From NCBI GenBank assembly GCA_902576815.1, contig CACGWQ010000005.1:887-64886 (forward strand): a stretch of 64,000 nt of DNA, read 5' to 3'. How positions within the stretch are numbered: position 1 is the first letter of the stretch; each line of letters opens with the position of its first letter. The stretch comes from an uncultured Pelagibacteraceae bacterium (GTDB lineage Bacteria; Pseudomonadota; Alphaproteobacteria; Pelagibacterales; Pelagibacteraceae). The translations under genes were made by a program, and so were the position numbers. Positions 1 to 64,000 of this stretch are shown here, piece after piece. Below the pieces are notes generated by a model. That model was not told the origin of the DNA and searched no databases. It saw only the letters and a list, made by a program, of their open reading frames with translations.

Positions 1-529
1 TCTCAAGATTTGTCAAAGCGCTTTTGTATATTGCTCTTTTTCCAGGAAATTTTTTTGTATTAAAAAAGTCCTTAATAGTTTTTGGAACTTTTTTTCCAGG
101 AAATGCTCTTGTATCGTATGCATAATTCCAAGAATATAAAATATTTCCTACTGCACATTTACTTGGCATTGGAGCAAAGAAATCTTCACTTGCAGGAGTT
201 CCATCTGGAGCTGCTGGGAAGTCTTTGTCAAAATCGAATTCGACAAAAATTCCTTCGTCACATCCGTTGATAGTATCAAATGCGAATACATCGATAATAT
301 CCCAAGTAATTGCACCTGCTTCTTTTTGAGCTTTAATCTCAGATAATCCACCTGAATAGTCTACCCAGTTGATATCAACACCAAGAGCTTTTGCAGTTGG
401 ATCACCATACCCTAGCTTTTGAGACTCTGTATAAGCTCCACCCCAAGATGCTACTGTAACCGCAAATGCAGATGAAGTTATTGAAAGAGCAAAAGAAAGA
501 GCAAGTAATAATTTACTTAATTTTTTCAT
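1..529 (-). CDS. potD: ABC transporter substrate-binding protein, PotD/PotF family (N-terminal part; runs off window)
   Basis: Not in the ORF track. Manual minus-strand translation from ATG 529 gives MKKLSKLLLALSFALSITSSAFAVTVASWGGAYTESQKLGYGDP..., i.e. a signal peptide plus the SWGG motif. GGAGGA RBS at 533-538; lies directly downstream of potA. Confidence 0.88.
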   Translation of the reverse strand, partial: MKKLSKLLLALSFALSITSSAFAVTVASWGGAYTESQKLGYGDPTAKALGVDINWVDYSGGLSEIKAQKEAGAITWDIIDVFAFDTINGCDEGIFVEFDFDKDFPAAPDGTPASEDFFAPMPSKCAVGNILYSWNYAYDTRAFPGKKVPKTIKDFFNTKKFPGKRAIYKSALTNLE

Positions 530-644
530 TTATCCTCCGTTTAAACGTTTAATATAAATTAATTTATATAAGCGAAGTACAACAAAAACGATATTCAGAG
601 TCAACAGGCCATTTTGTTATAGGAATACTGGGATATTTAAGAAA

Positions 645-1730
645 TCATTTAGGATCTAGAGCTCTAGCGTCTTGACTGTTCCATCCTACTTTAATCTCAT
701 TACCTAATTTTAAATCTAACTCGTTTGAACTATTTGGAACTTTTAAAATAAATTCTTTATTACCTAAAAGATCTAATCTTACTCTAGTGTGATCACCATG
801 GTAAATAACTTCTTCGATTTTTCCCGTTTGATTATTATCCATTTTATCTTTTGGATTTATCAATGCCCTCTCAGGTCTTATTGAAACTGTAGTTTTATCA
901 CCTTTGGAAGTTACTGAAACTGGATTAGCTAAAATTTCTCCATTTTGTAGTTTAACTTTACAAACATCTTTTGAAATTTCTGTCACTTCTCCTCCAAATG
1001 TATTATTTTCACCTATAAACTCTGCAACGAAAGAATTAACTGGTTCTTCGTACAATTTATCAGGACTTGATAATTGTTGAACTTTACCATCATTAAAAAC
1101 TGCGATCCTATTTGACATTGTTAATGCTTCTCCTTGATCGTGTGTAACGTAAACTACAGTAACACCAATATTTTCATGAATATGTTTAATTTCGTACTGC
1201 ATACTTTCTCTTAAGTTTTTATCTAAAGCTCCAAGAGGTTCATCCATTAGAACTACTGCTGGATCAAATACTAGAGCTCTTGCAACAGCTACCCTTTGTT
1301 GCTGACCACCAGATAATTGCGCTGGCATTCTACTTTCAAATCCTGATAAAGAAACCATTGATAAAGCTTTATCTACTTTTTTATCAATCTCATCTTTTTG
1401 AACTTTTCTAACTCTTAAAGGAAATGCTAAATTTTCATAAACTGTCATATGAGGAAACAATGCATAATTTTGAAAAACCATTCCAATTCCTCTTTTGTGC
1501 GGTGGAATATTTGAAATAGGATTAGAATCTAAATAGATTTCACCATTGGTTGGTGTTTCAAATCCAGCCAACATCATCAGACAAGTTGTTTTTCCTGAAC
1601 CAGATGGACCAAGCATAGTAATGAACTCGCCCTCTGAGATATTAAGATTTAAATCTTTTACTACTAAGACTTTACCATCGTAACTTTTGTCAACTTTATC
1701 GAACTTAACGAATTCTGTATTTTTAGACAT
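645..1730 (-). CDS. potA: PotA-family ABC transporter ATP-binding protein
   Basis: Walker A GPSGSGKT, signature LSGGQQQ, Walker B VLMDEP, VFQNYALFPHMTV, C-terminal TOBE-like domain. Confidence 0.92.
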   Translation of the reverse strand: MSKNTEFVKFDKVDKSYDGKVLVVKDLNLNISEGEFITMLGPSGSGKTTCLMMLAGFETPTNGEIYLDSNPISNIPPHKRGIGMVFQNYALFPHMTVYENLAFPLRVRKVQKDEIDKKVDKALSMVSLSGFESRMPAQLSGGQQQRVAVARALVFDPAVVLMDEPLGALDKNLRESMQYEIKHIHENIGVTVVYVTHDQGEALTMSNRIAVFNDGKVQQLSSPDKLYEEPVNSFVAEFIGENNTFGGEVTEISKDVCKVKLQNGEILANPVSVTSKGDKTTVSIRPERALINPKDKMDNNQTGKIEEVIYHGDHTRVRLDLLGNKEFILKVPNSSNELDLKLGNEIKVGWNSQDARALDPK

Positions 1731-1768
1731 CTAGTGTTTAAAACATTTAAGAAGTTAATTATCAATAG

Positions 1769-2941
1769 CTAATAGTTCTTAATATGTAGCTCTTTTGGAA
1801 ATTTACAGAATAATTCACAACCTTTGTCGGTAACTCGGATTGCTTCAGATGCTTCTACTCCCCAATCACCAAACTGCATTACTGCAATCATATGAAAACA
1901 AACATTTGGTTCAAGTACTGTCATATCGCCTTTATAAATATTTAAAGTATGCTCTCCCCAATCTGGTGGATATCCAATACCTATTGAGTAACCTGTTCTT
2001 GATTTCTTCTCGATACCATATTTATCTAAAATTTTCCAAAAGGCTTGGGCAACATCATTTGCTGTGTTTCCGGGTTTTGTAGCATTAATTCCAGCTTGTA
2101 AAGCTTCTATAGTTTTATTCATTGTATCTATTTTTAATTGATCAGGTTTACCTAATAAAATTGTTCGAGCCATAGGTGCGTGATATCTTTTATAAACACC
2201 TGAAAGTTCAATTATAGTTGCTTCACCTTCAATAAATTTATCTTGGGTTGCTGTTAAATGTGAAGCAGATGTACCTTTTCCAGTTGGAAGAAGCGTTGCG
2301 ATACTAGAATATTCACCTCCAAATTCTTCTGTACCATAAAATAAAGACTTTTGAATTTCTCCAACAGCATCGCATTGTCTTGTACCAGGTTTAATTACTT
2401 CCATTGCAGTTTGCATTCCTTTTTGAGAAATTAAAGCAGCAGACTTCATATAATTTATCTCTGCATTAGATTTAATTAATCTAGCCCAATTAACTAGTCG
2501 ATCAGAATCGATAATGTTTGCATTTGGTAACCCCTGTTTAATCTTTTCATAACAAAAAGCTGTAAAATAATGAGCATCCATTTCAACTCCAATAGACAGT
2601 TTATCCCATTTTTTTTCTTTAATTACTTTGGTCAAGTAATCATAGGGATGTTTTGGCCAAGTATGAATATAACTCTCATCATAAACAATAATATTGTCTT
2701 TATTTAAATAGGTCTTTATGTACGCCCCACCTGCATCCTGATCTCTAACAAAGCAAATTGGCTCTTTTGAATCAACGTGCACTAATACACATTGTGCATA
2801 ATAAAAAGACCAAGCATCGTAGCCTGTAAGATAATTCATATTATTTGTGTCGTGAGAAATGATTAAATCAATTTTTTTCTCTCTCATCAGAGATTGAACT
2901 TTTAATAGTCTTTGTTTGTATTCTTCTTTTGAAAAGGACAT
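1769..2941 (-). CDS. doeA: M24 (Xaa-Pro peptidase fold) ectoine hydrolase DoeA/EutD-like
   Basis: NMNYLTGYDAWSFY, ASHLT, RTGYSIGIGYPPDWGEHT motifs typical of DoeA/EutD; adjacent to an eutA-like gene. Confidence 0.8.
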   Translation of the reverse strand: MSFSKEEYKQRLLKVQSLMREKKIDLIISHDTNNMNYLTGYDAWSFYYAQCVLVHVDSKEPICFVRDQDAGGAYIKTYLNKDNIIVYDESYIHTWPKHPYDYLTKVIKEKKWDKLSIGVEMDAHYFTAFCYEKIKQGLPNANIIDSDRLVNWARLIKSNAEINYMKSAALISQKGMQTAMEVIKPGTRQCDAVGEIQKSLFYGTEEFGGEYSSIATLLPTGKGTSASHLTATQDKFIEGEATIIELSGVYKRYHAPMARTILLGKPDQLKIDTMNKTIEALQAGINATKPGNTANDVAQAFWKILDKYGIEKKSRTGYSIGIGYPPDWGEHTLNIYKGDMTVLEPNVCFHMIAVMQFGDWGVEASEAIRVTDKGCELFCKFPKELHIKNY

Positions 2942-2944
2942 TAA

Positions 2945-3685
2945 TTAATCAAACAGTCTTCCAAATCCTTTTACAGATTTATTTTCACCTATGTTTTCTA
3001 AAGATTCCCAGATTAAAGCCTGATTGCTTGAAAGAACTGGTATTCCAAGTTTATCTTCTAATTTTTGTATTAGAGGAAGAACTGGTAAAGCGGTGCAAGA
3101 TACAAATAAAGCATCTGCCTCACTTACATCTAAATTTATTAGCACATCAAACAGATAATTTTGATCTACTTTACCAATCTCCATGTCAGAATGAATATCA
3201 AAGTATGAATTTGAGGTGATTTCAAAACCAGATAATTTAAAATAATCAACAACATCATTGTTAACTTTTTTACTATAAGGTGTGAATATAGAAAGTTTTT
3301 TAATATTTAATTTTTTCAATGCTTTCAAAGCTGCTGTACTTGGTGTTGAAAGTTTTGCCTCAGGTTTTGCTGCTTGTATTTTATTTTTAATATTATCGTA
3401 CCCTGCTGCAATAGTTCCTGATGTACAAGCATATACAACACAGTCTAATTTTTGCTCTGGCAAGATATCTCTTGTTACTTGAGTAATATTCTCTGACATT
3501 TTGATCAAATTCTCTTTGGTTAAGGGATTATAACATTCTATTCTATTTACAAAAAAATCTATTTTTTTATCTTTAATTACACTTATAAAATCTTTTTCAA
3601 TCACTAGATCGGTTGCTAAAGCGATAAGTCCAATACGTGGATTTTGGTTATTTTCAAACTTTGGTTCTATTTTTTGTGATTTCAT
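2945..3685 (-). CDS. eutA: EutA-like Asp/Glu racemase / maleate isomerase family protein
   Basis: RIGLIALATD, YACTSG and FVSCTAL (two catalytic Cys), SSNQA. Likely start is ATG 3685 (MKSQKIEP) rather than 3706. Confidence 0.78.
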   Translation of the reverse strand: MKSQKIEPKFENNQNPRIGLIALATDLVIEKDFISVIKDKKIDFFVNRIECYNPLTKENLIKMSENITQVTRDILPEQKLDCVVYACTSGTIAAGYDNIKNKIQAAKPEAKLSTPSTAALKALKKLNIKKLSIFTPYSKKVNNDVVDYFKLSGFEITSNSYFDIHSDMEIGKVDQNYLFDVLINLDVSEADALFVSCTALPVLPLIQKLEDKLGIPVLSSNQALIWESLENIGENKSVKGFGRLFD

Positions 3686-3801
3686 AAATACAATATACCA
3701 CCACATATTGATTAATCATTAAAATTTAAAAACTGTATCTAATTTCTTGAATGGTTATAGTAAATAAACGTATAATAAGAAAAATTAATTTTGAAATATA
3801 A

Positions 3802-5235
3802 ATGCTCGATAAAAAAAAATTTTATATCAATGGCAAATGGGTTGAGCCAGTAAACAAGAATGAATGTGAAGTTATCAATCCATCAACAGAGGAAGTTTGT
3901 GCAATTATAAGTCTAGGAAGTTCTGATGATACAAATGCTGCAGTCAAAGCAGCAAAATCTACATTTGAGACTTGGAAAGAAACTTCAAAAGAAGAAAGGT
4001 TAAATTTATTAGAAAAATTATTAAAAATTTATAATTCTAGATGGGATGATATGACTGATGCTATAACTACAGAGCTTGGTTGTCCTAAAGATTGGTGTTC
4101 AGCTAATCAAACATCTTCTGGCGCAGGTCATATCGAAGACTTTATAAAAAGATTAAAAGAATTCGAATTCGAACCAGGTTTTGATAAAGGATCTACTAAT
4201 CATATTTTATATGAGCCAATTGGAGTTTGCGGATTAATTACACCTTGGAATTGGCCTATAAATCAAATTGCTTTAAAAGTGATTCCAGCTTTTGCAACTG
4301 GGTGTACAATGGTACTTAAACCATCTGAAATTGCACCATTGTCAGGAATGCTATTTGCAGAGATGATAGATGAGGCTGGATTTCCAGCTGGAGTATTTAA
4401 TTTGGTAAATGGTGATGGGCCTGGTGTTGGAAATGACCTGTCAGGACATCCTGATGTTGATATGGTCTCATTTACAGGATCTACTAGAGCTGGAAAATTA
4501 ATTACAAAGAATGCTGCTGAAACTATAAAAAGAGTTTGTCTTGAACTTGGTGGTAAAGGTGGAAATATTGTTTTTGCTGATGCATATCCTGATGCAGTCA
4601 GAGATGGTATTAGAAACGTAATGAGTAATTCAGGTCAATCCTGTGATGCCCCAACTAGAATGCTTGTTGAAAAATCAATTTATAAAAGAGCTGTTGAAGA
4701 AGCTGCAGATGAAGCAAATAAAATTAAAGTTGATCTTGCTTCAAAAGCTGGTGACCATATTGGGCCTGTAATTTCAAAAACTCAATTTGATAAAATTCAA
4801 AGTTTAATAAATAGTGGAATTGAAGAAGGTGCTACTTTAGTAGCAGGTGGTCCTGACAAACCTGAAGATCTAAAGAAAGGTTATTTTATTAAACCAACAG
4901 TATTCACTGATGTTAATAATAATATGAGAATTGCTAAAGAGGAAATATTTGGACCAGTATTGTCGATTATTCCTTTTGAAAATGAAGAGGAAGCTATCCA
5001 AATTACAAATGATACAGAATATGGATTAGGAAACTATTTACAAACAGAGGATAATGAAAAGGCAAAAAGAGTCTCAAAAAAATTAAGGTCCGGAATTGTG
5101 TATGTAAATCATAAAGCAGCTGACTCTGGGACTCCTTTTGGTGGGTATAGACAATCTGGAAATGGACGTGAAGGTGGAACCTGGGGATTGCATGAATATC
5201 TAGAGGTAAAAACTATTACTGAATGGAAAAATTAA
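3802..5235 (+). CDS. Aldehyde dehydrogenase family protein
   Basis: ITPWNWP, FTGSTRAG, LELGGK, catalytic Cys in NSGQSC, EEIFGPV, PFGGYRQSG. Confidence 0.93.
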   Translation: MLDKKKFYINGKWVEPVNKNECEVINPSTEEVCAIISLGSSDDTNAAVKAAKSTFETWKETSKEERLNLLEKLLKIYNSRWDDMTDAITTELGCPKDWCSANQTSSGAGHIEDFIKRLKEFEFEPGFDKGSTNHILYEPIGVCGLITPWNWPINQIALKVIPAFATGCTMVLKPSEIAPLSGMLFAEMIDEAGFPAGVFNLVNGDGPGVGNDLSGHPDVDMVSFTGSTRAGKLITKNAAETIKRVCLELGGKGGNIVFADAYPDAVRDGIRNVMSNSGQSCDAPTRMLVEKSIYKRAVEEAADEANKIKVDLASKAGDHIGPVISKTQFDKIQSLINSGIEEGATLVAGGPDKPEDLKKGYFIKPTVFTDVNNNMRIAKEEIFGPVLSIIPFENEEEAIQITNDTEYGLGNYLQTEDNEKAKRVSKKLRSGIVYVNHKAADSGTPFGGYRQSGNGREGGTWGLHEYLEVKTITEWKN

Positions 5236-5236
5236 A

Positions 5237-5617
5237 ATGCTTGGTTATGTAATGGTAGGAACCAATAACTTAGAAAAAGCAATAATTTTTTATGATGAAG
5301 TCTTAAAAGTTTTAAATCTAGAAAGAAATTATAAAGATGAAGTTTGCGCTGGTTACACAGAAAAAAATGGCGATGGAACTATAGAGTTTTATGTGACCAA
5401 ACCTGTCAATATGAAAGAGGCAACTAATGGAAATGGAACGCAAGTTTCATTTATTACATCATCTAGAGATATAGTTGATAAGTTTCATGAGATTGGACTT
5501 AAGGCAGGTGGAAAAAGTGAAGGAGCTGGAGGTGAAAGACCAGAAGGTTCTGGAGTTTACTATTCTTATATTCGAGATCTTGATAATAATAAAATTTGTG
5601 CATTCACAAACGATTAA
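5237..5617 (+). CDS. VOC/glyoxalase family protein
   Basis: GTNNLEKAIIFYD start, NGNGTQVSF, YIRDLDNNKI end; translationally coupled on both sides. Confidence 0.85.
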   Translation: MLGYVMVGTNNLEKAIIFYDEVLKVLNLERNYKDEVCAGYTEKNGDGTIEFYVTKPVNMKEATNGNGTQVSFITSSRDIVDKFHEIGLKAGGKSEGAGGERPEGSGVYYSYIRDLDNNKICAFTND

Positions 5618-6528
5618 TGTCTTACAATTTAATTCAAGAAAAAATCAATGAAGGAAAAATTATTTTACTTGATGGAGGTATAGGTGCTGAGCTTGAAAAA
5701 AAAGGAGCTAAAATGGATCAAAACCTCTGGTGTGGAAAATGTTCGGTAGATAGCCCAGAATTTCTAAAAGAAGTCCATGAAAATTATATTGATGCAGGTG
5801 CTGATGTTATTACAACAAATACTTATGCTACAACTCCAATTTCTCTTAGAAAACACGGATATGAAGACTCAATTGAATTATTTAATAAACAAGCAGTTCA
5901 AATTGCAAAACAAGCAATTAATAATTCAAAAAAGAACATCTGTTTAGCAGGAAGTGTTTCGAGTTATGGAAGTTTTCTTAAACTTGGAACAAAGAACATG
6001 AAGCCATGTTTTAATGAACATATTAAAATTTTATCAAATGAGGGTGTTGATTTAATAATTTTAGAAGCAATGACATCTCAAGCAGAAATCGTGGAGACTA
6101 TGCTTGAGTGTTCTTCAAATATAAAGTTACCTGTTTGGCTTTCTATCTCCTGTGTAATAGATCAGAATACAAAAAATATTACACTTGGTTATGATGATGT
6201 GAAGAACAAAACTGAAATTTACGAGGATTTAGAAGTATCGTTGAAAAATTTTAGTAAATTACATAAGGGGCCAATTTTAATTGCTCACTCAGATATTAAA
6301 ACAACGAGTGTAGCTTTAGATACTGCATTAAAAAATTATAATGGAGTTATTGGTGCTTACCCTAATAAAGGCTATTACGAAAAACCAAATTGGAAGTTTG
6401 TAGATAATTTTTCACCCAATGATTATTTGGAGGTTGCAAAAAAATGGGTTAGCAAAGGTGTAAAAATTGTTGGTGGTTGTTGTGGTATAGGAGTTGAAGA
6501 GATAAAAGCTGTTTCAATTTTGAAGTAA
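5617..6528 (+). CDS. Homocysteine S-methyltransferase family protein (paralog 1)
   Basis: LLDGGIGAEL, HENYIDAGADVITTNTY, GAYPN, VGGCCG. ATG 5617 overlaps the upstream TAA. Confidence 0.87.
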   Translation: MSYNLIQEKINEGKIILLDGGIGAELEKKGAKMDQNLWCGKCSVDSPEFLKEVHENYIDAGADVITTNTYATTPISLRKHGYEDSIELFNKQAVQIAKQAINNSKKNICLAGSVSSYGSFLKLGTKNMKPCFNEHIKILSNEGVDLIILEAMTSQAEIVETMLECSSNIKLPVWLSISCVIDQNTKNITLGYDDVKNKTEIYEDLEVSLKNFSKLHKGPILIAHSDIKTTSVALDTALKNYNGVIGAYPNKGYYEKPNWKFVDNFSPNDYLEVAKKWVSKGVKIVGGCCGIGVEEIKAVSILK

Positions 6529-6545
6529 TAATATATTGTAAAATT

Positions 6546-7001
6546 ATGAAAACTTTTATTGGTGGTATTGGTTGTTTTTGGGACGAAACTAAATACGATG
6601 GTATAAAAGGAATATTATCTACAGAATGTGGTTACTGCGGAGGTGATGATCCTAATGTTACTTACAAAGCAGTTTGTGGTGGGGATACAGGTCACATAGA
6701 AGTAGTTAAAGTTCAATATGATGAAAATATTTTAAGCTATGAAGATATGGTCAGATTATTTTTTAAACTCCATGACTCAACTCAAAAAAATAGACAAGGA
6801 ACTTATGTAGGAATTCAATATCGGTCTGAGATATTTTATAATAATGATAATGAAAAAAATACAGCAGAGAAAATTTTAAAAGAAATGAATGAGAAATTAG
6901 ATGGAAAAGTTACTACAAAGATTTCCAAAGAAAAAAACTATTGTAAAGCAGAAGGCTATCATCAAAATTACGAGAAAAATAAATCTCTTAAGTTTGGATA
7001 A
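6546..7001 (+). CDS. msrA: Peptide-methionine (S)-S-oxide reductase
   Basis: GCFW catalytic motif, GYCGG, TGHIEVV, QYRSEIF, AEGYHQNY. Confidence 0.88.
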   Translation: MKTFIGGIGCFWDETKYDGIKGILSTECGYCGGDDPNVTYKAVCGGDTGHIEVVKVQYDENILSYEDMVRLFFKLHDSTQKNRQGTYVGIQYRSEIFYNNDNEKNTAEKILKEMNEKLDGKVTTKISKEKNYCKAEGYHQNYEKNKSLKFG

Positions 7002-7012
7002 AAAATACTAAT

Positions 7013-8170
7013 TTGAAAAAAATTATTTCAGAAAAAAATCCAGAATTAGTTACAAGAAAAGATAATAAAGCTCAATGGAATCTCCCAAATAAAAGGAGGT
7101 TGGGTTTTAGAAATTTATATAAAATTAATAGATATGGAATATACCTTAGATCAGATTTTGTTTTAAAATTAAAAAAAAAAATTAATAAGAAAATTGGTAA
7201 ATTATCTTCTGTAAAAAAGGTAACTAAAAATAAAGCTTTTTGCTCTTTAATAGTTGGTAAAGATCAGGATATTTTATTCGAGCAGTATGCAAAGGACTTT
7301 TCTACAAATCAGCCACAAACAATTATGTCAATTACAAAAATGTTTATACATTTATTTGTGGGAGAGCTGATAGACAGAAAACTAATAAACTTAAATAAGA
7401 AAATTTCATTTTACTTGCCAAAAATTGGCAGTGGTTATGCAAATGCAAAAGTAAAAGACGTTTTAGACATGAACATTGTAAATCTATATAGCGAAGATTA
7501 TACAAAAGCTTATTCGTCTTCATTTTTACATGAGCCTGTGGGAGGATGGAGATTGCCTATTAAAGGTAAAAACATTCAAAGCCAGGAACAATATTTAAAT
7601 TCAATTAAATCTTTAAAAAGCAGAGATTTAAAAAATTATACCGATCTGGCGCATTATAAATCAGCTAATACCGATGTTATTGGGTTAATTGTAGAAAAAG
7701 TAAGTAAAAAAAGTTTAAGACAATGGTTGTTGGAAACAGTTGAAGCAACAGGATTTGAAGAAGGATTGTATATAGGAACAGATAGATTTGGAACACCGTG
7801 GATGTCTGGAGGTGGAAGTTTAATTACAAGAGATTTTTTAAGAATGGGTTTACTTTTTTCTAGGTTTGGAAAAGGTATAAATGGAAAAAATATTGGTTCT
7901 AAAACTTTTTTGAGTAAAACTATTAATAGTGAGGGACCCAAATACATTCAATTATCTAAAGATAAATTTGTCTGTTATGTTAATTCTTTGATGAAATGTG
8001 GTAACTGGATTGGTCACTCTGGGTATGGGGGCCAATTTTTAGGAATAAATTTGAAAACAAAAGTTGTTGCTGCTTTTTTTTCAGTCTTAGAGACTAAATC
8101 CGCAACAAATGAAAAATATAAAAAAGATATGGTAAATATGATAGACCAAATAATTAGTAAAGATTACTAA
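7013..8170 (+). CDS. Beta-lactamase-fold serine hydrolase (NylB/6-aminohexanoate-dimer hydrolase-like)
   Basis: SxxK (MSITK), YKSANTDV, HSGYGGQ motifs. Confidence 0.78.
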   Translation: MKKIISEKNPELVTRKDNKAQWNLPNKRRLGFRNLYKINRYGIYLRSDFVLKLKKKINKKIGKLSSVKKVTKNKAFCSLIVGKDQDILFEQYAKDFSTNQPQTIMSITKMFIHLFVGELIDRKLINLNKKISFYLPKIGSGYANAKVKDVLDMNIVNLYSEDYTKAYSSSFLHEPVGGWRLPIKGKNIQSQEQYLNSIKSLKSRDLKNYTDLAHYKSANTDVIGLIVEKVSKKSLRQWLLETVEATGFEEGLYIGTDRFGTPWMSGGGSLITRDFLRMGLLFSRFGKGINGKNIGSKTFLSKTINSEGPKYIQLSKDKFVCYVNSLMKCGNWIGHSGYGGQFLGINLKTKVVAAFFSVLETKSATNEKYKKDMVNMIDQIISKDY

Positions 8171-8171
8171 A

Positions 8172-9155
8172 TTAAGAAAATTTAGTTATTAATGATTTTA
8201 AATGTTTATCTGTGACGCCACAACACCCCCCAATAATTTTTACCTGATCGTCTATTAACTCAGAACACTTATCAACAAATTCAATTTCATTTTCAGTTAT
8301 TAATGCCTGCATAGTACTAGTGTCAAATTTATGAATCTCTGGATAGAACATAATTGGCCCATTCCAATTTGATTTTAAAACTTTCATTCCCTCTTTTGTA
8401 TCAATAAACCAACTATGCATTATGCCATAAACATCTCCACCGATAGATTTGAGTGAATTAATTATTTCAGCAAAATTAATAATTTTATCTTCAGGAAGGA
8501 ATTTTGGCTCATCAGGATATTTTAAAGGGTCATATATAATAGATCTCTCTTTTTCTGCTCTAAAATTTCTACCTACTACGGTTTCATCAAATTTACTTAT
8601 GCAGCAACTTAATCCAACCCAGACAGGCAAACCTGTTTCTAAAGCGGAATTTAACAAAATTTTAGCGTGATCAATATCTAAAAGCATTTCAAGAATAAGC
8701 ACTTCGACTCCCTCTTCTTTTAATACCTTCGCTTGTTCTTTATAATTTTTTTCTTCTTTTGCAAATGATGGTACAAATTTTGTGTCAGGTCTAAATTCAT
8801 TTTCAGCCAAAGCTAAATATGTTGACATACTTCCAGCAATTTTAATTTTTTTTCCAGAATTTTTGACTGCTTGTCTTGCTAACTTAACTGTATCAATGTT
8901 AATTTTTATAGTCTGATCTCCTAAATTTGAAGGCTCAAGACAATGTCTTGCAGTTCCAAAAGTATTGGTTGTTATCATATCACATCCAGCCTTTATATGA
9001 CTTTCGTGTACTTTGATTACTATTTCTGGTGAGAAAACATTTGCTAAACCAGAAAAAGCTGGTCCCATTTTTCCACCAAGTCTCTGAATTTCTGAACCTG
9101 TTCCACCATCTAAGAAGACTTTTTTTTTTGATTTCAATAATTCATTAATATCCAT
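8172..9155 (-). CDS. Homocysteine S-methyltransferase family protein (paralog 2)
   Basis: FLDGGTGSEI, HESHIKAGCDMITTNTF, IGGCCG. Confidence 0.85.
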   Translation of the reverse strand: MDINELLKSKKKVFLDGGTGSEIQRLGGKMGPAFSGLANVFSPEIVIKVHESHIKAGCDMITTNTFGTARHCLEPSNLGDQTIKINIDTVKLARQAVKNSGKKIKIAGSMSTYLALAENEFRPDTKFVPSFAKEEKNYKEQAKVLKEEGVEVLILEMLLDIDHAKILLNSALETGLPVWVGLSCCISKFDETVVGRNFRAEKERSIIYDPLKYPDEPKFLPEDKIINFAEIINSLKSIGGDVYGIMHSWFIDTKEGMKVLKSNWNGPIMFYPEIHKFDTSTMQALITENEIEFVDKCSELIDDQVKIIGGCCGVTDKHLKSLITKFS

Positions 9156-10057
9156 TATGCTAATTTCTTCTCTGACTTTGGAACATATACAACTTCAATT
9201 ACACCACCAAGAATTATTAGAATACTACCTATTGTTTCTCTCCAACCAAAAGGTTCATTTGTTAAAATACTAGCACTAACAACACCAACAATTATTTCAG
9301 CTAAAAATAAAATAGATGATAAGCCGGCTCCTAGTTTGCTTGGAGCCCAAAAGATTATTACTCCTGTAGGAATAAAATAAAATATCGAAATAAGTAATAA
9401 AAAAGTGGACATTGACATGATAACCTCCACTGATGGAACTGGTCCTAAATAATCTACTAAGAATAACCCAATAGGTATACTGGCTAAACCTCCATAAAAA
9501 AAGAATGTGAATATAATTGGAAAGACTCCATCTGTTTTAATTATTTCCATTCTAATTAAACCAGCACCAAATAGTGCACCTCCAGCAAGAGCCAACCAAT
9601 CCCCTGCATTTTGAGGTAATGGAATTATATTTTCTTGACTGAATACAATCCATAAACCTCCTAGTGCCAAACCTAATGTGATTACTCTCTTCCAACCAAA
9701 TTTCTTTTTTAAAAATATAATTTCAAATATTGTTGTCCAAACAGGTATCATGTAAAACATGATTAATGCTTTAACTACATCAGTAAGAAGAAAGCTAAGA
9801 GCATAACAAACAAATCCACTTCCAACAAAAAAACCAGTGAGAGGAAATTCCAATCCAATAGACTTTCCTTTTATAACTCTCCAAATTGCGACTGGTGATA
9901 ATATTAATATTCCAACCGCCATTTGGGATATTGTTCCCCAGCCACCAGTCAAACCTCCATCTTCTAATATTCTTTGAGGTAACCAATAAATTCCCCATGA
10001 ACCAGCAGCAATAGCTAATGCAAATGAAATTTTAAAATGATGAGGGTGTCTGGTCAT
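9155..10057 (-). CDS. DMT/EamA family transporter
   Basis: About 10 hydrophobic segments, 300 aa, two-repeat EamA pattern. Confidence 0.82.
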   Translation of the reverse strand: MTRHPHHFKISFALAIAAGSWGIYWLPQRILEDGGLTGGWGTISQMAVGILILSPVAIWRVIKGKSIGLEFPLTGFFVGSGFVCYALSFLLTDVVKALIMFYMIPVWTTIFEIIFLKKKFGWKRVITLGLALGGLWIVFSQENIIPLPQNAGDWLALAGGALFGAGLIRMEIIKTDGVFPIIFTFFFYGGLASIPIGLFLVDYLGPVPSVEVIMSMSTFLLLISIFYFIPTGVIIFWAPSKLGAGLSSILFLAEIIVGVVSASILTNEPFGWRETIGSILIILGGVIEVVYVPKSEKKLA

Positions 10058-10059
10058 TA

Positions 10060-11472
10060 TTATTCCGATAATTCTGGTTTAAATTTTGAAAAGTTAAAAA
10101 TTTCTTCATAAGATTTGGCAAAGTTAATTAGTTTATTATCTTCTTTAACATTTGCTATAATCTGCATTCCCATTGGTAGCCCTTTATTATTAAAACCAAC
10201 TGGAATAGATATAGTTGGCAAACCAAGCAAACTTGATAATGTATAGACTTCCATATATCTATGATAAGTATCAATTTTATTGTTATTGATAAATTCTGGA
10301 TTGTTTAGGTTCTTTTCAAAAGGAAATAGTTGAGCCGATGGTAATGCTAAAAAATCGTAATGTTTAAATAGGTTTTGTATTTTATCCATATATTTATTTC
10401 TTATTTCTATTGCTTTTAAAACATCGTTTGTTTTGATGCTTTTCCCTTTTTCATATTCCCAATATGCTTGGGAAGGTAATTCATTTAAATTTTTTAAATT
10501 ATATAACAAAAAGTTTTCATACAAAAATTTGGCTCTTAATATTATCCAAGAATACCACAATTCTTCTGAATTAATTTCAGTTTTTAAATCTTCAATATTT
10601 AAATTATTTGACTGTAATTTTTTTAAAATATTTTCACATAAGTCTATAATTCCATCTTCATACTTATATTGTTCGTTTAGATCAATGCACCATCCAATTT
10701 TTAAATCTGAAAGTTTTTTAATATTTATAACTTCAAGATCGAAAGATAATTTATCCTTTACATTCTTCCCTTTTATATAGTTAAATAAAAATTCCATGTC
10801 ATTAGGAGTCCTAGCAAAACATCCAGTTGTAGATATTAAAGGAAAATCTTTTAAATTTTTAATTTCAAATCTATCTTCTGCAATCGCACCTGGTGTTGGT
10901 CTTAATCCATAAATATTTGCAAATGCTGCTGGGTTTCTACAAGATCCCATCATATCTGTGCCATCTGCAAAAGGAATTAAATTTGCCGCAACAGCTGCTG
11001 CTGCACCACCAGAAGACCCTCCCGCTGACTTACTATGGTCATAAACATTTGAAGTTGCTCCATAAACTCTGTTAGTAGTATGACAACCAACAGCAAATTC
11101 AGAGAGATTTGTTTTACCAATTAAAATTGTGTTTTTTCTATAATTATCTACTAATAAAGAGTCCTGTTTTGGGATATTTTTTAATAACTCTTTATATCCA
11201 TAACAAGTTACCTCATTTTTAATATCAAATAATTCTTTAACAGCAATTGGAAGTCCATAAATATCATCTTTGTCATTATCACTATTAAAATTTTCATCTT
11301 TTAATTTTGCTTCTTCAGTAATTTTTGTTTCATCTATATGTGAAATAATAGCATTTAATTTTGGGTTGAATTTTTTTATTCTATCTAAATAGAAATTTAT
11401 TACCTCTGCAATTTTAATTTCCCTATCTTTAATTTTTGAAATTATTTGATGGACAGAAAAATTCTCAAGCAC
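10060..11472 (-). CDS. Amidase signature family protein
   Basis: GLPIAVKE, GKTNLSEFA, GGSSGGAAAAVA, GTDMMGSCRNPA (Ser-cisSer-Lys triad region). Confidence 0.9.
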   Translation of the reverse strand: MLENFSVHQIISKIKDREIKIAEVINFYLDRIKKFNPKLNAIISHIDETKITEEAKLKDENFNSDNDKDDIYGLPIAVKELFDIKNEVTCYGYKELLKNIPKQDSLLVDNYRKNTILIGKTNLSEFAVGCHTTNRVYGATSNVYDHSKSAGGSSGGAAAAVAANLIPFADGTDMMGSCRNPAAFANIYGLRPTPGAIAEDRFEIKNLKDFPLISTTGCFARTPNDMEFLFNYIKGKNVKDKLSFDLEVINIKKLSDLKIGWCIDLNEQYKYEDGIIDLCENILKKLQSNNLNIEDLKTEINSEELWYSWIILRAKFLYENFLLYNLKNLNELPSQAYWEYEKGKSIKTNDVLKAIEIRNKYMDKIQNLFKHYDFLALPSAQLFPFEKNLNNPEFINNNKIDTYHRYMEVYTLSSLLGLPTISIPVGFNNKGLPMGMQIIANVKEDNKLINFAKSYEEIFNFSKFKPELSE

Positions 11473-11482
11473 TTAATTAAAC

Positions 11483-12673
11483 CTATCTTGCTTGTCTAAT
11501 ACTCTCTAAAACTAAAGTCTTGACCTCGTCTAATGATGCCTTTTTAGGATTTTGTCCATAAGCTTGATCTAGCATTGATTTCTTTGCTATTCTCTCCTGG
11601 CAATCTTCTGGTACTCCCAATTCATTTAATCCTTTAGGGATTTTTAATTTATCTAGAATTATATTTAAGTTGTCTTGAAAACTTTCAATTGAATGATTTT
11701 CAAACTGCATAGCCTCTGACATTCTTTTAACTTTTTCTTCTAATCCAGGCAAATTATATTTCATGACTGCAGGAAGTATAATTGCATTAGTCAATCCATG
11801 ATGAGTATTATATTCAGCTCCAACCATATGTGAAATTGCATGAACTAAACCTAGGCCTTTTAAGAAAGCTATTCCGCCCAAATAAGATCCTATGATCATT
11901 CCTCCTCTAGCTAAAAGATTATCGGGTTCTTCCACAGCTGAATAAAGTGATTTTGAAATTAAATTTAAACTTTCTAATGCAGAACCATCACAAAGTGGAT
12001 GAAACATAGGAACACTATAACCTTCAATTGCATGTATCATTGCATCTATACCTGTCCAAGCAGTAAGATTTGCTGGTAATTTTAAAGTTAGCTCTGGATC
12101 TACTAAAGCTAAACATGGTCGGGCATCTGGATGCCATAAACAAAACTTCATTCCTTTTTCAAGATGAGTAACCATAGCTGTAACTTCTGTTTCAGCACCA
12201 GTTCCTGCTGTAGTTGGAATAGTAATTATTTTTGGAAAAGGATTTTCCATAGTTAATTTTGGTGGCTCTTTTTCAAATTCAAAATCCCATAACGGTACTC
12301 CGCTATTAACTGTAAGAGAAATTGCTTTGCCTCCATCCATTGCACTTCCACCGCCTATTGCAATTATTGCATCATGATTGCCTTCACGAAATTTTTTACA
12401 TCCAGAATCTATTTCATCATCTCTAGGATTTGGCGATATATTTGAATAAATATCTGATTTAATTTTTGAATCATTAAGCAAATTTTGTAAGTCACTTATA
12501 AATGATAAATTTACACTACCACTATCAGTAACGATTAATGCGTTATTTATTTTAAAATTTTTACAAAAATTTCCAATTTCTTTAAATCTTCCAGGACCAT
12601 AAGCTGTAAAAGTTGGAAATGTCCAATCCTGATTATTTAATAAAAATTCTTCATTGAGCTTAAAATTTTGCAT
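11483..12673 (-). CDS. Iron-containing alcohol dehydrogenase
   Basis: GGGSAMDGGK, IPTTAGTGAE, DAMIHAIE, HAISH, HHG metal ligands. Confidence 0.9.
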   Translation of the reverse strand: MQNFKLNEEFLLNNQDWTFPTFTAYGPGRFKEIGNFCKNFKINNALIVTDSGSVNLSFISDLQNLLNDSKIKSDIYSNISPNPRDDEIDSGCKKFREGNHDAIIAIGGGSAMDGGKAISLTVNSGVPLWDFEFEKEPPKLTMENPFPKIITIPTTAGTGAETEVTAMVTHLEKGMKFCLWHPDARPCLALVDPELTLKLPANLTAWTGIDAMIHAIEGYSVPMFHPLCDGSALESLNLISKSLYSAVEEPDNLLARGGMIIGSYLGGIAFLKGLGLVHAISHMVGAEYNTHHGLTNAIILPAVMKYNLPGLEEKVKRMSEAMQFENHSIESFQDNLNIILDKLKIPKGLNELGVPEDCQERIAKKSMLDQAYGQNPKKASLDEVKTLVLESIRQAR

Positions 12674-12711
12674 AATATTTTAAAAACTTATACTAATTTC
12701 AATATTATTAA

Positions 12712-13644
12712 ATGAAAATTTCATCCGAAAAAACAGATCTAAAAAAAACATATTTAGCAATTGCTACAATGCTCTTAGCAATTTTGTGTATAGATCTTTA
12801 CATGGTTATTATTAAATTTTTAGGTGATGAATACTCAATAATTCAATTAACTTTATTTAGAAATGTAGCAGCAATTATACCTTTGCTATTATTGATCTTA
12901 TTCACAAATGAATTTTCAACAATATTTAAAAACATAGGAAATAAGTTTTTGATATTGAGTTGCTTGAGAGGAATATGTTTTCTTTCTATGAATGTATTTA
13001 TTTTTATTTCGGTAGTAAATCTGGAGTTTGCAACTGCAATGACGCTAACCTTTTCGTCACCTTTCTTCATAGTAATACTATCAATAATTTTATTGAGTGA
13101 AAAAATTGGTATTTATAGATGGTCAGCAGTTATAATCGGTTTTGTTGGTGTAGTTATGATAATGAAACCAACAAGTGAAATTTTTAGTTTATACTCAATC
13201 TTTCCAATTTTAACCGCTATAGCATGGGCTTTCACAGTCATAATTTTAAAATTCATTCAAGGCAATCATTCAACTGCTAAAATTCAATTATACACGTTAA
13301 TATTTAATGTCATTGGTGGTTTAATATTATTTTTTGTTACTACAGGACATGTTGAAATTAAGAATTTTAAAGATTTTATTTTGATGACAATGACTGGGGT
13401 TTTGGGTGGTACAGCAGCAATATTATTTATTTACTCTTACCGTTTAATTTCAGCAAGTAAAATTGCTTCATTTGAGTATCTTGGTATACCATCATCTTTT
13501 ATTCTTGGTTGGATTTTCTTTAATGAAGCTCCATGGGGACAGCTATTTCCTGGAGTGATAGTAATTATTTTTGCTGGTATGATTATTATATGGAGAGATA
13601 ATGTTAAAAAGAAATCAATAGAGGGTAATAAGCAAATTTATTGA
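12712..13644 (+). CDS. DMT/EamA family transporter
   Basis: 10-TM pattern, LSEKIGIYRWSAVIIGFVGV. Confidence 0.85.
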   Translation: MKISSEKTDLKKTYLAIATMLLAILCIDLYMVIIKFLGDEYSIIQLTLFRNVAAIIPLLLLILFTNEFSTIFKNIGNKFLILSCLRGICFLSMNVFIFISVVNLEFATAMTLTFSSPFFIVILSIILLSEKIGIYRWSAVIIGFVGVVMIMKPTSEIFSLYSIFPILTAIAWAFTVIILKFIQGNHSTAKIQLYTLIFNVIGGLILFFVTTGHVEIKNFKDFILMTMTGVLGGTAAILFIYSYRLISASKIASFEYLGIPSSFILGWIFFNEAPWGQLFPGVIVIIFAGMIIIWRDNVKKKSIEGNKQIY

Positions 13645-14684
13645 TTTGATCTCATTGATTTCATGACTATTACTCTATCTATTTCACCTAATAGCTTTCC
13701 ACTTTCGTTACAAACTACTGGATAAGTTTTATCATTATCAATTAGCCTATCTATTAAATTTTCAATTTTAGAATTATCTAAAATATTATCTTTTCCATTC
13801 TCAAATAAATTTTTTGTTTCATTGCAGCATTCTGTTCTCATGACTTTGCCTGCACTTAATACTTTATATTTAGGAACATCTTCGCAAAAATCTTTAACAT
13901 ATTGATCTTTTGGATTAGATACAATTTCTTCAGGTGTGCCAACTTGAGAAACTTCTCCATCTTTCATAATTGCTATGTGATCTCCCATTTTAATTGCCTC
14001 TAAAAAATCGTGAGTTATAAATACCATAGTTTTTTGGAGCTTCTCTTGGATCTTTAAAAGCTCATCTTGCATTTCTCTTCTAATCAAAGGATCCAAAGCT
14101 GAAAAAGGTTCATCAAAAATTAATATTTCAGGATCCACAGCTAACGCTCTTGCAAGTCCTACCCTTTGCTGCATACCTCCAGATAATTCTCTTGGATAAT
14201 TATTATGCCAACCATCTAAGCCAACCATTTTTAAAACTTCCATTGACTTATCTGTTCTTATATCTTTTTTTGTTCCCCTTACTTCTAATCCATAACCAAT
14301 ATTTTCTAGGACTGTTCTATGAGGAAATAAACCAAAATGTTGGAAAACCATGCTCATTTTATTTCTTCTTAATTCTAATAATTCACTTGCGCTCATTTTT
14401 GTAACTTCAACATCATCCATTTTCACCATGCCAGCTGTTGGTTCAATCAATCTCGAAATACATCTAACTAGTGTTGATTTTCCACTACCAGATAATCCCA
14501 TTACAACAAATGTTTCACCTTTTTGAATTGAGAAACTGACATCTTTAACAGCAACAACATGCCCAGTCTTTTCTTGAACTTCCTTAATACTTAAATTTTT
14601 ATCAAGGTTTTTAATAATTCTTTTTTCGTCGGGTCCAAATAACTTCCATATATTTGTACAAGTGATTTTTTGTTCTAAGGCCAT
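13638..14684 (-). CDS. Glycine betaine/proline (ProV/OpuAA) family ABC ATPase, copy 1
   Basis: MGLSGSGKST, SMVFQHFGLFPHRTV, LSGGMQQRVGLARALA, DEPFSALDPLIRREMQ. Confidence 0.9.
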   Translation of the reverse strand: MALEQKITCTNIWKLFGPDEKRIIKNLDKNLSIKEVQEKTGHVVAVKDVSFSIQKGETFVVMGLSGSGKSTLVRCISRLIEPTAGMVKMDDVEVTKMSASELLELRRNKMSMVFQHFGLFPHRTVLENIGYGLEVRGTKKDIRTDKSMEVLKMVGLDGWHNNYPRELSGGMQQRVGLARALAVDPEILIFDEPFSALDPLIRREMQDELLKIQEKLQKTMVFITHDFLEAIKMGDHIAIMKDGEVSQVGTPEEIVSNPKDQYVKDFCEDVPKYKVLSAGKVMRTECCNETKNLFENGKDNILDNSKIENLIDRLIDNDKTYPVVCNESGKLLGEIDRVIVMKSMRSNQ

Positions 14685-14761
14685 TTTTAATAAATAATAT
14701 TACCCCAAAAATAGACAATATTTTACTTTAAATGTAAAATTATTTATTTTAACTTGCTAAC

Positions 14762-16876
14762 ATGGCTACTAGAACTGATTTAATAGATAAATCAAATCAA
14801 TCAAAAAACATAATAACTTATGTAATTATTGGAGTTGTTTTTTTGGTAGCTCTGTGGCTATCGACTCAAAATGAAGGGCCTTCAAAATTTCCTAAAGAAG
14901 TCACTGATAAATTTACATTTACAGCTTGGGTGAATGATGGAGAAGATTATTTAAAAAAAAATTACAGATGGGTAACTAAACTTATAGCAAGCTATATAAA
15001 AGAAACTTATTATTTTTTAGAAGACTTTTTACTAGAGTCTCCTTGGATTTTGATAGCTGCAATAATTGTTATACCCTGCATAATTGCAGGTGGTTTGCGA
15101 TTAGGAATTTATTCTTCCTTTGTAGTTTATTTTTGGGGAGCAACAGGAATGTGGGAACCATCCTTGCAAACAGTGGCATTAATGGGTTTATCAGTTTTAT
15201 TATGTGTGTTTTTTGGATTTATACTGGGTGTCTTGTGTTCACAAAGTAATAGATTTGAAAATTTTATGAAGCCAGTCTTAGATACTATGCAGGTAATGCC
15301 AGCATTTGTGTATTTGTTCCCAGCATTATTTTTTTTTGGGATAGGGGGTGCACCAGCAATATTAGCTACAATGATATATGCAATGCCTCCAATAATAAGA
15401 TTGACAAACACTGGTATAAGACAAGTGCCAGCTCAAACTATTGAGTCTGCAACTTCCTTTGGTTCAAGTAAACTTCAATTGTTATTTAAAATTAAAATTC
15501 CATTATCTTTACCAAGTATAATGATGGGTATTAACCAGGTAATAATGATGGCATTAGCGTTAGTGGTTCTTGCATGTTTTATAGGTGCTGAAGGTATTGG
15601 TGGTCAAGTTTGGCAAGCAATAAGAAGATTGGATGTTGGTTGGGCAATGGAAGGTGGGTTATGCATTTTATTTATGGCGATAATGTTTGATAGATTTAGT
15701 TTAGCGTTTAGTAAAAATAAAGAAAGGCTTCCTTCAGATGTACAAAGATTTTACTTGCTTCCTCAAAGTTGGGAAAAATACCAAATCGCAAAAATTTTAG
15801 AAATGCCACTAAGTTTTGGAAATAAGATTTTAAAAAGTATATGTCAAACAGTTACATCTGCTATAGCAGTAGTATTTAGAATCTTAATTTCGGTTTTTAA
15901 TAAATCTACAGCGGAAAACATTGGTGAATTTATTAGTAAAAGATTTTATGTTATTCCTTATTTTCTAGTTTTATTTCTAATTGCATTTATAGATCATTAC
16001 TTTTTAGAAATTGGAACATTTCCAAAAGAATGGAAATTATCGATAAGACAACCAATTACTAATGCAGTGGAAAGCCTGACTGTAAATCCAGGATTTATTT
16101 CTTTTGCAAAAGGTTTAAGAGCTTTTGTTTATTTAAATTTGTTAAGACCTTTAGATGTTTTTCTAACCCAAATACCTTGGTGGTATACATTGGCAGTATT
16201 TGCAGCTTTGGGTTATATAACTGTTGGAATAAGATTTGCAATAATTACTGCAGTCCTTCTTCTATTTATTGGTGCATGTGGAATATGGACTCAATCAATG
16301 ATAACTTTATCGTCAGTACTTGTGTCAGTTGTGCTATGTTTTGTTATAGGAGTTCCTCTTGGAATAATTGCATCTTACAATGAAAGATTTAGAAATATTC
16401 AAAACGTTGTGTTAGATGCAATGCAAACACTTCCTTATTTCTGTTATTTAATTCCTGTTCTAATGTTTTTTGGAGGTGGAACAGTTTCAGCTGTTCTTGC
16501 AACTGTAATATATTCAATTCCACCAATAATTAGATTAACATCACTAGGTTTAACACAGGTTTCTGGTACTTACTCTGAAGTATCAAGATCATTTGGTGGA
16601 ACACTTATTCAAACATTAAATAAAGTCAAATTCCCATTAGCTGTTCCAAGTTTAGTTATTGGATTTAATCAGACTGTAATTATGGCTTTTGCTATGCAAA
16701 TAGTTACACCGCTTATTGGTGGTAAGGGCTTGGGTTTAGAGGTATTTAATGGTCTAGCAAGGTCCGATACTGGTAGAGGTCTAGCGGCAGGGATTGGAAT
16801 TGTACTGTTAGCTATAATCATCGATAGAATTACACTTGCATATACAAAGAAACAAAGAGAAGCCTTGGGTTTATAA
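14762..16876 (+). CDS. ProW-type ABC permease with two fused permease domains
   Basis: The ProW motif set (PVLDTMQVMPAFVYL...PPIIRLT / VLDAMQTLPYFCYL...PPIIRLT) occurs twice in 704 aa. Confidence 0.9.
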   Translation: MATRTDLIDKSNQSKNIITYVIIGVVFLVALWLSTQNEGPSKFPKEVTDKFTFTAWVNDGEDYLKKNYRWVTKLIASYIKETYYFLEDFLLESPWILIAAIIVIPCIIAGGLRLGIYSSFVVYFWGATGMWEPSLQTVALMGLSVLLCVFFGFILGVLCSQSNRFENFMKPVLDTMQVMPAFVYLFPALFFFGIGGAPAILATMIYAMPPIIRLTNTGIRQVPAQTIESATSFGSSKLQLLFKIKIPLSLPSIMMGINQVIMMALALVVLACFIGAEGIGGQVWQAIRRLDVGWAMEGGLCILFMAIMFDRFSLAFSKNKERLPSDVQRFYLLPQSWEKYQIAKILEMPLSFGNKILKSICQTVTSAIAVVFRILISVFNKSTAENIGEFISKRFYVIPYFLVLFLIAFIDHYFLEIGTFPKEWKLSIRQPITNAVESLTVNPGFISFAKGLRAFVYLNLLRPLDVFLTQIPWWYTLAVFAALGYITVGIRFAIITAVLLLFIGACGIWTQSMITLSSVLVSVVLCFVIGVPLGIIASYNERFRNIQNVVLDAMQTLPYFCYLIPVLMFFGGGTVSAVLATVIYSIPPIIRLTSLGLTQVSGTYSEVSRSFGGTLIQTLNKVKFPLAVPSLVIGFNQTVIMAFAMQIVTPLIGGKGLGLEVFNGLARSDTGRGLAAGIGIVLLAIIIDRITLAYTKKQREALGL

Positions 16877-16967
16877 ACCAATAAAATAGTGGTGATTTGC
16901 AAGGTTTACAGACAGTTATAATTTGTTCTAAAATAGGACTTTAATTAATTAAAAAGAGAGGAAGTAA

Positions 16968-17978
16968 ATGAAGTTATCAAAGAAAATATCAACACTTATT
17001 CTTTCTGTAGTGTTGCTAATTGGATCTTTTGGTCATGCCAATGCTGCCAAAAGACTTCATGCGGCTATAGCAGATTGGACTGGTGGGATAATTACATGTG
17101 AAGTTGCAGTTGCAATCCTTGAAAGAGAAATGGGATATAAAGTTAAACAAACAGTATTCCCATCTGGAACTGGATTATGGGAAGCTATTGCTGCTGGAGA
17201 ACTAGATTTTGCATGTGAAAGTTGGCCAAGTTATGCTGAAGCTGATTCTGTAATGTTAAAAGAAGACCTAATATACGAAGGTAAAGTCGTTGGAACATAC
17301 AACGGTGATGGAAGTGTAGATCTTTTAGGAACATCTGGAATAATTGGTTTATCTGATTATTGGATACCTAGATATGCAGCAGAGGAACTTGGCATAAAAA
17401 CTTGGAAAGATTTAAACAAACATAAAGCAAAATTTGCAACTATTGAAAGTGGTAAGAGAGGTAGACTAATTGGATGTCCGGTTGCAGGTTGGAACTGTCA
17501 TGACCAAAAAAGACTTGATCTCTTAGGAATAGACTTCCAAGCTGACGAACTTGGAACAGAAGCTGCTGCTATCGCAGAAGCAAAAGCTGCTTACATGCGA
17601 AAAGAACCATTCCTACTTTATCTATGGTCTCCGCATTGGTTCTTTGGAGAGTTTGATATGGTTGGAGTGCAACTACCTGAACATAAAGTTTGTGATCCAG
17701 ATACGTTCACAGAAGCAGGAAACTGGAAAGATTGTGGAACAAAAGGATGGCCAGCAACTGGTTGGGCTAAAGATTACACGATGAACTACGGTAACCCAGC
17801 TACTTTTGCTAGTGCAGAACATGCTGATGCTAAGAAGTTCTTTGAAAAAATGTCTTTACAAAATATTGACCAAGCTAAAATGTTAGTTGAAGTTGATATT
17901 AAGAAAAGAGATGTAAAAGAAGTTGTTAATGAGTGGTTAGACAATAATCCAGATAAATGGAAAAGTTGGCTTCCATAA
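16968..17978 (+). CDS. ProX/OpuAC-family quaternary-amine substrate-binding protein
   Basis: Signal peptide, DWTG, ESWP, GRLIGCPVAGW, YLWSPHW; GAGGA RBS. Confidence 0.85.
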   Translation: MKLSKKISTLILSVVLLIGSFGHANAAKRLHAAIADWTGGIITCEVAVAILEREMGYKVKQTVFPSGTGLWEAIAAGELDFACESWPSYAEADSVMLKEDLIYEGKVVGTYNGDGSVDLLGTSGIIGLSDYWIPRYAAEELGIKTWKDLNKHKAKFATIESGKRGRLIGCPVAGWNCHDQKRLDLLGIDFQADELGTEAAAIAEAKAAYMRKEPFLLYLWSPHWFFGEFDMVGVQLPEHKVCDPDTFTEAGNWKDCGTKGWPATGWAKDYTMNYGNPATFASAEHADAKKFFEKMSLQNIDQAKMLVEVDIKKRDVKEVVNEWLDNNPDKWKSWLP

Positions 17979-18000
17979 TAACTTTAAAATAAATTAGATA

Positions 18001-18033
18001 AAAAGGGCTTTGATTTTCAAAGCCCTTTTTTTT
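18001..18033. terminator. Bidirectional rho-independent terminator
   Basis: aaaagggctttga-ttt-tcaaagccctttt hairpin with A/T tracts on both sides, between convergent genes. Confidence 0.88.
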
Positions 18034-19157
18034 TATTTCTTAAGATAATTTAATCTACCCACAATTTCATCTCTATCCATGTAATAACCTTGTAGGTGTC
18101 TGTGTCCAGAATTTGGATCAAATTCAGTTCTTCCATGAAGCACTCTTCTATTATTGAATGTATATATATCTCCTGGTCTTAGCCTAAATTTTATTTGAAA
18201 TTTGTCATCGTGTAAAAGTTTCCCAAATTTATGATGAGATTTATAAACTTTATCCATTTGTTCTGGGTGACAATCTAATGCATCCATGGTTGCAGTACTA
18301 AATCTAACATCATTATAATCACCATCTTTTGTTAGACTAATTGCAGTGCCATAAAAGCTTCTGTGAGCTTCTTGAGTGTAATCTTTGTCTCTAAACTTTA
18401 AAGGAATTTTTGTTAGCGTATCAAAAGTATCTCTGTCGTTATTCTTTAAATATTCTGCAACAGCGAATGCATCTACTGCTGATGAGTCACCTCCTTTTGC
18501 AGAATTAACTAAACAATGCAAAAATTGATACCCTGGAGGATTTTCAAACCATGGTAAATCCATATGATTTTGAAGTGCATGAGCTGTATAAGCTGAGTTA
18601 TTCGGTTTTGGTATATTTATAACTTCAAAAGGTGTTTTAAAAAATGTCTCTCTTGTGTGGCTAATTCTATTTAAAACAGGAAACGCAGAATTTTTTTCTA
18701 CTGGAGCATTATAAACTATGGCTATTCCTTTATAATGAAGAAGTTCTAACCATTTTATTAATCCCTGTTCAGAAGATATTATTTCATTATGATCTATGTA
18801 TATACTATCAATATTTTTTTCTAAACTGCCATCCCACAATTGATAAGGTGATTTGTATTCTTCGTTATTTTTTATTGTGTAGCAATTTTCTCTAAGCCAA
18901 TTAATATCATAATGGCTTACATGATTTCCCTCACTCCACTCTATTTCTAATTCACCATCATTATTAAGATTATATTTTTTTGGGTTTATATTTTCTGACA
19001 CATCTAAAATATTAAACATTCGATGCCTAGAATCTTTATCGTGTGCTGTTGGACAATTATCTCTCAGCCACATATAATTAAATTTACTTTCTTTCCCGTC
19101 ATCCCAAATTACTTGGAGATAAGTCCCATTTTTTGAGATTTTTGAAATTGAGTGCAT
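18033..19157 (-). CDS. Gamma-butyrobetaine dioxygenase-like Fe(II)/2-oxoglutarate enzyme (BBOX/TauD fold)
   Basis: N-terminal WLRDNC (GBBH_N domain), NSAYT, HMDLP...QFLHC, NRRVLHGR, RHLQGYYMDRDE. Confidence 0.85.
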   Translation of the reverse strand: MHSISKISKNGTYLQVIWDDGKESKFNYMWLRDNCPTAHDKDSRHRMFNILDVSENINPKKYNLNNDGELEIEWSEGNHVSHYDINWLRENCYTIKNNEEYKSPYQLWDGSLEKNIDSIYIDHNEIISSEQGLIKWLELLHYKGIAIVYNAPVEKNSAFPVLNRISHTRETFFKTPFEVINIPKPNNSAYTAHALQNHMDLPWFENPPGYQFLHCLVNSAKGGDSSAVDAFAVAEYLKNNDRDTFDTLTKIPLKFRDKDYTQEAHRSFYGTAISLTKDGDYNDVRFSTATMDALDCHPEQMDKVYKSHHKFGKLLHDDKFQIKFRLRPGDIYTFNNRRVLHGRTEFDPNSGHRHLQGYYMDRDEIVGRLNYLKK

Positions 19158-19274
19158 AAATAATGATTATATAAAATAATTCACATTTCAATTCAATTAA
19201 TAGTTGACTTAATATTTTTTGAGAGATTTATTAGCGTTAAGTTATTTGTTAAGATAACAACTAAGTTTGTTCGA

Positions 19275-20300
19275 ATGTCTAAAATTGAAATAAATAATGT
19301 ATTTAAAATATTTGGTCCAAAACCATCCAGTGTTTTGCAGATGGTCAAAGATGGTTTAAGTAAGGAAGAAATTTTAGAAAAAACAGGTCACACAGTTGGA
19401 CTAGACAATGTAACTCTAAAAATTAATGAAGGTGAAACATTTGTTTGTATGGGTTTATCGGGTTCAGGTAAATCAACTCTCATAAGACATTTAAATAGAT
19501 TAATAGATCCAACTGATGGTGAAATCCTAATTGAAGGAACTAATGTAATGAGCCTTAAAAAAGAAGAGCTAATTGATTTTAGACGACATAAAATGAGTAT
19601 GGTTTTTCAAAGGTTCGGTTTGTTTCCTCACAAAACAGTATTGCAAAATGTTGGGTATGGACTTGAAATGCAAGGTGTAGAGCTTGAAAAGAGAAACAAT
19701 GTATCTATGGAAAAAATAGAATCTGTTGGATTAACAGGTTTTGAAAATCAATTTCCAAATCAGTTATCTGGAGGTATGCAACAACGAGTTGGACTAGCAA
19801 GAGCATTGGCAACTGATACAGATATAATGTTAATGGATGAAGCTTTTTCAGCTTTAGATCCTTTAATTAGAAGTGATATGCAAAAACAGTTACTAGCTCT
19901 TCAATCGGAACTAAAAAAAACTATTGTATTTATTACTCATGACTTAGATGAGTCATTAAAGCTTGGTGATCATATTGGAATTCTTAATGCTGGCAAGCTT
20001 GTTCAAGTTGGAACCCCTGTAGATATTATTATGAATCCAGCTGATGATTATGTTGAAGCTTTTGTAAAGGATGTAAATAGAGCAAAAGTGATTAAAGCTA
20101 AAATTATAATGAAATCAATAAATGAAACAACTAATGAAGAAAAAAATAATCTTATTAAAATACATGAAGACCAGTTTATTGAGGAGTTTTTGCCACAAGT
20201 TGTTTGTAATAATGCCAATTGCGAGGTGGTTGATAAACAAGGAAATGTTAAAGGATATATCACTAATAAAGAGCTACAACACTCTTTGAGTAAATCTTAA
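19275..20300 (+). CDS. ProV/OpuAA family ABC ATPase, copy 2
   Basis: MGLSGSGKST, LSGGMQQRVGLARALA, DEAFSALDPLIR. Confidence 0.9.
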   Translation: MSKIEINNVFKIFGPKPSSVLQMVKDGLSKEEILEKTGHTVGLDNVTLKINEGETFVCMGLSGSGKSTLIRHLNRLIDPTDGEILIEGTNVMSLKKEELIDFRRHKMSMVFQRFGLFPHKTVLQNVGYGLEMQGVELEKRNNVSMEKIESVGLTGFENQFPNQLSGGMQQRVGLARALATDTDIMLMDEAFSALDPLIRSDMQKQLLALQSELKKTIVFITHDLDESLKLGDHIGILNAGKLVQVGTPVDIIMNPADDYVEAFVKDVNRAKVIKAKIIMKSINETTNEEKNNLIKIHEDQFIEEFLPQVVCNNANCEVVDKQGNVKGYITNKELQHSLSKS

Positions 20301-20304
20301 AATT

Positions 20305-21090
20305 ATGAGTATAGATTTAAAAAACAAAAGAATAATTATATCTGCTGGAGGTTCAGGGATAGGCTGGAGTTCGGCAAAAATATTTTTAGAGAAAGGTGCA
20401 ACAGTATATCTTTGTGATATCAATGCCACTTTTCTTAACAAATGCAAAAAGCATAAACTAAATAATAAAAAATTATTTGTTTTTCAATGTGATGCCTCAG
20501 ACGAGAACCAGGTAAAGAATTTTTTTACCAAAGTATTAAAAAAAACAAAAAAAATTGATGCTCTTATTAATAATGTTGGAATTGCCGGGCCAACTGGAAC
20601 ACTCGAAAAATTAAAAAGTAAAGATTGGGAAAATACTTTAAAGGTGAATGTTATAAGCCATTTTTATTTTTCAAAGTATTCAATTCCAATGCTTAAAAAA
20701 AATAAAAGCGGAGCAATAATAAATTTATCATCAACCGCAGGTATATTTGGATTTCCATTAAGATCTCCTTACTGTGCAAGTAAGTGGGCAGTTGTTGGTA
20801 TAACCAAAACATTGGCAATGGAACTAGGAAAATTTAAAATTAGAGTAAATGCTATTTGTCCAGGAACAATTAAAGGAGATAGAATGGGAAGAGTCATAAG
20901 AGATAAATCTAAATTTTTAAATGTTTCAAAAAAATTAATAGAAAAAGAATTTGTTTCAATGACGTCAATGAATACTTGGGTATACGAAGACGACATTGGG
21001 AAAATTTGTAGCTTTCTAATTTCTAATGATGCTCCAAGAATATCTGGGCAAGTAATTGCCGTAGATGGCAATACTTTAAGAATGCACTAA
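20305..21090 (+). CDS. SDR family oxidoreductase
   Basis: SAGGSGIG, NNVGIAG, YCASK, VNAICPG. Confidence 0.9.
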   Translation: MSIDLKNKRIIISAGGSGIGWSSAKIFLEKGATVYLCDINATFLNKCKKHKLNNKKLFVFQCDASDENQVKNFFTKVLKKTKKIDALINNVGIAGPTGTLEKLKSKDWENTLKVNVISHFYFSKYSIPMLKKNKSGAIINLSSTAGIFGFPLRSPYCASKWAVVGITKTLAMELGKFKIRVNAICPGTIKGDRMGRVIRDKSKFLNVSKKLIEKEFVSMTSMNTWVYEDDIGKICSFLISNDAPRISGQVIAVDGNTLRMH

Positions 21091-21093
21091 CAA

Positions 21094-21507
21094 CTAAACT
21101 TTAATATTTTTTTCATTTATTTCCATAAATGGGAAATGAGACTCTTTATAATGTATATTTTCTGCTTTTTTTAAAAAACTGATATCATCCAGTAAACCTG
21201 CATATAAATAGTATTTCTTGTACTTTTCCACATAAGTCAAAATTGGTGCTGCGCACTTTCCACAAAAATGTTTTTTTATTTTATTACCACTGCCTCCTTC
21301 GTGTTCATAAATTTTCAATTTTGATTTATCTATATCTATTGCTCCGTCTCTAAGCAGTATTATTGTCATCATTCCCCCTATTTTTTTTCTACAATCAATG
21401 CAATGACAATTGAAAACTAAAGGAACTTCATCAAGCTTAACGTTAAAAGTTATATTTCCACAGATACATCCGCCAGTTTTATTTATAAAAATTTTTTCTT
21501 TCATCAA
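21094..21507 (-). CDS. GFA/CENP-V family protein (copy 1)
   Basis: GGCICG, CHCIDCRK, FCGKCAA zinc motifs. Confidence 0.85.
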   Translation of the reverse strand: MMKEKIFINKTGGCICGNITFNVKLDEVPLVFNCHCIDCRKKIGGMMTIILLRDGAIDIDKSKLKIYEHEGGSGNKIKKHFCGKCAAPILTYVEKYKKYYLYAGLLDDISFLKKAENIHYKESHFPFMEINEKNIKV

Positions 21508-22445
21508 TTTCTAATTTTATTCTCATATTTTTTTCTAATTTTTAAGACATCAACTAAATATTGATCCCTAATATTTGAAAGCATATTAATTGATTTACCT
21601 TTGGCTTGTTTTTTTGTGCCTGATATAAGTTTATCAGATAATTTATTTGTTAATTTTGGAGCTTTTAATTTTGTCCAAGGTAATTTTAATGCTGGACCAA
21701 ATTGTTTTAACATATGTTTCATTCCTTTATTACCTCCTGCAAGATGAAATGTTAAAAAAGTACCCATTAATGAGTATCTAAGACCTGGTCCATCTTCTAT
21801 TGCACGATCTAATTCTTGAGTTGTTGCATAATTTTCGTTAATTATATGCAAACCTTCTCTCCACAATGCTTCTTGGAGTCTATCTGATAGATAACCTGGT
21901 AATTCTTTTTTAAGCATAATTGGCTTCATTGAGATTGATTTGTAATATTTATTTGCATCTAAAAGAAACTTTTTTGTGGTTTTTTTTCCAGGAACTATTT
22001 CAACTGCTGGCAACAAATATGCTGGGTTAAATGGATGTCCAATTAAGCCTCTTTGTGGATTTTTACTCTTAGAAAAAATTTTAGAGGGTAAAAGTCCTGA
22101 AGAGCTTGAGGAAATAATTACATTTGATTTAACATATTTTGAGATTTTTTTTATCAAATCAGTTTTAACTTTATAATTTTCTAATACACTTTCTTGAACA
22201 AAATCGACATTTGCAAGAGCTTTTTCAAGAGAATTAAAAAATTTTAAATTTTTAATTAAAATCTTTTTTCCAAAAAGTTTTTTTATACTCTTTGAAGTTC
22301 TTCTTATCTCTTTTAAAACATAACTTTTAAGATTTTTATTTTGATCATATGCATGAACGATTTTATTGTGTGCTAAATTTCTTATTATCCATCCAGTCCC
22401 TATGACACCAGTTCCAACAATTCCCACAGTTTTAATTTTTGACAT
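21504..22445 (-). CDS. lcdH: L-carnitine dehydrogenase (3-hydroxyacyl-CoA dehydrogenase family)
   Basis: GTGVIGTGW, SSSSSGLLPS, GHPFNP, DRLQEALWRE, LAGGNKGMKHMLKQFGPALKLPWTKL (carnitine dehydrogenase-type); coupled to a BKACE gene. Confidence 0.85.
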   Translation of the reverse strand: MSKIKTVGIVGTGVIGTGWIIRNLAHNKIVHAYDQNKNLKSYVLKEIRRTSKSIKKLFGKKILIKNLKFFNSLEKALANVDFVQESVLENYKVKTDLIKKISKYVKSNVIISSSSSGLLPSKIFSKSKNPQRGLIGHPFNPAYLLPAVEIVPGKKTTKKFLLDANKYYKSISMKPIMLKKELPGYLSDRLQEALWREGLHIINENYATTQELDRAIEDGPGLRYSLMGTFLTFHLAGGNKGMKHMLKQFGPALKLPWTKLKAPKLTNKLSDKLISGTKKQAKGKSINMLSNIRDQYLVDVLKIRKKYENKIRN

Positions 22446-23332
22446 TACTTGTGTTTTACAAGTTTTAATTTTTCTCTTGTTTCTGAAGGTGACATAATTT
22501 CTACACCAAGATCTGTAACTATTCTCATAGCTTTCTCAACTAATTGAGGATTTGTTGCCAATTTACCTTTAGATAAATATAAATTATCCTCTAATCCAAC
22601 TCTTGGGTTACCTCCCATTACTACAGTTTGAGCAACATATGGCATTTCATTTTTAGATATTGCAAAACCTGACCATATACCTTCTTTGGGCATTATATCT
22701 TTCATTGCTTGCATAGCTAAAGGTGTTGCGGGCGCTCCCCACGGAATTCCTAAACACATTTGAAAAAGAGGTGGATCACTTAACAATCCCTCTTTATATA
22801 ATTGAGCTCCAAACCACATATTTCCCAAATCAAAAGCTTCTATTTCAGGTTTAACTTTTATTTCCTTAAGCTTTTTTGCGGCTTTTCTTAAATCGTTAGG
22901 TGTATTAACTGTGATAACAGAACTGTCTCCAAAATTTAATGTACCGCAATCAAGTGTACATATTTCTGGAAGAAATTGTTCAGCATTCGCAATTCTCTCC
23001 ATTACATTTGCCATGTCTGTCATCGGACCAAATTCTAAAGGGTTCTTGCCTTGACCTATATCTAAATCACCACCCATTCCTGTTGTAAGATTAAGAATCA
23101 CATCAGTTTCAGATGATCTTACTCTATCAACTACTTCTTTATAAAGCTCGAGTCTTCTACTTGGAGTTCCATCTTTCTCTCTAACATGAATATGAGCAAT
23201 AGCAGCACCGGCTTTCGCAGACTCTATTGCTGCTTTTGCAATTTGTTCTGGAGTTTTGGGCAAATCAGGATGTTTGCTTGCTGTATCACCAGATCCTGTA
23301 ACTGCGCATGAGATGAAGACTTTATTGTTCAT
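22445..23332 (-). CDS. cdhC: Beta-keto acid cleavage enzyme (BKACE/DUF849), probable dehydrocarnitine cleavage enzyme
   Basis: ISCAVTG, AGAAIAHIHVR, LNLTTGMGGD, PEICTLDCGTLNF, RVGLEDN. Confidence 0.82.
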   Translation of the reverse strand: MNNKVFISCAVTGSGDTASKHPDLPKTPEQIAKAAIESAKAGAAIAHIHVREKDGTPSRRLELYKEVVDRVRSSETDVILNLTTGMGGDLDIGQGKNPLEFGPMTDMANVMERIANAEQFLPEICTLDCGTLNFGDSSVITVNTPNDLRKAAKKLKEIKVKPEIEAFDLGNMWFGAQLYKEGLLSDPPLFQMCLGIPWGAPATPLAMQAMKDIMPKEGIWSGFAISKNEMPYVAQTVVMGGNPRVGLEDNLYLSKGKLATNPQLVEKAMRIVTDLGVEIMSPSETREKLKLVKHK

Positions 23333-23390
23333 TTTTATTTATAGAAAAATATAATATCATATCATTAATAATTATAGGAAATAAAATTAA

Positions 23391-24251
23391 ATGGACTTAA
23401 ATAAACTAAGAGTAAGACGTAGTTTTATATTTACCCCAGGTCTTCAACCAGAAATGTTTCCAAAAGCCTTAGCTTCAGGTGCTGATATGGTTTGTATTGA
23501 ATTAGAAGATGGAATAGCCATGAAAGATAAAGATGAAGCAAGAAAAAATACTATTGATGCATTAAAGTCACTAGAAGTAAAAAATGATGTTGAATTAGTT
23601 GTTAGATTAAATTGTCAAAGAACCAAACATGGACTTCTAGACTTAGAAGCTATTGCTTCAAATAAACTAAAAGTTAAAGCTATCATGTTACCTAAAGTTA
23701 GAACGCCTGACGAAATTACATTTATTGATGACATGCTTACTGATTGTGGTTTAGATACTGATCTTCATGTTATAATGGAAACTAATCAAGCTCTTGAAAG
23801 TATTTATGATATTGCACATTCTAGCGATAGAATAGTTGCTCTATATTTCGGGGGAGAAGATATGGCAGCAGAATTGAGAGTGGAAAACAAATTAGAGAAT
23901 TTAGTTTATGCAAGATCAAGATTAGTTCATGCTGGTGCAAGTAAAGGAGTTGATGTTATTGATGTTCCGTATTTAAATCTTGAAAATATGGAAGGAATGA
24001 AAAAAGAAGCGCAGTTTGTTAAAAACTTAGGTTTTACTGGAAAAGGATCTATTCATCCAAAACAAATAAGTATTTTAAATGAAATTTTTACTCCATCAGA
24101 AGAAGAGATAAGTAAAGCTAAAAGAATTATGGATCAATTTAAAAAAGCTGATACAGGTTTGGTTGTAATTGATGGCAAATTAATAGAAAGACCAGTTTTA
24201 CGAGAGATGCAAAGAAAATTGTTAGTAGCAAATAAAATAAATAAAAGCTGA
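23391..24251 (+). CDS. CitE/HpcH-like CoA-ester lyase
   Basis: RRSFIFTPG, IELEDG, MLPKV, FGGEDM, GKGSIHPKQI, IDGKLIERP. Confidence 0.85.
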   Translation: MDLNKLRVRRSFIFTPGLQPEMFPKALASGADMVCIELEDGIAMKDKDEARKNTIDALKSLEVKNDVELVVRLNCQRTKHGLLDLEAIASNKLKVKAIMLPKVRTPDEITFIDDMLTDCGLDTDLHVIMETNQALESIYDIAHSSDRIVALYFGGEDMAAELRVENKLENLVYARSRLVHAGASKGVDVIDVPYLNLENMEGMKKEAQFVKNLGFTGKGSIHPKQISILNEIFTPSEEEISKAKRIMDQFKKADTGLVVIDGKLIERPVLREMQRKLLVANKINKS

Positions 24252-24255
24252 TAAA

Positions 24256-24723
24256 ATGTCATTTCATTTGGCTTCGAGAAAAATAATTAAAGATTGGACA
24301 GATTATAATGAGCATATGAACATGGCTTATTATGTTTTAATTTTTGATGAAGCTTGGGAGACGATGCTTAATAAATTTGAAATGGGTGGAGCTAAAGCAC
24401 AAATTAATAAAAGAAGCACAATGGTGGTTGAAACAAGAACAACTTATAACAACGAAGTTAAAGAGAATGAAGAAGTAGATGTTTATTGCACTTTTTTTGA
24501 TCATGATAAAAAAAGATTACATTTAAAATGTGAAATGATTGAAAAAAAAACAAAAAAACTTGCAGCAACAACAGAAAGTCTCTCTCTTTATATTGATCTA
24601 GATAAACGAAAAGTTACAGAATTTGAAGAAGATAAAATAAAAATTATGGATGATTTTATTAATGAGAATAAAAATAATTTTAAAACTGATGATCTTGTAC
24701 TTACAGGTAAATTAAAAAAATAA
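24256..24723 (+). CDS. 4HBT-like thioesterase, probable betainyl-CoA thioesterase (CdhB-like)
   Basis: WTDYNEHMNMAYYVLIFD hot-dog motif, DKKRLHL; next to carnitine genes. Confidence 0.78.
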   Translation: MSFHLASRKIIKDWTDYNEHMNMAYYVLIFDEAWETMLNKFEMGGAKAQINKRSTMVVETRTTYNNEVKENEEVDVYCTFFDHDKKRLHLKCEMIEKKTKKLAATTESLSLYIDLDKRKVTEFEEDKIKIMDDFINENKNNFKTDDLVLTGKLKK

Positions 24724-25260
24724 ATGCAAATTGTAGAAGAAATTATTTATAATTTTGAAAGTAATAAATCTTTATATGTAGGTGAAAATATAACGATAGC
24801 AGATCACATGATTCAATCTGCAATGCTTGCAGAAAAGGCAAAATGTGACGATGATCTAATATGTTCTTGCTTACTTCATGATTATGGACATTTTGTTATC
24901 GATGACCCAGATAAATTAGTAGAAAATAATAAAGATGGTGAACATGAAGTAATTGGATATAAATTTCTAAAAAAATATTTTAGCAATAAAGTTGTAAACC
25001 CAATTAAATATCATGTTTTAGCCAAGCGATATTTAGCAAGAGACAAAAGGTATTATAACAAATTGTCTAAAGCATCGAAGATTAGTCTAAAACTTCAAGG
25101 AGGAGTTTTAAATGAGAAAGAGTGTGAAGATTTTGAAAACAAAGATTATTTCAAAAGTTCCATACTTCTCAGAAAATTTGATGAAGCATCAAAAAAAGTT
25201 GGTATTAAAATGAAAAATATTAATCAATACAAAGAATTATTAAAATTAAAATTAAAATGA
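24724..25260 (+). CDS. HD-domain protein, PhnZ/TmpB-like diiron oxygenase family
   Basis: YVGE, DHMIQ, LLHDYGH, HEVIG, HVLAKRYL, LSKASKISLKLQGG, RKFDEASK. Confidence 0.82.
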   Translation: MQIVEEIIYNFESNKSLYVGENITIADHMIQSAMLAEKAKCDDDLICSCLLHDYGHFVIDDPDKLVENNKDGEHEVIGYKFLKKYFSNKVVNPIKYHVLAKRYLARDKRYYNKLSKASKISLKLQGGVLNEKECEDFENKDYFKSSILLRKFDEASKKVGIKMKNINQYKELLKLKLK

Positions 25261-26837
25261 ATTTTGATTATATAATAATCGGTGCTGGTACAGCAGGTTG
25301 TGTTCTTGCAAATAGACTAAGCGAAAATGGTAAATTTAAAGTTGCTTTATTTGAAGCGGGTGGATCTAGTGATATTTGGAAGGTTAATATGCCTTTGGCA
25401 ATTTTGTATGCTATGCATGATCCAAAATATAATTATAAATATTATTCGGAACCAGAACCTAATTTAAATAATAGAAGATTATTTTGCCCAAGAGGAAAAA
25501 TGATAGGCGGTTGTTCTGCGCATAATGGGATGGTTTACGTTCGAGGAAACAAAAAAGATTATGAAAGATGGGCTTCATTTGGTCTAAAATCATGGTCTTA
25601 TGAAAATGTTTTACCATTTTTTAAAAAAATTGAGACATGGTCTGAAGGAGAGAATAAATTCAGAGGTGGGAAAGGAATTTTACCAGTAAATCAATCCAAA
25701 AACAAAAATCCATTGTTTAGTGCTTTTATTAATGCTTCTGTCGAAGCAGGATATAAAAAAAATGATGACATGAACGGGGAAGATCAAGAGGGATTTGGAA
25801 TGTATGACATTACAATTCATAAAGGACAAAGAGCTAGCGCTTCTAAATATTATCTAGAACCAGCAAAAAAAAGAAAAAATTTAAAAGTCTTTACAAATTC
25901 GTTTGCTGAAAGAATTATTTTTGAAGGAAAGAAAGCAGTCGGAATAGAAGTAAATATAAAAAATAAAGTCACAAAAGTTTATGCAAATAAAGAAGTTGTG
26001 TTGAGTGGAGGTTCAATCAATTCACCACAACTATTGTTGTTATCAGGTGTTGGACCTGAAAAAGATTTAAAAGATAAAGGGATTAACGTTATCCACTCTT
26101 TAGAAGGAGTGGGTCAAAATTTACAAGATCACTTAGAAACCTACATTCAGCAAGAATGCAAAACTAAAGATACTCTCTATTCTTATGTTAACAAAATAAA
26201 TATGTTTAAAATTGGTATTCAATGGTTTCTTTCAAAAAGTGGCCCATGTTCTACTTCATTTTTAGAAGCAGGTGGTTTTTGCAAATCTTCAGAAGACAAA
26301 AGCTATCCGAATATTCAATTTCATTTTTTTCCAGCATTTGTAATCGATCATGGATTAGTTGACCCTGACAGACATGGTTATCAATTACACGCGAGTTTGA
26401 ATCAACCTAAAAGTAGAGGACATATTAAATTAAATAGTTCAAATCCATACGATTACCCAAAAATTCAATTTAATTATTTAGAAGATGAATATGACTTAAA
26501 AGAAACAATTAAATGTGTTCGTGTAGCTAGAAAGATTTTAGGTCAAGACTCAATGAAGCCTTATGCTGGAAAAGAGATTGGTCCAGGTGAAAGAGCAACT
26601 GATGATGAGCAAATTACGGAGTATATTAGATCAAAAGCCGAGACAGCTTATCATCCATCCTGCACATTAAAAATGGGTGTGGACAAAATGGCGGTAGTTG
26701 ACGAAAAATTGAAAGTTCACGGTTTAGAAAATTTAAGAGTTGCAGATGCCTCGGTTATGCCAGAGATTACAAGTGGTAATTTAAATGCACCAACTTTAAT
26801 GATAGGCGAAAGAGCGGCTGATTTTATCCTTAATTAG
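25257..26837 (+). CDS. betA: Choline dehydrogenase (GMC oxidoreductase)
   Basis: GAGTAGCVLANRLSE, PRGKMIGG, GVGQNLQDHLE, ETAYHPSCT, SGNLNAPTLMIGE. Confidence 0.87.
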   Translation: MNFDYIIIGAGTAGCVLANRLSENGKFKVALFEAGGSSDIWKVNMPLAILYAMHDPKYNYKYYSEPEPNLNNRRLFCPRGKMIGGCSAHNGMVYVRGNKKDYERWASFGLKSWSYENVLPFFKKIETWSEGENKFRGGKGILPVNQSKNKNPLFSAFINASVEAGYKKNDDMNGEDQEGFGMYDITIHKGQRASASKYYLEPAKKRKNLKVFTNSFAERIIFEGKKAVGIEVNIKNKVTKVYANKEVVLSGGSINSPQLLLLSGVGPEKDLKDKGINVIHSLEGVGQNLQDHLETYIQQECKTKDTLYSYVNKINMFKIGIQWFLSKSGPCSTSFLEAGGFCKSSEDKSYPNIQFHFFPAFVIDHGLVDPDRHGYQLHASLNQPKSRGHIKLNSSNPYDYPKIQFNYLEDEYDLKETIKCVRVARKILGQDSMKPYAGKEIGPGERATDDEQITEYIRSKAETAYHPSCTLKMGVDKMAVVDEKLKVHGLENLRVADASVMPEITSGNLNAPTLMIGERAADFILN

Positions 26838-27306
26838 TCTCAAGATATTTTTTATATCTATCTAAACTTTCTTTAGGCCAAGCAATTTTAGGATCATACA
26901 TTTCATCATAGCAAATATCTTTGTTTACAATATTTATCCATGGATCTTTACTTTTAACAAATATGTGTGCTTGAGGTGGAAAAAGCTCTGGATTAGATAA
27001 AGTATTTGTTCTGATACTTATCCTTTTAACAGCGAATTCATAGTCAGAATAAATGTAAACACCACACTTTTTACAAAAGTAAACCTTGCAGCTTTTTCCA
27101 CTACCTGCAATTAACTTCTTTTCTATAAGCTCACCTTTGATATCTAATGAACTTTCAAAAATACTTGTATTAATAACGAAAGATGATCCGGTTATTTTCT
27201 TACAATCTTTACAATGACAAGCATGTGTAAATAAAGGCTTAGATTTAATAGTATATTCAATTTCTCCACAAATACAGCTACCAAAAATTGGTTTAAAATC
27301 TTCCAT
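26830..27306 (-). CDS. GFA/CENP-V family protein (copy 2)
   Basis: GSCICG, CHCKDCKK, FCKKCG, PQAHIFVKSK.PW. Confidence 0.87.
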   Translation of the reverse strand: MEDFKPIFGSCICGEIEYTIKSKPLFTHACHCKDCKKITGSSFVINTSIFESSLDIKGELIEKKLIAGSGKSCKVYFCKKCGVYIYSDYEFAVKRISIRTNTLSNPELFPPQAHIFVKSKDPWINIVNKDICYDEMYDPKIAWPKESLDRYKKYLETN

Positions 27307-27359
27307 AAATACTTTTTAGAGTATCTTATTAATTATGAAGGTTAAAGTTTTTTTGATAT

Positions 27360-28316
27360 ATGTGCGATATGCAAACAAATGACAATACAAAAGGTATTCT
27401 GTTTATTATTACTGGAATGGCTTTTTTCTCCATTCAAGACTCTTTAATTAAGTTTATTTTTGAAGACATTGCATTATTTGAGCTATATTTAGGGCGGACA
27501 TTAATACAAGCAACTATCCTCATTTCTTATTTTTTAATAGCAAAAAAAAAAATTTCTCTTAAAACGCATTACCCTTTTTTAACATTAGTAAGAGTTATTT
27601 GTTTCTTTTTTGGGTTTGCTTTTTTTTATATATCACTAACATTTATGTCTCTTGCAATGGTTAGTGCTTTATTTTTCTCATGTCCATTCTTCATGTCTAT
27701 TTTCGCTAAATTTTTCTTAAAAGAACAAATTGGAATTAGAAGATGGAGTGCAATTGTTATTGGTTTTATTGGAGTATTGATTGTATTAAATCCAACTCTT
27801 GAAGAGTTTAATTTTTTTAAATTAGCACCTGTTGGATGCGCTTTGTGCTACGCATGTTCTATGACAATAACAAAATACACTTCTGAAAAAGATAATATAT
27901 ATACTCAAATGACATTGCTTTATATTTTCGCAACATTAACGAGTATTATAATTTATATAATTTCTGGAGATGGAAAATTTAGCAATTTTTCAGATCCAAC
28001 TATGCAATTTATATTCAGAGAATGGTTTACTAACCCTACAGATTCGTGGCCTTATGTTTTTGTTATGGGAATTGTTGCATCAATTTCGTTTTTTTGTGTC
28101 TTTACAGCATATAGTGTTGCGTCACCTTCTGTAGTTTCAATTTTTGAATACTCATATATTGTTTTTGCTTCTTTTGCGGGGTATGTATTGTTTGATACTA
28201 TTCCTGAAACAAGAACATTTATAGGAGCAGCAATAATAATTTTGGCAGGAGTATATATTTATTTTAGGGAAAATGTTAAAAAACAGTTTATTGCTACTAA
28301 TACTCCTAATAGATAA
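27360..28316 (+). CDS. DMT/EamA family transporter
   Basis: 10-TM pattern, FLKEQIGIRRWSAIVIGFIGV. Confidence 0.85.
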   Translation: MCDMQTNDNTKGILFIITGMAFFSIQDSLIKFIFEDIALFELYLGRTLIQATILISYFLIAKKKISLKTHYPFLTLVRVICFFFGFAFFYISLTFMSLAMVSALFFSCPFFMSIFAKFFLKEQIGIRRWSAIVIGFIGVLIVLNPTLEEFNFFKLAPVGCALCYACSMTITKYTSEKDNIYTQMTLLYIFATLTSIIIYIISGDGKFSNFSDPTMQFIFREWFTNPTDSWPYVFVMGIVASISFFCVFTAYSVASPSVVSIFEYSYIVFASFAGYVLFDTIPETRTFIGAAIIILAGVYIYFRENVKKQFIATNTPNR

Positions 28317-28331
28317 ATAAAACAAAACTAT

Positions 28332-31300
28332 ATGACAAATAGAAATTGTTGTTTTACATATATAAAAATATTATTTATTTTTTGTTTATCAATCACTTAT
28401 AGTCAAGCAACAGTATTTAAAAATTATGAAGAGGCAAAGAAATGTTTTGATGATTATGAGAGCTTTGATCAATACAAAATTAAGCTAAAATCATGTTTTG
28501 ATAATAAAAATATAACTTTTGAAGATGAATCAATTAATCTTATAAAAAATAAGTCTGGAATAATACAACAAATAATTAAATTAGATTTACCTTTAGAAAA
28601 AAAAAATATATTTAAAGAAAGCCCTTTTTTTAATTTAAAAAGATTTTTAAATCCAAATTATAAAAAAGAAAAAAAATTAGAAGAAAGTTTATTTGATAAA
28701 CCAACAGTCTTTTCAGAAGATTATTTAAATAAGAAGTTTTCTCTAGATGAGAAAGATTTTTCCAATCTCAATAGACATATTAAAGCAAAGCCAAAAGATA
28801 TCTATGCTTTAACTGAAGATATAAACTACCTAACATATAAAAAAAATTATATTTCTGAATTTAAAAGAAATGAAATTCTTTTAAATATTTACAACTCGTT
28901 TGATCCAAATTCACTTAATAAAATAATTTCTGAAAGAAAAGCAAAAAAAGAAGAATTCTCAACTCCATCAATTGGTGGACTTGCGGCAATTACTGCATTA
29001 GCTGCTGCAGGAGGTAGTGGTGGAGGAGGTGGTTCTTCAACTCCACCAACATTATCCTATACAGTTTCAAGTAAGAATATTTCAGAATGCAGTACTGGTT
29101 TAACTATAACTGCTAATTTAACAAAAGCTCATTCGTCTAATGTTGTTATAACCTATTCAACTAGTGGTACAGCAACAAATGGTGTAGATTATAATCTTAC
29201 ATCTTCTACAACCACTATTGTATCCGGTGGTACAACTGCACAAATAACACTTGCTCCAGTTAACGATACAACTAACGAGACATCAGAAACAATTATTATA
29301 TCAGCTTCAGCTACTGGTGGATTAGAAACAACTGGTAACACAGAGACTACAATAACAATTCACGATTATGTTCTTGCTTGTAACTCTACAGCTTATACAG
29401 AAGACACTTCTCAGCAAAATACTATTACAAACAGAACTGCTTGGACAAATGTAGATGGAGATGTCACAGGTGGTCATCCATTTGAATTATTAAATATTCA
29501 CAAAGCTCACTCGTTCAAAGATGGTAGTGGTCAATATCTTACGGGAGAAGGGGAAACTGTACATGTTGCTGACTTTGGTTGTGATGAAAATCACGAACAA
29601 TTTAATAATAAAACTGTAACCATGATTGACAATGATGCAACTTTTAATCCTAGTCACACAGAATTAAATCACTGCATCCATGTCGCTGGAATTGCTGTTG
29701 GAGATATTAATGCATCTAGACAAGGAGTTGCGCCAGATGCAGATGTAGCTTTTTCACATGTAGGTACTTCAGGTACTAATATGGCTGGCGATTTAGACTC
29801 AGCAAGAGCCTTATCTGCAGTTTCTTCAAATAATAGTTGGGGATTTTGTGCTCAAAAAATTGGTGGGGTTTGTGTGGATACTTTTGAAGCAACTACTTTA
29901 CAAAATTTAATGACGGCAAATAGCACAACCCATGCTGAACAACTTGCAGCAAGCACAAGTCTTTTTACAAGTTCAACTGATGTTGATACTTATATAGCTG
30001 CATTAGATAATTTTCAAAATAATGGTATTATAGTTTTCTCTGCTGGAAATGTTGTTGAAGATGATGCAGATGCTATGGCAGCTCTTCCATTTTTTTATGA
30101 CGGTGTAAAAGAAACGACAGATTTATCTGATGCATGGATAACAATAATTTATGCAGATTATACTGGCTCTTCATTAAACAGCGCTAGCACATCAGACTTT
30201 ACTAGAAAAGGAAATGCGTGCGGAAATAGCAAAGAATATTGTTTAACAGTCGACGATTTCAAAATTAGCTCTGGTTCTCATGTAACTGCCGGAGGGTCTA
30301 GTGAGTATGATAATATTCAAGGTTCTTCAATGGGAAGTCCAATGATAAGTGGAGGTATTGCATTGCTTGCTCAAGCTTTTCCAAATCATACCCCTGAGCA
30401 ATTAGCAGATAGATTATTAGCATCAGCAAATAATGATTGGTTTACACCAACAGGCAATACAACGTTTACAACACATGGAGCATCAGTGAAACACGGATAC
30501 CATAATGAATGGGGACATGGTGTACCTGATTTTTATGCAGCATTATCACCTATAACAACTAGCAGAAATCCGCTTTCTTTTGGAGGGGGTGGAGGTTCTG
30601 GTGGCGGTGGAAGTGGATCTGCAGATCCAATTCCTTTTGCAAATATGATGAAATATCCTATTAAAAGTTCACGTATTACTACATCAAATTCAATAGGTGA
30701 TGCTATTTACAGTTCATTAAAAGATAAAAAAGTTTATGCCTACGATGCATTAAATGGTGGATTTATTTTTAATGTTTCCGATTTTATCAGCGATGGGAAT
30801 AATCCTCAGATTATTGATTTAACAATTAACGACGAATTAAATAATCTTAGAAATTATAAAAAAATTGAAAATGATTTTGATTCCCAAAACTTTGAGGGTG
30901 AATTTATTAATCTTAAAGATAAATTTGATAGAGGAGTGAGTATAACGTTAGATCAAAATAATATAGCCGATCAGAATTATAACAGATTTAAAAACAAATT
31001 TTATAAAAATCCGTTCACAACAGTAAATAAAGGTTTAGGTTTTAATAGTAAGTTTTATTTAATGGGCAATGATATCGTAATTGGATATAATAATTCTAAT
31101 TTAAACCCTCTTACAAATGTAAATAAAGATATAATTTTACCTGTAGAAAACCTTTCTATGTCAATTGATTTAAAGAATGATCAGAATAATCTTTACTCTT
31201 TAATAAGTGGTTTTATGAAGGAAAAAAATTCATTTCTATTATCTAAGTCAGAAGGTGCTTTTGGATTGGGAGATAATGGTAGTATATCAAACTATTATGG

Positions 31301-31751
31301 TATTAATTTATTAAAAAATACAAATAGTTTTGGATCTTTTTTCTTAAACTCAATGATGAGTCATACTATGATAAATAATGACACTAACAAGATGGTAATT
31401 GACTCTTCGGGTATAATTTCATCAAATTTTGAAATAGGTTTTAAATTTAATAATTTGTTTAATAATGATCAATTAAAATTATCTCTATCACAGCCAAATA
31501 GAGTAGAAAAAGGCAATATGAAATTTAGACTAATGGGTCTTGCAAATAAAAACGGTGAAGTGCCATATGATGACCATACAATAAGTCTTAGTCCCTCTGG
31601 GAGGCAAAAGGATATGATATTAAGTTATTATAAAAACTTTGATGATGCTTTGAAAATTGGCTTTAAATCTATTTTTACAGATGATCATAGTCATGTTAAA
31701 AGTAGCTCTATTGACGCAAATTTTTTTATAACAGCTACATTAAATTTTTAA
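28332..31751 (+). CDS. Secreted S8 subtilisin-like protease with Calx-beta-like domain and probable C-terminal outer-membrane barrel
   Basis: Signal peptide; SGTATNGVDY...NDTTNETSETI (Calx-beta-like); triad VADFG, HCIHVAGIA, GSSMGSP; oxyanion SAGN; terminal ...ATLNF. Confidence 0.8.
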   Translation: MTNRNCCFTYIKILFIFCLSITYSQATVFKNYEEAKKCFDDYESFDQYKIKLKSCFDNKNITFEDESINLIKNKSGIIQQIIKLDLPLEKKNIFKESPFFNLKRFLNPNYKKEKKLEESLFDKPTVFSEDYLNKKFSLDEKDFSNLNRHIKAKPKDIYALTEDINYLTYKKNYISEFKRNEILLNIYNSFDPNSLNKIISERKAKKEEFSTPSIGGLAAITALAAAGGSGGGGGSSTPPTLSYTVSSKNISECSTGLTITANLTKAHSSNVVITYSTSGTATNGVDYNLTSSTTTIVSGGTTAQITLAPVNDTTNETSETIIISASATGGLETTGNTETTITIHDYVLACNSTAYTEDTSQQNTITNRTAWTNVDGDVTGGHPFELLNIHKAHSFKDGSGQYLTGEGETVHVADFGCDENHEQFNNKTVTMIDNDATFNPSHTELNHCIHVAGIAVGDINASRQGVAPDADVAFSHVGTSGTNMAGDLDSARALSAVSSNNSWGFCAQKIGGVCVDTFEATTLQNLMTANSTTHAEQLAASTSLFTSSTDVDTYIAALDNFQNNGIIVFSAGNVVEDDADAMAALPFFYDGVKETTDLSDAWITIIYADYTGSSLNSASTSDFTRKGNACGNSKEYCLTVDDFKISSGSHVTAGGSSEYDNIQGSSMGSPMISGGIALLAQAFPNHTPEQLADRLLASANNDWFTPTGNTTFTTHGASVKHGYHNEWGHGVPDFYAALSPITTSRNPLSFGGGGGSGGGGSGSADPIPFANMMKYPIKSSRITTSNSIGDAIYSSLKDKKVYAYDALNGGFIFNVSDFISDGNNPQIIDLTINDELNNLRNYKKIENDFDSQNFEGEFINLKDKFDRGVSITLDQNNIADQNYNRFKNKFYKNPFTTVNKGLGFNSKFYLMGNDIVIGYNNSNLNPLTNVNKDIILPVENLSMSIDLKNDQNNLYSLISGFMKEKNSFLLSKSEGAFGLGDNGSISNYYGINLLKNTNSFGSFFLNSMMSHTMINNDTNKMVIDSSGIISSNFEIGFKFNNLFNNDQLKLSLSQPNRVEKGNMKFRLMGLANKNGEVPYDDHTISLSPSGRQKDMILSYYKNFDDALKIGFKSIFTDDHSHVKSSSIDANFFITATLNF

Positions 31752-31866
31752 AATATTGCTAAGTAGCAAGATTTTTTAGGAAAATGTTGACAATTTTCTC
31801 ATTGAAATAATAATTTAATAGGATTTAATTTTAATTATATAAATTGTTAACAATTAAAGGGAAAAT

Positions 31867-33057
31867 ATGAAAAAATTATTAATAGGTATATTCGTGTTTA
31901 TCTTAAGCTTTACTTCAAAAGCTTTTTCAGATGGACATGGAATTAAAATGGGTATTATTTTAGGATTTACTGGTCCAATTGAAACTCTAACACCTGCAAT
32001 GGCAGCTTCTGCTGAACTAGCCTTTAAAGAAGCTTCGGATTCTGGTTCATTACTTGGTGGAAAAAAAATATCTGTAGAAAGAGCTGACTCAACTTGTGTT
32101 GACTCTGCTGCTGCTACAACTGCTGCTGAAGGCCTAGTTTCAGGTGGTGTTGTTGCTATTATGGGTGCTGATTGTTCTGGTGTTACAGGTGCAATAGCAA
32201 CTAATGTTGCCGTACCAAATGGTGTTGTTATGATTTCACCATCAGCTACATCTCCAGGATTAACTGATCTTAATGATAATGGTTATTTCTTTAGAACTGC
32301 TCCATCAGATGCTAGAGGAGGACAAGTCTTAGCAGATATTACAAAGGACAGAAAAGTTAAATCATTAGCTGTAACTCATACTAACAATGACTACGGAAAA
32401 GGTTTAGCAGATGTTTATGTAGCTGCAGTTAAAGCTCATGGAATTAAAGTAACAGCTGTTACAGCACACGAAGAAGGTAAAGGTGACTATGGTGCAGAAG
32501 TAGCGACACTTGCAGCAGCAGGTGGAGATGCTCTTGCCGTTTTAGGTTACTTAGATCAAGCTGGTGGTAGTATAATTCAAGGATCATTAGACTCTGGATC
32601 ATTTGATACTTTTGTTCTTTCGGATGGAATGATTGGTGACTCTCTTACTGACAGATTTGGAAAAGATTTAAATAAATCATTTGGATCTTTACCGGGATCA
32701 ATGGGTAAAGGTGCTGGTATATTTAAAAAAGTTGCTAGTGCTGGTGGTATTGACTCATCAGGTCCTTACACAGGTGAAAGTTATGATGCAGCAGCCTTAA
32801 TCACACTTGCAATGCAAGCTGGTGGAAAAGCTGACAGAATGACTGTTCAAAAAAATGTAATGTCAGTAGCCAATGCTCCTGGAACAAAAATTTATCCAGG
32901 TGAGTTAAAGAAAGCACTTGATTTATTAGCTAAAGGTAAAGCGGTAAACTATGAAGGTGCTACAGCTGTTGAATTTACAAATGTTGGTGAAGCTTTTGGA
33001 TCTTTTATTGAAAAAGAAATAAAAGGTGGAAAGTTTAAAGACAAAAAGCAAAGATAA
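31867..33057 (+). CDS. LivJ/LivK-family ABC substrate-binding protein
   Basis: Signal peptide, GFTGP, GADCSGVT, ISPSATSPGLT, FFRTAPSD, NNDYGKGL. Confidence 0.9.
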   Translation: MKKLLIGIFVFILSFTSKAFSDGHGIKMGIILGFTGPIETLTPAMAASAELAFKEASDSGSLLGGKKISVERADSTCVDSAAATTAAEGLVSGGVVAIMGADCSGVTGAIATNVAVPNGVVMISPSATSPGLTDLNDNGYFFRTAPSDARGGQVLADITKDRKVKSLAVTHTNNDYGKGLADVYVAAVKAHGIKVTAVTAHEEGKGDYGAEVATLAAAGGDALAVLGYLDQAGGSIIQGSLDSGSFDTFVLSDGMIGDSLTDRFGKDLNKSFGSLPGSMGKGAGIFKKVASAGGIDSSGPYTGESYDAAALITLAMQAGGKADRMTVQKNVMSVANAPGTKIYPGELKKALDLLAKGKAVNYEGATAVEFTNVGEAFGSFIEKEIKGGKFKDKKQR

Positions 33058-33064
33058 TTATAAA

Positions 33065-33096
33065 TTAAAACCCCAGTTTCTTAACTGGGGTTTTAA
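33065..33096. terminator. Bidirectional rho-independent terminator
   Basis: ttaaaaccccagtt-tctt-aactggggttttaa perfect 14-bp stem between convergent genes. Confidence 0.88.
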
Positions 33097-33160
33097 AATA
33101 AATATTTGTCAGATAAATAAAATATTAATCCTAAAACAATACCTAATAAAATATAATACA

Positions 33161-34531
33161 TTATTGTTTAATAATTTTTTCCGGAATAATTCCTTGTGGT
33201 CTATAACGCATTATTAAAAGTAAACCAATTCCAATAACTAAGAATCTGAAATATGGGGCACTTTCAATTAAGTGAACTCTCACTGCATTAGTTTCTGGCA
33301 GATGGGATGTAAACAAATTAATTAAAAATAATGCAATTGGAGCAGCTTCGACCCATAAAAACCAAACTACAAATCCCCCCAATATTGCTCCAAAATTATT
33401 TCCTGTTCCACCTACTATAACCATAACCCAAATTACAAAAGTATATCTCATAGGTCTATAGCTACCTGGTGTAAACAAACCGTCATTTGTAACCATCATA
33501 GCTCCAGCTAAGCCAACAATTGCAGATCCCAAAATAAAAATAAGTAGATGCTCTTTAACAATATTTTTACCCATTGCACTTGCCGCCTCTTCATTATCTC
33601 TTATAGCTCTCATTTTTCTTCCCCAAGGTGAATAAAGAGCTTTCTGAGTCACAATTAATAAGAAAATAACAACAGTAAGAAATAAACCTGTAAAACATAA
33701 TTTTACATAAACCGATGAAGCATCAATAACCATTTGATTTAGAGCTTCTTGCTTATCAGAGATTGAATTAATTAAATTTAATTTTGATGAATTAAATTTT
33801 GTAACTAAATTTATAAACCATTCTGAAGTTTGTAGATCTATTTCGTATGGTGCTGGTCTTTTTAATCCTATTACATTTTTTACACCTCTTGCCAACCATT
33901 CCTCATGTTTAATAATTGAAACGATAATTTCTGCTATTAATAATGTTGCAATAGCTAAATAATCTGCACGAAGACCTAATGCGATCTTTCCTATGACAAA
34001 TGCTAAACCGCCAGCCAAAAGCGCACCGAAAATCCAGGAAAATAAAACGGGTAATCCCATGCCACCAAGAAATCCTGTCTTTGCTGGATCAACTGACTCT
34101 ATAGCTTCTATTCCTGGTGCAGCAGTTACTCTTAGTAAAATTATTCCACCCAAGATTACAGAGGCTACTGAGTAATTTCTTAATTTAGACTTATCAAATC
34201 TATTAAGTATAAATTTAACTACAAAGATAATTGCAACAATTATCCATATACAAGCTAAAATATTTAAACCTCCAACTTGCCAAGCTTTTTTGACTGGTTC
34301 AACCGAAACTAAGACTACAGCTAATCCTCCTAATGCTGTATATCCCATTATCCCAAAATTAATTAATCCAGCATAACCCCATTGTATATTTGCCCCAATT
34401 GTCATAACTGCAGAAATTAAACAATAATTTAAAATAGTTAATGCTATAGACCAAGATTGAAATATCCCAACCAAAATTATTAAAAATATCATGATTGAAT
34501 ATGCGGCGATGACATTTTTATAATTTCTCAT
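33161..34531 (-). CDS. livM: LivM-type ABC permease
   Basis: QWGYAGLINFG, LRADYLAIATL, GRKMRAIRDNE, VIVGGTGN. Confidence 0.9.
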   Translation of the reverse strand: MRNYKNVIAAYSIMIFLIILVGIFQSWSIALTILNYCLISAVMTIGANIQWGYAGLINFGIMGYTALGGLAVVLVSVEPVKKAWQVGGLNILACIWIIVAIIFVVKFILNRFDKSKLRNYSVASVILGGIILLRVTAAPGIEAIESVDPAKTGFLGGMGLPVLFSWIFGALLAGGLAFVIGKIALGLRADYLAIATLLIAEIIVSIIKHEEWLARGVKNVIGLKRPAPYEIDLQTSEWFINLVTKFNSSKLNLINSISDKQEALNQMVIDASSVYVKLCFTGLFLTVVIFLLIVTQKALYSPWGRKMRAIRDNEEAASAMGKNIVKEHLLIFILGSAIVGLAGAMMVTNDGLFTPGSYRPMRYTFVIWVMVIVGGTGNNFGAILGGFVVWFLWVEAAPIALFLINLFTSHLPETNAVRVHLIESAPYFRFLVIGIGLLLIMRYRPQGIIPEKIIKQ

Positions 34532-35538
34532 ATTACTTTTCCTTTAAAGATACCTGACGGCCTTATTAATAAAACAATTACTAAAATTGAGAATGAAACT
34601 GCAAACTTGTAATCTGTCGATAATAACTGGAGTAAAGAGTCTGGCTCAAGATGTTCAGGTAATAGATATGAAATAAATCTTTTGTATGCGTAAGTTACAA
34701 ATATTTCTGCAAAAGCTATAACATATCCACCTAGGAAGGCTCCAAATGGATTTCCGATTCCTCCAACAATTGCTGCGGCGAATATTGGAAGCATATTATT
34801 AAAATAAACAAAAGGTCTATAACTTTTATCTAAACCGTATAATACTCCACCAATAGTAGCTAAAATTCCTGCGATGACCCATGTTATCAAAACAACTCTC
34901 TTAGGATCTATACCAGACAATAATGCTAAATCTTCATTGTCTGAATAAGCTCTCATACTTGTTCCAGTTTTAGTTCTATTTAAAAACCAAAACATTATTG
35001 AAACAACAATTAAAGTTACGATTATTGTTATTGCTTGTGTTGATTTTAAAGTTATACCTTCTGCAAGACCAGTCATTTCTTTAAATTCTGTTGCTTTAAT
35101 TATAAATTTTTCACCATCTAAAAATCTTCTGTCAGATGGTCCAATGATTATTCTAATTAAGGCTTGAGTGACAAACATTACCCCTACGCTAACCATTGCA
35201 AACTGAACAGGAGGACTCTTTTTTATCCTGTAATAACTGAAAACAAATTTGTCTATGATTAACATATATAAAATCATCATTAGGATGGCGAAAGGAATTG
35301 TTAAAAGTGCTGTTGGTAAAACACCTAATCCAAAACCTAAGGACTGAAAATAATATGTTAGAATAACTGCAAACATTGTTCCAAAAGACATCATGTCTCC
35401 GGTTGCAAAATTAGCAAATCTTAAAACTGCGTAAATTAAAGTAACAAAAATAGCACCTAAAGCTAATTGTGAACCATAAGCTAAGGCTGGTATCACCGTG
35501 AAATTAAAAAGTACAATTATTGCATTTAAGAAATCCAT
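34528..35538 (-). CDS. livH: LivH-type ABC permease
   Basis: RFANFATGD, TKTGTSMRAYSDN, AAIVGGIGNP, RPSGIF. Confidence 0.9.
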   Translation of the reverse strand: MDFLNAIIVLFNFTVIPALAYGSQLALGAIFVTLIYAVLRFANFATGDMMSFGTMFAVILTYYFQSLGFGLGVLPTALLTIPFAILMMILYMLIIDKFVFSYYRIKKSPPVQFAMVSVGVMFVTQALIRIIIGPSDRRFLDGEKFIIKATEFKEMTGLAEGITLKSTQAITIIVTLIVVSIMFWFLNRTKTGTSMRAYSDNEDLALLSGIDPKRVVLITWVIAGILATIGGVLYGLDKSYRPFVYFNNMLPIFAAAIVGGIGNPFGAFLGGYVIAFAEIFVTYAYKRFISYLLPEHLEPDSLLQLLSTDYKFAVSFSILVIVLLIRPSGIFKGKVI

Positions 35539-36245
35539 TATGCTCCCAAAAATGATCTACGAACCTCAGGATCCTCAAGTAAATCATTACCGGATCCCTC
35601 AAATTTATTTTGACCTGTTACCAATACATAGCCTCGGTCTGAAATACTTAATGCTTGTTTTGCGTTTTGCTCAACCATAATAACAGCAACATTTGTTTTT
35701 TTAACTTTTATTATATGTTCAAACAATTCATCCATTACAATTGGAGAAACTCCAGCTGTGGGCTCATCTAACATAAGAACTGATGGATCACTCATTAAAG
35801 CTCTTCCAAGCGCGACTTGCTGACGTTGTCCACCAGATAATTGTCCGACGACTTGAGATTTTTTTTCACTCAAGATCGGAAATAAACTATAAATACTCTC
35901 AATTTTATTTTCTAAATTCCCTTCTGTCAAAAAGCCACCGATCTCTAAATTTTCTCTAACAGTTAATTCTGCAAATACATTTCTTGTTTGTGGAACAAAT
36001 GAAATACCCTTTTTTACTCGATCTTGAGGATTAATTTTTGAAATATCTTCACCATTCAAAATTACAGAGCCTGATTTTAATTTTAATAATCCGAGCATCG
36101 CTTTCATGGCTGTTGATTTGCCAGCACCATTTGGACCTAGAATAGCTACTATCTCCCCCCTATTTGCAGTTATGGAACATGAGCTAATAATATCAGGGCC
36201 ATCTCCATAACCTGCAGTCATTTTAGCTCCTTCAAAGTATGCCAT
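35538..36245 (-). CDS. livF: LivF-type ABC ATPase
   Basis: GPNGAGKST, LSGGQRQ, LDEPTAG, VEQNA. Confidence 0.9.
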   Translation of the reverse strand: MAYFEGAKMTAGYGDGPDIISSCSITANRGEIVAILGPNGAGKSTAMKAMLGLLKLKSGSVILNGEDISKINPQDRVKKGISFVPQTRNVFAELTVRENLEIGGFLTEGNLENKIESIYSLFPILSEKKSQVVGQLSGGQRQQVALGRALMSDPSVLMLDEPTAGVSPIVMDELFEHIIKVKKTNVAVIMVEQNAKQALSISDRGYVLVTGQNKFEGSGNDLLEDPEVRRSFLGA

Positions 36246-37033
36246 TAATTTTCTTTTTTTGTTAGGTTTGACTTTCCAAGATAGCTCTCTATTACTGCTT
36301 CGTTTTTTTTCACTTCATCAGATGTTCCTTCAAATAAAACTGAACCATCTGCCATTACTATTACTGGATCACACATTCTGCTTATAAAATCCATATCATG
36401 CTCTATCATACAAAAAGTGTAATTTTTTTCTTTATTCAATTTTAATATTGCAGTTCCCAGATCTTTTAAAAGTGTTCGATTAACTCCTGCTCCTACTTCA
36501 TCAAGTAAAACCAATTTTGCATCAACCATCATAGTTCTGCCTAATTCTAATAATTTTTTTTGACCTCCTGAAAGATTTCCTGCCCTTTCATTTGCTAAAT
36601 GTGTTAAATTAAGAAAATCTACAACCTCATAGGCTTTTTCTCTAATAATTTTTTCCTCTTTTTTAACTAGTCCTGGTTTGATAAGTGCATTTAATAAATT
36701 TTCTCCGCTTTGATTTGATGGCACCATCATTAAGTTTTCTAAAACTGTTAAGTTTGAAAATTCATGTGCAATCTGAAAGGTTCTTAATAATCCTCTGCCA
36801 AACAACTTATGCGATGGTACATCAGTAATATTTTCATCATTAAATATTACCTCTCCATCATTAGATTTTAAATTTCCAGCTATTAAATTAAATAATGTAG
36901 TTTTTCCTGAACCGTTTGGGCCAATTATTCCAGTTATTGAACCCGATCTAATATTTAATGAGCAATTTGATACTGCTGCTAGTCCTCCAAATAATTTTGT
37001 AAGATTATTTACCTGTAAGATATTGTCAGACAT
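36245..37033 (-). CDS. livG: LivG-type ABC ATPase
   Basis: FGGLAAV, GPNGSGKTT, RTFQ, IEHDM, ESYLG. Confidence 0.9.
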   Translation of the reverse strand: MSDNILQVNNLTKLFGGLAAVSNCSLNIRSGSITGIIGPNGSGKTTLFNLIAGNLKSNDGEVIFNDENITDVPSHKLFGRGLLRTFQIAHEFSNLTVLENLMMVPSNQSGENLLNALIKPGLVKKEEKIIREKAYEVVDFLNLTHLANERAGNLSGGQKKLLELGRTMMVDAKLVLLDEVGAGVNRTLLKDLGTAILKLNKEKNYTFCMIEHDMDFISRMCDPVIVMADGSVLFEGTSDEVKKNEAVIESYLGKSNLTKKEN

Positions 37034-37807
37034 TTACTTACTTTTTTTTAATCTATTCAAGACGCTATTTGCTGTTTTATTGAGAGATTTATAAAATCCT
37101 AGTTTTCTTAATTCTTTTACAGCTTGTTCATTTAAACCTTTTGGGGTTTGTGAATTTTTAACAAGTACTTTTAAATCTTTATTTGAATTAATTTTTGCAT
37201 CTTCAGATAAAGCAATAAATAACGAGGTAATATACTTTTGAGAGTCACTCCTATTAATTCCTTTTTTTACTAACCATTCACTCAGAGTTTGTAGTAATTC
37301 ATAAAATGGTGCCATCATTGATGAAGTTGACCAAAAATTTAGTGATAAGTTTTCATTTTTTATTTCAACAGATGTGCCAAGTTTATTAAAAAAATTTCTA
37401 ACTTGTTTATCTGGTGGAAAAATTGGTACCGGTCCTTTTCTAAGAGAAATTGGAGGCAAAGGAATTGCTCTAATAATCTTGGTTTTAACTTTAATATATT
37501 TTTTTAATTCAGTCATTTTTATAGTTGATATAAAACTTATTATCGTTTGACCTTTTTTAAATTTTAGTTTTGGAAGAATAATTTTTCCAATCGTTGGTGT
37601 TACTGCTAAAAAAACCCAATTTGATTGATTTATAATATCCTGATTATCAGCAGATATTTTTATCTTTTTACTTTTTCTTTTAAGTTCACTTGAAATTTTT
37701 GAATTTCTCTTTGAAACAATTATTTTATTAATTTTTAATTTTGATCCCAGTATTCCATTGATTACTGATTTTGAGATATGTCCTGTACCAATAAATCCGA
37801 TTTTCAT
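37034..37807 (-). CDS. proC: Pyrroline-5-carboxylate reductase family protein
   Basis: KIGFIGTGHI, FLAV.P, TPKGLNEQ. Confidence 0.78.
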   Translation of the reverse strand: MKIGFIGTGHISKSVINGILGSKLKINKIIVSKRNSKISSELKRKSKKIKISADNQDIINQSNWVFLAVTPTIGKIILPKLKFKKGQTIISFISTIKMTELKKYIKVKTKIIRAIPLPPISLRKGPVPIFPPDKQVRNFFNKLGTSVEIKNENLSLNFWSTSSMMAPFYELLQTLSEWLVKKGINRSDSQKYITSLFIALSEDAKINSNKDLKVLVKNSQTPKGLNEQAVKELRKLGFYKSLNKTANSVLNRLKKSK

Positions 37808-37840
37808 GATAAACTAAGTGATTATTATCACTAAAATTAA

Positions 37841-38761
37841 TTAATTAGTAAAAAAAGAACCTCTTATTCTTAGTAATTCTCTTGATAATTTTTTATTTTC
37901 TACAAATGGTTTTCTACCATGAAGCCAGAAATAGTTATTTGCAACTACTGAAAAGCCAACTGGTAAAGGCATTACAATCTTTTTTTGACTTCCCTCTAAA
38001 GAGTCTGACAATTTTTGTAGAAATAGTCCTTGTTCCATATTTTTGGGCTCAGGAAATTGATCTATGTAAGAAATTTGTGGTTTTCCATTTTCGTCTTCTG
38101 AAAAAACGGGATGTTCCACCTTGTAATCAACATTTTTACTTTTTGGGGAACCCCATATAAAGTTTTGTTTTCCAACTTTATCATTAGTTAAGCTATCTAA
38201 ATGTTCCCAATCATCAAGGTGTAACATTGCAGTTTCACCTCCTTGAACATTTTCTTCCTCCATTTTTAACATTAACAACCAATCAGTTTTTTCTTTGACG
38301 TAAGTTCCATCAGTATGAAGATCCATATTAGTATATGCTTTTCTAAGATATGAGTCGCTATTGTCCTCATGTTTAACATGAAATCTTGCATAATATTTTC
38401 CAGCCATTGAATCAAAATTTGGATTACCAAGTAAGTGTGTTACAGCTGTTGATAGTTTAATAAGAAAATTATTATCAATTTTTTTAGATTTATTTTTAGG
38501 CCCTATAATAAAACAACCAGTATCTCTATCTCTTAAAACAGAGTTTATAAATTTTCCTAGCTTCCCCCCTGTTGAATCATCTAAAGATTTTGCAAGTGTA
38601 AATCTAGTAAAAGGTTTATATTCAAGAGCTGTAATATCAAATTTTTTAAAAGGAAATATTAGTTTATCTATTATTTCATCTTCAATTTTAATATTTATTA
38701 TTCTTTTGGAATAATCACTAAATGAAATATCAAACCCTTGAATAGTATCTAAGCTATCCAT
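37841..38761 (-). CDS. csiD: Glutarate 2-hydroxylase (CsiD/GlaH)
   Basis: ALEYKPFTRF, DNSDSYLR, LHTDGTYV, LHLDDWE, NYFWLHGR, RELLRIRG. Confidence 0.9.
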   Translation of the reverse strand: MDSLDTIQGFDISFSDYSKRIINIKIEDEIIDKLIFPFKKFDITALEYKPFTRFTLAKSLDDSTGGKLGKFINSVLRDRDTGCFIIGPKNKSKKIDNNFLIKLSTAVTHLLGNPNFDSMAGKYYARFHVKHEDNSDSYLRKAYTNMDLHTDGTYVKEKTDWLLMLKMEEENVQGGETAMLHLDDWEHLDSLTNDKVGKQNFIWGSPKSKNVDYKVEHPVFSEDENGKPQISYIDQFPEPKNMEQGLFLQKLSDSLEGSQKKIVMPLPVGFSVVANNYFWLHGRKPFVENKKLSRELLRIRGSFFTN

Positions 38762-38766
38762 TATAA

Positions 38767-39273
38767 TTATTTGTTACAAACTCCAATTGAATTTGGTCCA
38801 CATGTTTCACCATTGGTCCATGTAGCTCCAATTAAATTTGCTCCATCAAAATTAGCGTTAGTCATATTTGATGAGGTAAAATTGGCTTCCATTAAATTTG
38901 CGTTTTGAAAATTTGCTTCAATTAATGTTGAGCCCATAAAATCAACTCTTGTCATATTTGCTCCTGTAAAATTAGCTTTTTCAAAATTTCCACCAACTAG
39001 AGTTGACTCATATAAGTTAGCTCTTACAAATGTTGACTCTGGAAAAGTTCCAAATGACAAATTTGATGTCATCATAATACTTTTATCAAAATTTACTTGT
39101 ATAAAACTTGCAAATGATAAATTTGAGTTAGGCAAATAACTTCCTTGCAAATCTTGTCCATCTGAAAATCTACAGTTAGTATAATCAACACCATCGGTTA
39201 AAGGATCATCACATGCTGCTTGTGACATGCCTGGTATTAAAACCAAGAACAACAATAAAATAATTTTTTTCAT
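38767..39273 (-). CDS. Exported pentapeptide-repeat protein
   Basis: Signal peptide, A(N/D)(F/L)xx repeats, Cys caps at both ends. Confidence 0.88.
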   Translation of the reverse strand: MKKIILLLFLVLIPGMSQAACDDPLTDGVDYTNCRFSDGQDLQGSYLPNSNLSFASFIQVNFDKSIMMTSNLSFGTFPESTFVRANLYESTLVGGNFEKANFTGANMTRVDFMGSTLIEANFQNANLMEANFTSSNMTNANFDGANLIGATWTNGETCGPNSIGVCNK

Positions 39274-39612
39274 TTATATCGCAAAGCTACTTAATAAAAA
39301 CATAATGATAGCAGAGAATAAAGTTGGGTAAACTAAATTATTTCTAGTTAATTTAAAAATTATTATTGCTAAAAGCACAACGATAAATCTAGACAAATAA
39401 TTACTGTCAGAAAGTGCACCAGCTGGAAATATTATCATTCTAGAAATTAAAGCAGCCAATGTCGAATAGGCTAAATAATTAAACCACCTATATATTTTAG
39501 TATTTTCATCTATTATTTCAGATGTAAAAGCTCCTAAAAACCTTGAAATATAAGTAGCTAAAGATGTAATAACTATTATTAAAACAATATTAGCCGACAT
39601 TTTTCTCTCCAA
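39274..39612 (-). CDS. azlD: AzlD-family membrane protein
   Basis: TYISRFLG, STLAALI; coupled to azlC. Confidence 0.75.
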   Translation of the reverse strand: MERKMSANIVLIIVITSLATYISRFLGAFTSEIIDENTKIYRWFNYLAYSTLAALISRMIIFPAGALSDSNYLSRFIVVLLAIIIFKLTRNNLVYPTLFSAIIMFLLSSFAI

Positions 39613-40294
39613 TTACAAAAGCAACAGTTCCAGCTAAAAACCCGCCAATCAAAACACACCAATCAGGACTAATAAAATAAAATAAAGGTCCTAGGATAGC
39701 TCCTAAAATTATTGAAACATTTAATTGTATAGACTTCATCACTCCTATCATTGTGCAAGTAAAATAAATTGGATTAATTATAGCTAATCCAATCATCATT
39801 TCTCTATTTAAAAAATCAGCAGAGTAATAACCTAGGATAGTTGAAAAAATTGCTATCAACCAAGTTGCAGTTCCAATTCCTATCCAAAAATCGACTCTAT
39901 ATTTTTTTTCAATATCTTTATAATTATTTTTAAGAATTAACCACGAAGATACCGCAACAAAATGACATGAAAGATAATACTTCCATCTTGGTTGACTTTG
40001 GTGCTTTAACAATGGCATTAAAGATACAGTCATCGGATACAATCTTGCATTAACTAACCAAACTGCAAAAAATAAATTTAGTAACGAAACGCCAATCAAA
40101 ATTGATTCTGCCATCACAAGTGAGCCAGGTAATGCATAAGTTAAAAAGGTAGAAAAAATACTTTCTTGAATTGTAAAACCTAAATTTTTTAATAAAGCTC
40201 CAATTGCTAAAAAACTTAAACCAAGAGCAATTGCAGGGCTATCGAATTCTTTTGCACAAAGAATTCCTTTAAAAAAAAATTTTGAATTAATCAT
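39590..40294 (-). CDS. azlC: AzlC-family amino acid exporter
   Basis: YALPG, LVNARLYPM, multi-TM. Confidence 0.8.
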   Translation of the reverse strand: MINSKFFFKGILCAKEFDSPAIALGLSFLAIGALLKNLGFTIQESIFSTFLTYALPGSLVMAESILIGVSLLNLFFAVWLVNARLYPMTVSLMPLLKHQSQPRWKYYLSCHFVAVSSWLILKNNYKDIEKKYRVDFWIGIGTATWLIAIFSTILGYYSADFLNREMMIGLAIINPIYFTCTMIGVMKSIQLNVSIILGAILGPLFYFISPDWCVLIGGFLAGTVAFVIGEKNVG

Positions 40295-41076
40295 CCGCCT
40301 AGGAATAGACGTCCAACATCATCATTTTTAAGTAAATCATCACCTCTTCCTGCTATTGCCGTTTGTCCAGATACTAATACATATCCAATATCAGAAAACT
40401 CTAAACCTTTTTTGGCATTTTGCTCAACTAGAATAATTGTTTTCTTTTCATTTTTTTGTAAATCTCCCAAAATTTCAAATACCATATCAATATATCTTGG
40501 TTCCAATCCAATAGAAGGCTCATCAACTAATAGAACAGAAGGTTTCATTACTAAAGCTCTTGATATTTCTAATAATCTTCTTTCACCACCTGATAAAACT
40601 TTTGCTGGTTGATTTCTTCTATTTCTTAATCTTTCATATTTATCTAAAATCTTTTCCGCTTCTTGATATGACTCTTCTGTTTTATCTTTAATAAAACCAC
40701 CCATTAATAAATTTTCCTCTACAGTCATATCTGGAAAAACTGAGTTATCTTGCAGAATATAAGCTATACCAACTGACTTCAATTTTTCAGCTGGAGTTAA
40801 ATTAGTAATTTCTTTTCCATCGATTTCTATTTTACCTGAGAAAATATTTGTAAACCCATATATTGAATGAAGTATTGTTGATTTACCAGCTCCATTAGGA
40901 CCAATTAAGCATAATGATTGTGCTTTACTTACAAACAAATCAAAATTATGTAAAATTTCCATTTTACCATATCCGGCATTTAAATTTTTTATAGTTAAAT
41001 GAATATCTTCAGAGGATAAGTTTTTTAAATCTTCTGCACCAGGTGCTTTTCCTAAAACTTCATATTGATTAGACAT
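40291..41076 (-). CDS. livF: LivF-type ABC ATPase (second system)
   Basis: GPNGAGKST, LSGGERR, VEQNA. Confidence 0.9.
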   Translation of the reverse strand: MSNQYEVLGKAPGAEDLKNLSSEDIHLTIKNLNAGYGKMEILHNFDLFVSKAQSLCLIGPNGAGKSTILHSIYGFTNIFSGKIEIDGKEITNLTPAEKLKSVGIAYILQDNSVFPDMTVEENLLMGGFIKDKTEESYQEAEKILDKYERLRNRRNQPAKVLSGGERRLLEISRALVMKPSVLLVDEPSIGLEPRYIDMVFEILGDLQKNEKKTIILVEQNAKKGLEFSDIGYVLVSGQTAIAGRGDDLLKNDDVGRLFLGG

Positions 41077-41816
41077 TATTGAGCTCCCAAATATGCATCT
41101 ACTACTCTTTTGTCATTTTTAATCTCTTCTGGAGTGCCATTTGCAAGCATTTTGCCATGAGCAAGACAAAATATGTCTTCAGCTAATTGCATAATTACTC
41201 TCATATTGTGCTCAATAACCAGCAATGTTATTCCAAAATCTTGATTAACTTTTATTAGTCTATCAATAATTCCATTAATTAAAGTAGGATTTATACCTGC
41301 TGTTGGTTCATCTAATAATAGCATTTCTGGTTCATTCATTAATGCCATTGCAAGTTCTAATAACTTTTGTTGTCCAAAAGATAAGTCTCCTGCTCTAAGT
41401 TTTCTTTTTTGATACAAGCCAACAAAATTAAGTAAATTTTCTGCTTTTTCTGTAAGCTCTTTTGGAATTTTTGAGAATATTTTAAACAAACTTTCATCAC
41501 TACCTTTGTGACTGATAAGCATATTATCTACACAATTTAATTTTCCATAAATTCTAGTTTGCTGAAATGTTCTTAATAATCCCAGTTTTGCAATTACTGG
41601 TACTGGAAATTCTGATACTTCTTTTCCATTAAACTTAATTGAACCATTGTCTATTGGATAAGTGCCGACAATTGAATTAAATAAAGTAGTTTTTCCTGAT
41701 CCATTAGGTCCTATAAGACCAACTATCTTTCCTTTTTCAACCGACATTGAAATATCTACATTAGCTTTTACACCTCCGAATGATTTACTTACGTTGTTTA
41801 CTTCTAAAATACTCAT
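41076..41816 (-). CDS. livG: LivG-type ABC ATPase (second system)
   Basis: FGGVKA, GPNGSGKTT, LSFGQQK, IEHNM, DAYLG. Confidence 0.9.
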   Translation of the reverse strand: MSILEVNNVSKSFGGVKANVDISMSVEKGKIVGLIGPNGSGKTTLFNSIVGTYPIDNGSIKFNGKEVSEFPVPVIAKLGLLRTFQQTRIYGKLNCVDNMLISHKGSDESLFKIFSKIPKELTEKAENLLNFVGLYQKRKLRAGDLSFGQQKLLELAMALMNEPEMLLLDEPTAGINPTLINGIIDRLIKVNQDFGITLLVIEHNMRVIMQLAEDIFCLAHGKMLANGTPEEIKNDKRVVDAYLGAQ

Positions 41817-42865
41817 TTTAATTCTATCTGTGCTTTTCGATCAGCTTCATCGACAACTTCACCAAATCTTTCTGGATATTTTTCTCTTAACCATCCCATT
41901 AATCCCTCTGGGAAATAAATTACTATCACTACGATTAAAACTCCTAAAGCAACATACTGCCAACCAAGGAAGAATGTCCAAAAACCCTCTTTAAAAAAGT
42001 GAAATAAAGTTGCACCGATAATTGGTCCCCATAAAGTTCCTTTGCCTCCTAGGATTGCCATTAAAACCATAAATACACCCATTTCTCTTCCATCAAATGC
42101 AACATCAGTTGAGTCTATATAACCAACTAGACCTCCCATTATTCCACCAGCAAGACCACAAAAGAAAGCTGAAATCATCCATCCAGTTATTTTGTATTTC
42201 ATAGTCTCAATTCCCATTGCTTCAGCTTTATCTTCATTATCTCTGATTGCATTCAGAATTAATCTAAACCTTGTTGTGTAAATTGCTCGTACAGCAATGA
42301 AAGTAAGTACGAGTGCTCCAAAACTTAAAAAATAAAAAAACTCACCTCTTGCCTCAAGACCTCCTATGTTTGGAAAAGGAGGGGTAGTAAAGCCCTGTCC
42401 AGCGCCGATAATTTCAATACCTCCAGAAATTTCACCTGCTGCAACTCCTAAACCCAATGTACAAATTGCAAAATAATGACCTCTTAATCCTAAAATTGCA
42501 TAACCAATTAATCCTGCAACTATTGTAGGAACTACCGCAGCAACTACAAGACCCGCTGCCATGCCTTGGAAAAATTGCGAAGGTGTATGAACGAAAGTTT
42601 TTTCACCACCACTTTCAGTCCACTCAGCCAATGGAAAGAACATACCAACTTGAACAGATGCACAAAGATACATTCCCAAACCATAAAAAAGAATATTTCC
42701 AAATGTATTGTAGCCCATTTCTCCACCTTGGATATTCCATGTAGTTGCAAGGACAATTAATACACACAGAATTGATAATTGAACCTTAAAAGCTGGAAAA
42801 ATAAATGGTGCAACTAAACCGAATACTAAAATTCCAATATACAAGATCCAACTATTTTTGTTCAT
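41813..42865 (-). CDS. livM: LivM-type ABC permease (second system)
   Basis: LRGHYFAICTL, AIRDNEDKAEAMG, ILGGKGTLWGP. Confidence 0.9.
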   Translation of the reverse strand: MNKNSWILYIGILVFGLVAPFIFPAFKVQLSILCVLIVLATTWNIQGGEMGYNTFGNILFYGLGMYLCASVQVGMFFPLAEWTESGGEKTFVHTPSQFFQGMAAGLVVAAVVPTIVAGLIGYAILGLRGHYFAICTLGLGVAAGEISGGIEIIGAGQGFTTPPFPNIGGLEARGEFFYFLSFGALVLTFIAVRAIYTTRFRLILNAIRDNEDKAEAMGIETMKYKITGWMISAFFCGLAGGIMGGLVGYIDSTDVAFDGREMGVFMVLMAILGGKGTLWGPIIGATLFHFFKEGFWTFFLGWQYVALGVLIVVIVIYFPEGLMGWLREKYPERFGEVVDEADRKAQIELK

Positions 42866-43034
42866 ACAAACTCTCTATTTTATCTCTAAAATCTTTATCA
42901 ACTGTAAAATAATGTCCATTTTCTTCATGAAGACTAGATCCTGTTGAATGATATTGATCTAAATGTTTTTTAAATTTGACAATATCCACTTCTATCAATT
43001 TGCCATTATCATCCTTAATTTTAGCTTTTTTCAC
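42852..43034 (-). CDS. Small hypothetical protein (60 aa, His-containing) inside the liv operon
   Basis: ATG overlaps the livH stop codon and the 3' end overlaps the livM start; fills the livH-livM gap exactly. Confidence 0.7.
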   Translation of the reverse strand: MKKAKIKDDNGKLIEVDIVKFKKHLDQYHSTGSSLHEENGHYFTVDKDFRDKIESLYEQK

Positions 43035-43924
43035 TTTAAATACTCTCTCTTTCTTGAGAGTTTAAATCTTCTGTAAACTAAAATTAAAACTAATAATAAA
43101 AATACTGAACCAATTCTAAATTCTGTTCCAAGAATGTAATCTGCAAATTCTTCAAATATTCCTAATCCCATACCTGACATAGCTACTCCAGGTAAATTTC
43201 CTAATCCTGCAACAATTACAATCATAAATGATCTTATAGTGTATGGTAATCCCATATAAGGATGAATTGTAAAAGTTATTGAAATTAAAGCTCCAGCTAC
43301 ACCGCATAATGCAGCATTTATTCCAAATGTTGCTGCATAAACTTTTTCTGTATCAACGCCTAAAATCTTTGCTGCTCTTGCATTTTGAGCTGTTGCTCTT
43401 ATTGCACGTCCTAATTTTGATCTTTTCATATAAACTACTAAACAAATTGCAAAGACAATACTTATAAAAGCAGAAAATATTTTAGAGTTTGGTAAAACAA
43501 CATTATTATCAAATAGCATTGTAGTTCCATAACCAGAATTAGCTAAAACAACGTCTGCTCCAAATGCGAAGTTCATTAATTGCATGAAAAGAATACTAAT
43601 TCCAAATGTTGCTAATATTGAAATAAAGAGATCTCTGTCTACAACTTTATTTATAACTAACTTATAAATTGCAATTCCAACAAAATACATAATTATAGGA
43701 GAAACAATTACTCCCCAGGCTGGATGAATGCCGTAGAGATACATAAAGTATGCAATGTATCCTCCTAAGATTACAAGGTCTCCCTGTGCAATGTTTATTA
43801 TATTCATGACACCCCATTGCAGTGCCATTCCATAAGCGATTAATGCAAAAAGTATTCCAAGTAAAAGTCCATCAAGACATGCTTGAATGGTTATCATTGG
43901 ATATTGGAAGACTAAAAAATCCAT
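43031..43924 (-). CDS. livH: LivH-type ABC permease (second system)
   Basis: WGVMNIINIAQG, GRAIRATAQN, AGLGNLPG. Confidence 0.9.
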   Translation of the reverse strand: MDFLVFQYPMITIQACLDGLLLGILFALIAYGMALQWGVMNIINIAQGDLVILGGYIAYFMYLYGIHPAWGVIVSPIIMYFVGIAIYKLVINKVVDRDLFISILATFGISILFMQLMNFAFGADVVLANSGYGTTMLFDNNVVLPNSKIFSAFISIVFAICLVVYMKRSKLGRAIRATAQNARAAKILGVDTEKVYAATFGINAALCGVAGALISITFTIHPYMGLPYTIRSFMIVIVAGLGNLPGVAMSGMGLGIFEEFADYILGTEFRIGSVFLLLVLILVYRRFKLSRKREYLK

Positions 43925-43944
43925 AGTTTAATTTTGATATCTAT

Positions 43945-43974
43945 AAAAAAAAGCCCCCTATTTCTAGGAGGCTT
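43945..43974 (-). terminator. Intra-operon rho-independent terminator after the binding-protein gene
   Basis: Minus strand aagcctccta-gaaa-tagggggctt followed by a U tract. Confidence 0.8.
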
Positions 43975-43986
43975 AATTATTTTTTT

Positions 43987-45225
43987 TTATCTTTCAGACC
44001 ACTTTGGTACTGGGTGTATTAACTCAGCTGAAGCCCATTTTAATGGAGCAACAACTTTATTTTCACACTTACCAGCATCATCACACATTACTTGGAAAAG
44101 TACCATTGGTTTGTCAACATTTTGACCACCAGGTGCAAATTTAATATTTCCATAGAATGTTTGCATGTTAGTTGCAGCAAGAGCATCTCTTACTTTTTTC
44201 TGATCAAAAGTATTTGCTCTTTCAAAAGCATCTTTAAATACTAACAATGCAGCTGAAGACTCTGCAGATTGATATGGTGGATCATAGCCAAATTCTTTTT
44301 CAAAATCTGCCGCATATGTCATACCATCTTTAAAGAAATCATCTTTGTAAGTTAATGTTTTGTGCCATTGAGAAGCGCATAATGCATATTGAGAATTTTT
44401 ACCGTGTTGCTTTGATAATTTTGCAGCATCACAGTGTGTCATTGCCAACATTGGAACATCAACTTTCATTTCTGAAATTTGTCTTATTGCTGTCAAAGCT
44501 CCTTTTGTATGACCTGAAACAACCAATACATCTGGCTTCATTTGTTTTACCTTAACTAAAGTAGCAGCCATATCATTAAGCTCTTTTGGAAGTTTATCGT
44601 CGATTATAATTTCAGATCCAGTTTCTTTAGCAGCATCTAAAATACCTAATCTTACGTCTTGCGAAAATGCATCTTGCTCAAAAGCTTGTGCAATTCTTAC
44701 ACCTTTACCACCATTTAATTCAACAGCTGTTCTTATTGCTACATCAAGATACAAGTTTGCTGGTGCTAATACCGCAAATAGATATTTGTAACCTTTCGTA
44801 AACAAAGATCTAGAAGCACCGTTAGCCTCAACCATTGGTACACCATATTTTTCTGTTACTGGTGCGATCGCTTTTGTCAAACCTGAACTGTAAGGCCCAA
44901 GCATGAACTCTACTTTATCTTGTGAGATTAATCTTTCTGCTAGCTGAGCTGCTCTTTTTGGGTTTGACTCATCATCGTAATAAATAATATCAAACTTATA
45001 AGTTTTTCCTCCAACTTTTACTCCACCCATGCTGTTAATTCTGTCAACAGCCATGTTATAGCCGTTTTGAGTATGAACACCATTAGATGAATATTTTCCT
45101 GTTAAAGAAATTGCAGCACCTAAAATAATCTTATCTCCAACAACTTTTGCAAATGATACAACAGAAGTTGAAAATAATAATGCTATTGCAGAAACAAATG
45201 TAATTAAAATGTTTTTTATTTTCAT
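43987..45225 (-). CDS. LivJ/LivK-family ABC substrate-binding protein (second system)
   Basis: Signal peptide, ISLTGKYS, YDDES, LGPYSSGLT; GGGGA RBS. Confidence 0.9.
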   Translation of the reverse strand: MKIKNILITFVSAIALLFSTSVVSFAKVVGDKIILGAAISLTGKYSSNGVHTQNGYNMAVDRINSMGGVKVGGKTYKFDIIYYDDESNPKRAAQLAERLISQDKVEFMLGPYSSGLTKAIAPVTEKYGVPMVEANGASRSLFTKGYKYLFAVLAPANLYLDVAIRTAVELNGGKGVRIAQAFEQDAFSQDVRLGILDAAKETGSEIIIDDKLPKELNDMAATLVKVKQMKPDVLVVSGHTKGALTAIRQISEMKVDVPMLAMTHCDAAKLSKQHGKNSQYALCASQWHKTLTYKDDFFKDGMTYAADFEKEFGYDPPYQSAESSAALLVFKDAFERANTFDQKKVRDALAATNMQTFYGNIKFAPGGQNVDKPMVLFQVMCDDAGKCENKVVAPLKWASAELIHPVPKWSER

Positions 45226-45309
45226 TTATTCCCCTTTTATTAATTAATAAGTTTAAAATTAATAACAAAATTTATTTAATTGCAAGTGGGAGTAGTAACG
45301 CAATATAAC

Positions 45310-45924
45310 TTAGTATTTTTGAGTAAATGCAATAATTATTGCGATTAAAATTATTACACAAGCAGAAATTGTATTTATGATTTTAGGATTAGCTTTAATC
45401 CAAACAATTAACTTGTTAGCTAAGACTGCATATCCAACCAAAGATAGAAAATCTAATACTACGTAAGTTGTAATTAAAATAATAAACTGAATAATATAAT
45501 TAGAATTAAAATCAATAAATTGTGGAAATATAAATGGAAAAAACATCCACGCCTTAGGACTTGTTCCCGCAACTAAAAAACCATCTTTATAAAATGAAAA
45601 GAATTTTTTGTCAGAAATTTCTTTGGTATTTATATCTTTAGGTTTAGATTTATAAATATCATATGCAAGATAAGTTAAATATGCGATACCTAGCCATTTT
45701 AAAGTATTTAATATTGTTGGATTATCAGACAAAAAAGATCCAATAACAAAAATTACCAATGTTGCTTGAATTATGTTTGCAGTTACATCTCCTAACGCAG
45801 TCCAAACACATTTTTGAACACCATAATTCATAGAATAAGAAATAATTACAATTCTAGGTGTTCCAGGAGTTATGAACATAAAAATGATGATCTGCAAAAA
45901 AAGGATAAAATCTAAAGGAAGCAT
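45310..45924 (-). CDS. rhtB: LysE/RhtB family translocator
   Basis: FITPGTP, LKWLGIAYLTYLA, GFLVAGTSPKA. Confidence 0.82.
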   Translation of the reverse strand: MLPLDFILFLQIIIFMFITPGTPRIVIISYSMNYGVQKCVWTALGDVTANIIQATLVIFVIGSFLSDNPTILNTLKWLGIAYLTYLAYDIYKSKPKDINTKEISDKKFFSFYKDGFLVAGTSPKAWMFFPFIFPQFIDFNSNYIIQFIILITTYVVLDFLSLVGYAVLANKLIVWIKANPKIINTISACVIILIAIIIAFTQKY

Positions 45925-45930
45925 TTTAAG

Positions 45931-45977
45931 GATAGTCCTAAAAAACCGGGAGCTAAAGATGGCTAGATAGGACTATC
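45931..45977 (-). promoter_or_regulatory. Leader stem-loop immediately 5' of rhtB, candidate cis-regulatory RNA
   Basis: Perfect 10-bp inverted repeat gatagtccta (45931-45940) / taggactatc (45968-45977) with a 27-nt loop. The 3' arm carries AGGA and ends 6 nt before the ATG. Confidence 0.65.
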
Positions 45978-46041
45978 TAAAAGTGATAATATCATAGCCT
46001 TAGGTATTTGCATTAAAATAATTTTAGCAATTTATTGAATT

Positions 46042-46341
46042 TTGATGAAAAAAAGTCACAGACCCAGAACAAGAGTTAAAAATCCAGAACCACCATCTAA
46101 TAGTCCAGAATGGGTTATATGGGCTGCATGGGCAGATAGAATTACTTTCGAGGAAATTGAACAAAAGACTGGAAAGTCTGAAAGTGAAGTAATAAAGATA
46201 ATGCGAAGATCTCTAAAACCATCCTCATTTAGACTTTGGAGAAAACGTGTAAATTCTCAAAGTATAAAACATAGAAAAAAATTTGAGTATTCAAGAAAAT
46301 TAATAAAAGCAAAGATAAATAAAAATGATTTCATGCTATAG
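46042..46341 (+). CDS. TIGR03643/DUF2805-like conserved protein
   Basis: AWADRITFEEI...EVIKIMRRSLKPSSFRLWRKRV pattern; true start probably ATG 46045. Confidence 0.78.
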   Translation: MMKKSHRPRTRVKNPEPPSNSPEWVIWAAWADRITFEEIEQKTGKSESEVIKIMRRSLKPSSFRLWRKRVNSQSIKHRKKFEYSRKLIKAKINKNDFML

Positions 46342-46372
46342 TAATTTTTCAATATAAGCATATATAAGTCGT

Positions 46373-46627
46373 ATGAAAATAATTACTGTATACTCTGGAC
46401 CGATGTGTAATTTTTGTGATGCCGCAAAAAGATTACTATCGAGAAATAAATTGGAATATCAAGAGATAGATATATCTAAAGGACCAAACATTAGAGAGGA
46501 AATGATTGAAAAATCGAACGGTCGAAGAACAATTCCTCAAATATTTTTTAATGAAGAGCACATCGGTGGATATCAAGAACTTCGTGAATTAGAAAAATCT
46601 GGAAATCTTTTTTCTTCTTTAGAATAA
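46373..46627 (+). CDS. grxC: Glutaredoxin 3
   Basis: CNFC, RRTIPQIF, HIGG. Confidence 0.92.
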   Translation: MKIITVYSGPMCNFCDAAKRLLSRNKLEYQEIDISKGPNIREEMIEKSNGRRTIPQIFFNEEHIGGYQELRELEKSGNLFSSLE

Positions 46628-46633
46628 TTTTTT

Positions 46634-47410
46634 TTATTCGATTGTTGCAGTAAAGACCGGCTCCTCAGCCCAAATATTACAAACTGTTCCGACAACATCA
46701 TTTGCTGATAAGGCTTCAGCAGTACCAAACTTCATGGTAACTTTTGGTGGTTTTGTCGTAACTGTATATGGTTTAGTTAGTGCATATATTAAAACTGTTG
46801 AGTCATCATCAGAATCTAAATCAGATTTTTGTGCAGCACAATATGTACAATCACTTCCAGCTGTAGCGGTTCCAACTAAGCCTCCACAAGTAGAATTTAC
46901 ACACGTAATAACTTGATTATCACCATGATTCATTAAGTATACTCTTGTTTCAGCTGAAGCTGATCCGGTTCCTTCATCAAAAGCTCTCTTGTGAGTATAT
47001 TTTCTTGCAGACTCTGATGTTCCATATTGACTATCAGCATTTGCAACTGTTCTACAAACATCTCCATTATTAGTCTTTAACATTTCACCAGCTTCATCAG
47101 AAGTTTTTACTGTAAATTTTCTATCTATTGTAACTTGCATGTGCGTGTAGGTAGCTCCTAATGGTAATAAGGCAGGATCTCCATATGCACCAGCAACTGC
47201 ACCAGCTCCTACAGATGCAACATCTACTTCTTTATCGCCAGTACCAATAACAACTTTACCGTTACACGTAGTGCCCGAACCTTTTCCTGTACATAATGCA
47301 ACCTGTTTCATTGTAACTTTATATACTGCAGCTTTTCCTACTGCTGCATAAACATTCGATGAGATTGATAAAAGTAAAATAAAGAAGGATATAAATTTAA
47401 TATATTTCAT
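46634..47410 (-). CDS. Secreted Cys-rich beta-type protein, tandem copy A (258 aa)
   Basis: Start MKYIKF at 47410 gives a clean signal peptide (...SNVYA); 8 Cys; paralog of 47464-48240. Confidence 0.82.
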   Translation of the reverse strand: MKYIKFISFFILLLSISSNVYAAVGKAAVYKVTMKQVALCTGKGSGTTCNGKVVIGTGDKEVDVASVGAGAVAGAYGDPALLPLGATYTHMQVTIDRKFTVKTSDEAGEMLKTNNGDVCRTVANADSQYGTSESARKYTHKRAFDEGTGSASAETRVYLMNHGDNQVITCVNSTCGGLVGTATAGSDCTYCAAQKSDLDSDDDSTVLIYALTKPYTVTTKPPKVTMKFGTAEALSANDVVGTVCNIWAEEPVFTATIE

Positions 47411-47463
47411 ATTAATCAACTCTAACAATATTTGCAGAACCGCTAAATTCAACAAAGACTTTA

Positions 47464-48240
47464 TTATTCAATAGTCGCTGTAAAAACTGGCTCTTCAGCC
47501 CATATATTGCAGACGGTTCCTCCTACATCAAAAGCAGACAGTGCTTCGGCAGTTCCAAATTTCATAGTTACTTTTGGTGGTTTTATAGTTACTGTGTATG
47601 GATTAGTAAGTGCATATATTAAAATGGTTGAGTCGTCATCAGAATCTAAATCTGATTTCATTGCAGCACAATAAGTGCAATCACTTCCAGATGTATCAGT
47701 TCCACCAGTTGATCCACAATCAGTAGCAGCACAGAGTGTAACATTATTTGCGCCTTGGTTCATTAAATAAACCCTCATTTCAGCTGAAGCTGATCCGGTT
47801 CCTTCATCAAAAGCTCTCTTGTGAGTATATTTTCTTGCAGACTCTGATGTTCCATATTGCGCATCTGCACTTGCAACTGTTCTACAAACATCTCCATTAT
47901 TAGTCTTTAACATTTCACCAGCTTCATCAGAAGTTTTTACTGTAAATTTTCTATCTATTGTAACTTGCATATGAGTGTATGTTGTACCTAATGGAAGCAA
48001 AGCAGCATTTCCATATGCACCAGCAACTGCACCAGCTCCTACAGATGCAACATCTACTTCTTTATCGCCAGTACCAATAACAACTTTACCGTTACACGTA
48101 GTGCCCGAACCTTTTCCTGTACATAATGCAACCTGTTTCATTGTAACTTTATATACTGCAGCTTTTCCTACTGCTGCATAAACATTCGATGAGATTGATA
48201 AAAGTAAAATAAAGAAGGATATAAATTTAATATATTTCAT
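47464..48240 (-). CDS. Secreted Cys-rich beta-type protein, tandem copy B (258 aa)
   Basis: ATG 48240 is separated by one base from the barrel gene's stop codon; signal peptide; same 8 Cys as copy A. Confidence 0.82.
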   Translation of the reverse strand: MKYIKFISFFILLLSISSNVYAAVGKAAVYKVTMKQVALCTGKGSGTTCNGKVVIGTGDKEVDVASVGAGAVAGAYGNAALLPLGTTYTHMQVTIDRKFTVKTSDEAGEMLKTNNGDVCRTVASADAQYGTSESARKYTHKRAFDEGTGSASAEMRVYLMNQGANNVTLCAATDCGSTGGTDTSGSDCTYCAAMKSDLDSDDDSTILIYALTNPYTVTIKPPKVTMKFGTAEALSAFDVGGTVCNIWAEEPVFTATIE

Positions 48241-48241
48241 A

Positions 48242-49090
48242 TTAATCAGCTCTAACAATATTTGCAGAACCGCTAAATTCAACAAAGACTTTATTATTTC
48301 TTTTTACTTTTGTAAGTAATTCATTTGACATATCTTTTTCACTAAACCAAGGTGTGTTCGCTATTCCATCTTGTGCTGTTGGTCCTTCTTTTGGAGGATG
48401 GAAGAACATTAATTTTGCATACCACTCATCATCTAATCCAGCTCTGTCCTTATCATCGTAAGCTACCTCAAAATTAACATTTGGAGATAGTAATAACTCA
48501 GACCCTATAACAGTTCCCTCAACGTCACTTCGATCTCTGCCATCCCATGAATATGTATCTATAAATCCTTTTGCCCAATGTAAGTATGGAATTTGAGAAG
48601 CTAATCTTAGGTCATATCCATCTAGGACTTTTTCATCGGTTCCATCATCTAAACCTATGTAGTAATTTGTTGTAAATTCGAGCATCGCATTTTTTGCTTC
48701 TCCTCCAATACTAGCTCTTTTGTTTCCATTATCATCAGCATCTAAAAACAAATTTACACCTGTGAATGAAAGTTTATCATCACTTAAATATCGTTTACCA
48801 AAACCAACATTTCCTACTAATCTTTCATCATTATTTTTTTCGGTATTAAACAAAGAGAATTGTGTAAAATAATTTCCATCTTCGCTTCTTTCTAATTCTC
48901 TAACTCCTAAAATGCTGAAGTCCGGTTTATAATTTTCTCTTACATCTATGCTAACCTCGGTTGTGCCTTCACCTGGAACTAAGTTAGAAATATAACTACT
49001 AGCGGTTTCTGCAATTTTTTTTGTAAGATCTTCAGCTTGGCTACTAGAGCAAAGAATGAGAATGGATAAGAATAAAATTATTTTTTTCAT
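48242..49090 (-). CDS. Inverse-autotransporter (intimin/invasin-type) beta-barrel protein without passenger
   Basis: Signal peptide; GNVGFGKRY, GVNLFLD, RASIGGE, NYY, DGYDLRL..QIPYL and linker VKRNNKVFVEF (compare intimin VQRNNNIILEY); ends about 10 aa later. Confidence 0.8.
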   Translation of the reverse strand: MKKIILFLSILILCSSSQAEDLTKKIAETASSYISNLVPGEGTTEVSIDVRENYKPDFSILGVRELERSEDGNYFTQFSLFNTEKNNDERLVGNVGFGKRYLSDDKLSFTGVNLFLDADDNGNKRASIGGEAKNAMLEFTTNYYIGLDDGTDEKVLDGYDLRLASQIPYLHWAKGFIDTYSWDGRDRSDVEGTVIGSELLLSPNVNFEVAYDDKDRAGLDDEWYAKLMFFHPPKEGPTAQDGIANTPWFSEKDMSNELLTKVKRNNKVFVEFSGSANIVRAD

Positions 49091-49253
49091 TAAAAGTTAA
49101 TTTATTAAATTATAAAATGAATACAAACTAAATTTATCCTATATTTAATATTAATTAACAAATTTGAACTCATTATTGCTTGAAAACTGCTTCCGATAAA
49201 TAATTTATTTCTACCAACATTTACAAGGTGCATTTCCTCACCCACATTAGTCT

Positions 49254-49619
49254 TTATTTAGGCTTAAATACTAGACAAGCTCCATTGTTGCAGTATCTTT
49301 TTCCTATAGGATCTGGGCCGTCATCAAAAATATGACCATGATGTCCTCCACATTTCTTACAATGGTACTCAGTTCTAGCATAACCAATATAGTGGTCAGT
49401 TTTAGTTTCAAAAACATCTGGAAGAGATTTATAAAAAGATGGCCATCCTGATCCACTTTCATATTTTGTTGATGATTTAAATAATTCAGTATCACAGTTA
49501 GCGCAGTGATATGTGCCCTCTCTTTTTTCATTGTTTAATTCACTTGAACCAGGACTCTCGGTTGCCTCATTGAATAAAATATTTTCTTGTTCTGGAGTTA
49601 AATTTGAATTTTTTTTCAT
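49254..49619 (-). CDS. msrB: Peptide-methionine (R)-S-oxide reductase
   Basis: CANC, SGSGWPSF, RTEYHC..C, GHIFDDGP, RYCNNG. Confidence 0.93.
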   Translation of the reverse strand: MKKNSNLTPEQENILFNEATESPGSSELNNEKREGTYHCANCDTELFKSSTKYESGSGWPSFYKSLPDVFETKTDHYIGYARTEYHCKKCGGHHGHIFDDGPDPIGKRYCNNGACLVFKPK

Positions 49620-50512
49620 TATAAAAATTTAGCACATGTTTTATGTAAACTAGAATGTAATTCTACTAGTTTGTTAAAATCTTTGTTGTATCCACCTCCT
49701 AATACTCCACATATAGGAATTTTATTTGAGAAGAAATTATCAATAACTAACTCATCTCTTTCAAATATACCATTATCAGAAATTTTTAGTTTACCCAACC
49801 TGTCATTATAGTGAATATCAACTCCAGCGATATAGAAAACAAAATCAAACTCTACTTCATTTAAATATTTTAGATTATTTTTTAAAATATCAATATATTC
49901 TCTATCTTCTAAATTTTCCTCTAATTCAATATCAAGATCACTTACTGATTTTTTTGCCGGATAATTAATTTTCGAATGCATACTGAATGTAAAGACTTGA
50001 TTATTATTTTTAAATATTTCTGAGTTGCCATTACCTTGGTGAACATCTAAATCAATAATTAAAATTTTATTTGCTAATCCTCTTGAAGTTAAATATTTGG
50101 CTGCTACCGCAACATCATTAAAAACACAAAATCCAGCTCCTTCATTAGACGTTGCATGATGACTACCTCCTGCAGTATTACATGCTATGCCATAACTTAA
50201 AGCTAGCTTTGTAGCAAGCACTGTGCCTCCAGTTGCAATAAAAGACCTTCTAACTACGCTGTCAACTAAAGGAAAACCAATTTTTCTAATCTCGTTTTTA
50301 TCTAAAGTTTTATTTTTTATTTTATTTATATAATCTTCTGTATGTGCCTCTTTTAAAGTTTCTACTGAGCATGGCTCTGGAACATAGAAATTTTTAACTA
50401 TTTTATTTTTAATTAACGCTTTAGCTAATTCTCCAAATTTTTTTATAGGAAATTTATTGTCATCATTTAATTGAGCTTCATAATCTTTATGATTAACGAC
50501 AGGTAATTCCAT
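49619..50512 (-). CDS. Histone deacetylase family protein
   Basis: GGSHHA, GFCVFND, IDLDVHQGNG, SMH, AGVD, GGGY. Confidence 0.9.
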   Translation of the reverse strand: MELPVVNHKDYEAQLNDDNKFPIKKFGELAKALIKNKIVKNFYVPEPCSVETLKEAHTEDYINKIKNKTLDKNEIRKIGFPLVDSVVRRSFIATGGTVLATKLALSYGIACNTAGGSHHATSNEGAGFCVFNDVAVAAKYLTSRGLANKILIIDLDVHQGNGNSEIFKNNNQVFTFSMHSKINYPAKKSVSDLDIELEENLEDREYIDILKNNLKYLNEVEFDFVFYIAGVDIHYNDRLGKLKISDNGIFERDELVIDNFFSNKIPICGVLGGGYNKDFNKLVELHSSLHKTCAKFL

Positions 50513-50528
50513 AAAAAACTAGTAGGGA

Positions 50529-53183
50529 CTATATTTCCCAAGGATTATTCTTGTTATTGTTGAGATTATATTTACTAATCGCTTTTTCTAGTGTTTGTAA
50601 TGGGATTTTATTATCTTCATAAAGTGTATACAAAGAACTGACGACTATATGTTTGCTATCTACCTCAAAAAAATCTCTTAAATTTTTTCGTGTATCACTT
50701 CTTCCAAATCCATCTGTACCCATGGCTAAAAACTTATTATTTATGTGGCTAGAGATTAATTGTGAATATGCTCTTACATAATCTGACGTAGCAATTATAG
50801 GGTCGTCATTAGAAATTAGCTGCTGCAAATAATTTTGTTTTTTATTTGCAGGAGACAATGTGTTTTGTCTTAAAACTGATTTAGCATTTTTTTCTAACTC
50901 TGAATAGCTTGTTATGCTGTACAATCTTGAACCAATTCCATATTCATTTTTAAGTATATTAGAAGCTTCAATACATTCTCTAAAAATTGGTCCAGATCCT
51001 AATAGATTAATGTTTATTTTTTCATTTGATTGATCTTTGAAAAGGTAGCCACCTTTTATTATTCCATCTTTATTTTTTATATCAATTTTAGGATGTGAGT
51101 ATTTTTCGTTATTTACAGTAATATAATAAAATTCATCTTTGCATTCTGTCATCATTCTTTTCATTCCTTCATCAAATATAAAAGCTAGTTCACTTGCAAA
51201 ACAAGGATCGTAAGATTTTAAATTTGGAAAAGTTGAAGCAATTATATGACTTTGTCCATCTTGGTGCTGCAATCCTTCTCCAGCTAACGTAGTTCGACCA
51301 GCTGTTGCACCAATTAAAAATCCTCTTGGCATTTGATCGGCAGCGGCCCAAATCAAATCTCCTATTCTTTGAAAACCAAACATAGAATAAAAAATATAAA
51401 AAGGCATCATTGGAAAATTATGATTACTATAAGAAGTTGCTGCAGCTAACCATGAAGAAATTGCACCGGCTTCATTAATTCCTTCCTCTAATAATTGTCC
51501 TGTTTTTGATTCTTGATATTTCAAAATGGAAGTCGCATCTTCAGGTTCATATAACTGACCTTCTGGTGAATATATTCCAATTTGCGAAAATAAATTAGCC
51601 ATTCCAAAAGTCCTAGCTTCATCAGCGACTATTGGAACGACTCTTTTTCCAAACTCTTTATCTCTCATTATGTTTCCTAAAGATCTTACCAGTCCAGTCG
51701 TCGTTGAATATTCTCTGTCACTTTCTTCGAATAAAAAGTTTGAATGTTTTTCAATTTTTGGAGTTAATAATTCAACTTCTTTAAAGCTTCTTTTAGGTAA
51801 AGATCCTCCTAAAGCTTCCCTTCTTTTTTTTAAATATTTTATTTCCTCAGAATTTTCATCTGGTTTATAAAACTCCATATTTTCTAGTTTGTTATCTGGA
51901 ATATCTAATTGAAAACGATCTCTAAACTCTTTTAATGCATCAAGATTTAATTCCTTTTGTTGGTGGTTAGTCATTTTTGACTCGCCAGCTTTACCCATTC
52001 CATACCCTTTTTTTGTTTTAGCTAAAATGACTGTAGGTTTACCCTTAGTTTTAACAGCAGCATTAAAGGCAGCATAAAGTTTTTTAAAATCATGACCACC
52101 TCTTTTTAATTTATCAATTTCATCTTTACTAAGTGAAGAAACCAATTTTAAGACTTCTGGATCTTCTGCAAAAAAGTTTTTAAGGTTATACTCACCATCT
52201 CTTGCCCCTAAAGTTTGGTATTTTCCATCTACAGTTTTAGCAAAACGTTTTAATAACAAGTGATCTTTATCTTGTTGAAAAATTTTATCCCATTCAGATC
52301 CCCATAGAACTTTAATTACATTCCATCCATTAGCTTTAAAGATTGTCTCCAGTTCTTGAATTATTTGTCCATTACCTCTTACGGGTCCATCTAATCTTTG
52401 AAGATTACAATTTATAATAAAAGTTAAATTATCTAGCTTTTCTCTTGATGCGATAGATAATCCAGCCAAACTTTCGGGTTCATCCATTTCACCATCTCCA
52501 AATAAACCCCAAACTCTTTTATTTGTTTTTAATAAGTTTCTATTTTCTAAATATTTCATGAAACGAGCTTGGTAAATTGCATTAACTAAACCTATTCCCA
52601 TCGATGATGTGGTAAATGTCCAATAATCTCTCATCAAATATGGGTGACAGTATGAAGACAGTCCTTGTTCATTTAATTCTTGTCTATAATGTTCTAGATG
52701 ATTTTTTGTTAATCTTCCCTCTAAAAAAGATCTTGCATATATTCCAGTTGTACACTGGGATTGATAAAAAATTAAATCTGCTTCATCGCCACCTTTAAAA
52801 AAATGATTAAATCCCGTTTCAAATACTTCAGCAAAAGATGCATAACTTGCTATGTGCCCTCCAAGTCCACCATAATTTTTATTTGCTTTCATAACCATAG
52901 TTAAAGCATTCCATCTTAAAATTGCTGTTATTTTTTCTTCAATCGCTAAATCTCCAGGATAAATTCCTTGATCATATTGAGAGATGGTATTTCTATAAGG
53001 TGAATAAGGGACTGGTGAATATAAAACTCTTAAATCTTTTGCTCTTTTTTCAAGTTTTTCTAAAATTAGTTTGGCACCCTCTCTACCATGATTTTCAACA
53101 ACTGCATCTAGAGAATCTAACCAATCATTTAATTCTTGATTGTCTAATTTTTGGTTTTGGTTAGCTTTGAATTCTTTGCTCAT
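50529..53183 (-). CDS. aceE: Homodimeric 2-oxoacid dehydrogenase E1 (AceE/MdeB family), standalone
   Basis: GGHIASYAS, GDGEMDEPES...NCNLQRLDGPVRGN, EEGINEAG, YSMFGFQRIGD, GEGLQHQDG, GTDGFGRSD. Confidence 0.85.
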   Translation of the reverse strand: MSKEFKANQNQKLDNQELNDWLDSLDAVVENHGREGAKLILEKLEKRAKDLRVLYSPVPYSPYRNTISQYDQGIYPGDLAIEEKITAILRWNALTMVMKANKNYGGLGGHIASYASFAEVFETGFNHFFKGGDEADLIFYQSQCTTGIYARSFLEGRLTKNHLEHYRQELNEQGLSSYCHPYLMRDYWTFTTSSMGIGLVNAIYQARFMKYLENRNLLKTNKRVWGLFGDGEMDEPESLAGLSIASREKLDNLTFIINCNLQRLDGPVRGNGQIIQELETIFKANGWNVIKVLWGSEWDKIFQQDKDHLLLKRFAKTVDGKYQTLGARDGEYNLKNFFAEDPEVLKLVSSLSKDEIDKLKRGGHDFKKLYAAFNAAVKTKGKPTVILAKTKKGYGMGKAGESKMTNHQQKELNLDALKEFRDRFQLDIPDNKLENMEFYKPDENSEEIKYLKKRREALGGSLPKRSFKEVELLTPKIEKHSNFLFEESDREYSTTTGLVRSLGNIMRDKEFGKRVVPIVADEARTFGMANLFSQIGIYSPEGQLYEPEDATSILKYQESKTGQLLEEGINEAGAISSWLAAATSYSNHNFPMMPFYIFYSMFGFQRIGDLIWAAADQMPRGFLIGATAGRTTLAGEGLQHQDGQSHIIASTFPNLKSYDPCFASELAFIFDEGMKRMMTECKDEFYYITVNNEKYSHPKIDIKNKDGIIKGGYLFKDQSNEKININLLGSGPIFRECIEASNILKNEYGIGSRLYSITSYSELEKNAKSVLRQNTLSPANKKQNYLQQLISNDDPIIATSDYVRAYSQLISSHINNKFLAMGTDGFGRSDTRKNLRDFFEVDSKHIVVSSLYTLYEDNKIPLQTLEKAISKYNLNNNKNNPWEI

Positions 53184-53242
53184 TTAAATAATTATACACA
53201 AAAAATTAAAATTTAGATCCGTAAAAATTGTCTTAATTTAAT

Positions 53243-54193
53243 TTACTCAATGACCCTTTTTGGTTTACCAGATACAAAACTATCAAGATTCTCTATCATT
53301 TGATTATAGAAAGTTAGATAATTTTCGGCAGTTACGTAACCAATGTGAGGAAGCAAAAGAGCGTTTTGTACAAATCTGAGTTTGTGACTTTCCGGTAAAG
53401 GTTCTTTTTCATAAACATCCAAACCTGCTCCAGCAATAATATTTGTTGATAATGCTATAATTAAATCATCTTCATTAACTATTTCGCCTCTTGATGTATT
53501 TACTAAATATGAGGTTTTTTTCATTTTCTCAAATTCTTTAATAGTAATACAATCTCTATATCTATCTCCTCCTTGAACATGAATTGACAGAAAATCTGAA
53601 TTTTGGATTAAGTCATCCTTGCTGCACGGCAAAACATCAAGTTCTTTGCATTTATCTAAGTTTAAATTTTCACTCCAAGCCATAATTTGCATACCAAAAG
53701 CTTTACCAATTTTAGCAACTTGAGAGCCTACCCTACCTAATCCAAGTAAACCTAATATCTTACCTTTAAGCTCTACTCCAATAGTACTTTGCCAGTAGCC
53801 TTGGTACATATTATCTATTTCTGTTTTAAAATTTCTAGCAAGTCCTAAAATTAGTGCCCAAGTTAACTCAGGTGTTGGGTTACTATTGATTTCAGTACCA
53901 GTGACTACAACTTTATTTTTTTTAGCTGCATCTAAATTTATCGATTTATTTCTCATTCCACTAGTGGCAATTAATTTCAATTTTTTTAGACTCTCTATAA
54001 GTTTTTTTGTTATTTTTGTTCTTTCTCTCATTATAAAAAGTACTTCAAATTCTTTTAATTTTTCAATTGCATCATCCTCATTTTCAAATGGCTCATTAAA
54101 TACTTGAAATTCATATTTTGAAGATAATTTTTTTAAATCAATAAAATCTTTTGCAATATTTTGGTAATCGTCGAGTATAGCTACTTTAAGCAT
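53243..54193 (-). CDS. D-isomer-specific 2-hydroxyacid dehydrogenase
   Basis: Likely start MLKVAILDDYQ at 54193 (overlaps the upstream stop); MRERT, GLGRVG, NTSRG, PHIGY. Confidence 0.88.
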   Translation of the reverse strand: MLKVAILDDYQNIAKDFIDLKKLSSKYEFQVFNEPFENEDDAIEKLKEFEVLFIMRERTKITKKLIESLKKLKLIATSGMRNKSINLDAAKKNKVVVTGTEINSNPTPELTWALILGLARNFKTEIDNMYQGYWQSTIGVELKGKILGLLGLGRVGSQVAKIGKAFGMQIMAWSENLNLDKCKELDVLPCSKDDLIQNSDFLSIHVQGGDRYRDCITIKEFEKMKKTSYLVNTSRGEIVNEDDLIIALSTNIIAGAGLDVYEKEPLPESHKLRFVQNALLLPHIGYVTAENYLTFYNQMIENLDSFVSGKPKRVIE

Positions 54194-55088
54194 TTTTTTT
54201 GTTTGAAAGTAATATCCCTGAAATAATAAATATTCCACCGATATAATGGTAAAATAGTAATACTTCATCAAATATTATCATTGCAAGAATTGCTGCAAGA
54301 ATAGGCATTAAATGTAAATATATTCCTGCCCTATTTGCGCCTATTAAAGCAACACCCTTTATCCAGAAAAAAAAAGAAAGGATTCCAGGCAGCAAAACAA
54401 CATAAGATAAAACAAGAATGAAATTCATATTAATTATAATTCGATTGCCAATGTAAATATAATCTATTGCATACAATGGAATGAGAAACATTACTCCAAG
54501 ACCAATAACAACTTGAAGTAAAGTTATCGGAGATAATCCATAATTTTTTTTTTTTAAAAGTGCTGAATAAAGTGACCAGGATATCATTGCAAATAGTGCA
54601 AATAAATCTCCTTTTTCAAAAGCTAAATTTTTAAAGACTTCAAAGTCTGCTTTTGAAATTATAAATAATACACCTAACAAAGAAAATATAACTCCTAAAA
54701 CTTGAAAGGTATTTGTTTTTTCTATTTTTAAAATTATAGAAAATAAAATGATCATAACTGGAACAGTCGAGATCATAAGTACACCTGTAATAACTTGTGT
54801 AGTTTTTAAAGAATAAAAAAGTGCAGAATTAAAAATACTTACTGCGGTAATTCCTAAAAAGCACAACAAATAAAAATTTTTAAATATAATTTTTTTTTTT
54901 TGTAAAATTTCTTTGTATGTAAACGGGAGTAAAATAATGAAAGCTAAAGACCATCTTAAAATATTTAAAGAAATTGGAGGTATATTATTTAGGCCTGCAA
55001 TTTTACCAACTATGAAATTTCCAGACCAAAACAAAGTCGCCAAAAATAATAATATCGATGCAATTAAAATATTACTTTTATTATCCAT
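54186..55088 (-). CDS. DMT/EamA family transporter
   Basis: LFWSGNFIVGK, 10-TM pattern. Confidence 0.87.
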   Translation of the reverse strand: MDNKSNILIASILLFLATLFWSGNFIVGKIAGLNNIPPISLNILRWSLAFIILLPFTYKEILQKKKIIFKNFYLLCFLGITAVSIFNSALFYSLKTTQVITGVLMISTVPVMIILFSIILKIEKTNTFQVLGVIFSLLGVLFIISKADFEVFKNLAFEKGDLFALFAMISWSLYSALLKKKNYGLSPITLLQVVIGLGVMFLIPLYAIDYIYIGNRIIINMNFILVLSYVVLLPGILSFFFWIKGVALIGANRAGIYLHLMPILAAILAMIIFDEVLLFYHYIGGIFIISGILLSNKKNA

Positions 55089-55120
55089 TATAAAATAAAG
55101 GATACTATAAAAGAAAGTTT

Positions 55121-56383
55121 TTAACTAAACCTATTTGAACTATAAGGTTGCAGATCAAGGTTGGTTTTTTCTCCTGCTATCATATTAGATATAATTTTTC
55201 CAGAAATTGCTCCCAATGTCCAACCAAGATGATGATGGCCAAAAGAGTAAAATACATTTTGATAATTTTTTGATGGTCCTAATACAGGAAGGAAATCTGG
55301 CAATGTTGGTCTAAAACCTAACCACTCATCTTTGTGATCTGGTAAGCCGTCTAACATGTCTTTTGCATTCAAAATTAAATTTTTTATCCTAGATTTAGAA
55401 GGAGAATTTTCTAATCCTCCAAACTCTACAGTTCCTACAACTCTTAAACCTTGTTCCATAGGAGTCATACCAAAACCTCTGTTAGCGTATACTATAGGTC
55501 TAGAAATTAAATGATCATAATCTTTAAAATGAACATGATACCCTCTTTCTGTATCTAGAGGAATTTTTTCATGCAGTTTATCTGTTAATCTCTTGGAGAA
55601 TGCTCCACATGCTATGACCAATTTATCAAAAATAAATCTTTGAGTTTCTGTTCGAAGAACAGGTCTATCTTCATCAAAATCAATATTATTAATATTTAAT
55701 TTTAAAAATTTACCACCTTTGTTTACAAAATTTTCAAATAATTTGATTAAAATTTTTCGTGGGTTCCTTGCATGTCTTGCATAATCATAGAAAACTCCAC
55801 TATGGTAAAACGGCTTAAGATTGGGTTCTAGATCATGAATTTCTTTTTTATTTACCAATTGTTGTTTCACACCTAATTGATCTCTAATTTTAATTTCTAA
55901 TTCTCTGCTCTTGATGTTTTTATCTGTCCAAACATAGAGTATTCCATTATTCTCAACTAAATCTTCTAAATCTATTTCATCAAATAATTCATCAAAAGCT
56001 GGTAATGAATGATCTAATATTTGATGCATATTTTTTGCTGTATGCATCATTTTTTGTTCTGTACAGTTTAATACGAATTTTGCAAACCAAGGAATCATTT
56101 TAGGTACATAGTTCCATTTTAAAGCTAGTGGACCTCTTGAGCTAATTAGCATCGAAGGTACATCTGCTATTACATCTGGTCTATTTAGCGGAACTGAAGC
56201 GTATGGGGAAAAATGTCCAGCATTACCATAAGATGCTGCGCTACCCGGTTCCTCTCTGTCAAAGAGAGTTACTTGAAAACCTTTTTTTTGTAGAAACAAA
56301 GCATTACAAACCCCTTGTATTCCAGCACCTATAATACCGACTTTCTTATTTTTTTCATTCACATCACAAATATATTTTTTCAA
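55121..56383 (-). CDS. dadA: D-amino acid dehydrogenase (DadA-like FAD oxidoreductase)
   Basis: GAGIQG, ASYGNAG, ERGYH, WLGFRPTLPD, FGHHHLGWT; start may be GTG 56362. Confidence 0.8.
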   Translation of the reverse strand: MKKYICDVNEKNKKVGIIGAGIQGVCNALFLQKKGFQVTLFDREEPGSAASYGNAGHFSPYASVPLNRPDVIADVPSMLISSRGPLALKWNYVPKMIPWFAKFVLNCTEQKMMHTAKNMHQILDHSLPAFDELFDEIDLEDLVENNGILYVWTDKNIKSRELEIKIRDQLGVKQQLVNKKEIHDLEPNLKPFYHSGVFYDYARHARNPRKILIKLFENFVNKGGKFLKLNINNIDFDEDRPVLRTETQRFIFDKLVIACGAFSKRLTDKLHEKIPLDTERGYHVHFKDYDHLISRPIVYANRGFGMTPMEQGLRVVGTVEFGGLENSPSKSRIKNLILNAKDMLDGLPDHKDEWLGFRPTLPDFLPVLGPSKNYQNVFYSFGHHHLGWTLGAISGKIISNMIAGEKTNLDLQPYSSNRFS

Positions 56384-56433
56384 AATCTATAATACAGATG
56401 CTATTTGACCGCGGGTTTATTTAACTTAATTAT

Positions 56434-58584
56434 TTATTTACCTATAGATATCAATGTTAAGTCATCACTTAAATTTTTATTACCAGCTTTGTTAATAACT
56501 GCATTGGAAATATCTGATAATTGTTTGGTAGAATCTTTGTTATAATACTCTTCAATAATTGCTAATGAACCATCTATTCCAATTTCCTCGCCTGAACTGT
56601 TAAGACTTTCAGACAAACCATCGGTAAATGCGAAAAATCTATTGTTTTCTAATTTAATTTTGTGAGTTTTAAATACAGATTTATCTTTCTGCAATATTAC
56701 TCCCATTGGAGGAGAATTGCTTTCGAATTGTTCATACTCACCAGATTTCCTACGAATAATTGCAGGTTGGTGACCGCCATTTACCCATCTTATTTCATCT
56801 GACCTAATATTATACTCTCCCAATATACTTGTGACAAACATTCCACTAGTTTTTGTTAAAAACAAATCGTTGTTCATATGAAACATCATTTCGTCTGGGT
56901 CTACTTTGTCTCTAGACATTATTTCAAATAATGTGGATGCTTTTGCCATAACCATTCCAGCGTGTATACCTTTGCCAGCTACATCAGCAATTATAAAGTA
57001 AACACTATCATTATGGGGGTAAAAACTAAAAAAATCTCCTGATACTTCTCTTGCAGCAATATTTATTCCATGAACTGGATAATTTTCTAAATTTCTCTTT
57101 GGTAAAAAATTTTCTTGAACTTTTACAGCAAGTTTTACCTCATTTGAGATTCTATCTCTCCATTTTTGTTTTTCACTTTCACTTATCTCAAGCTTGCTCA
57201 TCAATTTGTTATAATAAAGACCAATAACTCCACCAGCTGTAAAAGGGTCTTGTGGTCCTCTTATAGTTAAATCACCTGACTCTGATTGTTTATCTAAAAT
57301 TGATATCAAATCGTGTTCTACAGAAGTTGCATTATGTTCAGCAATATTAAGTCCTAGCTCTTCATGAAGTGGGGTTACTCTTAAAGGATAAAAATAATTT
57401 AAAAATTTTAATAAAATGTAAGAACCAAAAAATGAGAATGCTCCAATTGAAACTACTCCAATGAATTGGGCTTTTATCTGCTCCAATCTTGTTAATCCTG
57501 TTCCAAGTATTTCAAGATCACTGAAAAGACCAACGGCTAAAGTACCCCATATTCCAGCAGCTAAATGAACAGGAACAGCACCAACAACATCATCAATTTC
57601 TAATTTATTTAATAATTCATTTACAAAAATTGCTATTATAGATCCAATTACTCCAACAAAGATAGATGTAATAGATGTCATTGAATTACATCCTGCTGTG
57701 ATTGCTACTAATCCTGCTAGTGGACCGAGTATAACATAATATGGATCTGGTTTTTTAAATAATGCAAATGATATTCCAAGGCCAGTTAACAATCCAAATG
57801 CAGCTGCAAGAAAAGTGTTAATTAATATTAATGGAACAGCTTCATTCATTGCACCATTACTTCCTCCATTAAAACCAAACCATCCAAACCATAAAATCAA
57901 AGTTCCAAGAACTGCTAGAGGAAAACTGGATCCAGTAAATTTTCCTTTGTTCGCATCAGAGTATTTTCCTATTCTAGATCCAAGTATTAATACTGCTGAC
58001 AAGGCTATCCAACCACCAACTGAGTGAACAATCGTGCTACCTGCAAAATCTACAAAACCAATATCAGTTAACCAACCATTTGTTTTCACTTGGCCTGTTA
58101 CGGCCAATAATTGTCTTGTTGCATCAATATTATTTAAGTAACTTGAAGACCATGCCCAATGTCCAACAATCGGATAAATAATGCCTGTTGCTATAATAGT
58201 TATTATTAAATAACCATTAAACTTCATTCTTTCAGCTACTGCACCTGAAACTATTGTTGCAGCTGTCGCAACAAACATCGCTTGAAAAACAAAATACGTC
58301 ATATACTCAGCTCTTTCAGTTTTAAAAAGAAATAAATCTGTTCCAAATAAACCATTAAAGCTTTTTCCAAACATAAGACCAAAACCAAACATCCAAAAAA
58401 CTACGACTGCAACACCAAAATCAGCTGCATTTTTTAAAGCAACATTTATGCTATTTTTGTGCCTAGACAAACCAGTTTCCATACACATAAACCCTGCCTG
58501 CATTATAAAAACTAGTATTGCACAATTTATAACCCAAAGTGTATCAACAAACGATATTATAGAATCCAAATTAATACTCTCCAT
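56434..58584 (-). CDS. Ammonium transporter (Amt) fused to a HAMP-like linker and PP2C/SpoIIE (RsbU-type) phosphatase
   Basis: Amt: MQAGF, FQAMF, SGAVAER, DFAGSTIVH, WFGWFGFNGGS, DDVVGAVPVH. Phosphatase: VQENFLP, SGDFF, ADVAGKG, FVT, NGGH, FTDGL, DDLTL. Confidence 0.93.
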   Translation of the reverse strand: MESINLDSIISFVDTLWVINCAILVFIMQAGFMCMETGLSRHKNSINVALKNAADFGVAVVVFWMFGFGLMFGKSFNGLFGTDLFLFKTERAEYMTYFVFQAMFVATAATIVSGAVAERMKFNGYLIITIIATGIIYPIVGHWAWSSSYLNNIDATRQLLAVTGQVKTNGWLTDIGFVDFAGSTIVHSVGGWIALSAVLILGSRIGKYSDANKGKFTGSSFPLAVLGTLILWFGWFGFNGGSNGAMNEAVPLILINTFLAAAFGLLTGLGISFALFKKPDPYYVILGPLAGLVAITAGCNSMTSITSIFVGVIGSIIAIFVNELLNKLEIDDVVGAVPVHLAAGIWGTLAVGLFSDLEILGTGLTRLEQIKAQFIGVVSIGAFSFFGSYILLKFLNYFYPLRVTPLHEELGLNIAEHNATSVEHDLISILDKQSESGDLTIRGPQDPFTAGGVIGLYYNKLMSKLEISESEKQKWRDRISNEVKLAVKVQENFLPKRNLENYPVHGINIAAREVSGDFFSFYPHNDSVYFIIADVAGKGIHAGMVMAKASTLFEIMSRDKVDPDEMMFHMNNDLFLTKTSGMFVTSILGEYNIRSDEIRWVNGGHQPAIIRRKSGEYEQFESNSPPMGVILQKDKSVFKTHKIKLENNRFFAFTDGLSESLNSSGEEIGIDGSLAIIEEYYNKDSTKQLSDISNAVINKAGNKNLSDDLTLISIGK

Positions 58585-58612
58585 TATTGTACTCTTAAGT
58601 TATTATTAATTT

Positions 58613-58641
58613 ATTATACATCAAAGAAGTTTGATGTTCAA
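58613..58641 (-). promoter_or_regulatory. Sigma70-type promoter for amt-PP2C with palindromic spacer
   Basis: Minus strand TTGAAC(58641-58636)-N17-TATAAT(58618-58613); inverted repeat catcaaa-N4-tttgatg at 58619-58636. Confidence 0.6.
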
Positions 58642-58647
58642 AATAGG

Positions 58648-58890
58648 TTAGTTGTTCTTTTTTCTCCAAATGAAGTAAAAAATATAAGGAATTGTAGCTG
58701 GAATAATTCCAAACCAAAACCATTCATCCCATCTAAAAGATTTATCTATCATTGGACTTCTTAATCCATTCCACCATGTTAAATATCCAATAAACAGAAT
58801 CCATGCTAAACTTGCAGTAATAAATATTTTAGTTTTTTTTGAACTATTATCAATTTTTAAAATAATTTCTTTTAGTTTTTCGAAGAACAT
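58648..58890 (-). CDS. Small Trp-rich two-TM membrane protein
   Basis: Two hydrophobic segments flanking TWWNG...FRWDEWFWFG; 5 bp downstream of the pilin gene. Confidence 0.72.
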   Translation of the reverse strand: MFFEKLKEIILKIDNSSKKTKIFITASLAWILFIGYLTWWNGLRSPMIDKSFRWDEWFWFGIIPATIPYIFYFIWRKKNN

Positions 58891-58895
58891 TAGAC

Positions 58896-59357
58896 TTAAC
58901 TTTCGCAGTCTTCAGCAGATGTTTTTTTTGGTTTGTTAGAAATATTATCAAACTTTATTTCGCATTTTTCTTTAGTATCGCTATTAAAGACTACAGTTGA
59001 TTCTGCAATGATTTCATAATTAATTGTATTTTTTTTTTGAACACAAAAAACAAAATCTATATTATCTGGAACTGGTACATTTAGAGCATCTGAACCAGAT
59101 ATTTTAGTGGTATTAGATGAATTTGGAGTACAACCGTCATCTTGAGTATAGTAATTTCCTTTATCTGAGTAATATTCTGTTTGAGCTAAAGCCATCTGCT
59201 GAATAATATTTTCAGCAGATTTAACTTTTGAACTAGTTACATAACCTGAATAAGCAACTACCCCAACAGCTGCCAATATTCCTATTATTCCGACAACAAC
59301 TAGTAACTCAATTAATGTAAAACCAGCATTTAGTTTTTTCAAACTGTATGAACTCAC
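58896..59357 (-). CDS. Type IV pilin-like protein (second/minor pilin)
   Basis: Prepilin cleavage G|FTLIELLVVV, hydrophobic helix, C-terminal Cys. Confidence 0.9.
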   Translation of the reverse strand: MSSYSLKKLNAGFTLIELLVVVGIIGILAAVGVVAYSGYVTSSKVKSAENIIQQMALAQTEYYSDKGNYYTQDDGCTPNSSNTTKISGSDALNVPVPDNIDFVFCVQKKNTINYEIIAESTVVFNSDTKEKCEIKFDNISNKPKKTSAEDCES

Positions 59358-59374
59358 TAAGTAAGATTACAATC

Positions 59375-59851
59375 TTAAGAAGTTGGAACAGTAACTGTTA
59401 GCATATTGGAATCGTCGCCATCCTTTTGATATGTGCAAGATGTAATTTTAATTCCACTAGACGCTTCAATCCAATTCTTTCCTCTATTAGTTGAACTACA
59501 CTCAGTTGGTGCTGCAGAATTAGTGATTGCTTGAGTTGTGGTATCCCATGGATTTTTAAAGTCGTCCGATTTTCCAAGAGACTCAGCAATAGCAGTTACG
59601 ATTTTCGCATCTGTTCTTCCAGAGCAAGTAAGCTTATCATCCATTGCTTTTGACTCACCTATGTTACATTTTTGAAGTTCGTTCTGTACCCATTTTTTTA
59701 CTGAGTTATGATTTGATTTTACTGCACCTTTTTTTGCAGACTCTGTGTAACCACTGTAGGCAACTACACCTACTGAAGCTAAAATTCCGATAATTGCTAC
59801 AACAACAAGTAGCTCAATAAGAGTAAATCCTTTGTTTTTTTTCTTATTCAT
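59375..59851 (-). CDS. pilA: Type IV pilin (probable major pilin)
   Basis: KKNKG|FTLIELLVVVAIIGILA, KNPW, Cys pairs; AAGGA RBS. Confidence 0.88.
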   Translation of the reverse strand: MNKKKNKGFTLIELLVVVAIIGILASVGVVAYSGYTESAKKGAVKSNHNSVKKWVQNELQKCNIGESKAMDDKLTCSGRTDAKIVTAIAESLGKSDDFKNPWDTTTQAITNSAAPTECSSTNRGKNWIEASSGIKITSCTYQKDGDDSNMLTVTVPTS

Positions 59852-59985
59852 TGAATATCCTTTATTGTTAATGCGGATAATATATATATATTAAATTTGA
59901 ATTCAATAGAGATATATTGCATTAAGTTAATTTAAAATAGTACAAAATATCTTGATTTTATCATAATTTTAATAAATATAATTGT

Positions 59986-60285
59986 ATGTCCTACAAGGTT
60001 ACAGAAGAAAATAACATATCTACAGTATATTTGGATGGTGAAATAGATATGGACAAAACTGAAGCTGCTAAAGAAGTCATAATGCCTTTAATTGAAGCAA
60101 AAAAGGAAGTGCATTTAAACTTAAAAGATGTGCAATACATGGATTCGTCAGGCATTTCCGTTTTAATTGAAAGCCATCAAAAAGCAGAGGAGTTAGGAAC
60201 TAAAGTAACCTTAAAAGAAGTAAGTAAATCGGTTCTAAAGGTTATTATGATGGCTAAACTTGAAATGGTTTTAAATCTTGATTGA
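59986..60285 (+). CDS. STAS-domain anti-sigma-factor antagonist (RsbV/SpoIIAA-like)
   Basis: LDGEIDM, LNLKDVQYMDSSG (phosphorylatable Ser). Confidence 0.9.
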   Translation: MSYKVTEENNISTVYLDGEIDMDKTEAAKEVIMPLIEAKKEVHLNLKDVQYMDSSGISVLIESHQKAEELGTKVTLKEVSKSVLKVIMMAKLEMVLNLD

Positions 60286-60697
60286 AATGAATATAAAAGA
60301 AGAGCAAGATTTCTTAGTAAATAGCAAAAGTTTGAAAGATGTAAGAGACTTTGCAAGAAACATAATTGACAAATCTCCAATTTTACAAAATCAAAAAGAT
60401 GAGCTTGTGCTTGCTATTGCGGAAGCTGCTCAAAATATTGTCAAACATGCTTATAAAGATATGGCAACTACAAACGATAGAATGCAAATTAAAATATCTT
60501 TTGAGGATAACGAATTAGAGATTGGGTTTTTTGATAAAGGAAAACCTGTAAACCCTGAGAATATAAAACATAGAAAGCTTGATGACGTTAAACCTGGAGG
60601 TTTAGGAACTTTTTTTATAAAACAAATAATGGATGAAGTTGTATTTAAAGAGTCTCCTGGTTGGAACAATCATTTAGTGTTAACTAAAAAATATTAA
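60278..60697 (+). CDS. RsbW/SpoIIAB-like Ser kinase / anti-sigma factor (GHKL fold)
   Basis: LAIAEAAQNIVKHAY (N box), FDKGKP (G1), GGLGTFFIKQIMDEV (G2); start may be ATG 60287. Confidence 0.9.
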   Translation: MIEMNIKEEQDFLVNSKSLKDVRDFARNIIDKSPILQNQKDELVLAIAEAAQNIVKHAYKDMATTNDRMQIKISFEDNELEIGFFDKGKPVNPENIKHRKLDDVKPGGLGTFFIKQIMDEVVFKESPGWNNHLVLTKKY

Positions 60698-61942
60698 TTA
60701 TTGACCCATTATAGATCCAACATTAAATATTGGAGAGTACATTGCAATCATCAATCCACCTATCATTGTTCCCATGAAGACGATCATAATAGGCTCAATT
60801 AGACTGGACATATTTTCAACAGATTGATCAAATTCTTCCTCATAATAAGATGAAACAGAAGTAAACATCTCATCTAGATTACCTGTTTGCTCGCCCACAG
60901 AAATTAATTGACTGAAAGTTGGAGGAAAAACAGGTTCTTTCAGAAATAATTTTGTTAAAGTATCTCCGGAAAAAACACCTTTTTTTACATTTTCTAAAGC
61001 TTGAGTAACAACATCATTATTGCTTACAGATTTCGCAATCTCTATACTTTCAAGCAAGTTGACTCCTGCTGCACTTAGATTACCCATTATGAGAGATATT
61101 CTTGCAATTAAAGATTTTAATATCATTTCTCCAAAAACCGGCATTTTTAGAACTCTTGCATGCCATTTGTATCTGATAGCAGGAATTTTTGTTGTTGTAT
61201 ATTTAAAGATAACAAAAACAATTATTGCTAATACTAATAATGTCATACCACCAGGGCCTCTTAAAAAATCACTTGCAGTCATTATTACTGCTGTTGGTTT
61301 TGGTAAGGCAACCCCCATACCATCGTACATCTTTGCAAATACTGGAACTACTTTAACTAGCATGAATATACTCACAACCATGGCTACCGAAAACATAACA
61401 CCTGGATACATGAGTGCACTTTTGATTTTTTTCTTAACCTTTTCCCTTTTCTCTAATGAATCTACCAGTTTTAATAAAAAATCATCTAATTTACCGCTAG
61501 CTTCTCCAGCTTTTATTAAGTTAATATAGACATTGTCAAATATTTTTGGATATTTTTCAAAACATTTTGACAAAGTGACACCACCTTCTAAGTTTTTTCT
61601 CACATCTTCAATTATTTCTTTCATGGTTGGATGCTCAATTTGATCTCTAAGCATTGTTAATACATTTAATATTGGTAATCCTGCTTTTACCATTGTTGCA
61701 AATTGTTTGGAAAATAAAACAACATCTTGTGGGGTTACTTTCTTTTTTCCAAAAGAAAAACCACCACCTTTCTTTTTTTCTTTAGCTACCTTTTTCTTTT
61801 TTGTTCTTACTAAATTGGTAATGATGATCTTTTGCTCTTTTAGTTTGAAAGAGGCCTCTTCTTGATTAAGAGCCTCTATGTCGCCTTCTACATATTTTCC
61901 TGCTGAAATACCTTTATAAGTAAATGTTTCTGAAGACATCAA
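60698..61942 (-). CDS. pilC: Type IV pilus platform protein PilC (GspF family)
   Basis: FSKQFATMVKAGLP, AGEASGKLD, KSALMYP, VGEQTGNLD, IEP. Confidence 0.92.
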   Translation of the reverse strand: MMSSETFTYKGISAGKYVEGDIEALNQEEASFKLKEQKIIITNLVRTKKKKVAKEKKKGGGFSFGKKKVTPQDVVLFSKQFATMVKAGLPILNVLTMLRDQIEHPTMKEIIEDVRKNLEGGVTLSKCFEKYPKIFDNVYINLIKAGEASGKLDDFLLKLVDSLEKREKVKKKIKSALMYPGVMFSVAMVVSIFMLVKVVPVFAKMYDGMGVALPKPTAVIMTASDFLRGPGGMTLLVLAIIVFVIFKYTTTKIPAIRYKWHARVLKMPVFGEMILKSLIARISLIMGNLSAAGVNLLESIEIAKSVSNNDVVTQALENVKKGVFSGDTLTKLFLKEPVFPPTFSQLISVGEQTGNLDEMFTSVSSYYEEEFDQSVENMSSLIEPIMIVFMGTMIGGLMIAMYSPIFNVGSIMGQ

Positions 61943-63697
61943 TTATTCCATCGTCAGAACTCTATCGAATTCTCTAAAATTTAAATCACCTGATAAAATT
62001 AATTCTCTACCCATGTCATGCATAGTTCTAAAACCTTCTTTAACAGCTATTGCTTTTAGTTCTGGTGTAGTTGCTTTAGCTAAGATTGCTTCTTTTATGG
62101 CTTTTGTCACATTTAAAACTTCATAAATACCCATACGTCCTTTATATCCACTACCTTTACATTTTGGACATCCTTTTCCTTTAACTGCATTTGCTCTTGA
62201 CGCTTGCTCAGGTGTAAATCCAAAATCCGCTAAAACTTTTGGTGTTACATCTGGATCGGGCTCTCGACATTCTGTGCAATTTTTTCTTGCTAATCGTTGT
62301 GCTAAGACTAAAGAACATGCAGCTGAAATAAGATAATCAGGAGTTCCCATATTTTGTAGTCTGGTAATTGAACTTGGCGCGTCGTTAGTGTGCAGTGTAC
62401 TAAAAACTAAGTGTCCTGTAAGAGCGGCTTTTAAACCAATATCAACAGTTTCTTTATCTCTCATTTCTCCAACCAAAATAATTTCTGGGTCTTGTCTTAA
62501 AAAAGATCTCAATGCTGCAGAGAAATTTAACCCAATATCATCTTTTATTTGAACTTGTCCTACACCATCTAATTCATATTCGACAGGGTCTTCAGCTGTT
62601 AAAATATTTAAATGGGGTTGTGAAACTTCTTTTAAAATACTATATAAAGTAGTTGTCTTTCCAGATCCAGTTGGTCCTGTTACTAAAACTAATCCTTGTG
62701 TAGAGTGTATTGCTTTTCTTAAAATTTTTAAATCAGTATCTTCAAAATTAAGCTGTTCTAAACTTATATCTCCAGCGTCTTTATTAAGAACCCTCATCAC
62801 AATTCTTTCATTTGTTGCTGTTGGTAATATTGATAATCTCAAATCAACTACTTTTCCGTCAATTTTAAAAGGAATTGCACCATCTTGTGGCAATCTTCTT
62901 TCCGCAATATCTAATTTTCCCATTATTTTAAATCTAGTAACAACAGCACCATAGTTGGAATGCAAAAATTTTTTAAAATGTTCTTGCTCTTGAAGCATTC
63001 CATCTAGACGGTATCTAACTCTAGAGGTGAATCTGTATGGCTCAATATGAATATCTGAAACTCCTGATTTAATAGCTTCCGCAACAACTGCAGTACTAAA
63101 TTTTATTACTTCTGACTCGTTTTCAAGAGCTTCTATATCCTCTTCGGGTGTCTCATCCAAAACTTCTGCAGTATCCTCTACATCATAATCAAAAGTTTTT
63201 GTCCTCTCTTTTTCAGCGTTTGCTTCTTGAATTGTCTTTATTGTTGTTTCACCAGCATCAAGAATTTTATCTATAAAACTAGATATATGAGTAACTTTGG
63301 CTGCATGTAATTCAATATTTTTTTTTGTAATAGTTTTTAAATTTCTCATCAGACTTAATTTGGAACTATCTGAAATAGCAATATGTAAAATGTTACCATC
63401 TATTTTAAATGGTGCTATAAAATTCATTCTTATATAATTGGATGGAAGAACAGATTTTATATCATCTGTTAAAGGTATATTTGTTAAATCAATTGTAGCT
63501 AATGATTGTTCTGTAACCAATAAATCTAAAATTTTATCTTCGTCTGTTAATTGAAGTTCAAATACTGCATCTAATTGCGATTTGTTTCCCTCTGTAGATA
63601 TTTTTTTTATATTTGGCAAATCTTTTCCAGATATAATATCTTGATCAATAAGAATATTAATTAAGTTTATTTCAGATTCTCTACTAATGTTAATCAT
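61943..63697 (-). CDS. pilB: Type IV pilus assembly ATPase PilB (GspE family)
   Basis: SDIHIEP, DIAERRLPQDG, GPTGSGKTTTLY, LRQDPEIILVGEMRD, STLHTND, two CxxC. Confidence 0.93.
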   Translation of the reverse strand: MINISRESEINLINILIDQDIISGKDLPNIKKISTEGNKSQLDAVFELQLTDEDKILDLLVTEQSLATIDLTNIPLTDDIKSVLPSNYIRMNFIAPFKIDGNILHIAISDSSKLSLMRNLKTITKKNIELHAAKVTHISSFIDKILDAGETTIKTIQEANAEKERTKTFDYDVEDTAEVLDETPEEDIEALENESEVIKFSTAVVAEAIKSGVSDIHIEPYRFTSRVRYRLDGMLQEQEHFKKFLHSNYGAVVTRFKIMGKLDIAERRLPQDGAIPFKIDGKVVDLRLSILPTATNERIVMRVLNKDAGDISLEQLNFEDTDLKILRKAIHSTQGLVLVTGPTGSGKTTTLYSILKEVSQPHLNILTAEDPVEYELDGVGQVQIKDDIGLNFSAALRSFLRQDPEIILVGEMRDKETVDIGLKAALTGHLVFSTLHTNDAPSSITRLQNMGTPDYLISAACSLVLAQRLARKNCTECREPDPDVTPKVLADFGFTPEQASRANAVKGKGCPKCKGSGYKGRMGIYEVLNVTKAIKEAILAKATTPELKAIAVKEGFRTMHDMGRELILSGDLNFREFDRVLTME

Positions 63698-64000
63698 TAT
63701 AAAATTCTTGGTGCAATAAATACTAAAAGTTCGTCTAGGTTATCAGACTTCTTTTTACTTTTAAAGAGATTACCAATCACTGGAACATTACCTACACCAG
63801 GGACCTGTTTTTTATTTTGCGCAATTTCGTTCTTTTTTATACCCCCGATTACAACAATATCTCCATCTGCAACAAGAAGTCTTGTTACAATTTCCATTTT
63901 ATTTATTGGGGGTTCATCAGACTCACTTGATGCATCTGGTGAGTCATTATTCACCTTGATAGATAAAAGCACGTTTCCATCACCAATAATACTTGGGGTA
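63697..64000 (-). CDS. pilQ: Secretin PilQ, C-terminal end (gene starts beyond window)
   Basis: Frame is open to the window edge (TPSIIGDGNVLL...); DGDIVVIGG, VPGVGNVPVIGNLF, ELLVFIAPRIL secretin motif. Confidence 0.88.
   Translation of the reverse strand, partial: TPSIIGDGNVLLSIKVNNDSPDASSESDEPPINKMEIVTRLLVADGDIVVIGGIKKNEIAQNKKQVPGVGNVPVIGNLFKSKKKSDNLDELLVFIAPRIL

Follow-up and report, generated by a model that had tools for sequence, protein, structure and literature searches.

In the 64,000-nucleotide stretch of Pelagibacteraceae DNA analysed here (the window), an ammonium channel fused to a serine phosphatase lies among type IV pilus genes, together with an RsbV-like STAS protein and an RsbW-type kinase, raising the question of what this partner switch senses and what it controls. 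We consider it close to an even call that the locus is a pilus-island partner switch with no dedicated sigma factor, in which the Amt-PP2C fusion is one of several sensor phosphatases and the output on the pilus is post-transcriptional.

Pilus genes and switch genes of the locus

The Amt-linker-PP2C fusion, a single frame of 716 aa and of the ammonium-receptor type, occupies positions 56434..58584 on the reverse strand. On the same strand and at increasing positions are an 80-aa membrane ORF without a Pfam family (58648..58890), which stands behind the pilins in relatives too, the second type IV pilin (153 aa, 58896..59357), and the pilA-type pilin (158 aa, 59375..59851). The preliminary description had placed the two pilins between amt-PP2C and STAS/RsbW, with which coordinates and anatomy agree; its layout is corrected by the 80-aa ORF, which separates the pilins from amt-PP2C. 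A candidate sigma70-like promoter of amt-PP2C (58613..58647, reverse strand) has 10 of 12 matches and a -35 element overlapping a weak palindromic operator copy, within a promoter scan whose overall yield was at chance level (27 against 23 ± 4.7).

Across the divergent pilA/STAS promoter region of 134 bp (59852..59985), the forward strand carries the STAS gene (99 aa, 59986..60285), with the phospho-acceptor Ser54 in YMDSSG, and the gene of the RsbW-type GHKL Ser kinase (60287..60697; 136 aa from ATG, 139 aa from a TTG at 60278). The reverse-strand genes beyond encode the PilC platform protein (60698..61942, convergent with rsbW), the PilB extension ATPase (61943..63697), and the C-terminal end of the PilQ secretin (63697..63999), which is cut by the window edge. 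The stops of rsbW and pilC abut with zero gap and 1.4 kb separates amt from STAS, so that the arrangement described earlier, with rsbVW divergent from pilA across 134 bp and abutting pilC, is borne out by the coordinates. In a search for pilins, PilB, PilC, PilQ, PilMNOP, PilT, PilD, and PilY1, the window and contig C11 together yielded a type IVa pilus set; PilT was not found in this genome's assembly, which is 76% complete, and pilMN, pilO, pilP, and pilT are present in the pilus loci of relatives. The N-terminus of PilB is conserved and lacks what we take to be the c-di-GMP motif; its N-terminal helix is conserved in this lineage, but not in distant RsbW-bearing lineages. Parts of amt-PP2C, of both pilin genes, and of STAS, rsbW, and pilC are represented in metatranscriptome contigs, in small shares; such contigs cannot show transcription or operons.

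The closest PDB matches of the STAS protein and of RsbW are RsbV (6M36_B) and RsbW (6M36_A), respectively, and the kinase carries E46, N50, and the G-boxes of GHKL kinases. Ser54 is invariant in 48/48 STAS sequences. Mean identity over 51 genomes is 80% for STAS versus 64% for RsbW, the least conserved part, above all in residues 24-35. The claimed pairing of a DSSG-bearing STAS protein with an RsbW-type kinase, 1.4 kb from amt-PP2C, was thus confirmed. Phosphatase, STAS protein, and kinase are all present as had been stated; two further PP2C proteins are encoded on contig C11, and the system is therefore not a one-phosphatase cascade.

The ammonium-receptor-type phosphatase

Pfam assigned residues 17-420 of the fusion to Ammonium_transp (1e-109) and residues 526-714 to SpoIIE (1e-34). 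The Amt domain (57325..58536) contains, by Pfam and alignment, the N1/N2 ligands, the Phe gate (F104/F238, with W145/S242), and the twin His pair (H187/H340), and the SpoIIE/RsbU-type PP2C domain (residues 504-714, 56443..57075) fits the SpoIIE profile and keeps its metal ligands (D517, D534, H605, D655, and D707/D708). These gate, twin-His, and metal residues are invariant in 23/23 aligned homologues, so the proposal of a complete Amt joined to an intact PP2C domain stands. The segment between them (residues 422-492, 57109..57321) is predicted to fold as a HAMP-like helix-connector-helix with a signalling helix (helices 422-436 and 450-492). The HAMP-like character claimed for it shows only in the predicted fold and in an alignment to Sd-Amt1 that runs through the linker of that protein (residues 11-472); Pfam gave no HAMP match at E<=0.1.

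The closest PDB and fold matches of the fusion are the sensors Sd-Amt1 (1e-115; 8QJ3/8QJ4/8QPF) and Ks-Amt5 (5e-83; 6EU6), with the transporter Af-Amt1 behind (2e-43). The N1/N2 ligands, Phe gate, twin His, and a C-terminal transducer are common to the fusion and both sensors (PMC11152129, PMC5764959), whose output is a diguanylate cyclase or a His kinase where the fusion has a Ser phosphatase. The N1/N2 ligands named in the former report map one-to-one onto the fusion: Q29, E36, N52, D55, F56, T110, and S113 align to Sd-Amt1 Q22, E29, N45, D48, F49, T104, and S107. They are kept in 120/120 close homologues and absent from 9/9 core Amts (two from this genome and seven from relatives). The published AmR signature has a spacer of 54-60 residues; here it is 53, the loop being one residue shorter, and the literal pattern occurs in 0/120 homologues, compared with 120/120 when a spacer of 50-60 is allowed. 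Leu286 occupies the position of Sd-Amt1 Asn269. The domain is thus of the ammonium-receptor type, as had been proposed, and judging from these residues we are confident in predicting that it binds ammonium.

The fusion itself is already in print: Amt-GI5 was described in 2025 as a one-gene island and proposed as an ammonium sensor, and it and HTCC1062 SAR11_0049/0050 show the same 716-aa Amt, HAMP-like linker, and PPM phosphatase (PMC11796062). In that report, no other such phosphatase domain was seen in gMED single-cell genomes, no partner was found, and the fusion was called SAR11-exclusive in its marine set; the locus here differs in its linked STAS/RsbW and two more PP2Cs. The earlier statement that no characterised Amt-PP2C module is known therefore holds for characterisation (the literature searched yielded no Amt receptor that has been characterised and signals through a Ser/Thr phosphatase), but not for the fusion as such. 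MAGs of Leptospiraceae and SAR324 likewise encode Amt-PP2C. In a FastTree phylogeny, the PP2C domains of the SAR11 Amt, GAF, and CHASE2 proteins cluster in a single clade, a grouping that AT-rich composition could partly explain.

Co-occurrence of switch, phosphatases, and pilus

Among 172 near-complete genomes of the same genus, all 86 with RsbW also have PilC and a PP2C, with PilC within 12 kb in 85 of them, and 73 have none of the three; these genomes are kin, and the co-occurrence counts are therefore overstated. The asserted tie between switch and pilus is supported by this pattern. RsbW accompanies the Amt-PP2C fusion in 50 of 51 genomes, even where the fusion gene sits 0.4-1 Mb away; an initial sample of lower completeness included 13 Amt-PP2C genomes, of which 4 (55-87% complete) gave no RsbW or PilC match. 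In a genome of another genus (G235, 98% complete), the fusion is the sole SpoIIE match and lies inside the pilus island, between pilD/STAS/RsbW and pilin/pilC. RsbW lies within 9 kb of pilC in 4/4 PP2C-bearing genomes of two other genera, and the RsbW and PilC trees have three deep groups in common (identity rho 0.77, 19 genomes). An Acidimicrobiia MAG encodes Amt, PP2C, and RsbW as one frame followed by STAS, and three further Amt-PP2C-RsbW fusions exist. The coupling of Amt-PP2C to STAS/RsbW is well founded on these grounds, and from such sequence comparisons it is very likely that the fusion acts on the STAS protein of this locus.

The switch genomes carry one to five phosphatases. Amt-PP2C is missing from 36 of the 86, and all 51 genomes of the genus that have it carry another PP2C; therefore, ammonium is not the general controller. 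Ammonium as the switch input, as first suggested, is retained in so far as the Amt is of the receptor type, but as an optional input only.

A 2026 preprint marks STAS and RsbW in SAR11 pilus loci. Further evidence comes from cultured HTCC1062, in which pS54 is reported in vivo for both STAS proteins, one of which shares residues 49-66 with the STAS here, with the site placement among adjacent serines ambiguous in most spectra. Under carbon limitation, STAS pS54 fell to 0.15-fold, with the protein at 0.94-fold and the pilin at 0.76-fold. The idea that pilus levels follow nitrogen status was not upheld: under nitrogen limitation, an increase is listed for PilP (1.58-fold protein) and for no other pilus gene, and pili and pilA rise during dark carbon starvation. 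The phosphoproteome supplement has no rows for SAR11_0049/0050, 0058, 0064, 1218, 0047, and 1248, and six locus tags searched in the supplements of PMC3870248 gave no match. Co-occurrence, the lack of an extra sigma factor, and the HTCC1062 data together point to a partner switch that is carried with the pilus genes, lacks sigmaB, and has exchangeable sensors, and to which ammonium would be an optional input.

Proposed output of the switch

Two sigma70 genes were found in each of 5/5 RsbW-bearing and 5/5 RsbW-less closed genomes (sigma54 lay outside the search), in line with the earlier remark that no alternative sigma factor is in the window. GGDEF, PII, and class III cyclase were absent from 5/5 genomes searched. 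The Pseudomonas SiaABCD and HsbR-HsbA-HsbD systems combine a membrane sensor-PP2C, STAS, and kinase, and control surface behaviour through a diguanylate cyclase. Such an output has no counterpart in the five genomes, and a c-di-GMP route of the Sia/Hsb type, like a cAMP route, was rejected for want of cyclases; SiaA was a weak match in comparison searches. No pilus component came to light as a partner of STAS or RsbW.

In the proposed mechanism, RsbW would likely phosphorylate Ser54 of STAS. Amt-PP2C, one member of an exchangeable set of sensor phosphatases, would likely bind ammonium as a receptor and likely remove this phosphate, and STAS would likely influence the assembly or the activity of the pilus at a post-transcriptional stage. 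That the pilus is the thing controlled is probable; STAS rather than RsbW as effector, combined with a post-transcriptional route, is held more tentatively, a little below an even chance overall. STAS effectors have precedents in BtrUVW, SypA, and RbaV. Bordetella BtrU-BtrV-BtrW, Vibrio fischeri SypE-SypA, and Rhodobacter RbaYVW likewise have STAS as the likely output and no cognate sigma, and Btr governs an envelope machine post-transcriptionally (PMC8256260, PMC3999984); the system here differs in its type IV pilus, membrane ammonium receptor, and swappable sensors. The Bacillus RsbU/RsbP-RsbV-RsbW-sigmaB system (6M36) has the same PP2C, canonical-serine STAS, and GHKL kinase, with several phosphatases on one STAS, whereas here there is no sigmaB or extra sigma70 gene and the switch sits among pilus genes.

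A conserved putative operator was observed at the pilA/STAS promoter and is shared with a near-core winged-helix regulator. The palindrome occurs in 42/51 pilA/STAS regions versus 4.6 in shuffles, and upstream of island genes in 49/119 regions versus 5/80 others, with 0/12 in RsbW-less pilus lineages. The window has a weak copy near amt-PP2C (58637-58647) and a decayed copy (59931-59941) at the position of a clear palindrome in most relatives. The tandem winged-helix regulator is encoded in 159/172 genomes, RsbW-bearing and RsbW-less alike with the palindrome at its own promoter, and is likely to bind this sequence at the promoters of pilus islands; single-domain winged-helix genes lie inside several islands, in one genome (G113) adjoining a STAS gene. 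The palindrome is not an RpoH -10 box (no CTTGAA at the right distance; the RpoH-type promoters of groES and hslV differ) or an SOS box (0/4 recA and 0/4 umuD upstream regions), nor is it specific to RsbW genomes, since the strict pattern has 10-19 genome-wide matches in both groups and no site was seen in RsbW-bearing islands of two other genera.

It is also conceivable, if improbable, that RsbW is a true anti-sigma factor on RpoD or RpoH and that the phosphatases tune transcription of the pilus and other genes. In RsbW, the fold of the kinase is retained together with a conserved L-K-x-V-R at the start of a helix, HTCC1062 regulates its pilA mRNA, and Chlamydia RsbU-RsbV1/V2-RsbW is reported to act on the primary factor sigma66 (PMC4552016), in a system also alike in its reduced genome, two STAS paralogues (as in many relatives here), several phosphatases, and lack of sigmaB. 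However, a regulator of a core sigma would be expected sometimes without pili, and this was seen in 0/86 genomes, the switch here being accessory and never found without pili. Moreover, RsbW is the part that diverges most, particularly in residues 24-35, the RpoH-type promoter seen at groES and hslV finds no match in the pilA/STAS region, and Rhodobacter RbaW bound neither RpoD nor RpoHI in two-hybrid tests.

Two further explanations are less probable still. The fusion might be a hypervariable-island passenger that transports or binds ammonium, its phosphatase ungated or acting on other phosphoproteins, with GAF and CHASE2 phosphatases running the switch; we consider this quite unlikely. Its gene is found at different sites and has been both acquired and lost, Amt-GI5 forms a one-gene island (PMC11796062), the wide Ser/Thr phosphorylation in HTCC1062 provides other possible substrates, and trimer-to-dimer gating has no demonstrated case for a PP2C output. 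Against this stand the near-constant company of RsbW, the sole phosphatase of G235, the Amt-PP2C-RsbW fusion with STAS in another phylum, the invariant N1/N2 and metal ligands, and constant levels across nitrogen treatments, which fit a sensor. Marginally less likely again, STAS or RsbW may bind the winged-helix regulator, so that the switch acts via a DNA-binding repressor. The enrichment of the palindrome at island promoters and the winged-helix genes within islands would suit such a route, but the tandem regulator is near-core with an own-promoter site independent of RsbW, no palindrome was found in the RsbW-bearing islands of two other genera, and this genome (76% assembly) has only weak copies and no match to the regulator. 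It is simpler to suppose that the island, and the switch with it, is under the control of this regulator.

A pilus-borne switch of this kind would join several loose ends: a partnerless Amt-phosphatase (PMC11796062), a SAR11 phosphoproteome from which RsbW was reported but not a single protein phosphatase (PMC13198564), a nitrogen response that does without PII (PMC3870248), and pili whose role is unclear and for which a benefit in N-poor water has been proposed (PMC12789548). Cultured HTCC1062 has the orthologous locus, and the phosphopeptide of its STAS protein has already been detected. A bolder version, which we regard as possible but doubtful, is that in about half of Pelagibacter species the type IV pilus comes with a sigma-independent switch, into which exchangeable PP2C sensors feed ammonium, envelope (CHASE2-FecR-TPR/OMP), and cytoplasmic (GAF, receiver) signals and which gates pilus extension directly, giving Amt-bearing strains an ammonium-gated pilus. 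If true, such a pilus would be a PII-independent nitrogen-sensing route and could link nitrogen status with the uptake of DNA, with recombination, or with exposure to phages in the commonest bacterium of the ocean.

Anatomy of the locus and its probable ammonium-receptor domain

The amt-PP2C gene (56434-58584, minus strand) encodes a 716-aa protein with Pfam Ammonium_transp at residues 17-420 and SpoIIE at 526-714. Beyond it lie an 80-aa Trp-rich membrane ORF (58648-58890), two pilin genes, a 134-bp divergent gap, the genes for a STAS protein (99 aa) and a kinase (136 aa, HATPase_c_2), and convergent pilC and pilB. Frame and Pfam analysis confirmed the reading frames claimed in the preliminary description, and the fusion, pilins, STAS protein and kinase are as it listed them; it had omitted the 80-aa ORF, which has no family assignment and recurs immediately after pilins. 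Every one of the top 120 homologues of the fusion among the matches listed (89-99% identity) is Amt plus SpoIIE; a source is named for two of them, in both cases Ca. Pelagibacter. Judged by sequence, Amt-PP2C is a genuine fusion, and a frameshift artefact is excluded. Elsewhere in the window (46500-49090), labels assigned by inspection place a tandem pair of exported paralogues, each of about 258 aa, and a gene for an inverse-autotransporter-like barrel upstream of msrB.

The closest solved structures to the fusion are Sd-Amt1 (E = 1e-115; residues 11-472, covering the linker), Ks-Amt5 (5e-83) and then the transporter Af-Amt1 (2e-43), and the predicted model ranks them in the same order. An intramembrane N1/N2 site is described as the defining mark of ammonium receptors (PMC11152129), and Q29, E36, N52, D55, F56, T110 and S113 map onto it one-to-one in the alignment. 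The literal receptor signature matched 0/120 homologues because their spacer is 53 instead of 54-60; with the spacer widened to 50-60, all 120 matched. N1/N2 residues were absent from the two core Amts of the window's genome and from seven core Amts of relatives, and the PP2C metal ligands are invariant in 23/23 aligned proteins. The linker, previously called HAMP-like, has a helix-connector-helix fold in the predicted model (helices 422-436 and 450-492), but a Pfam search of it gave no HAMP match. We infer that Amt-PP2C likely binds ammonium and may be gated by it.

Co-occurrence with RsbW and type IV pili

Among 36 same-genus and 24 other-family genomes, full-length Amt-PP2C was found in 13/36 and 0/24, respectively, while RsbW and PilC were both present in the same 14 of the 36; RsbW accompanied Amt-PP2C in 9/13 genomes, the four misses being assemblies 55-87% complete. 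A second sample comprised 172 genomes of the same genus with a completeness of at least 90%, all kin, so that its counts are descriptive and carry no statistical test: RsbW occurred in 86, PilC in 95, any PP2C in 91 and none of the three in 73. PilC and a PP2C accompanied RsbW in 86/86; the distance from rsbW to pilC was at most 2 kb in 62 of these and at most 12 kb in 85. Nine genomes had PilC without RsbW; seven of them, a single lineage, had no PP2C either. Amt-type PP2C, called by score and frame length and verified on full frames for a subset, was present in 51/172 genomes, alongside RsbW in 50; in the exception (G203), the gene adjoins a CHASE2-PP2C at the end of a contig. Orthologs of the window's amt-PP2C lay within 5 kb of rsbW in 36/46.

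The preliminary description had proposed testing conservation of the whole gene order. The pilus core pilMN-O-P-Q-B-C, with rsbW-STAS (one or two STAS) and pilin-pilin, is indeed constant in the gene maps, but Amt-PP2C is a mobile accessory to it and is missing from 36/86 switch-bearing genomes. Three deep groups recur in both the RsbW tree and the PilC tree (PilC identity as low as 39%), among which the RsbW-less lineages fall nested. In four genomes (L026, L034, L043, L045), Amt-PP2C is relocated beside umuD/umuC-like genes, across recA-alaS from the pilus island. Both rsbW and STAS are intact in four closed genomes (G086 at locus L077, G091, G092, G095) whose pilC matches are split or interrupted by stops; phase variation, decay or a sequencing error could account for this.

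Across the order, SpoIIE was detected in 50/100 genomes of the Pelagibacteraceae and 0/20 of the other family. In G235, an assembly of 60 contigs from another genus with 98% completeness, only one SpoIIE match was found, a 717-aa Amt-PP2C that has the N1/N2 residues and is located between RsbW-STAS-pilD and pilin-pilC; this arrangement makes the strongest case for Amt-PP2C as a putative cognate STAS phosphatase. Beyond SAR11, MAGs of Leptospiraceae and SAR324 encode Amt-PP2C, and Amt-PP2C-RsbW fusions exist as well. An Acidimicrobiia MAG (L165:4935-8311) encodes Amt-linker-PP2C-RsbW in one 1017-aa frame; the next genes are STAS, directly behind the fusion, and one for a cyclic-nucleotide-type channel.

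Alternative phosphatases and a candidate pilin operator

Another PP2C is present in all 51 Amt-PP2C genomes of the second sample. The window's genome carries two further SpoIIE proteins, both on another contig (C11), near pilY1, a FecR-like gene, a TPR/outer-membrane gene and pilD; a domain scan of orthologues identifies them as CHASE2-PP2C and GAF-PP2C. The FecR-like, TPR/outer-membrane and CHASE2-PP2C genes, followed by pilD and GAF-PP2C (C11:5694-11779, outside the window), likely form an envelope-spanning signal chain with a phosphatase at its end. CHASE2-PP2C is the phosphatase that occurs in all three deep pilus lineages, and sequence inspection revealed a receiver-type PP2C in another genus. 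In a FastTree phylogeny of 42 PP2C domains (no bootstrap, composition bias flagged), the SAR11 Amt, GAF and CHASE2 types formed one clade separate from nine non-SAR11 Amt-PP2Cs, which would fit sensors swapped onto a common catalytic domain. In 17/172 genomes (e.g., L024, L028, L066, L075, L080) there is a second Amt-PP2C paralogue of about 745 aa, with 51-55% identity and an N-terminal extension; a small secreted CxxC protein gene usually precedes it, as it does a distant 717-719-aa Amt-PP2C type.

The palindrome CCCA-WWW-TGGG lies about 46-52 bases upstream of the STAS start in most relatives. It occurred in 42/51 pilA/STAS regions versus 4.6 in shuffles, 15 of the 51 having served to derive the pattern, and in 49/119 intergenic regions upstream of island genes versus 5/80 others and 0/12 in RsbW-less pilus lineages; it was not found in pilus islands of two other genera. 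A tandem winged-helix gene (about 320 aa) is present in 159/172 genomes. Its upstream region held the site in 20/20 cases, four spotted before the count, and in 19/20 as two copies 31-32 bases apart around the -35 box (shuffle mean 0.36), a layout typical of self-repression. The candidate operator of this near-core SAR11 regulator, written as GTYCA-WWW-TGGG (L127-L146), also occurs in single copies at pilA/STAS, pilMN, FecR, lipoprotein and autotransporter promoters in pilus islands. The window's genome has only weak, decayed copies (59931-59941 and 58637-58647) and no match to the winged-helix regulator. These patterns suggest that pilA transcription may be under its own regulator, separate from the switch.

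Probable output of the switch and relation to published work

The preliminary description noted no alternative sigma factor in the window, and none is evident in the genome: its two sigma70-family genes are RpoD- and RpoH-sized, and two were likewise found in 5/5 closed RsbW-positive and 5/5 closed RsbW-negative genomes. GGDEF, PII and class III cyclase were not found in 5/5 genomes examined. Over 51 genomes, mean identity is higher for STAS (80%) than for RsbW (64%), as would be expected for a hub with several partners. A second, C-terminally truncated STAS (94 aa) occurs in 20 loci (L022, L025, L039, L050 and L075 among them), and the DSSG serine is retained in both paralogues. In one distant lineage of pilus loci (L123, L125, L126, L234), a STAS with a long acidic tail (about 170 aa) adjoins pilD, with rsbW 25-40 kb off. 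Because the switch was never found without pili, the pilus is taken as its probable target, with STAS the likely effector by analogy with the Btr, Syp and Rba switches (PMC8256260, PMC3999984); this is the weakest step of the argument.

The fusion itself is already in print: a 716-aa SAR11 Amt-HAMP-like-phosphatase with a proposed sensing role, naming SAR11_0049/0050, is described in PMC11796062, which reports no partner and no further such domain among gMED single-cell genomes. The pilus locus has been annotated with an anti-sigma antagonist and RsbW (bioRxiv 10.64898/2026.10.07.757358), and PMC2217521 lists the two amt genes next to pilins and, at another place, a "sigB regulator" phosphatase among pilins. 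PMC13198564 gives RsbW as the sole Ser/Thr kinase found and describes protein phosphatases as not known. It reports pS54 on both STAS proteins, from peptides seen in 1199 and 883 spectra, with the site assignment often ambiguous. One of these is identical to the window's STAS over residues 49-66; its pS54 fell to 0.15-fold in carbon limitation with the protein steady; nitrogen did not figure among the conditions of that study. Under nitrogen limitation both long Amts were unchanged, PilP (1.58-fold) being the only pilus gene in the main text (PMC3870248), and dark carbon starvation raises pili and pilA (PMC3090418). SAR11 pili are considered of unclear role, with nitrogen scavenging suggested (PMC12789548). 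No publication linking an Amt-phosphatase to STAS/RsbW appeared in the literature searched, which did not extend to subscription papers (e.g., Tremblay and Hallenbeck, 2009); as far as searched, the separate parts are published, and the link and counts are not. Control of pili by ammonium is at this stage a hypothesis. The locus is real and well formed, a variant of partner switching whose pilus-borne switch has a probable ammonium receptor as one of its inputs, and an optional one.
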